The notes under the pieces were generated by a model, which worked only from the letters and a program-made list of their open reading frames with translations, did not search any database and was not told the origin of the DNA. Positions 1-20,000 of a stretch of DNA of 20,000 bases are shown piece after piece. The DNA comes from Neophaeotheca triangularis (Eukaryota), in assembly GCA_054600435.1 (NCBI GenBank), contig BAAIJX010000080.1, positions 46,128 to 66,127 on the forward strand, given 5' to 3'. Position 1 is the stretch's first letter, and the number at the start of each line of letters is the position of its first letter. Made by a program: the position numbers and the translations under genes.

Positions 1-860
1 CATGGGCGCTTCAGCTCGTCATCGTGGTCTTGGGAGGGACCCACGATCTCAATCTCCTCGTCCAAAACACCCGCGTTACCGTCGTCGACATTGTCCCGAT
101 CTTCCTACTCCTCCACCTCCAGTTTCTCAGAGACTGGCACGTCTATGCCCCGAAGCTCTCGGCCTGGGTACTTTGAGAAATGATGCCAGTGCCACTCTGC
201 GATGTTACACCTGGCAATGAACAGACGTCAGGTTGTCACCGCCGAATAGAGGTCCGCCGATAGTGAAGCGGTCGACAAACTGAGCCATGGCGTAAAGACA
301 AGTATTGCGGATGCTTGTGGCAGCAGTGTCAATGCCCACGAGCTTGTTAGCATTGGTACCCATCTTCGCCGGTGTGGTATACAGATTTGGCAAGTGTGGA
401 CACTGGATCTTGAAGTCGGCTCGAAAGCTCTTTGAGTTGCGCGGGCGATACTCGGTTTCTTTCAGGCTCGTCGGGTTTCTTAGGCCCATCTTGCAAATTA
501 TCAGTCATGCTCATCGCGTTCCATCTCGCATCTACATCGGATGGGAATCCAGCGAAGCTCTCGTCTACACTTTCCGTGACGATTTCCTGGCGTTTCTGAT
601 CACTGCCAATTTCCTCATGCGAGGTCTCGAGTTCGCTGTTCTTGATATTTTCTTTTGACCGTTTCCTCTGCTCCTTTCTTTTCTCTAGGGTATCCGAACA
701 ATTAACAAGTGCATCAACGGCGGCGAGCAGCTTCTTGATCTCATCTTTCTTGTCACGGCCTTGTCAATCCCTCTTTGTAGTTCTTCGCGAGAGCCTCAGC
801 TTTCTGTTTGGCAATCCTATTCTCGGCCGCTTTTTAATCAGAGCTCTCAGCCTGTAGACC
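1..860 (-). pseudogene. Possible degraded or lineage-specific gene running off the left edge
   Basis: Coding-like K/E/D-rich open stretches lie in three different minus frames: 350-763 (138 codons stop to stop, DKKDEIKKLLAAVDALVNCSDTLEKRKEQRKRSKENIK...), 205-489, and 1-104 (EDRDNVDDGNAGVLDEEIEIVGPSQDHDDELKRP, preceded by TAG). A GCTAAC-AAG branch/acceptor lies at 351-343. There is no clear start, no strong donor and no recognised domain. Confidence 0.25.
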
Positions 861-1166
861 GCTATGCCTTCCTGAACCCGTAATAAGTACAATGGCAGAA
901 GGAACGCTGGCAACGTCAACTCACAGTGGCATCCAAGCTGCCTTCCATTACTGCTTAAGGTGTGTTATAACTACTAACATCAAAGCAACAGCTATAGCGC
1001 CAAACACAACCGCACAAGCCATTGGGTATCTCTGCCGCAAAACCAGCCATCCGACGCCCACAGCAGTGAAGCGTCCTTAGAAGAAAGAAACAAAGACGAG
1101 GCTCTATGCACCCGTAAAACGCCGCCCCTTTGCACCACAAGCAATGAAAAAACAAAAAAGAAACTT

Positions 1167-3647
1167 TCAAATACCGACATCCACGCCGGCCCTTTTTTTC
1201 CGCATCTTCCACTCCACCATAGCCACCTTCATCAAAATATCCTCATCCTTGATCGGGATGAAGCTCGTCAGCACTTTCATGGCGCCCTCAAAATCGCTAT
1301 CGAGCACAATCTCCTGCGTCGCATCCATAATGGCCGCCGAAGTCGCGTGCAGCACGTCGAGATCCGCGCCGCCAAAAGCCGGATTCGCCAACCGCGGAGT
1401 CGCATCGCCGAGGAGCATGAAAACGTCCCAAACGCGCAGTTGCGCCGCGTACGGGATACTCAGATTGAACAGCGTCAGGTACCAGCGGGTACCGTAAGCA
1501 GTCGAAGTGATGCCGTATTCGTCGAGTTTTGCGGCGACGGGGCCATGGCCGAGCCAGTCCTTTTCAAATTCTGATAGTGCGGCCATGAGCCCTTCGAAAC
1601 CCGCTTGGAAGAGCTGTTCCAGGCCTCGTAGCGTCCAGAGGCGCACCATCATGACGAAGGCGAGTTCTTCGTGGTAGTAGACGAGGAGTGTGGCTGCTAG
1701 ACTGGCCATGCCTTGCACGTAGCCCGTGTCGGGGCTCCAAAGAGCTATGGCGTGGAGGACGCGGAATAGCGTTCGTTGCCCGCCGCGGTAACGGCGCCGG
1801 AACATGATGTGCATGTTGATGGTTCGCGGGACGTCCACGTCAATTTGCACGTCGTCGGCGCAGTGGATGGATAGGAGGCGCTTGTAGGTCGAGATGAGCT
1901 CCTGGTCGGAAGGGCAGTTGCCGCGTTTGCGAGCGCTGCTGGTGAGGAAGCAGTACCATGCTTTTGCGCGCCAGCTTTCGGGGATACCTTTCCATGTCCT
2001 TTCTATGAGCTTCGGGTCGCTTGTATCGAATTCAAATTCCATGCCACCGCCTTTCTCGCTTCCGGGTGCGCGAATCGGTCGTGCCATCTTGGTCCACTTT
2101 TTTTCCCGATCAGTTTCCTTTTGGCGAGCAGCGATGGCCATTTTTCCCTCGTCGCCCCGTTCAGAGACATCTGCAAGTCCGGGAGGCAGTCTTAGCATAT
2201 CGCTAGCCCCGTCCGTGACACGTCTGGCTCGAGATCTGAAGAGACTCGAACTGACGGCCCGCGAAGTGGCAGATTGATAGCTGTGAAGCGAACTGGGACC
2301 GCGACTGCTGGCTATGTCCATGCTCGGTTTCGGGGGCACGGAACGAGAGGATCTAGCTGTCGATATTTTACGGCGTAGCTTTCTTTCCCGTCGTGGCTGC
2401 GCGGATTCCAACTGCAAAGCAGTCGCAACGCGCTGTATCTGGCCCCTCTCAGTCGTAGCCGGGGATGCGTCCGAAGCTGGTCTCCGCGGATCGATGAAGC
2501 CAAAGCGGTCCGTTGCTCCATGATCTACATCGTGCCAGTCCTCGTAGCCACCAGCAAGTTCAGTCGGCTCTTTGACGTAGCTGATGCGGGCTTCGGAGCT
2601 CGCAGACGTCAACCAGCTGGGTCTCTCTCGTATTTTTTCTGCTTTCAAGTCTTGACTGGCGCCCAAGCTCGGAGTACTTGTGTCTCTGTTCGATGCCTCG
2701 AGGGTACTTTCGTCGGCGCTATCGTCGCTCTTCGTCACGACCCATTGTGCGGCATTCTCATCCCCATGCTCGTACATGCTGCGGACTTTCATCGAAAATG
2801 ATATTTCCTCGGCAGATAATACCCTTCCACCCTGAATTGCAGCCTGCAGCATTTGTACACTGGGTGTCCGTCTCCCTGACTGTAATCCGGTCTTTTTCTC
2901 GTCGGCTTCGGGTGGATGCCCAGCTGTGGTTTGCGCTTGTGCAGTAGAGGGCTCCTGGACCACGGGCTCCTCGCCAGGCGTTTCCTTGTCACCCTCCGCA
3001 AATGAGGGAGTCTCCTCCAACCTCTTATTCAGCATCTCTTGCATCTTCTTGCCTCCAAACAGCAGACTGCCTCGGTTGGAGAAAGTGACCTTGTCCGAGG
3101 CGAGATCCCCAAAGTCGTCAGAATTGCCGGTCGGTATCTCAGCTTCAATGCCGTGGAAGCTCCTCAGCCTGTTATGTGTAGGATGTGCCGTCTTGGGTCG
3201 TTCTTCTCCTTTTGAACGCGCCTTGTTGATCGCAGTGAATAGTCCGCTCCTTTTCTCGCCTTTCCCATCCTGCACCACTATAGCAGGCAAGCTGGGTTGT
3301 TCCGCCGGTCCCGACTCGACGTAGCACTCACTTCCAGGATTGAGCAGAGAAGGTGCAACACCCGAGTCTCGCTTGATATCGTCAAGGTGTGACTCGCGAT
3401 CTATACGGTTTGGCGGGTTGGGTGAGGTTCGCGGTCTCTTCCGGGCACTTCCCACGTCACTTGTAAGAGAAGCTGTGGCCGATGGTCGGGGAGCTTTCAG
3501 TGCACCGATAGAGTCGACGGGTACGGGTAAGGATCCATTTGCGACGTCCTCGTAGCGAATAGACTGCAAGCGGACGGGAGCGTGAGGGGGTGGATGGGGT
3601 TCGCTTTCGCTGCTTGCCGCTGGCTCGCGGCTGGCCGTTGCTGCCAT
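1167..3647 (-). CDS. TBC-domain Rab GTPase-activating protein, 826 aa, with a long low-complexity N-terminus
   Basis: Uninterrupted ORF. The C-terminal TBC domain has WKGIPESWRAKAW, the arginine finger IxxDxxR (QIDVDVPRT), the glutamine finger YxQ (GYVQGM), and YGTRWYLTLF...LRVWDVF. Confidence 0.93.
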   Translation of the reverse strand: MAATASREPAASSESEPHPPPHAPVRLQSIRYEDVANGSLPVPVDSIGALKAPRPSATASLTSDVGSARKRPRTSPNPPNRIDRESHLDDIKRDSGVAPSLLNPGSECYVESGPAEQPSLPAIVVQDGKGEKRSGLFTAINKARSKGEERPKTAHPTHNRLRSFHGIEAEIPTGNSDDFGDLASDKVTFSNRGSLLFGGKKMQEMLNKRLEETPSFAEGDKETPGEEPVVQEPSTAQAQTTAGHPPEADEKKTGLQSGRRTPSVQMLQAAIQGGRVLSAEEISFSMKVRSMYEHGDENAAQWVVTKSDDSADESTLEASNRDTSTPSLGASQDLKAEKIRERPSWLTSASSEARISYVKEPTELAGGYEDWHDVDHGATDRFGFIDPRRPASDASPATTERGQIQRVATALQLESAQPRRERKLRRKISTARSSRSVPPKPSMDIASSRGPSSLHSYQSATSRAVSSSLFRSRARRVTDGASDMLRLPPGLADVSERGDEGKMAIAARQKETDREKKWTKMARPIRAPGSEKGGGMEFEFDTSDPKLIERTWKGIPESWRAKAWYCFLTSSARKRGNCPSDQELISTYKRLLSIHCADDVQIDVDVPRTINMHIMFRRRYRGGQRTLFRVLHAIALWSPDTGYVQGMASLAATLLVYYHEELAFVMMVRLWTLRGLEQLFQAGFEGLMAALSEFEKDWLGHGPVAAKLDEYGITSTAYGTRWYLTLFNLSIPYAAQLRVWDVFMLLGDATPRLANPAFGGADLDVLHATSAAIMDATQEIVLDSDFEGAMKVLTSFIPIKDEDILMKVAMVEWKMRKKRAGVDVGI

Positions 3648-3731
3648 AGCCGCGGCGGCACCGTCCCTTACTTCTCAACTACCACTCCCCAGGCACGCGA
3701 TCCTTGGTCGATGGAAAGCAGTGTTATTGCG

Positions 3732-3778
3732 CTGGGAGCGGAAGGTCAGAACTCAGAAGCTGGTAGCGAGTACCTTAC
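3732..3778 (-). other. Probable 47-nt 5'UTR intron of the TBC gene
   Basis: Minus strand reads GTAAGG (3778) ... TTCTGAC branch ... pyrimidine-rich CTTCCGCTCCCAG (ends 3732). An in-frame stop between this intron and the ATG at 3647 makes it non-coding. Confidence 0.5.
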
Positions 3779-4491
3779 CCTGAAAATCGTAGGAAGCGTC
3801 AAGCAGGAGTTTGGACCTGGATGAGGATGCGATGCGGATGCAGGAGCGGGAACTCGGATGGTTGCGTCTTCGACTTTGGTGGACGAGTACCGTGCGATGT
3901 ACCTAGTAGTGTTCTAACGTTACGCCTCCGTAGCACGTGCTGCGAAGTTCTTCCTTTTGAGATGATCCTCTTATACTGCGTCGCGCATTATTGCGACTTG
4001 GACACGCTGTTGAAGCAGAGCTCGAGGTAGGAGGGACGGGATGGTCACGAATAAGACGAAGGAGCTGATGCACGTCTCGCAACTAATACTAACCCAACCG
4101 CGAGTAGTAAGTATTGTTTGGAACGTAGGTAAAGAAAGGGGTCTACGTTAATACCTTAATGCCCTGGTCATGCATATTCAATGCAGGTTTGATTAGTGCT
4201 CCCGGGGTCTGCAACGGATACGAATGACCACTACTACCCGACGTTATAGGTACTGATTCCAGGCCCACCAAGACTCCGCAATCTGCACGCTTGATACACA
4301 ACCATGACTTTTCTACACGCAGGATCTGGGTCAACGAGACAGACCTTGGCACATCACCTCGAGGCCATCGTCTGAAGTATCAACCATTGTAAGAAGGGGG
4401 ACATCACGTGGAGCATCAAGAAGACAAGAGGTTTCGAGCTCCATCTTGAATGCTCCAACGGTGGAGTCGCGCCCCCCTTCAGTGCCACACA

Positions 4492-6088
4492 TCACGACGT
4501 AACAACACCATACCATACCAAGCCTGCAACAGCCCCGAGCACAATAGCCAGGGGAGGAGACAGCCCAAAATGCTTGCCCCCAACAAAGCTCGTAGCCACG
4601 ACAACCACCCACCACGGATCCCTCGACAAACTCCCACCAGCTTGCACATCCGCATCCAAATACCCTATCTCAAACAACCTATACACAGCACCGAAAACCA
4701 AGCCCACAGCAGTCGCATGTACACCCCGTAGACCAGCCTTGACCGCCTGAATCCTCCTCACCGTACTCCAAATTCCCATGAACCCAGTATGCAGCCATAG
4801 CCCGGGCGCGAAAATGGCAACGTACGCCAGCACGGCTCCGACGACGCTCGGATAGCTTGACCCCGCCATGGCCAGGCTGCCGAGATAGACTGCGAAGTTG
4901 AAGTTCGGGCCCGGGAAGGCTTGCGTGATGGCGAGGCCGAGCAGGAAGTCTCGCGGGCTCACCCAACCTTCGGCTACGATGTATTCGCGCAGTAGAGGGA
5001 TCACTACCGGGCCGCCTCCGAAGATGATGGTGCCGGCTAGGAAGAGGTTTGCGAAGACGTCGAAGGCGCGGGAGAGGCCGTTTTGCGTGCCGCGCAGGAC
5101 CATGGTTATGATGAAAACCGTGGCGAAGGACGCGAGGACGGCTGTTCCGACTTTCCAACTCGTCAGAGATTGGGGAGCTGGTGTTGCGTTGTCTGGAAGC
5201 TCTGGCTCAGTAGGACGCTGCTCGTTGGTAGTATGCTCCTTGGCGCCATGTCGAGCGTGCAAGCCGGCGGCATTGGCCTCGGGCGTTGAGGGACTGCTAG
5301 ACCGCGCCAGCTCGATCTCGTTGTCGTCCCTACGCTCATTCGAAGGCTGAGTCTTGACCATGCTCCGGTAAAGCCGATGCAGTAGCTTTAGATCCCACAC
5401 AACAGTAACGATCCCCCCAGCCACCAACAACACGGGAAAGTACCACAGCGCATTATAAAGAATACCTGCAGCCGCTCCAAAAAACACCAAACACCTGGTC
5501 AAAGTATCCGTAATAGCCTTATTCGACAACTGCACAGCAGCCAGCGCGACAATGCCCACGGTCGCCGAATTCAACCCCGAAAGCAAAGCATACACAGGGC
5601 CCGGCAACTCATCCCCAATACTAGCAACCCCTAGCCCGAGCCCAAAAGCCGCGACAGCCATTGGAAGACTCCACACCAAGAACGCGCCCACGCCGGTCCA
5701 GAACCCATAGTGCAGCGCGTTCACAGCGTACAGCATCTTGGTCGAACCGGGCCCGCACAGCGCCTGACAGAGCGCGAACATCTCCTGGTAGCTCTGCTCG
5801 TCCAGCCAGGCGTACTTTTCCACAAACAGGCGGCGGAATATCTGAAAATGTACGGTCGGGCCACCTTTCTCATCATGATAGAGATGTTTAGTTTTCGTCC
5901 TTTGTGGGTGGTTTTTTGGTGGTTTTGAGCGAGGGCAACTCACCGAATGAAGTGAAACCCAGGTGCCAGTTGTGGCAGAGCATGTCCATGGCCGCGATAG
6001 ATGCGACGGCTTCGCCTCCGGGCAGGAGTTTGTCGCGTGCATCGCGGAAGCCGTGGCGGATACGGCTTATGACGGAGAAGAGGCCCAT
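4492..6088 (-). CDS. CHR-family (chromate ion) transporter, long two-domain type, about 505 aa; exons 6088-5944 and 5864-4492
   Basis: Splicing a 79-nt intron (5943-5865; GTGAGT...CTAAAC...AAG) joins MGLFSVISRIRH...WHLGFTSFG to GPTVHFQIF, rebuilding the first FGG motif. Also QALCGPGST, and in the second repeat GTIIFGGGPVVIPLL and QAFPGPNFNFAVYLG, with many hydrophobic segments. The N-terminus in the ORF track (6042) is an artefact of the intron. Confidence 0.92.
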
Positions 6089-6801
6089 GGTGAGCTGTAT
6101 AACTTGATGAGTGGGTGCCGCTCGAAGTGCCAATGCAGTCTGGAGTGTGCGCGTGGGTGTTGAAAGCGCGGTACGCGAGATGGTATCGAGGCACTGGAGG
6201 CGCAGCAATGAACGTAAGAGTGCGTTGATAAGTGTTCACGATGAAATATATATGTACATACATTGTCGGCCAAGATAGGTGTGGTCTGCCTAGCAGCCAG
6301 GGTGTTGCAGCCAATCAATCCGGACGAAGATGGCACGCCGTCTACTCTCGGTACCTAGGTACCTAACATATATTACCATTGCCTACACAATCAAAGACTT
6401 CGTGAAAGGAAGTGAGAGACGTGGTTTGTTAAGGTGTTCCTACCGTGATTCGGCCCACCGGTTTCCCGCGTTGCTTTGCTCACGCTGTGCGAGGTGGTAA
6501 AGAGACGGCGCCCCTTGGTAATAATGCGACAATGGCGTTAGGAGATACCCAGGAGCTTCGACGAAGTGTAATTGACAGCTATATAGAGCTGGCGATATAG
6601 AAGAGGTATAGGTACATGGAGCATTGTGGATGTTATCCGTGACTCGAGATGCCCTGGAAAGAATTGCGTTTAGTCACGCTTATTAAGAACGATACTCGAA
6701 AAAGTAAGGTTGTCATTCACAGGGCGTAGCCGTACAATAAATTAAGTCGCAAATAATCCACCTAGCCTTAGAAAACCGCCTTTCACGCAAGCCTAAGCAC
6801 A

Positions 6802-7749
6802 ATGTCATCCCTTCCATTCGTCACGCTGGATGTCTTCACGCAAGACCGCTTTCGAGGAAATCCACTCGCCGTCGTGGAGCTACCCGCAGGCACCAAGGAC
6901 GAAAGCCCGCTACCAACAGGTCTCCTGCAAACCATTGCGAGCGAGTTCAATCTCAGCGAGACTGTTTTCCTGCACGAAAAAGTCGATAAAGATGAGAGCG
7001 GCGTACCTCAATGGCGCGTGCGCATCTTCACGACCGAGTCCGAATTGCCGTTTGCGGGACACCCGACGATAGGCACGGCGGTCTACGCCCTAGGAACGCT
7101 GGCTGGGGTGGAAAAGGGTCGCTTTATCTGCAATGCTGGCCCCATTGACCTTGAACTTGCTGGCGGCGTTGCGCAGGCGTCTATTCCGCATAATGTGCAC
7201 GTCCATACCGAGAATCAGGTGACCAGCGACAATGTTTCGAAACTTCAGCCAGCTCTGCAAGGCAAAACCGCATCGATATCGAACATAGCCGTGGTGAGCC
7301 CAGTCAAAGGCATGAACTTCATCTGCGTGGAGCTCGAAAAGCTAGAAGATTTAGCCTCGGTAGAGACGTCCAGCTCGAAGCCCCGGGCGAAATTGGATGC
7401 CGAATGGGACACTGGCTTTACCGGCTCGTATTTCTATGTGATAACCAAATCGACAAGCCGGGAGCATGGCGGAAAGGCCTCAGTCTCGGTCCAGACACGC
7501 ATGATCGAGGGTGCTCTAGAGGATCCGGCAACTGGTTCTGCGGCTTGTGGCCTCTCCGCTTATCTGGCGATGAGGCTGAAATTGGCGCGGGAGGTATCGT
7601 TCAATATCGTGCAAGGAATGGAGATGGGACGGAGGAGTGATATCGGTGTCGATATCGCGCTGAAGCAGAGCATGGATGCCGTGGAGAAGGTCGTGCTGAA
7701 AGGGGCCGCAATAAAGGTGATGGAGGGAAAGGTGGATTACGACGCCTGA
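6802..7749 (+). CDS. PhzF/PhzC-family (diaminopimelate epimerase-like fold) isomerase, 315 aa
   Basis: Family motifs LDVFT..F.GNPLAVV, EFNLSETVF (catalytic Glu), RIFT..ELPFAGHPTIG, EDPATGSAAC and QGMEMGRRS. Good start context (cacaATG). No intron. Confidence 0.93.
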   Translation: MSSLPFVTLDVFTQDRFRGNPLAVVELPAGTKDESPLPTGLLQTIASEFNLSETVFLHEKVDKDESGVPQWRVRIFTTESELPFAGHPTIGTAVYALGTLAGVEKGRFICNAGPIDLELAGGVAQASIPHNVHVHTENQVTSDNVSKLQPALQGKTASISNIAVVSPVKGMNFICVELEKLEDLASVETSSSKPRAKLDAEWDTGFTGSYFYVITKSTSREHGGKASVSVQTRMIEGALEDPATGSAACGLSAYLAMRLKLAREVSFNIVQGMEMGRRSDIGVDIALKQSMDAVEKVVLKGAAIKVMEGKVDYDA

Positions 7750-7784
7750 GTGAGCGCCGTCTTAGACACCCTTGAGTCGACCAG

Positions 7785-9317
7785 TTAGAACTCCATGGTG
7801 TCAGCGCTGGCAGCTGCATCCCGGTTCCTCTTGTTGCTTGTGCTTTCCTCCTTCAGTAGCGAGGAAACATGGCCCCTGAAGTACTCAATATACGGTTTGA
7901 TGCTTGTCTTCTGCCAGTCAGCCACCTGCGCTCTCTGCTCGTTTGGCATTGAAGTGTGCTCTTTGTCCCAGTCGTCGATCTCTTGCAACAATTGCGTGAC
8001 TGTAGGAACGTCGAACGGGTCGAAGTCCTCCAAGCTGCGGACGTCAATAGGCACGCAGACTCTTCCAGTACCGGGATGAATCACAAATGGCGATTTGAGC
8101 AAATGGTTCAACTTCTTCGAGACCTCAGCATCAAGGCGAGGATAGGTGTACTCGAGTCGTATGTCTTGCTTTGCCTCCATGAGTTGCCTTCCGGCCCCTG
8201 CAGTGAGCTCCCCAGCTTCAGCCACGGCATCAATGTCTGCCCATTTCTGCACCGAGCTACGATTCGGCGCACTGTCCCACTTCTTTTGCAGAGCCTTTGT
8301 GAGCTTGGGGTCAGGGAGTAACGCCAAAAGCTTCTCGGCTTGCTCTGCAGTCCGCCACGGGTCCTGCTCCTCCAGAATGTCGCTTTGAAAGTAGGGGTTC
8401 AAAACCTTGAGACTCCGATCGATATGAGGGTGTAACGGCCGTCTTATGCTCGTCCTCTTTCCGTGATCACTCCCTTGAATCAGCGTGAGATATCCAGCCA
8501 CAGCTTTACGCTTTTGGTCGTCCATCTCGCGAGCTTTCTTGTCACTTATCCAAGCGTGTGCACCTCGACGACCAGAATAGACCCACAGAATGTGTTGGAA
8601 GTCAAAGTCTTCTCTAAGCGCAGTGTCGACAACCTTGATGGCCATGACCATGAACTGCCAACACTTCCTGCAAATATTGGCGCCCGTGCAGCACGTACGT
8701 ATAGGGTCGTAGTCTGTCAAGTCTATGTCGAAGACCAGCTCCTTCATGATTGGCCTGAACGCGCTCGCCTTGCGGATGCTTTTGCGGTCCTTTGGATTGA
8801 GGGTGTACTGTGGACCAATTTCGAAGCGCGTAGGAGTCAAATTGATAGCCTGCTTGCGGAAAACGTCTGCAGACGGGAACGCTTGGTATCGAAGGTAGGC
8901 ATCGTTGGGAAGGACAAAGGCGAACTCGCGGTTCTGGAAATCTGGTTGTGGAGCAGCTCCGTGATTGAGCCATTGGAAGAGCGGTCGGAAGGGGAAAAGA
9001 CGTTGATAGAACTGCTTGAGGTTGTCCGGATCGGAGTACTTGGGCTTAGGGTTTGCCGGCAGTTCAGCCTGAGAGCTGTCCGCTGCCCGTGTTGGTGCAC
9101 TCGAGGAGAATTCGTCGTCTTCATCATCGTCGTCGTCGAACATGTCCTCCAGCCGCGTCTCAATCTGCGTCAAATTCTCGGCTGGGGCATCCTGCATCGT
9201 CTCATCTTGCGCGGCTTGAGAATCGCTCTCGTTCGTGGGCGCCTCTGGAAGTACCGTATCCTCCCCATCTCTTGGTGAACGTTCGGCCGCCGGCGGCGAC
9301 GAAGTTGCGTGTGGCAT
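7785..9317 (-). CDS. PRI1: DNA primase small (catalytic) subunit, 510 aa
   Basis: Archaeo-eukaryotic primase motifs KELVFDIDLTDY (DxD), Zn-binding RTCC...CRKCW, YSGRRGAH, YPRLD and HLLKSPFVIHPGTG. First in-frame ATG is at 9317 (MPHATSS). No intron. Confidence 0.96.
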   Translation of the reverse strand: MPHATSSPPAAERSPRDGEDTVLPEAPTNESDSQAAQDETMQDAPAENLTQIETRLEDMFDDDDDEDDEFSSSAPTRAADSSQAELPANPKPKYSDPDNLKQFYQRLFPFRPLFQWLNHGAAPQPDFQNREFAFVLPNDAYLRYQAFPSADVFRKQAINLTPTRFEIGPQYTLNPKDRKSIRKASAFRPIMKELVFDIDLTDYDPIRTCCTGANICRKCWQFMVMAIKVVDTALREDFDFQHILWVYSGRRGAHAWISDKKAREMDDQKRKAVAGYLTLIQGSDHGKRTSIRRPLHPHIDRSLKVLNPYFQSDILEEQDPWRTAEQAEKLLALLPDPKLTKALQKKWDSAPNRSSVQKWADIDAVAEAGELTAGAGRQLMEAKQDIRLEYTYPRLDAEVSKKLNHLLKSPFVIHPGTGRVCVPIDVRSLEDFDPFDVPTVTQLLQEIDDWDKEHTSMPNEQRAQVADWQKTSIKPYIEYFRGHVSSLLKEESTSNKRNRDAAASADTMEF

Positions 9318-9446
9318 GATTAGGTTGCCTTGACAATGCCGTATTCTGCTCTGTGAGATGGCAAGATTACGTTCGTTGCGTCTGATCGAGTTCAAGAGGT
9401 GGATGTGTGTACGTTCAGAATAGACGGGACCTCGAAAAATTGGAGG

Positions 9447-9481
9447 ACGCGACCACGCGATCTAGCGCGCTTTCCTCGCGA
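9447..9481. promoter_or_regulatory. Cluster of four CGCG cores (MCB/MBF-like elements) in the divergent PRI1/DUF1917 promoter
   Basis: ACGCGA 9447-9452, ACGCGA 9455-9460, GCGCGC 9465-9470 and TCGCGA 9476-9481, about 130-165 bp upstream of the PRI1 ATG. DNA replication genes are classic MBF (ACGCG) targets in ascomycetes. Confidence 0.6.
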
Positions 9482-9649
9482 TCGCTAAAGCCGAGTCAAC
9501 TCCGCTCAGGACTTCAGTCAGCCTCTATAGTGCCTACACCAAGCTAGGTACATCCACGTACGCCACGTTTGACCTACAATCCTGCGTCGGTGCACATTCA
9601 AAACGAACTGGGCAAGCCCGCTCTTGTTCGTGTCACTGCCAGAGGATCA

Positions 9650-10720
9650 ATGCAACACGTGACCGATGGGCTGGTTGACGGCGACGGCTGGCTCTCGGAC
9701 GAGTCGACCTTCTACGGTAACAGAAACAGCTTAAGGTACAGTATATTCACTGCTAATGAGACAGTAGGCGACAGCGCCACGCGAGAAATACTTGAAAGAA
9801 AAGCCCGGAGAGAATTGGTCTTGCCTCTCTTTCCGATGTCGTTGAGTGGACAGCCCAAGCCTTCCGCTACCTCAGTACCAAAAGCGATTGAAATTAAAGC
9901 CGACTCGGAGACTGAGGGAGAGCCATCGCAGGACGACGATTTTTCAGCTGATAAGCCGTCGTGGCAAAAGGGCTCCGAAACCATCGTCGAATTCTTGAGA
10001 CGCCTCCCCGTCGCTGAGCCTTCTACTGCTCATGTAGGACCATGGCTTTGGGTGTACAATCCAAAAGCAAAGACTCGTCGCAAGCCCGACGTACCCGGCT
10101 TTATTGATACTGGCTCTCAGCTTCTTCAGACATTCCAGGCTCGACGAACTCGTACAGAAAACGAGAACCCAGACAAGAGCGCGGGCGTAATCACGCGGAA
10201 AATGGGACCCTTCTTGAAGCAATTACAGGACGACCTACTCGAGGCCGCAGTCGAGAGAAGCGTCACGTGCGGAAAATGGATGCTGTTCCCAAACCAAGAC
10301 GATCTGCCTCGATACTGGCGCGTCGTCGCGGAAGCCACGGCAGAGGGTAGACTGGGATCCGCTTCGAAAGTGGCCACCTTCAACGCCAACGACAGTGGTT
10401 TCGGCACCCTCATCTGCGTGTACACTTGCGACTTCACCGACATATCCGACATTCGCCAAGTACTGGACGAGCTCGTGGCGCTTGACTTGCTTTCGTCGGG
10501 CGGTAAGCCGATCTATTACAAAGCTGACGCCTACACTTACCTTGATATCAAGTCGAACAATGCTTATACGTTGAAGGCGAGCTTGTACTCCAGCCATGAA
10601 TGGGTGTCGAAGGACAACAAGAAAACGAAACCAAAGGCAGTGAAAGCGTCATTCTTCGGTAACAGTCTGCAATCGAATGGTCGAGCGAAGAGTCATGTCG
10701 GTGATGGATATGAATTCTAG
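9650..10720 (+). CDS. DUF1917 / Bles03-like protein (eIF4E-like fold), about 339 aa if the 51-nt intron 9717-9767 is spliced
   Basis: First ATG at 9650. N-terminal SDESTFYG, then EFLRRLP, GPWLWVYNP, TCGKWMLF, W..VAEAT..GRLG.ASKVA, LICVYT.DF.D..DI.QVL and IYYKADAYTYLDI, all typical of this family. Intron signals GTAACA...GCTAAT...CAGTAG. Confidence 0.85.
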   Translation: MQHVTDGLVDGDGWLSDESTFYGNRNSLRYSIFTANETVGDSATREILERKARRELVLPLFPMSLSGQPKPSATSVPKAIEIKADSETEGEPSQDDDFSADKPSWQKGSETIVEFLRRLPVAEPSTAHVGPWLWVYNPKAKTRRKPDVPGFIDTGSQLLQTFQARRTRTENENPDKSAGVITRKMGPFLKQLQDDLLEAAVERSVTCGKWMLFPNQDDLPRYWRVVAEATAEGRLGSASKVATFNANDSGFGTLICVYTCDFTDISDIRQVLDELVALDLLSSGGKPIYYKADAYTYLDIKSNNAYTLKASLYSSHEWVSKDNKKTKPKAVKASFFGNSLQSNGRAKSHVGDGYEF

Positions 10721-11514
10721 ATTGGGTTATGATGATGCTTTCGCGTGTGCGGCTTGCTGTGGTTTTTCTCGGGGCTTGCGCGTAGAGAACGATAGAATTT
10801 TGCTTTCCAGCGAGCTGAATGGTCTGTTATGTGGGTCAGCACGCTCAATGCATCTCTATCCATTGCTCAGTAGCTGCCACCCTCGAGGCAAACAGATGGC
10901 ATGAAGACACACTCGGGATGGATGGCCGAGAAGAACGGGAAGAAATTGGCCGCGCGAGTTTTATAGATACCCCAGCACTCACCAGCGCTTGCTCTTCTAC
11001 TGAGTAGGACGATGATAACGAACGTCTGTTTAATAAAAGAATGTCTGTGCAAAAATGATCGAAATCCACTCGCGAGGAGGTAGAGACTGAAGAAAGGAAG
11101 AGAGCTCAAGAAAGAACAAAATCGACCCTCAAAAAAGAAGCAATTTCGGCAACTCATGTACATCTGCCCAGTCGTCGTGATAGTTGCAAAAAGCAAGCCC
11201 AGAATCGCTACGCAAACAGACACACTCCAGGGAAAAGCCTCGAAAGTCGTCTGGTAGCTAGCGCCGTCAAACAGTACGCGAGACTTGTAAACCGGAGACG
11301 CATCGACTTGCTCTCGCCATTCGTTTCCACATTCCCTTGAACGCCGAAACTCCGCGCTAAAATGTCACAAATGCTCTGTACCAGCCACAGCGTAGATCCC
11401 ACCCGTCATTTTGACCGTCTTTGCCCGTCCTGGCCCATACCCAGACCAGAGAAGCACCCAAGTACGCCTCATTCTCGTCGTAAGCCATGCCATTGTCGTT
11501 CCCGCTTGGCCTTA

Positions 11515-13941
11515 CTAAGACCCTGGACTTCCTCCTAGCCAAGCATCCAAATCCGCTTGCTCGCCCATGTTCAGCGCCGGCATCTCATAGTCATAGTCCT
11601 CGTCGATGCGCCAGAGATCGTGCTGCTGCTCGTGGTGCGACGTAATCCTGGCACCAACGGAACCCGCGAAACCGTTCTTTTCGCCGAAGTTGAAGCTTCC
11701 GTGGCAGCTGGAAGGGACGTCGAAATCGCTGGTGAAGACGCTCGAGCCGGAACTGTCGCTCGCGCCTGGCGGGCTGAAAGCGTCGCCGCCTAAGCCGGGG
11801 TTTGTGTCGATGGCGCCAAAGTTGAAGTCTGCGGCGTCTGGGGCGAAGATGTCGTAAGCTTCGTCTGGGGGGCTAGAACCACCTTCGAAAATGTTGGCGG
11901 TGGTTTGGTTTTCGTTGGCGGTGGTTGTGGCGAGTTTGGCGTGAGGGAGCGGCGGTGAAGAGTGCACGCTCAGTGCGGAAGGTGAGACACAATTGTTTGC
12001 GTTGAGCGGTGCGCTGTTGAAATCGAAAGTTGAAGGGTCTTGCGATTTGCTGTCTGCGGGTGTCTTGTGTTGAGTGGTGTTCGCTGCGGGCGAGGTGCCA
12101 CTCACCGGGGAGGTCGGTGGGGTGTCGCGCCATTGCTGCACCGTTGGGTCGAAGGAAGACTGGTCTAGCATGTCGATGAAAGCGCTTGCGTCGTAGTGGC
12201 CGCTGGTGTCTTCAGGTGTCGGCGGGAGACTGCTATGGCCTGAGCTGGAGCTAGCGTAGTGCTGCTGTTGACCTCGCTGAGAGGAATCAAGCTGTCGAGC
12301 GCGCTGCGCCTTCTCAGTCCTCTCATCTATGGTTGGGCGATCATCGCGGATCTTCCTTGGCCTGCCACGAGGTTTGCGCTCGCTTCGCGCCTTTTCAAAG
12401 CCTGGAAGGGCACCCTCACACATGCCACGCTGCCGGTGGCGCGTCAATGCGTCTTTGCGAGCAAACTTCATACCACAAACGCATTCGGCGGACTTGTCGC
12501 CGCTGTGGATCTTTGCGTGGCGCTTGAGGTCGTGTTGACGGACGAAGCGCTTGCCGCACGGATTGCAAAGGTAGGGACGGTCCCCCAAGTGAGTCTGAAT
12601 GTGAGCACGGATGTTCTCCTTACGCCCGAAAGACGAGGCGTTGCACTCAGGGTACATGCACTTCCATTTGTTGTCTTTGGGATCCTGCTCTGACATGTAA
12701 TGTTGAATTTGTTCAGAGGTAACCTCGGTCCGGACAATACTGGCGTCGATGTCGAGAGCGTCCAGTGCAGCCTGGCGAGGCGACATGGGTCTAGGCGGGC
12801 CGTTGAGGAAGAATTCTTCATCTCCATCTGCCCCAGCAGTAGCTTGGAGCAGTATGTCTTGTTGACCCATAGTCGCCTCAGGATCCTCTTCATATAGTGT
12901 TGGCATGTGGGGAGTGCTCATTTGCGGTGGCGGGGAGGAGTTCGCAACAGAAGAAGAGTATGCAGAAGATGCATAGCCTTGTCCATTCTCAACGAAGCCA
13001 TTTTGGCCAAAGTTACCCTGAGAGTGGTTGTACGACGCCTCGGTTACCTGAATAGTGGGCTCCATTCCGTACCCTGAAGGCATAGGCGCAACATCGAACT
13101 GGTAGCTTTGACTCCGGGCGTGTTTGGCATGGGGAGGGGGAGGACTGGACCACACTTTGCAATTCTGCGGCGTGTTCGGCACCGTGTGGGACTGAGGGTG
13201 TCCAGAATAGGCTGTTGGTGTTTGTGGCCTAGCAAAGCCCATCGCCTGAAGTTGCTGCATGTTCATACCCGAATTCACTGACATCTCGTCCATAGGCGGC
13301 TGAGAGTTGTCAAGGCGAGGTACGTTGATGCTGGATGTCGCGGGCAGTCCGGTCGGGTAATTCATACCAGCATGGAGATTGGGCGATGCACCGTAGGTTG
13401 CCTTGTACCACTCGATGTGATGTTGCAACTCTTGGGCCGCTCTCTCGGGGTCCGGTACAGAGACATTCGATTGATGTTGATGTTGGTGTTGGGGTGTATT
13501 TTGTTGCGGTTGTGGTTGCTGTGGTTGTTGAGACATTTGGTTTCCATCTTGTCGTCCGTTCAGTTGTTGTTGAAGATGGCTGGTGAAATCCATCGCTTGA
13601 TGGAAGCCCGGCTGGGCCATGGGTCTGTGCTGCTGCGCTGCTTGCACGAAATGCTGTGGGTTTGATTGTTGTAGTCCTGTGTTAGTATCCATACTTACCA
13701 TTGGCGACTGTAAATGTTGCTGGGGTTCCTGCTGATATTGAACCGGACGAAAGCCGTTGGGCGTCGTCATGCGGGTCAGACTTTGGTCGAGACTGAGACC
13801 GCGACGATGGCCGTGGTGGGATTGAGGTCGTCGGGGGTTCGTAGGAAGGGGAGTCGCCAGTATTGGAACTTCGAGCGATTGCTGACGGCGGTGTTGTTGG
13901 CGCCGCTTCTGGATGCTCGAATGGGGGTTGTTGGACAGCAT
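11515..13941 (-). CDS. ACE2: Ace2/Swi5-family C2H2 zinc-finger transcription factor, 808 aa
   Basis: Finger array CMYPEC..FGRKENIRAHIQTHLGDRPYLCNPCGKRFVRQHDLKRHAKIH..C.CGMKFARKDALTRHRQRGMC is diagnostic of Swi5/Ace2. It is followed by AT-hook-like KPRGRPRK. The N-terminus is Q-rich with HxRxxS sites. ATG at 13941 has a strong context (aaaATG). Confidence 0.9.
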   Translation of the reverse strand: MLSNNPHSSIQKRRQQHRRQQSLEVPILATPLPTNPRRPQSHHGHRRGLSLDQSLTRMTTPNGFRPVQYQQEPQQHLQSPMVSMDTNTGLQQSNPQHFVQAAQQHRPMAQPGFHQAMDFTSHLQQQLNGRQDGNQMSQQPQQPQPQQNTPQHQHQHQSNVSVPDPERAAQELQHHIEWYKATYGASPNLHAGMNYPTGLPATSSINVPRLDNSQPPMDEMSVNSGMNMQQLQAMGFARPQTPTAYSGHPQSHTVPNTPQNCKVWSSPPPPHAKHARSQSYQFDVAPMPSGYGMEPTIQVTEASYNHSQGNFGQNGFVENGQGYASSAYSSSVANSSPPPQMSTPHMPTLYEEDPEATMGQQDILLQATAGADGDEEFFLNGPPRPMSPRQAALDALDIDASIVRTEVTSEQIQHYMSEQDPKDNKWKCMYPECNASSFGRKENIRAHIQTHLGDRPYLCNPCGKRFVRQHDLKRHAKIHSGDKSAECVCGMKFARKDALTRHRQRGMCEGALPGFEKARSERKPRGRPRKIRDDRPTIDERTEKAQRARQLDSSQRGQQQHYASSSSGHSSLPPTPEDTSGHYDASAFIDMLDQSSFDPTVQQWRDTPPTSPVSGTSPAANTTQHKTPADSKSQDPSTFDFNSAPLNANNCVSPSALSVHSSPPLPHAKLATTTANENQTTANIFEGGSSPPDEAYDIFAPDAADFNFGAIDTNPGLGGDAFSPPGASDSSGSSVFTSDFDVPSSCHGSFNFGEKNGFAGSVGARITSHHEQQHDLWRIDEDYDYEMPALNMGEQADLDAWLGGSPGS

Positions 13942-14069
13942 TTTCGTTTTGAGTGATCGGCTCTTCACACGAGTGTATGAATGCTAGAGATCACTTGTGG
14001 CAAGCTGAGTCCGGGGATGTGTTGTCGATGTACGAAGAGCAAGTCAATGCCTCCGCTTTGGATCCGGTA

Positions 14070-14124
14070 CTGTGCAGGCGGTCAGCGGTGGTGCCTCCCG
14101 AGATATGCTTCTCATTCAACGTAC
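14070..14124 (-). other. 55-nt intron in the 5'UTR of the Ace2/Swi5 gene
   Basis: Minus strand reads GAG|GTACGT (14124) ... GCTGAC branch (14086-14081) ... CACAG (ends 14070). Size is canonical. Splicing removes the only upstream AUG between 14124 and the start codon. Confidence 0.75.
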
Positions 14125-14448
14125 CTCACGCAGTGCAAGCCGCGCTCGCCGGGCGCGTTGTGTTCGTTTAGCTACACCAGTAGCGACAAGCCAATGTCTG
14201 TCACGAGGATGGGATCAAGTCGGCCTTCAGGCCTCGGAGCTGGAGGCGTTGGTAGAAGTTGCGGCCGGCGAACTTGTGTCTCGAGGGTAGGTAGGCAGTG
14301 ATAGGAGGTGTCTTTGCGGTTGTGAGAGGTTTAATGTGTGTGTGGTATGTTTGAGGTTTGAGGTGTAGTCTTTCGAAAAGAAAGAGGCTGGGATGAAGCG
14401 GCCTTGAGTGAAGGATGAAAGTCTGGCGATGTCAATGTTGATCTGTAG

Positions 14449-15275
<827 letters not shown>

Positions 15276-15530
15276 AGGAGCGAGAGGTAGCGATGGAAAC
15301 ACTGGGCAGCTAGTGCGATAGATAGCAGTCAAAGCATTTCCGTCGCACCAAACAATTACCAATACTACGTGAATCTTCTACTCGTAGTGATGACCAAATA
15401 TGCGTCGAATCACGTTTGAAGCTTCCGTGAATGCTGCGCTACGAGTAGAAATTTCGCACGAAGGGTACTATCGCTTGAACGCTATGAACTCAGTCCTCCT
15501 TCGTCTCATCGTGATCATGCAGCACTCTGT

Positions 15531-16712
15531 TCAGCCGAAATGCAGACACTCCTGGTTGAAAGCATGCAACAGCTTCAGGAAGTCCGTCTCGTCACACATC
15601 CTCGCACGCTTGTCGGCAAGCTGCACGTCGTCCTCCAAAACCTTCCTGACTTTTTCTCTCACAAGCTCGGCAACCCTCCCTTTCTTCTTTCTGTTCGGGT
15701 TGCCCAGCGCCTTCTTCGCCTTGCGATCCGCCTCCTCCTTGAAGAAATCCGGCACGTCCTCGTCTTCATCCACATCCATGATCCCATCCCACTCCTCCTC
15801 AACCTGTTCGGCCCCACCATCCACATCCATTCCATCCGCCTCCCCTTGCTGCTCCAACGGACTATCATCCAGCACGACATCGTTCTGCGCGCAAAAAGTC
15901 CTGTAGTTCCCCTCCAACATCTCCATAACACTCGTGGTCGCCAAGAACGCGCTCCTCAGAACGCGATTCTTCCGGACAAAACAGACCCGCAGCAACCCAT
16001 CCCATTCCTCGTAACTGACCTGTGGCCGCGGGTTCTTCGGCTGAATCCTAACGACATTCGACTCGACCAACGGCGGCGGGTTGAAATTGTTCCTCCCGAC
16101 CTTCATCACATGGCTGACCTTGGCCCACATCTGCGCGTTCACGCTCAGCCGGCTGTAAAGCCGCTCCCCGGGTCTCGCAAACAAACGCATCGCGAACTCC
16201 CGCTGGAACATGAGCACGCAAGTCCGTGGGCTCGGGCTCGTGGCTAGCAGCTTGAAAGTCAAGGGGCTTGAAATCTGGTATGGTGTGTTGGAGATGCAGA
16301 CGTCAAAGTACGGCAGCGTTTCCATCTTGATGACATCTCCCAATACCAACTCCAATCGCTTAGCGGCAGGCGTGCCTTGGAATCGCTTCGTGAGTTCGGC
16401 AGCCATGCGCGGATCTTGCTCGCAGGCTATGACCTTTTTCGCTTTTTCCAGAATGCGGGTTGTGAGGTTGCCCGTTCCCGGGCCGACTTCGAGGACGGTG
16501 TCGGATTGTTTGAGGTCGGCTTTGTCGACAATCGCTTGCGCAACACCGGGATTCTTGAGCATGTGCTGGCCTATGTCGGTGTTCATTTTGAAGATGTTGT
16601 GAGCGGCTTTTTGCGCTTTGGCGGCTTTTTCGGTGGATTTGCTGTTGGTGTTGTTGCCGTAGCGGGCGGTTTTGGAGACGCCGCCATGGCTGGTCTTGGG
16701 TGTTTTTGCCAT
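15531..16712 (-). CDS. DIM1: 18S rRNA dimethyladenosine transferase (KsgA/Dim1 family), 393 aa
   Basis: GQHMLKNPGV, SAM-binding VLEVGPGTGNLT, EQDPRM, SNTPYQISSP, MFQREFA, YSRLSVN and FNPPPLVES. First ATG at 16712. No intron. Confidence 0.97.
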   Translation of the reverse strand: MAKTPKTSHGGVSKTARYGNNTNSKSTEKAAKAQKAAHNIFKMNTDIGQHMLKNPGVAQAIVDKADLKQSDTVLEVGPGTGNLTTRILEKAKKVIACEQDPRMAAELTKRFQGTPAAKRLELVLGDVIKMETLPYFDVCISNTPYQISSPLTFKLLATSPSPRTCVLMFQREFAMRLFARPGERLYSRLSVNAQMWAKVSHVMKVGRNNFNPPPLVESNVVRIQPKNPRPQVSYEEWDGLLRVCFVRKNRVLRSAFLATTSVMEMLEGNYRTFCAQNDVVLDDSPLEQQGEADGMDVDGGAEQVEEEWDGIMDVDEDEDVPDFFKEEADRKAKKALGNPNRKKKGRVAELVREKVRKVLEDDVQLADKRARMCDETDFLKLLHAFNQECLHFG

Positions 16713-17284
16713 GATTGTGTTCGGAACCACTGCAGTCGTCGTGTCGAGGGTTCTGCACCGGGAGGAGAAAAAGGCCTCGAGCAAGAATCTCTGGAAGCAT
16801 TTGGCGCTTTGACGCGCCTTGGCGGCAGCGGAAATAGATCCGATATCTCGGGCGTCTGCAGGGGATGAGCCTATGAGGCAGTCGCCCCAAGGCGAAACGA
16901 CACTTTCACATTGCTAGAGACTAACACAGACCCCTATTCAGTGAACGAGAGGATTCAATGCTGATCATGAGGTCCGACTGTTGACCCGATTATGATGTTG
17001 AATCACGTTCGGCCCAAAGCGAATTACTACCAGTAGGGTAGACCTATCGATCTCGGCGAGCTCAAAGAAGTTACTCGAGTCTCCTTCATACGGGAAAGGC
17101 TAATGAATACCCATGTAATATTAGAGCAGAGATCAGCGTGCAATCGAGGGTCAAAAACCATCCTACTAGTGCAGAGGCGACTTGGTGCATTAAGAAGCCG
17201 CTGCATCAATCACGGCCACGATAGTGAAGGATCTCTTGTGCACCAGTGATGTTTCTTGAGCGTTGAAGAGGAAATGGCAAGGTA

Positions 17285-17338
17285 GATAAGATAAGATAAG
17301 ATGATAAGATAAGATAAGATAAGATAAGATAAGATAAG
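17285..17338 (+). repeat. Pentanucleotide microsatellite (GATAA)3-GAT-(GATAA)7
   Basis: Read directly from the sequence: ten GATAA(G) units with one truncated GAT unit at 17300-17302. Confidence 0.97.
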
Positions 17339-17515
17339 AAGAAATGTCGACCCCTCCCTCCTTCGCACCTTAAACTGACCCTTCTACCGCCCCTCACCTC
17401 ACCTCATGACTTCGGTACGGTTAGAAACTAACTTAACCTCCGAAATTGGAACGCTTGACACCTAAGTAGTGACGCAAAACAGACATTGGTGAGCAGGCCT
17501 CCAGATCGCTGCGCC

Positions 17516-18736
17516 ATGACTTTCCTCAGCTTTGGGCAAAAGTTAGTCTTACGCCCACTCGATTAGCACCCATCTGATCACAACTCTGAACCCAAAGCCA
17601 GGATGCCGCCACGTCTGACGGTGACGGCTGATGACAAAGATTTCGACACGGAGGTTCTCCAGCACTTTCGCGATGAAGGTTTCCAAGTCGAATACCTCGC
17701 CTACACGGGCAATGAGAAGACGTACAGATCGTTGCTTTCGGGCTTAGCAGATGATCTCGAATTGGGCGAAACATACGCAGTGGTTGCCTACGGGGACGCG
17801 GCATCAGTAGCTCTGGACCACTACATCAAACCTCAGCCTAAAGTCGCAGCACTTGTCGCCTATTATCCTCTCCACATTGCCAACCCAAACGCTCGCTACC
17901 CTCCCCATCTCGAACTCCAATGCCACATTGCGGGCTCACAAAACTTCGCCCCCGCCTTCAACTCCTACACCTACACCGGTGCGGAGGTAGGCTTTGCGGA
18001 GCGGGATCTCGCAGACTTCGACAAGATCAGCGCATCATTGGCCTGGACGCGCACGCTCGGCATCCTCCGCAAAGCCTTCAAAATCGAAGTCGATCTCGAG
18101 AAGATCTGGGAAGAGCATGTGGCGCTCGAGTTTGCGACAAAAGACGCCGCAGCCACGATGCGCACAATGGTGCCTGAGCCCTATGTCAACCATATTCCCA
18201 CGCTCACGGGAGGCATTGGGCAGAAGGATTTGTTCTTGTTTTACCGCGACTACTTCATCCCGCAGAACCCCCCGAGCCTGGTCATGAAGCTCGTTAGCCG
18301 TACGGTCGGTGTTGATCGCGTGGTTGACGAAATGATTATCAGTTTCAAGCACACGCAACAAGTGCCTTGGATGCTGCCGGATGTGCCGCCTACGGAAAAG
18401 CAGGTCCACGTTTCCATGGTTGGAGTGGTGTGTATCCGGGGCGGGAAACTGTATCACGAGCACCTGTACTGGGACCAGGCGTCAGTGCTGGTGCAAATCG
18501 GGTTACTGGACCCTAAATTGGTACCGGACTCGATGAAGGCGAAGGGCATGGAACGCCTGCCAGTATACGGCAAGGAGGTCGCCGAGAAGGTGCTTGATGA
18601 GAGTAGTCAGCCCAGCAACGAATTGCTGTCAAGTTGGAAGGACCGGCCGAAAGGCGATCCTGGAGCTTTGCCCAACAGACCCAAGCAGGCGGCGCAGAAT
18701 GCGAACGGAAGCACGAATGACAATGCGGAAGGATAA
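17516..18736 (+). CDS. Dienelactone-hydrolase-like alpha/beta domain fused to a SnoaL/NTF2-like domain; 377-aa ORF from 17603, probably 386 aa with a 5' exon 17516-17541
   Basis: N-terminal half has VVAYGDAA, LVAYYP, YTY.GAEVGFAE.D...FDKISASLAWTRTL. C-terminal half has LEKIWEEHVALEF, TM.TMVPEPYVNHIPTLTGG.G, DRVVDEM...F.HT..VPWMLP and KLYHEHLYWDQASVLVQIGLLD. The 5' exon needs a 60-nt GTTAGT...CAG intron (17542-17601) and is less certain than the main ORF. Confidence 0.88.
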
Positions 18737-19656
18737 GAGAGGCTGAAACTACCTAGGCAATAATATGACGACTTTGACGAATACTGCCAGCGCATGGCCA
18801 CTAATCTTCACTCTATCAATATTCTTCGGTCTGGCCCTTGGTCCCATGTAGTTGGTTTGGGTGAAGTATTCGAGGGAGCGATGAGCGCGGTAAGAGGGTA
18901 ACACGATCAAGCTGAGTGGATAGATGGTCGTCAGAGTAAATGCCCGGCGATGGAATCACGTCGCACTTGGTCAACGGGCTGGTATCCCGTCAAGATGCAG
19001 CCAGCCGAGGCAACAAGACGAGCAGCGATGCATTCAGTCAGCGCGCAAGTATGGGGAATCGGGGGAGGAGATTCAGATCTCTTTAGCAAACGACAAGCGC
19101 TGAGCAACCGAGGTTTGAAAAGAGCAATTTTTGGCGGAAAGTGGTACATTGCAAGATGCCATGGCCCTTGGTGTTGATTTGTCGCAAAAACTGATGCATG
19201 CAGCAGCATACCACCTACCTATGTGATTGCTCGCGACGGTCGCTTCGAATTGCACGAGAAGGGTGAAGTGGCTGCCGGGAACGGAACGGTTTCGAGACAA
19301 GGTTTCATATATCATGTCGGTACCTACCCGAGTACTATAAGTACTAAGTAGGTCAGGTACCTAGTTCTCGGACAGAGTCGGCAAGATCGGCTACAGGAGC
19401 TCGGAAGCCCGAGGGCAGTCGGGACGAACGCACTGATTCCGAGCGCTTCGCGTCTGTGTGGAACCGGAAGGGCTCATACCGGGCCGGAAGCCTAAAAGTA
19501 GAACTAGTAATGGGCACAAGGTGGAAACAAAATCATGACTCTCTCTGCATGGAAGTGGCCATGGATACTTGCAGTTTCATCAGGCAGCGCCAACCTCACC
19601 ACTGTTGGAGAGTCGTGAATAAGTTGTGCTAGTAGGTGAAACGGCAGTGAGTAGTA

Positions 19657-19916
19657 GTAGGTAGTAGGTAGCAGGTAGTAGGTAGTAGTAGCTACATCAC
19701 GGGCCCACAGCAACATCTGGTACGGGCTTCCGTTACTACTACTCTCCCTCCTACTCCCCCGTATTCGCAAACCTGGCGATTCTTGCATTCAACCATGTTC
19801 ATTTCGCCCTCTTTCCCTATCAAGTCAGCAACGGTAGCCGTTGAGGTAACGTTTAATAAGTAGAAGCTCATCTTGTTGGCTCTACTAGTACCTACTACCT
19901 ACTACCTACAACCTAC
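19657..19916. repeat. 35-bp imperfect inverted repeat made of GTAGTAG/GTAG units (arms 19657-19691 and 19882-19916)
   Basis: Left arm gtaggtagtaggtagcaggtagtaggtagtagtag versus the reverse complement of the right arm gtaggttgtaggtagtaggtagtaggtactagtag: 32 of 35 identical, with a 190-bp spacer. Confidence 0.85.
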
Positions 19917-19929
19917 TCTCCAATAGCTC

Positions 19930-19931
<2 letters not shown>

Positions 19932-19968
<37 letters not shown>

Positions 19969-20000
19969 CGGCGGGGGGGGGGGGGGGGGCGCGGGGGGCG
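19932..20000 (+). repeat. Poly-G tract (G37, then G runs interrupted by C) reaching the window end
   Basis: Uninterrupted G from 19932 to 19968, then sporadic C. Confidence 0.95.

Follow-up and report, generated by a model that had tools for sequence, protein, structure and literature searches.

A conserved set of splice signals within a long-range RNA fold suggests an RNA-level switch in fungal ace2/swi5 genes

Introduction

What is a complete set of consensus splice signals doing within 22 nucleotides of an open reading frame? The question is raised by an ace2/swi5-type gene on the minus strand of the window, the whole stretch of 20,000 nucleotides from Neophaeotheca triangularis analysed here, in which positions 13698..13677 read ATG/GTAAGT-ATGGA-TACTAAC-A-CAG/G and are translated as M-VSMDTNTG (Table 1). 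Ace2/Swi5 controls cell separation in yeasts. For Candida albicans, a role of Ace2 in cell separation is described in PMC4398349. A preliminary description of the window had read a consensus donor, TACTAAC and a CAG acceptor in this stretch, which we reproduce, and proposed either a distal acceptor yielding a shorter protein or a poison micro-intron or spliceosome-stalling element. The comparison presented here suggests an undescribed RNA-level on/off switch in fungal ace2/swi5. Our literature search, which lay mostly outside subscription journals, found no description of ace2/swi5 splicing or RNA structure in filamentous fungi, and 'Ace2' is absent from the main text of two fungal structured-RNA screens (PMC5640933, PMC8216456).

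Table 1 Features of the ace2/swi5 locus, in order of transcription (positions in the window)
Feature	Position	Strand	Evidence or remark
Non-coding exon 1 (minimum extent)	14125..14258	-	RNA contig, X1 record 5
P1 5' arm, GCCCGG	14149..14154	-	
P2 5' arm	14128..14138	-	Ends 3 nt before the 5'UTR donor
5'UTR intron, 55 nt, GTACGT..GCTGAC..CAG	14070..14124	-	Spliced in RNA; upstream ATG inside at 14115
Exon 2, 371 nt: remaining 5'UTR, start codon, codons 1-81	13699..14069	-	Predicted to be dropped or circularised on U-to-AG1 joining
P3 3' arm	14007..14016	-	Partner is the exon 1/exon 2 junction (14127-14125 + 14069-14063)
P4 5' arm	13997..14005	-	
ace2/swi5-type C2H2 transcription factor CDS, 808 aa	11515..13941	-	No internal intron needed
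P5 5' arm, start codon ATG CTG	13936..13941	-	
First HxRxxS motif, HRRQQS	13876..13893	-	
Second HxRxxS motif, HRRGLS	13792..13809	-	
Internal donor D, GTAAGT (Val-Ser codons)	13693..13698	-	Sequence and conservation
Branch point BP1, TACTAAC (Thr-Asn codons), branch A 13682	13681..13687	-	Sequence and conservation
Acceptor AG1, CAG/G, phase 1	13677..13679	-	Sequence and conservation
P5 3' arm, CAG CAT (Gln-His)	13651..13656	-	Its AG (13654) is the in-frame acceptor AG2, 45 nt from D
P4 3' arm	13640..13647	-	
P2 3' arm, Ala/Thr-Gln-Gln-Gln codons RCG CAG CAG CA	13628..13638	-	
Met108, first AUG after the U-to-AG1 join in this species	13618..13620	-	Not conserved
P1 3' arm, Pro-Gly codons CCG GGC	13606..13611	-	
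Third HxRxxS motif, HARSQS, residue 274	13105..13122	-	Retained in any short form

Results

The encoded protein belongs to the Ace2/Swi5 family by its C-terminal C2H2 fingers, with a zf-C2H2 domain at residues 445-479, and by homology to proteins so named. The names carried by its homologues (SWI5, metallothionein expression activator, ACE2-like) are database labels, and a PDB sequence search returned generic zinc fingers only. Its three HxRxxS motifs match the NDR-kinase (Cbk1/COT-1) consensus.

Scanned on both strands, the window holds a single donor-branch-acceptor pattern with gaps of up to 20 and 8 nt, namely the 22-nt element; TACTAAC itself occurs three times. The branch adenosine lies at position 17 of the putative intron. 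With the peptide fixed and codons drawn at the usage of this gene, the probability of the consensus spelling is about 0.002, or 0.0006 if the T of TACTAAC is also required, and the pattern appeared anywhere in the gene in 33 of 5000 synonymous recodings of its whole length. A chance origin of these signals is rejected.

RNA contigs show that the normal mRNA lacks the 5'UTR intron and is translated through the element. The intron (14124-14070) is skipped by one contig of run X1 (joint 14069/14125), and a loose end in run X2 matches exon 1; runs X3 and X5 do not cover the element. Two contigs from one sample, with a depth of about 5 and of a kind that drops rare forms, cross the 22 nt ungapped, and two loci (L067/L068) resemble fully spliced mRNA yet retain it. 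None of the junctions that join the 5'UTR donor (hereafter U) to AG1, or D to AG1 or AG2, nor any back-splice junction, was found in these shallow, contig-only data. By the criteria of a U2-type intron, 13698-13677 has a consensus donor, a branch point and a YAG, but its donor-to-branch spacing falls short: 17 nt here and 11-26 nt in orthologues, against 39 nt or more in 28 real 5'UTR introns. This spacing, together with retention in contigs lacking the 5'UTR intron, argues that the element is not an ordinary intron.

The same evidence bears on the proposed poison micro-intron, in which the 16-31 nt from D to AG1 would sometimes be excised, leading to a frameshift and NMD. Donor, branch point and acceptor each fit the consensus; with a length of 1 mod 3 in most loci, excision would always shift the frame, and one database model (P0166, Bionectria) does enter the shifted frame; here, as the preliminary description foresaw, the product would soon reach a stop, at 119 residues (81 native and 38 new). 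Nevertheless, the spacing is below that of real introns and also below the approximately 50 nt given for human extracts in PMC6692369, the 22-nt gap is absent from the RNA contigs, and BP1 stays where D is dispensed with, so that we regard micro-intron excision as very improbable. Shifted-frame or back-splice peptides occurred in none of 13 short homologous proteins, a set clustered at 90%, which may conceal them. A second coding function of the shifted frame past AG1 was rejected as a separate candidate, this frame closing after one codon in five loci (five values of '0' arise only because the count began on the acceptor TAG) and otherwise varying to about 116 codons.

Comparison of 32 non-redundant Pezizomycotina ace2/swi5 sequences shows, at the level of the alignment, that donor, branch point and AG are fixed in the DNA across several fungal classes. 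The valine codon is GTA in all 27 sequences retaining D and never GTT, the ACT codon of the branch point is present in 29/31 and an A precedes the glycine codon at the acceptor in 30/31, unlike adjacent conserved motifs, whose codons are mixed. The free synonymous variation that had been named as the outcome contradicting a role in splicing was thus not what the orthologues displayed. The splice consensus stays even where residues change (ACTGAC-ATAG, encoding TD-I-V, in L070; GTAGGT and TCAG in L062; GTCGGT in L073). Furthermore, branch point and AG are retained despite loss of D in L016/L018, L023, L056 and L079, representing, as judged from best hits, probably at least three separate events, which indicates that the branch point has a partner or role independent of D. 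Exceptions to this independent conservation are L032/L057, which are without AG1, and L053 and L076, which have no branch point; AG1 lies in a different phase in L021/L050. As a point against the switch proposed below, L076 keeps most of the RNA structure although donor and branch point are gone; in its favour, the Aspergillus-like L053 shows neither donor nor branch consensus and its exon-1 arm is degenerate. The loss in the Aspergillus-like locus may be why the element has been overlooked. The element also accounts for the disagreement among automatic gene models here.

Constraint of another kind could in principle fix the same codons. D and BP1 are mutually complementary (GGUAAGU with ACUAACC, around a central A:A mismatch) and paired in many predicted folds, so that their conservation could be partly structural, and the Val-Ser and Thr-Asn-x-Gly residues are themselves conserved; the likeness to splice signals would then be incidental to a protein-level constraint or to a small hairpin within the larger fold. 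Such a hairpin is at odds with a stability of 0 to -6 kcal/mol for the isolated segment, which often adopts another fold, with a loop length of 0 in two loci and with the lack of any two-sided change in 28 sequences. Nor does it account for the avoidance of the better-pairing GTT, the persistence of ACTAAC and AG without the partner strand, or the AG at all, and we consider this explanation quite improbable.

Structure modelling places the element within a predicted fold of five helices, conserved and in part covarying, in which the 5'UTR pairs with nearby downstream codons. The alignment supports five helices (P1-P5), in which the last part of exon 1, together with the leader, would pair with codons 96-112 and the AUG would be buried. 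Base pairing holds in 91.6% of cells over 29 sequences, and two-sided changes occur at 10 of 39 pairs compared with 3.4 +/- 1.3 in shuffles, none of 500 reaching 10, in a control that ignores relatedness and is applied to a structure derived from the same sequences. Compensatory changes fall in P1, P3 (where one two-sided change lies within the window itself) and P4, while P2, which holds an A:C mismatch in the window, and P5 are conserved without two-sided change. The start-codon arm of P5 has a mean pairing probability of 0.86 over 25 sequences, its partner reading CAGCAT in 21 of them. For the exon-1 arm, the best coding-region partner is the coding arm of the fold in 23/29 sequences; cognate arm pairs exceed the mean of non-cognate pairs in only 19/29 and 95% of synonymous recodings in only 7/29. 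The window pre-mRNA folds with z = -3.3, P1 and P2 being present in both MFE and centroid structures. Element and fold are kept in Dothideomycete-, Leotiomycete- and Sordariomycete-like sequences and in further lineages.

Searches for known RNA families gave no Rfam match at the gathering score in the window and five loci, and no TPP aptamer. The Ssd1-type RNA motif is CNYUCNYU, of which no conserved match was present among the 29 sequences. A conserved upstream open reading frame or N-terminal extension ('RTPRAF' before the ATG) was rejected, the junction-to-ATG distance occurring in all three phases; the P3 and P4 arms explain these letters. This surrounding RNA structure does not feature in the preliminary description.

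The downstream arm of P5 contains AG2. In another reading, D and AG2 delimit a short in-frame intron that usually stays in the mRNA (13698-13654, 45 nt); its removal would take out 15 linker residues together with one half of the 3' arm of P5 and so free the AUG. In 25/26 sequences the interval is in frame, stop-free and 36-54 nt long, exactly this stretch is missing from about 20 of 122 database models, and the glutamine codon is CAG in 27/32. However, the sole conserved branch point, at 11-26 nt from D, has another AG between itself and AG2, and CAG CAT is accounted for by pairing with ATG CTG. The gene models are moreover automatic, with P0313, P0315 and P0316 choosing another AG, no real intron in these loci is shorter than 43 nt, and removal is seen neither in the RNA contigs nor in L067/L068, leaving this intron improbable. 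An in-frame skip from D to the next natural acceptor was likewise rejected: of 41 loci surveyed, 20 lacked an anchor, 7 had no intron found and the remaining 14 all had the intron in phase 1. That intron is absent from this window.

The reading that we tentatively prefer, while giving it somewhat less than an even chance, is that BP1/AG1 is a distal acceptor for U, guarded by the too-close D, the use of which drops the start-codon exon. U is functional, and together with its exon flank it is conserved in 45 of 48 distinct sequences with a located start codon; branch point and AG occur without D, and the helices run from exon 1 to past AG1. These points support the splice-site half of the first preliminary proposal, the coordinates of which also hold in this species: 448 nt from 14124 to 13677, with Met108 (13620) as the first AUG after the join and in frame. 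The exact Leotiomycete-type U-to-AG1 junction 17-mer was found in 0/80 loci, a weak test because these loci were chosen by motifs that the skip removes.

The protein half fares differently. A short protein from Met108 is not conserved among the aligned sequences, the residue being found in 2/39 close homologues and the first AUG after the skip lying out of frame in 20/28, so that a kinase-regulated Ace2-like form paired with a short Swi5-like form is unsupported as a general rule. Neither would the kinase module go entirely, as had been suggested, since the third HxRxxS site would stay. One database protein (P0038) does begin at Met108, but nothing visible underlies this start and we give it no weight.

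Alternatively, and in line with the stalling element of the preliminary description, D, BP1 and AG1 may form a non-catalytic decoy that binds early factors (U1, branch-point protein, U2AF) and never matures, holding the mRNA in the nucleus or tuning 5'UTR splicing, while the helices separately restrain translation and no alternative product arises. All RNA evidence is of retention, the first AG does not always lie in the same phase, no protein product is conserved under any outcome, and P5 covers the AUG. Branch point and AG without D, with helices that place U beside them, are more simply understood as a used acceptor, and a decoy is in our view unlikely, if a real possibility.

Discussion

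We tentatively propose the following mechanism, in which ace2/swi5 pre-mRNA would carry a conserved cis-acting RNA switch and the 22 nt would supply its splice signals. P1 and P2 would close a loop of 329-529 nt, keeping U 15-40 nt from AG1, and BP1/AG1 would serve as its alternative distal 3' splice site. D, too near BP1 for joint splicing, may act as a guard: U1 binding or weak fold-back at D would mask BP1 and define exon 2, with the consequence that the proximal acceptor wins by default. Use of the distal site would drop the exon holding the start codon and two HxRxxS motifs. As most species have their next AUG out of frame, this would lower Ace2 output and act mostly as an off-switch; in this species, translation from Met108 could additionally give a protein of 701 aa. 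The fold, by burying the AUG, probably also dampens initiation on the normal mRNA. Control of the switch by the cell cycle is a guess from the gene family. If true, the switch would provide a means to time or damp Ace2/Swi5 in septate hyphae. The conservation of element and fold shows in any case that the apparent protein motif VS..TN.G..QH..RE.QQQ..RPG is largely an RNA signal.

A further and rather unlikely elaboration is a pre-mRNA with two fates across several Pezizomycotina classes, giving either a locked mRNA or removal of the start-codon exon as circular RNA. The helices would drive U-to-AG1 joining and D would be joined to the 5'UTR acceptor through the branch, the 11-26 nt gap becoming part of a normal-sized intron. 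An exon bounded by acceptor and donor, with a downstream skip acceptor, has all signals in 26/28 representatives (exon of 253-412 nt). This route would depend on the helices as well as on all four splice signals, and would shut off a cell-division regulator by excising its own start codon as a circle. The length is 0, 1 and 2 mod 3 in 7, 9 and 10 of the 26, and, since neither length nor frame is conserved, the circle would be a by-product or non-coding regulator; a conserved circle-encoded protein was not supported by the same comparison. The loss of D in several lineages indicates that it would not be essential. Among the published circRNA tables for T. rubrum, no Swi5/Ace2 label was found in the 12 files searched of 14.

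The proposed switch displays individual features of several known systems. PTC7-type introns are in-frame and retained, and here too the splice signals lie within translated, stop-free sequence; however, the ace2 spacing is under the working minimum that these genes otherwise show, and the spliced form did not turn up. In yeast HAC1, 5'UTR-intron pairing blocks translation and the intron is non-spliceosomal. Long-range leader pairing that could restrain initiation is common to both, while ace2 pairs its leader with coding sequence and carries spliceosomal signals.

In RNA architecture there is a likeness to the N. crassa NCU01977 TPP riboswitch, which has long-distance pairing beside a 5' splice site with a span of about 530 nt (PMC3597705), similar to the 329-529 nt of ace2. 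Both are conserved long-distance pairings by a 5' splice site in filamentous-fungal pre-mRNA, but in ace2 the partner arm is in coding sequence, the choice would lie between acceptors and the AUG is buried, and ace2 has no TPP aptamer or Rfam family. Steric limits on donor-branch spacing are used in the mutually exclusive exons of alpha-tropomyosin (PMC6692369), where, as here, a donor is too close to a downstream branch point for joint splicing. The ace2 inter-site stretch, of 16-31 nt, differs in that it stays in the mRNA and is read through in frame. Downstream of D there is also no acceptor that would keep the frame, since the following intron is in phase 1 wherever found.

The signal order of donor, acceptor, exon, donor, branch and acceptor is that of S. 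pombe mrps16, for which circular RNA from an exon-containing lariat is described (PMC4479058). As there, an exon skipped in ace2 would end up within a lariat, its two ends open to back-splicing; in mrps16, however, both flanking introns are normal, whereas the second ace2 intron is not excisable alone and the exon holds the start codon. Finally, the Ace2L and Ace2S forms of C. albicans, in which alternative initiation adds an N-terminal extension and which are linked to the NDR kinase Cbk1 (PMC4398349), likewise concern an Ace2 gene with N-terminally different forms tied to Cbk1, although the conserved feature in the fungi compared here is at the RNA level and the short-form start is not conserved.

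Results

The preliminary description had placed a string of splice signals inside an open frame on the minus strand, and re-reading of the sequence bears this out: ATG/GTAAGT-ATGGA-TACTAAC-A-CAG/G occupies 13698-13677 (-), comprising an internal donor (D), a branch point (BP1) and an acceptor (AG1), within a frame whose product is an Ace2/Swi5-type C2H2 factor with named close relatives in the Dothideomycetes, e.g., Friedmanniomyces, Teratosphaeria and Cercospora. It is the sole compact donor-branch-acceptor pattern of that kind on either strand of the window. Given the codon usage of ace2, its consensus spelling has P ~0.002, and synonymous recoding of the whole gene yields the pattern somewhere in 33 of 5000 cases. 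Excision of the 22 nt would leave an expected product of 119 aa.

Features of the ace2 locus and its surroundings
Feature	Position	Strand	Remark
5'UTR intron (donor U)	14124-14070	-	
ATG in 5'UTR intron	14115	-	opens 23-codon frame
Exon 2	14069-13699	-	contains start codon
ace2 frame	13941-11515	-	808 codons
D	13698-13693	-	
BP1	13687-13681	-	
AG1	13679-13677	-	
AG1-AG2 linker	13676-13657	-	
AG2	13654	-	later in-frame acceptor
P1 + P2	exon 1 (final 30 nt) with codons 102-112	-	predicted pairing
P3	exon 1/exon 2 junction with site before ATG	-	predicted pairing
P4	site before ATG with codons 99-101	-	predicted pairing
P5	ATG CTG with CAG CAT	-	predicted pairing
Head-to-head gene	14693-15200	+	~430 nt from 5' end of ace2 RNA contig
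TACTAAC, then GTAAGT 20 nt on	4087-4112	+	branch precedes donor; flanked by two minus-strand genes

Orthologues were sought by scanning metagenome contigs with the N-terminal alignment and the patterns HRRQ and HRRG, rather than with the element, which gave 80 loci; removal of 7 without the anchor, 22 duplicates in this region and the mis-anchored L079 left 50 plus the window, cut to 32 sequences at 85% identity. Best hits of the loci lie near Leotiomycetes, Sordariomycetes, Dothideomycetes, Xylona, Lambiella and Aspergillus. D is kept in 27 of the 32, and in all 27 its Val codon is GTA, against 12% in the zinc-finger region (16 of these loci), followed by AGT (22), AGC (3), GGT (1) or CGG (1), never TCN, and directly preceded by G in 22. 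The tally for the Thr codon of BP1 gives ACT in 29 of 31, against an 18% background, the exceptions being L053 and L056, the latter mis-anchored on an upstream TN (true site ACT AAC CTA GGA); 30 of 31 have A as the third base of the codon preceding Gly. The control motifs HRRQxS and HRRGxSLD, as conserved as the element, are spelled with 4-6 Arg codons and any of the four Gly codons, unevenly, one Ser being TCG in 25 of 32. Residues are altered while the splice consensus is kept in L070, L062 and L073, and at the protein level TN-x-G is found in 113 of 149 anchored homologues. Free synonymous variation, the outcome that would have told against the original proposal, is thus absent from these 32 sequences, whose codons are held to the splice consensus. 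Several homologues (P0022, P0024, P0027, P0088, P0095 and others) have Ala-Arg or Ala-Ser in place of Val-Ser, substitutions that would fit GC donors. Most loci also have an acceptor-like CAG/GA (Gln-Asp/Glu) 9-30 nt before D, with no evident branch point.

The element is not an ordinary intron. The earlier idea of a micro-intron excised as such is unlikely on spacing, since D and the branch A are 11-26 nt apart across loci, whereas the donor-to-branch distance in genuine 5'UTR introns of these loci is at least 39 nt (28 measured), and the RNA contigs retain the element. D to AG1 is 16-31 nt (39 nt where AG1 is lost), and the shortest genuine introns in the loci are 43-49 nt; PMC6692369 gives a donor-branch working minimum of ~50 nt in human extracts. 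Four of five RNA runs were aligned to the window, all as contigs; X3 and X5 lack coverage of the element, and X1 and X2 derive from one sample. The X1 contig has 14124-14070 spliced out and then runs gap-free over 14069-13488, and that of X2 is gap-free over 14071-13477, with a 15-nt loose end matching exon 1. In two metagenome loci, L067 and L068, exons 1 and 2 are already joined and an 808-codon frame continues uninterrupted through the zinc fingers, with the element kept; these loci look like mature mRNA, many Sordariomycete-like loci carrying a further intron in the same stretch. The main mRNA therefore retains the element. No joint at 13698, 13677 or 13654 occurs in the X1 and X2 contigs, whose depth of ~5 leaves rare forms invisible, and no alternative junction in any data reached (RNA contigs, L067/L068, a junction-sequence scan of the loci, short homologous proteins). 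Across the 22 nt the X1 and X2 contigs match the window; elsewhere, a change at 13797 replaces Leu49 of HRRGLS with Ile, and five more differences lie in the 3' part (11993-12137), the contigs representing another allele or strain.

About 20 of 122 database gene models remove D to AG2, others choose a later AG, and P0166 reads into the shifted frame that follows removal of D to AG1; all are treated as gene-prediction products. UniRef clusters of this family labelled pacC/RIM101 (P0047, P0055, P0166 and others) are probably mislabelled.

ACTAAC and AG persist without D in L016/L018, L023, L056 and L079, so BP1 is independent of D. Four loci either lack AG1 or have it shifted. Among the next natural introns of the loci, no in-frame acceptor was found downstream of D, and the only conserved upstream donor found is U, which, together with its constant exon flank, is present in 45 of the 48 distinct sequences whose ATG was located. 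D and BP1 are complementary, and their conservation may have a structural cause; however, the hairpin is weak, covaries in 0 of 28 sequences and would favour GTT. In 22 out of 29 sequences an ATG lies within the 5'UTR intron (a count without chance control), so that retention of the intron would add an upstream ORF.

Codons beyond AG1 are also fixed (RCG CAG CAG, CCG GGC, CAG CAT) and complementary to the leader, with five predicted helices, P1-P5. A second reading frame over these codons was rejected on frame analysis of the loci. When the 29 sequences from which the helices were read are aligned with plain MAFFT, 91.6% of cells pair, against 33-42% in slid controls. Two-sided changes occur at 10 of 39 pairs against 3.4 +/- 1.3 in shuffles that ignore relatedness, 0 of 500 reaching that number. 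They fall in P1 (e.g., G-C replaced by U-A in L016 and by A-U in L041 at a Gly position where the change is synonymous), P3 (e.g., G-C to A-U in L070 and L076; U-A to C-G in the window) and P4 (e.g., L041, L062), with none in P2 or P5 in this alignment. The coding arm is the best coding partner of the exon-1 arm in 23 of 29, cognate arms beat non-cognate in 19 of 29, and in all 29 the native codons out-pair the average synonymous recoding, though only 7 pass the 5% level. Predicted pairing probability at the AUG averages 0.86 versus 0.52 overall, CAGCAU being the predicted partner in 21 of 25. The window pre-mRNA fold has z = -3.3, and no Rfam family matched. The AG1-AG2 linker is A/C-rich and U-poor, with codons mostly ending in A or G and usually GA directly after AG1, a bias beyond what the helices explain.

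L076 keeps the helices without donor or branch point. The Aspergillus-like L053 no longer has the donor and branch consensus, and its exon-1 arm has degenerated; the A. clavatus protein P0236 is missing the RE.QQQ..RPG segment. Eurotiales may have lost the element.

The head-to-head gene is, from its translation, presumably a ubiquitin-S27a-like fusion. Of the 19 loci with at least 1500 nt upstream, 6 carry its homologue on their contig (L048, L064, L070, L071, L076, L080), and one has what we take, again by translation, to be a DIM1-like gene.

Discussion

We tentatively propose that BP1/AG1 serves as a distal acceptor for U. P1 and P2 would bridge the 329-529 nt that separate U from AG1, the P2 arm beginning 15-40 nt past AG1, while D could act as a guard, binding U1 or weakly folding back on BP1 and so favouring the proximal acceptor. 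If the distal site were used, the AUG exon would be lost; D might then be joined to the 5'UTR acceptor by way of the branch, making exon 2 a circle, for which mrps16 offers a precedent (PMC4479058).

The suggestion of a short Met108 form without the kinase module stands in part. Its geometry holds here, the 14125-to-13676 join removing 448 nt and leaving Met108 as the first AUG, but Met108 is found in 2 of 39 close homologues, and the HARSQS site at residue 274 would stay in a short form. Among 28 sequences, the first AUG after the distal join would lie out of frame in 20 and in frame in 8, which include all five Dothideomycete-like ones (L052, L064, L071, L080 and the window). Because the next AUG is mostly out of frame and Met108 rarely kept, the conserved outcome would be loss of output, a short protein being possible in the window's lineage only.

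The RNA element is real and deeply conserved, and is apparently undescribed: the literature searched, including the main texts of the fungal structured-RNA screens PMC5640933 and PMC8216456, yielded no description of it in ace2/swi5. Its function is inferred, and the alternative product was not seen in the data examined. In its long-range pairing it resembles the NCU01977 TPP riboswitch (PMC3597705), although it is not a TPP riboswitch. Alpha-tropomyosin, where short spacing enforces exclusive splicing (PMC6692369), illustrates the type of steric exclusion that we propose for D and BP1 in ace2.
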